NCBI RefSeq assembly: GCF_000143415.4
Contig: NW_003314349.1
Coordinates: 1 to 7,943 of the forward strand
Reading direction: 5' to 3'
DNA length: 7,943 nt
Origin: Selaginella moellendorffii
Taxonomy: Eukaryota; Plantae; Lycopodiophyta
In this document: piece after piece, positions 1-7,943 of the stretch
How positions within the stretch are numbered: position 1 is the first letter of the stretch
How the letters are laid out: every line of letters begins with the position of its first letter
Translations under genes and position numbers: made by a program
Notes under the pieces: model-generated
The model's database searches: none
Seen by the model: the letters and a program-made list of their open reading frames with translations, nothing else
What the model was told of the DNA's origin: nothing

Positions 1-1
1 T

Positions 2-3000
2 AGGAAGGTGTTGGACGATCAGAACATCCGGTTCTATGCCGTCTCCGGGCAGCATTCTAGCTTGGCGATGCAACAGATAGTTGTGGATATTATGGTGGGC
101 GAGGAGGTGAAGAAAGTCTTCAAGACAAGAGTTGTCCGCCTGATAAAAGGCAACTCGCCCCTCCGATCTATCATATACATCTCCCACGCGCAGAATGTCA
201 AGCAAGAAACGTGCTACAAATCGGGTCTGCACGAGACATTGGCACGAACACGGAAGCTCTGGGTTCAACTGAAGAAGCCACAAAAACCAGGACAAGGACG
301 TGCACTAGCAACTAGCGCCTGGCAGGTAAGCCTCGTTGCATGTGGCATAGCATGTGGCCTCACGCCATTTCCATTGCAGGAATTCTCGAGTCTTCTCTCG
401 AAAACACTGGGGGTCAATGACACACTCAGCATCCATAACATTCTACTCGCGACAAAAGTTGTTTTTGACAAATGGGTAGATGTGCTAAGGAGGTACCATG
501 ACGGGGAGTTGCTAAACTCAATGGGTGTGGAGGACGGCCGGAAGCCCAATGATTTGAAGCTCAATGCCTTGCGTTTCTCGCGGTCTCTAGACGACGACGA
601 CCTTCTGACAGTGGCTAATGCTCTTCTACTTGGTGAGGTAGTCTTCAACAAGACCAAAATGACTCCCGGCCATATTGTGACATACGAGGACTTGTGCACG
701 ACTCTGAGAGCTCGTGCGCTATTGAAGGATTGGATCTTCGAGCAAGTGGCCGTGGCGAGGGTGAGCATCGACACCACGCAAGAGATGATGGAAGAGCTGG
801 ACTTGTCAAATGAAGACATCGACGAGTACGTGAAGGGGGCCCCCAAGTTCATCGATCTGCTGCGGGATGCCACGAAAAGTAAAGCTGAGAAGTTGGATCA
901 GTATCCAAATTTCATTAAGAGGGATGTCGACCGCCGGCTTCAGAAACAGCTCGACCCCGCAGCAGAGGCCTATCGAGAACCTTACCGGGTATACGTGAAT
1001 TCGGATGAGGATCAAAGGTGGAGGAGCATCGTTTCCCGCGGAGATGAGCAGGTCAAGAACATCTTTTGTGTGATGGACTTCACAAACGAGGAGATCACTC
1101 ATGCAGACGAAGTCAGCTCCATCATTGACTTAATGGTGGGACTTGCGGAGGTGGAATCTTCAGTCCACTATATAATCTACGACTCCGAATCCTATCACAA
1201 GTTCTGGAAGGCCTTGAACGAGGTGAAGGCTCGGTTGAAAGGCAAGGAGATGCGGGAGATCCATGGGATAATGGCTAAGAAGAAGATACCGACGAATGTC
1301 CGCATCTTCACAGTCGCCCTTGTTATTGGTCCTGCAGCAGAGTGGGACTGGAGTGACTTCCCAGCTTCGTTCAACAAAGCCGATCGAATTGATCTGAGGG
1401 AGGTCAATTTACCCGTGCCTGAGGAACTGAAGACGGCTATGGAGCTTTCGAATCCAAAGAAAGCTCCAGGTGCAGCATGGGAAATGCTCAGCTGGGTCTT
1501 CAACGCAATAGCGGGTGACTCCAAGGGCAAATGCGTTGTCGAGTACAACTGCAGCGGACTATTCTTTCGAGCCGCACTACTCAAGGGTGTCCCGTGTGTT
1601 NNNNNNNNNNNNNNNNNNNNNNNNNNNNNNNNNNNNNNNNNNNNNNNNNNNNNNNNNNNNNNNNNNNNNNNNNNNNNNNNNNNNNNNNNNNNNNNNNNNN
1701 ACCTGGTGAGTACGCACTTTAAGTTTAAATGTTATCTCACAAGCTCTGTATGCAGGAGCGTGGCACCCCCAGATGCTGAAACGGCGTTAACAGCTACTGA
1801 TGTTAGGCCGAGGTCACAACCTGCACAAGGTAAGGTCACGTGAGGCCTCACGCCATTTTGATTATAGATCGTTGTGAATATTCAGACACGAGGACTGAAA
1901 AGCGCACTGGTGGCGCGTCGAAGAAGGACAAACAGACAAGCAATAGGAAAAAAGGAGGTACAAATTATATTTGCAATGGCGTGTGGTCTCATGCCATTCC
2001 TTGCAAGAGACACTTCTTCAAAGGCAAAACAGGCAAGCACCAGCCAAGCTCAAACTGACAGTGGTCATAAAAAGCGAAAGCACGTTGGACAGTCGTCGGG
2101 ATCAGAGGCGTTTGATTCGAAAAGGAAGAAGGGCAACGAAAAGATGATAGGTAATGCCTCGCGGTTATGGCGTGTGTGCTCATGCCATTCATTGCAGATC
2201 AAGGGCTGAGTGAAAGGAGCCAGTCACCACCTTCTGACTCAGATTCCTATGGCGGACTCCCCTTCCCCAATCTCAATGGAGAGGTACAATGGATGAGGGA
2301 TGCTTTTCAAGTCAGGGCCACGTTTTTCTCATCTCGTCATCTTCGAAGGGTGCAAGAACGTGCAGAAACCATGTTAAGACAGTCGGGTGAGGATACGGTC
2401 CTAGGTCACGCACTAAAACAGGCTATGGATGTCTTGTATTTTGAGATGGAGACTCGGCCAGATGATTTTTCCAAGATGGTCCTGGAAAAACAAGCAATCC
2501 AGCCTGAGCAGCCTATGGAAGAAATGCAAGAGGGGGATGAGGAGCCAGAGAAAGATAATGAGCAGGAAGAGCAGAAGGACGAAGAGGAGGACGAAGAAGA
2601 GGAGGACGAAGAAGAGGAGGACGAAGAGGACTTGGATGGTCCTCACAATGGTGACGATCACAATAACGACGATGACGATGATGACGATGATGGCCAGCTT
2701 GAGGTGGCCAAAGAGCAGCGGAGGAAGGTCATACAAGACAAACCATCAGGTAAATAATAGTACATCCATTCCTAACCTTTTACCATTTCTAACATTGTCC
2801 ATGTAGGTCGCAGAAGAAATGGTAAGTAGAGATTATTCAGTTGAATTAAGATACAAACTCTAGCCTTTAGTGTCGAGGAAGGATAGTGCCAAGCAAGGGT
2901 CGAAACGTATGTCCAATCCTTCAGAATCAGCAGTGCGCCCAAGTGATATCGGTCCTAGTTCCTCAATAGCAGTTGATGGTAAATACAGTATAGTCGATTC

Positions 3001-4511
3001 AATGTGCTAATGAGTTTGTTTTTAGTAGCACGGGAGGATACCATCTCAATCGAAGGGAGATATTTGGACATGCATATGGATCCGCCAGTGGACTCTACTT
3101 GCCTGCAAGAGTCATCAGAGCTGGTGGAGGCTACTATCCATATCAACGCCAAGCAAGCTGACCACGCTCCACTTGATGCTGCCCATACCACTGAGTCAAT
3201 CTTGTCCACGTATCCAACTGACGGTGACCAGGCGCCATTGGACCCGCATGAGGCCACCCCAGCCGCCGAGCCAGTCGTATCCTCATTTCCAACGTGTGCC
3301 CAATCGTCTGACTATGCGCCGTTGGAACCTCCCTACACCGCCCCTGCTGCCTGTTCGGTCATGTCCACTTTGCCAACGGAGGCACCAGCTGAAATGGCGT
3401 GTGATCACACGCCATCGGAACCACCCCATGCCACTGTTGAGCCAGTTGTACCAGAGTCTACAGCTGAAATGGCATGTGCCCACACGCCATCGGATGCGAT
3501 TGACCCCACATTGCAGAGGAGAGTATTTCCGCCCTTCACGTTTCCTCGACCAAAACCCTCTGAACGACCATCGGGAGCACCATTCGCTAATATTGTAGAT
3601 GGTAAAATTGACTTGTACCATTTTTTATGCTAACGCATTTCATTTCAGAGTCACGGCGAAAGTACTGTATCGTTTTTGATCTGAACGGTGTCCTTTTCTC
3701 CCATGAGCGTGGCTCGTCCTCGAATGTCACTGCACCCTCCAAAGCCTGCGGTCGCAAGTTGGTCAAAAGAGACAGATTCACATTAATCACACGGGAGAAA
3801 CTGCGGGATCTAATAATGACCATGCGACACTTAAAACAGAGGGCCGGGTTCAATTTGCAATTGGGAGTTTGGACATCCATGATGCGCCACAATGCATTAA
3901 CGTTGCTACAGATGATGCACGATCAGACGCGAGTAATATTACCATTTGACTTTCTCCTAACGCAGGAGGATTGCTTGACTATGGTCCATGTGAGGGGTAG
4001 CAAGCCCATCTTCGTCAAGGCAGAGGCTGTAGTGATGAACCGGACTGCTAGGTCAAGTGAAATCCTCATCATCGATGACTCGCCGATTAAAACTGCAGCG
4101 AACACGCACACATATGCAGTGCACCCCATCTCTTGCAGTATGGAAACTAGGGAGAAGAAACCGTATGTTCTGGGGGACCTTGCAAAACGGCTTGAAGCGA
4201 TGGTGATAGAGAACCGGCCAGTCCAGGAGGTGGCTGCAGAAATCAACCAAATGGCAGATGGAACGGTATATCAAAAGCCATTTGATCGGACAGACACCAG
4301 TCATCATTTATGGCATGTATATTGTCTAGCCAAGCACTATCCGCATCTCCATAATCTGCTCAACCGGATGGGTTCTTCGACCACTGAACATGAGCGTGGA
4401 CGTATTAGAGAAGAGATGGCATTACTATTGGGTTTAAATCCTGATAGTGTGGAGAGTGATGAAATTCCAAGATTATTGTATAGGCGTTGGAGGCAAAAAA
4501 TAACAGTCTGA
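2..4511 (+). CDS. Large spliced gene, 5'-partial, >=1300 aa if both sides of the gap are one gene: ParB-like + degenerate DNA MTase-like + acidic/low-complexity linker + FCP1/NIF HAD phosphatase-like domain. Exons: <2-325, 380-[gap]-1705, 1756-1829, 1886-1957, 2010-2150, 2198-2749, 2807-2821, 2871-2978, 3026-3601, 3649-4511
   Basis: Manual splicing at GT..AG introns 326-379, 1706-1755, 1830-1885, 1958-2009, 2151-2197, 2750-2806, 2822-2870, 2979-3025 and 3602-3648 joins the separate ORFs into one stop-free frame. The post-gap exons sum to 2406 nt (802 codons), ending at TGA 4509-4511. Branch-point-like CTAAC/CTAAT/CTCAY motifs are present in most introns. Continuity across the N gap is unproven. 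Confidence 0.75.
20..265 (+). other. ParB/Sulfiredoxin-like N-terminal domain (partial)
   Basis: FYAVSGQHSSLA resembles the ParB/Srx hhhdGxHRxxA motif. It is followed by a beta strand (RVVRLI) and a helix ending in Asn (IIYISHAQN), like ParB 'ialxEN'. Recognised by eye only. Confidence 0.55.
977..1600 (+). other. Degenerate beta-class (N4C/N6A) DNA methyltransferase-like Rossmann domain, likely inactive; truncated by the gap
   Basis: IFCVMDFTN (D at 1076) sits where 'liitDPPY' would be. The C-terminal KGKCVVEYNCSGLFFRAALLKGVPCV parallels 'GdxVlDpFxGSGttxxAAxxxGRxxi'. The motif IV-before-motif I order is that of the beta class. Both key motifs are eroded. Confidence 0.4.
1601..1700. other. 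Assembly gap (100 N placeholder, true size unknown)
   Basis: Run of exactly 100 N. Confidence 0.98.
2515..2690 (+). repeat. Low-complexity GAR/GAY repeat encoding a Glu/Asp-rich acidic tract
   Basis: Tandem GAGGACGAAGAAGAG units and GATGAC runs; translation EEQKDEEEDEEEEDEEEEDEED...DDDDDDDD. Confidence 0.9.
3159..3500 (+). repeat. About five degenerate coding tandem repeats (D-H/Q/Y-A/T-P-L/S-D/E-P... units, 22-31 aa)
   Basis: DHAPLDAAHT, DQAPLDPHEATPAAEPVVSSFPT, DYAPLEPPYTAPAACSVMSTLPT, AEMACDHTPSEPPHATVEPVV, AEMACAHTPSD. Confidence 0.8.
3649..4511 (+). CDS. Terminal exon: FCP1/NIF (HAD superfamily) phosphatase-like domain, DLNG subtype
   Basis: HAD motif I CIVFDLNGVL (D at 3678), motif II LGVWTSM (W at 3870), motif III Lys in PIFVK and motif IV ILIIDDSPIK (DD at 4074-4079), in the order and spacing of NIF/FCP1-like domains. 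Confidence 0.85.
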
Positions 4512-5629
4512 GATGGCATGTATTTATTTAAAAATGTAACTTATTATGGCATGGGGTTCCATGCCATTGTATTAATATTAAAAGACAATTCTTTGAGAGG
4601 ATTTGCATTATACTAGAAGTGTTACAGCATGTTATTGGAAGTCTACGAAGTTGTTTTATTAATAAGGGGAAAGTAAAGATTGAATGGGGACTTGGGCTCC
4701 ACCTAGACTCGGAGCAACTGAGCCAATATTAAAAGGATGGAAAGAAATTGGACGACAATGACAAGGAGAAGAGAGAGGTGAAGCAGTGAGAAGTGATTGA
4801 GTAGACATTTCCTTGTTTAAAATAAAATGGCATGTGCCTCAATGCAGTTGAATTTTGTTATATTTATATACTATATAAAGGTTTGGAAACCTTATTTTAC
4901 AAGTGGGATAATGACAATTCCCACTTTAACGAAATAGAGCTTGGTCCAGGAACCAGTTTTGAAGGGACTCTCCAGTTGGGCTTCCAAACCGACTTGAGGT
5001 TGGGACTGGGACTAAGGGGCCTTGGGTGGGAGTGAGCATGGACTTGGCTGGTGCCGGAGGGGCCATCCAAGGAAGTGCTCAAGAGCAGCTCCCACTCCCG
5101 AAAGGGAAACCGATTGCGGTGCTCCCGGCTCATGTGGAGTGGTGCCCCACTTGAGTACCATGCGGCTCATTGGTCCTCGCCCTTCCTAGGGGCTTGGGCC
5201 TTCCTTCGGGACGGAAGTGGGGGGCGAGAGGTACCCATACCGGGCCGTTAGGCCACGGTGTTTCGCCCCGGCGTCCCGAAGCAAGTGTTGCACTCAAGAC
5301 TTGGGATTTAGAGGGTCCCATGATCAAGTCTTGTGGTACCAAGGGATGTTAGGAACCTGGAAGCTTGGTGTGCTTGGCTGCTTGTGCTTGCGGGGAGTGT
5401 AGCCGAACCTTAAGTCCAGTCTAACCCGGGGAGGGGGATTGGGAGTGATTTGGGAATCCGTGGAAGGATGGCTAACACTCCGTTGCTCGTGCAGTGAGTA
5501 GCTGAAACCAAGTAGGAGTTGGTACCATAGGCGAGAACCTTGGCAAGGGAACTTAGCAAAAGCCAAGGCAGTGTTGGACGGATAGACGAGGTAAGCTGGC
5601 AAATTGGAAAGGAAAAATTTGTGGCTTAC

Positions 5630-5911
5630 AGAGTCCGATTGCTTAGGTTTAGCTAGTTTAGCCACCTCATCTTCTTTCTTCCTCTTCTTGTTCTCCTTCT
5701 TCAATTTATGAATTTCCCTTCGCAAATTCTCAATCTCGACTTCCTGAGCCGTACACTGCAGCGCCACAGCATTTGGCTCTTCCTCTTTTGACTCAGCTTC
5801 AGCCTCTTCCGCAACATCTCTAGTAGGAGTTTCCTCCTCTTGATTCACCTGTCTAGAGGTTTCAGCATCATCAGTATGGTTCCTTTTCACCATTTCGCTA
5901 GCTGCATGCAT
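5630..5911 (-). pseudogene. Truncated gag-like N-terminal fragment (acidic segment + coiled coil) of the minus-strand retroelement
   Basis: ATGs at 5911/5893 lie ~170-190 nt downstream of the PBS. The translation MVKRNHTDDAETSRQVNQEEE...EVEIENLRREIHKLKKENKKRKKE then loses coding character. There is no recognisable capsid, zinc-knuckle or pol motif, so the assignment is positional. Confidence 0.4.
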
Positions 5912-6072
5912 ACGTCTATCAATAATTGAACATGCATACAACGTTCTTACCGAATGGTGCAATCCCACTAATTCTACACAGGTCGCTTCAGATTTACTAG
6001 AAAAGTCTCTGGGTATGCAACTTGAGTTAGAAAATTCAACAAAAGTTGGATAGAAATCATTGAGACAATTTG

Positions 6073-6082
6073 TCTGATACCA
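6073..6082 (-). mobile_element. LTR-retrotransposon primer binding site (tRNA-iMet type)
   Basis: The minus strand reads ...CTACA-TT-TGGTATCAGA: a canonical LTR 3' end (CA), a 2-nt spacer and the plant iMet PBS core TGGTATCAGA. Confidence 0.75.
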
Positions 6083-6084
6083 AA

Positions 6085-6410
6085 TGTAGTGCACTTGAAT
6101 TTGGAGCTGAACTCCAAGCCTGTTGCACTACGAAACGAGGGTCCGGTACAATGCCATGAGCACCAGCTCCTCGTATCTAGCACCTGCACGCAAAATGGTG
6201 TTAGACGGAGTCTGGCACAATTTTGGCATACCGGTGGCCTAACGCGAGAAGGAGGGTACCCCACTGACTAGACCAGTGTGGAGCTTGGGCTTAGACCCAA
6301 GCCGAACGCAAAACAAGGAGAGACACAACCTAGAGAAAGCCAAACTAATGTCTCAAGTGGTCAGACATACATTCCAACCACTATCACTATTTACATTTTG
6401 GAACCCCCCA
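6085..6410 (-). mobile_element. Putative LTR (~310-325 bp); right boundary at 6395 or 6410
   Basis: The left edge is fixed by the adjacent PBS. The right edge is inferred from TGTA...TACA termini (6085/6395), or from the minus-strand TG at 6410 just after a G-run PPT-like tract. No second copy is in the window to confirm it. Confidence 0.5.
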
Positions 6411-6413
6411 TAT

Positions 6414-6434
6414 CCCCCCCCCCCCCCCCCCCCC
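6414..6434 (-). repeat. G21 homopolymer on the minus strand (C21 on plus); PPT-like, G-quadruplex-capable
   Basis: 21 consecutive C, with a further C6 run at 6404-6409. Confidence 0.85.
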
Positions 6435-7030
6435 TGAGGAACACACACTTCTAGCTTTCACCCCAAGCCTCCTTTAGTACCAGGAGTTAGTCTCTGGAAC
6501 AACCTTGAAACTTACTAAATATGGAATGTCTCTAGATTGCGAATTTAGACACGGGATGAACACCATTGTGTTCAAGCTGACCTCTACATTCCGTAGATAT
6601 GCCGAACAAATGAATCTAGACACTTTCCATAAATAGCACTTGGGACCGAAATGAGACTAACACAAAGGGCATGATAGTGAGGGTGTTTAGCAAATACGGT
6701 AAGCTATCATTTAGTGAATATTGAGGGACTAGTCTCAATATCACGGGGGTTCCCAACACTAGCAAGTGCAAGCCAACATCATGAGTTTCTCGTCACCGTG
6801 TCAAGTATGCTTGACTTAATGACAACTTAGGATTTCCTTCCTTAGTGCCCTTTTGGTCTAAGTGCACATGTGTTGACCAGTTTCTCAACTAACTTGGGCA
6901 GAGACCATAAAGGGAACTAGCAATACTGACCTCCTGCCATGGTGGCAGTAAAGAGAGAGTGTCTGTAAGGACTAGCCGACAAGTATTTTTTGATACCTGA
7001 AGTCATATTTGCGATAAACTTGCTCTCAGA

Positions 7031-7243
7031 CCCGACCTCAAACTTGCTATTGGGCCCAACCTTGGACTCACTCTCAGACCCAACCTTGGACTCACTCTTG
7101 AACCCAACCTTGGACTCACTCTTGAACCCGACCTTGGACTCAGTCTAGAACTCGGTCTTGGACTAGGTCTTGGACTCAGTCTGGGACTTGATCTCAGACT
7201 CTGTTTTGAATTTAGTCTCAAAATCAGTTTCGGATTCAGTCTT
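7031..7243. repeat. Minisatellite, ~9 units of 24 bp built from 12-bp subunits (CCCAACCTTGGA-CTCACTCTTGAA)
   Basis: Unit starts at 7031, 7055, 7079, 7103, 7127, 7151, 7175, 7199 and 7223. Units 7079 and 7103 are identical; the flanking units are degenerate. Confidence 0.9.
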
Positions 7244-7339
7244 ATTTGATGAACTCTTTATCATTCCGGTCATGGCTTTAGGGATCCTTTAGCATACAAT
7301 ACCATTGGGGAGTTGGTTCCTTATATATTAATCTTCTCT

Positions 7340-7943
7340 AAGGGGGGGAAAATGTTGCAAATGTGATTGTGGGTATTGAACATATGATTGTGGGTAACGG
7401 AGATAGTAGGGATAGTGGGTAATTCAGGTATGGCCGACCAACCTAAGGTATAATTTTATCTTTTGCTTGTGTGCCTATCCTTGTTCTATATCTGGTTTGG
7501 GTTTAAGACCAAATTCCATACCATACTAGCTAATGAAGTACCTATATCCTTGCATTATGCCACTTATATATTGAAATTGTGCTAAACTTTGTTTGGCTCT
7601 ATTTTGCATGTTGGTCCTAGCACTAGGATGCTGGATGCTCTAGAATTGTTCCTATGTCACTTTGTGTTTTTGTCCCTTTATTCCTTGGGCTTTATGTATT
7701 TCATGCTCCACTTCTTTCACTCCTAGAATTTATACTCAGGAGTTTGGCTCCATCCCTTCATTCAGTGGCCCAAGGCCTTGAAATTCAAGTTCTGCTCTGT
7801 ATGTGTTATGTGGCACATGATATGTGACATCCTTGAGATTTGCCCATTAATATTTTAGAAAATGGTTATAACATTCATTTACTATAGCTTGTTGATTGAT
7901 CCATTTACACTTGGAGTAAATTATTGGATGGAGAAGGTATGTA
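7340..7943 (+). mobile_element. Possible polypurine tract plus start of a 3' LTR of a second, + strand retrotransposon
   Basis: AAGGGGGGGAAAA (7340-7352) is immediately followed by TGTTG (7353), the usual PPT-LTR junction. The downstream sequence is non-coding and T-rich. The right boundary is not seen. Confidence 0.4.

Follow-up and report, generated by a model that had tools for sequence, protein, structure and literature searches.

A dispersed 22-bp palindrome in a young mobile element of Selaginella moellendorffii, a putative recognition site for an element-encoded protein

The palindrome ATGGCRTG-N6-CAYGCCAT (N represents any nucleotide) recurs in a 7,943-nt stretch of Selaginella moellendorffii DNA (hereafter the window, meaning the whole stretch analysed), where it marks a mobile element that is young, multi-copy and ends at position 4942. 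By the reading favoured here, which is rated somewhat better than even, it is a putative double-stranded DNA site for a dimeric, probably element-encoded protein.

Palindromic sites and their sequence

In the whole window, the 22-bp pattern is matched six times at no more than two mismatches, whereas 200 dinucleotide shuffles average 0.01 matches and never reach six (0/200). At up to three mismatches, a 6-nt spacer gives eight sites (five exact, one with one mismatch and two with three), while spacers of 3, 4, 5, 7 and 9 nt give none, and a spacer of 8 nt gives two matches, which are the shifted 1835 site and the half-site at 4310. The fixed 8-6-8 geometry with its constant 6-nt spacer, as proposed in the initial annotation, is thus far above chance and borne out by the spacer-5 and spacer-7 controls. 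The seven copies of the written pattern claimed there do exist as sites, but only five (1976, 2167, 3394, 3469 and 4546) fit it; the copy at 347 carries one mismatch, and that at 1835 has three in its left arm, being as decayed as the site at 4827. Three of the eight sites are decayed. All eight lie within 1–4942 and none in the remaining 3,001 bp, with no site past 4848, as had been noted; this confinement, taken alone, has a P of about 0.02. Across 596 Gb of prokaryotic genomes, the strict motif turns up as five single matches; about 4.3 would be expected, so this is the chance level. Searches of viral_contigs returned neither the palindrome nor a relative of the protein, which leaves the suggested virus-derived origin of the element unsupported.

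Four sites are placed in predicted introns, namely 347..368 (one mismatch, intron 1), 1835..1856 (left arm decayed, three mismatches, intron 3), 1976..1997 (exact, intron 4) and 2167..2188 (exact, intron 5). Two exact sites are coding, 3394..3415, a perfect 22-bp palindrome, and 3469..3490, which lie in units 1 and 2, respectively, of a 75-bp tandem duplication (41 nt at 85% identity) and are therefore not independent. The exact site at 4546..4567 is located in the 3' non-coding tail, starting 35 nt after the stop codon (4509–4511), and has no variant at a frequency of at least 5% among copies of the element. This placement agrees with the one first described. The last site, 4827..4848 (right arm decayed, three mismatches), lies 94 bp short of the element end and is decayed throughout the element family. 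Lone left half-sites are found at 4310..4317 in the last exon and at 4513..4520, immediately 3' of the stop codon. Non-coding sequence, which makes up 18% of the element part, holds six of the eight sites (P 0.0008); inter-site spacing ranges from 75 to 1488 bp, with a tandem pair only once. An origin as a peptide repeat (MAC..TP) is ruled out by the fixed synonymous positions and the copies outside the coding sequence, and MITE-like insertion copy by copy is unsupported, as no copy is flanked by direct repeats or target-site duplications.

The spacer, described earlier as variable, varies at some positions only, while position 10 is G and position 13 is C or T in all eight sites, and position 9 is T in six; the recognition site is thus nearer to ATGGCRTGnG-nn-CnCAYGCCAT. 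When the arms are symmetrised into 16 half-sites, C5 and T7 are invariant (16/16 each), position 6 is G in eight and A in eight, and position 10 is G in 14. Eight deamination-type changes fall at positions 6/17 and none at 5/18 (P 0.008), a ratio that becomes 8:1 with the sister-family site described below, which is changed at position 18. Plain CpG decay, to which the R/Y variation had been attributed, would predict that both positions are hit equally often, and the variants at 4546 are common to copies across the element family. The variation of one CpG position beside the fixity of the other therefore suggests that the half-site is under selection, not that it has simply decayed. The CpG observed/expected ratio is 0.77 in the element, 0.35 in its 3' tail, 0.52 in the adjoining LTR and 0.29 at 6207–7943, which would be a weak hint of less methylation in the element, although coding constraint and youth are confounders of this contrast.

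The mirror positions 6/17 form an A.C mismatch in two of the eight sites and positions 9/14 are mismatched in four, so a DNA site for a dimeric protein, as originally favoured, fits better than an RNA stem. The palindromes may alternatively act as hairpins, formed by the RNA transcript or by the single-stranded DNA of a rolling-circle intermediate, a reading regarded as very unlikely. It draws on four copies predicted to fold at -11 to -14.4 kcal/mol, on the 4546 copy (-14.4 kcal/mol), whose double changes (A-T at 6/17, G-C at 9/14) keep the pairing, and on the subterminal inverted repeat at the element end; however, predicted folding of the other four reaches only -4 to -8 kcal/mol, sequence is conserved beyond mere pairing, and Rfam has no match over the palindrome sites.

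The predicted gene and its introns

Most of the sites are embedded in a predicted gene on the + strand (2..4511; 5'-open, about 1,344 codons in the window), which contains nine predicted introns of 47–57 nt with GT-AG ends (326–379, 1706–1755, 1830–1885, 1958–2009, 2151–2197, 2750–2806, 2822–2870, 2979–3025 and 3602–3648). Phases of the gene model are consistent from 1886 on, and intron 1 is missing from Selaginella homologues. The window copy is frameshifted near 1763 relative to other copies, with one extra base in contigs of runs X3, X11 and part of X1. Contigs of another run, taken as RNA by guess (X20), read through the introns and have no bearing on splicing.

All four intronic palindromes have T at position 14, giving CTCAY, compared with none of the other four (Fisher P 0.029). 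In introns 1, 4 and 5, CTCAC, CTCAT and CTCAT lie 17, 18 and 15 nt from the acceptor, respectively, and the palindrome arm is predicted to double as the branch point; the branch A is thus 15–18 nt from the acceptor, similar to the 14–16 nt of motif-free introns. Outside the palindrome, these three introns have 3' parts that are 60–78% identical, and introns 1 and 5 both carry GCCTCG after the donor. Because of this resemblance beyond the motif, whole-intron copying may explain part of the spread of the palindrome. The same observations could be extended to an introner-like relic (introners being similar in sequence across many unrelated loci), in which a mini-intron bearing a hairpin multiplied inside the element and was kept for its branch point or for splice-site pairing, with no protein binder. 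This is considered quite unlikely, as half of the eight copies are outside introns (in coding sequence and the tail), as is the terminal copy of the sister family, the left arm is conserved without a splicing role, the stem would presumably bury the branch point, and target-site duplications are absent around every copy.

The mobile element and its right end

A young mobile element present in many copies contributes its right-hand portion at positions 1..4942, its left part being outside the window. It was identified as such by its multi-copy nature, its sharp end and its unrelated flanks. In public contigs, cover is even over 1–4900 and the element is present even in runs with only 3–4 million letters of contigs, while a sharp end at 4942 with differing flanks is observed in three of the four runs examined (X1, with 8 contigs and an agreement of 0.46, X4 and X7). 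The earlier proposal that the palindromes mark a mobile element is thereby strengthened, the end mapping 94 bp past the last site. A sister family, seen in X4 and X11, carries a one-mismatch palindrome directly before the shared terminal 40 bp (4901–4940 of the window; record 18 of X4), and loose ends before 4901 occur in X1, X4 and X11. Within this terminus, a subterminal inverted repeat with 8-bp arms and a 10-nt loop (4901..4926) lies 16 nt short of the end. At the right end the sequence is ...AGAGCTT, where the TT at the junction is invariant and the first flank bases after it vary among copies.

The sequence at 4943..5630 (+ strand) is a host LTR-like repeat, which is the insertion target and not element sequence. 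Other copies of this repeat are unbroken, with one common sequence left of 4943 (18 X1 contigs, agreement 0.99), and the native base before 4943 is A, not T. The repeat ends ...TACA at 5630, where a loose end TGGTATCAGA is found, which may be a Met-tRNA primer-binding site.

With regard to known ends, the stem-loop near one end, the invariant TT at the junction and the dispensability of long terminal inverted repeats are shared with the Helitron-like elements HLE1 and HLE2, as described in the accessible text (PMC11417382). Dissimilar to HLE1, which has a 3' hairpin followed by CTRR and an A|T target, are the lack of CTRR at the end and the variable first flank bases, a difference that holds only if 4942 is the 3' end (PMC11417382). 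Of the features of HLE2 (T|T target, short terminal inverted repeats and a stem-loop at one end), the invariant TT and the stem-loop would fit; the native base before 4943 is A (PMC11417382). The termini of EnSpm/CACTA elements (CAC..GTG) differ from the right end found here (...AGCTT).

The sites may instead be bound by a transposase or recombinase whose gene is in the unseen left part, and serve, like subterminal repeats, in assembly of a transposition complex, the gene in the window being cargo. The sister-family site adjoining the shared terminus is consistent with this, as is the site of the element's own family 94 bp from its end, and transposases themselves are reported, in the part of a recent preprint available, to act as sequence-specific regulators (10.64898/2026.08.24.746577). 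Nevertheless, this alternative is judged unlikely, since six of the eight sites are 1.4–4.6 kb away from the end, and the consensus of what is a recently active family shows decay at the site closest to it. The crossover role for a recombinase once envisaged is unsupported, as most sites are internal to the gene and the window contains no recombinase. No ParA, DUF3435 captain or RepHel was seen in the window.

Domains of the encoded protein

The NIF/HAD phosphatase-like domain (3651..4508, + strand) was identified by Pfam (PF03031, E 4.4e-6; score 26.9 bits, cut-off 21.8) and is possibly inactive, because its motif reads DLNGV. A search of metagenome_contigs did not recover the NIF exon. The N-terminal fragment (2..325, + strand) resembles DUF3723 and ParB_N in language-model features of the ESM Atlas, with two DUF3723 clusters at 0.92 and 0.91 and a ParB_N cluster at 0.89, where scores below 0.9 are leads only; it has 162 of 256 features in common with the DUF3723 match, under the 170 typical of family members, and is itself treated as a lead.

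The parS site is a palindrome, and the initial annotation had raised a parS-like role for the sites; the atlas features of the N-terminus offer a lead in this direction, which was not borne out by HMM, profile or fold tests. No match to ParB or methyltransferase families was obtained for the predicted protein in Pfam, NCBIfam or PHROGs, HMM scores against these families were inside the range of shuffles, and hhalign probabilities stayed below 2% against 49 ParB, 23 methyltransferase and 15 candidate fused proteins. The window edge truncates the ParB-like domain, which is poorly modelled, with atlas scores of 0.89–0.92 beside non-significant HMM and hhalign results. Residues 16–22, in a position assigned by eye, read GQHSSLA where ParB has the CTP-binding motif GERRxRA, the arginines of ParB being missing (PMC7333895, in its accessible part).

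The region 380..1600 (+ strand) comprises a conserved helical domain followed by a degenerate N6/N4 DNA methyltransferase-like region, again a lead only. N6/N4 DNA methyltransferases are characterised by a DPPY-type catalytic motif and a SAM-binding motif; only degenerate look-alikes of both are seen by eye, with an atlas score of 0.76, non-significant profile tests and no significant fold match. The same score places the whole fragment near phage clusters of ParB_N + N6_N4_Mtase fusions. Homologues of this region were identified by phmmer (P0002, P0003 and P0005, of which P0002 is from Selaginella), while the other two of five matches (P0001 and P0004) were discarded as repetitive. The single locus obtained for P0009 (L001) was rejected as an unrelated bacterial glycosyltransferase-like cluster. 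The structure model of 533 residues is poor (pLDDT 47) and gave uninformative fold searches, whereas that of the helical region of the Selaginella homologue reaches a pLDDT of 80; the latter has no Foldseek match at E 0.001, a best VIA Z of 4.7 with residues 1–143 barely covered, and no helix-turn-helix match to ParB structures in the fold search. Three word-indexed protein searches gave nothing at E 0.001, tblastn in phages and plasmids nothing significant, and PDB sequence searches nothing relevant.

Proposed function and relation to known systems

In the favoured reading of a protein-binding site, each 10-bp half-site (ATGGCRTGnG) would be read by one subunit, which would tolerate G or A at position 6 and need C5 and T7. 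Sites would accumulate where they are cheapest, in tiny introns, in the 3' tail and in a disordered, tandem-duplicated coding stretch, the right arm in the tiny introns being predicted to serve also as the CTCAY branch point. Through binding, the element would distinguish its own copies from host DNA and maintain their activity, as VANC and TnpA do for their transposons. Loading at the sites, perhaps followed by spreading, would fall to the DUF3723/ParB-like N-terminus, and DNA marks or the transcription machinery would be the targets of the methyltransferase-like and NIF domains. The best candidate for the binder is the product of the gene containing the sites, and this assignment and the putative anti-silencing role are the weakest steps of the proposal; an unseen transposase or a host factor could bind instead.

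VANC proteins of Arabidopsis VANDAL elements, as far as the accessible text describes them, similarly have many family-specific motif copies concentrated in introns and other non-coding sequence in or near an accessory gene, and the non-coding excess reported above (6/8 sites, P 0.0008) resembles the VANC21 enrichment (PMC5735166). Their motifs are 8–9 nt, asymmetric and arranged in tandem arrays, in contrast to the dispersed 22-bp palindrome of fixed geometry (PMC5735166), and no VANC or Mutator domain was found in the window gene by Pfam search. VANDAL systems are further characterised by a Mutator-type transposase and by demethylation in trans. TnpA of Spm/CACTA is an element-encoded factor that binds to cognate motifs lying in clusters and switches on its own family, a likeness to which the present protein is a candidate only, and its motifs are at the termini, unlike the mostly internal sites here (10.64898/2026.08.24.746577, in the part available). 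ParB/parS systems, in the accessible account, also have several dispersed inverted-repeat sites, here near a gene with ParB_N-like N-terminal features (PMC7333895). Such systems are further characterised by a helix-turn-helix DNA-binding domain, by spreading of the bound protein from the palindrome and by a ParA partner. They differ in that the present gene is eukaryotic, bears introns and is fused to methyltransferase-like and NIF domains, with no helix-turn-helix match and no ParA seen in the window.

DUF3723 is a conserved accessory gene of the cargo-carrying Starships, whose first gene is a DUF3435 tyrosine-recombinase captain and which have short target repeats, and is the nearest named atlas family (0.92) of the N-terminus (10.1101/2021.12.13.472469, accessible part). 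Starships are fungal, whereas the host here is a plant, no Pfam match to DUF3723 was obtained and no DUF3435 captain is in the window; an internal palindrome array is not mentioned for Starships in the accessible part of that paper (10.1101/2021.12.13.472469). A bolder and doubtful version holds that a plant transposon co-opted a bacterial or phage ParB-methyltransferase fusion, which as a parS/ParB-like system would load at the mini-intron palindromes serving as branch points, spread, and shield or activate the element, the Starship DUF3723 being the same kind of clamp. The accessible portions of the literature surveyed contained no paper joining DUF3723 and ParB and none describing such an element.

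As the family is young and high-copy, the element may still be active. Element-encoded self-recognition is known from VANC and TnpA, both in flowering plants; if the proposal is true, another plant lineage would have invented it independently by combining a long palindrome with a DUF3723/ParB-like protein, and this would offer a testable function for the Starship accessory gene DUF3723. That a protein-binding site apparently also serves as the branch point of 47–57-nt introns would further illustrate how cheaply a transposon can place cis-sites within a coding gene.

Geometry and substitution pattern of the palindrome

Both the 22-bp palindrome ATGGCRTG-N6-CAYGCCAT and its geometry are directly supported in the window, which contains five exact matches (at 1976, 2167, 3394, 3469 and 4546) and a sixth with one mismatch at 347, against an average of 0.01 over 200 shuffles, not one of which reached six. 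Allowing up to three mismatches adds two further sites, at 1835 with a decayed left arm and at 4827 with a decayed right arm, and isolated left half-sites occur at 4310 and 4513. The initial annotation, which listed seven copies and a decayed one at 4827, was right about the palindrome and the decayed copy, while five of the seven fit the pattern as written (347 has one mismatch, 1835 three). Both coding palindromes are units of one 75-bp duplication. With three mismatches allowed, spacers of 3, 4, 5, 7 or 9 nt give no palindrome in the window, lengths 5 and 7 being the controls that uphold the proposed fixed spacer of six, and the two matches with a spacer of 8, both at three mismatches, are by-products of known sites. 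The spacer sequence, previously described as variable, is partly conserved, with G at position 10 and C or T at position 13 in all eight palindromes.

Neutral deamination of both CpGs should alter positions 5/18 as often as 6/17. Across the eight window sites, no change falls at 5/18 against eight at 6/17 (P 0.008; P 0.016 with the tandem pair counted once), which argues against neutral CpG deamination as the source of the R/Y variation, while a sister-family palindrome contributes one change at position 18. In the symmetrised half-sites, C5 and T7 are kept in 16 of 16. That the palindromes are a nucleic-acid hairpin is highly improbable: pairing-preserving double changes in the 4546 palindrome would favour a selected RNA stem, but mirror positions mismatch at 6/17 in two of the eight sites and at 9/14 in four, in agreement with the original preference for a DNA site.

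The mobile element and its terminus

The palindrome is confined to a multi-copy element (window 1–4942). Contigs matching the window come from 20 of the 24 listed sequencing runs and five named studies; 13 rows are from one sample, whose runs assembled only 3–4 million letters yet contain 75–77% of the words, a share in small assemblies that would be expected of a high-copy repeat. Run contigs cover 1–4900 evenly, and alignment of contigs from four runs to 4490–5010 reveals a sharp boundary at 4942, beyond which the flanks differ in run X1 (agreement 0.46 across 8 contigs) and likewise in X4 and X7 (one and two contigs, respectively). The LTR-like repeat after 4942 extends leftwards in other copies as one common sequence (18 X1 contigs, agreement 0.99). 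Depth in X7 is 80.8 for the element contig versus 2.1 for the junction contigs, a hint only, as depth is not copy number. Between 4490 and 4942, just one substitution and one insertion occur at ≥5%, indicating that the copies are nearly identical and, in turn, that the 4546 variant and the 4827 decay are older than the burst.

Close to the element end, at a distance of 16 nt, is an inverted repeat whose arms measure 8 bp, and a sister family (runs X4 and X11) has 4901–4940 in common, with a one-mismatch palindrome immediately before it. The confinement, the element end and this terminal site are observed directly, and the sharp end, differing flanks and sister-family palindrome substantiate the suggestion that the palindrome marks a mobile element. 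The end fits the termini of neither EnSpm nor HLE1 transposons and fits HLE2 only partially. The palindromes are unlikely to be transposase or recombinase sites.

Minus-strand open frames at 5631–6205, with a probable short intron at about 5903–5950 and a predicted acidic coiled-coil product, gave no convincing hit against Pfam; the region is covered less than the element and is missing from run X3. Within 6207–7242, a second LTR-like repeat begins TGTTAGA near 6207, and a run of 21 C lies at 6414–6434 and a 12/24-nt tandem array at 7016–7242.

The palindrome-bearing gene and its product

The gene model has nine GT-AG introns of 47–57 nt, with phases agreeing from 1886 to the stop codon (4509–4511), and its last exon encodes a Pfam NIF domain scoring over the cut-off. 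Intron 1 is supported by the absence of its 18 codons from Selaginella homologues, while the other eight are predicted. Introns 2–9 (1706–3648) are all apparently phase 1, which would allow the skipping of any internal exon without a change of frame. In X3, a single contig bridges the 100-N gap at 1601–1700 with 83 bases. Compared with X3, X11 and part of X1, the window copy is one base short near 1763, a deletion that shifts the frame, and it may therefore be a pseudogene. Recognised as insertions in other runs, its small deletions relative to the family lie at 1763, 3028–3030, 3289 and 4787 (1, 3, 9 and 11 nt).

Non-coding sequence makes up 18% of the element part yet holds six of the eight palindromes (P 0.0008). 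The spacer ends in CT, giving CTCAY, in all four intronic palindromes versus none of the other four (P 0.029), and in introns 1, 4 and 5 CTCAY is the sole branch-like motif 15–18 nt from the acceptor, comparable with the 14–16 nt of motif-free introns. As these three introns resemble each other beyond the palindrome too, whole mini-introns may have been copied; an introner-like relic is nevertheless a distinctly unlikely origin of the palindromes. All in-gene palindromes in 347–3490 are in the frame of the neighbouring exon (MAC..TP/MP register), the 54 nt of intron 1 contain no stop codon, and intronisation of former coding sequence is possible there. In intron 3 (1830–1885), another in-frame AG occurs at 1867, 17 nt past the palindrome's branch-like A; its use would shorten the intron to 38 nt.

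A phmmer search with the 533-codon N-terminal frame gave five hits, of which the homologues P0002 (its cluster being Selaginella moellendorffii), P0003 and P0005 were retained and two repetitive ones discarded. The two top ESM Atlas clusters for this frame are eukaryotic, mainly Streptophyta (0.93, 0.90), which points to a plant as the probable host. Language-model features place residues 1–108 close to DUF3723 (0.92, 0.91) and ParB_N (0.89) clusters and the complete frame close to phage fusions of ParB with N6_N4_Mtase (0.76), likenesses that serve as leads. They were confirmed neither by family HMMs, HMM-versus-shuffle tests and fold searches nor by hhalign with the proteins passing a length filter (49 of 63 ParB proteins, 23 of 30 methyltransferases and 15 of 17 candidate fusions). 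P0002 and P0006–P0014 make up a streptophyte-like family; their helical domain is conserved, with K, W, G, G, L and K invariant, models well (pLDDT 80) and matched no solved fold.

Comparison with known systems and proposed role

The layout resembles bacterial parS/ParB. The available text of one report gives the ParB motif as GERRxRA (PMC7333895), whereas the candidate position here reads GQHSSLA, without those arginines. A eukaryotic parS/ParB-like system is doubtful. DUF3723 is described, in the accessible part of one source, as a conserved accessory gene of Starship (10.1101/2021.12.13.472469), while ParB-type fusions to eukaryotic adenine methyltransferases occur in chlorophytes, chytrids and haptophytes, with no role as a transposon site-binder given in the portion available (PMC4738411). 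Literature searches, their coverage mostly outside subscription journals, listed no paper treating DUF3723 together with ParB and none on a comparable palindrome-bearing element.

According to the available sections of the respective reports, the transposon-encoded proteins VANC21 (PMC5735166) and TnpA (10.64898/2026.08.24.746577) recognise the copies of their own transposons, and activate or protect them, through motifs. The element may resemble them by analogy in this self-recognition, unlike them in lacking the defining motif and terminus features of those systems. CpG content is 0.77 in the element versus 0.29–0.61 in other window regions, a weak, confounded hint of lower methylation.

The favoured reading, with slightly better than even probability, is that the palindrome is a DNA site to which a dimeric protein encoded by the element would bind; the likeliest candidate is the product of the palindrome-bearing gene. 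We infer that this protein would bind palindromes accumulating at the lowest-cost places, and that the bound palindromes, in a putative anti-silencing role, would let the element recognise, and activate or protect, its own copies.
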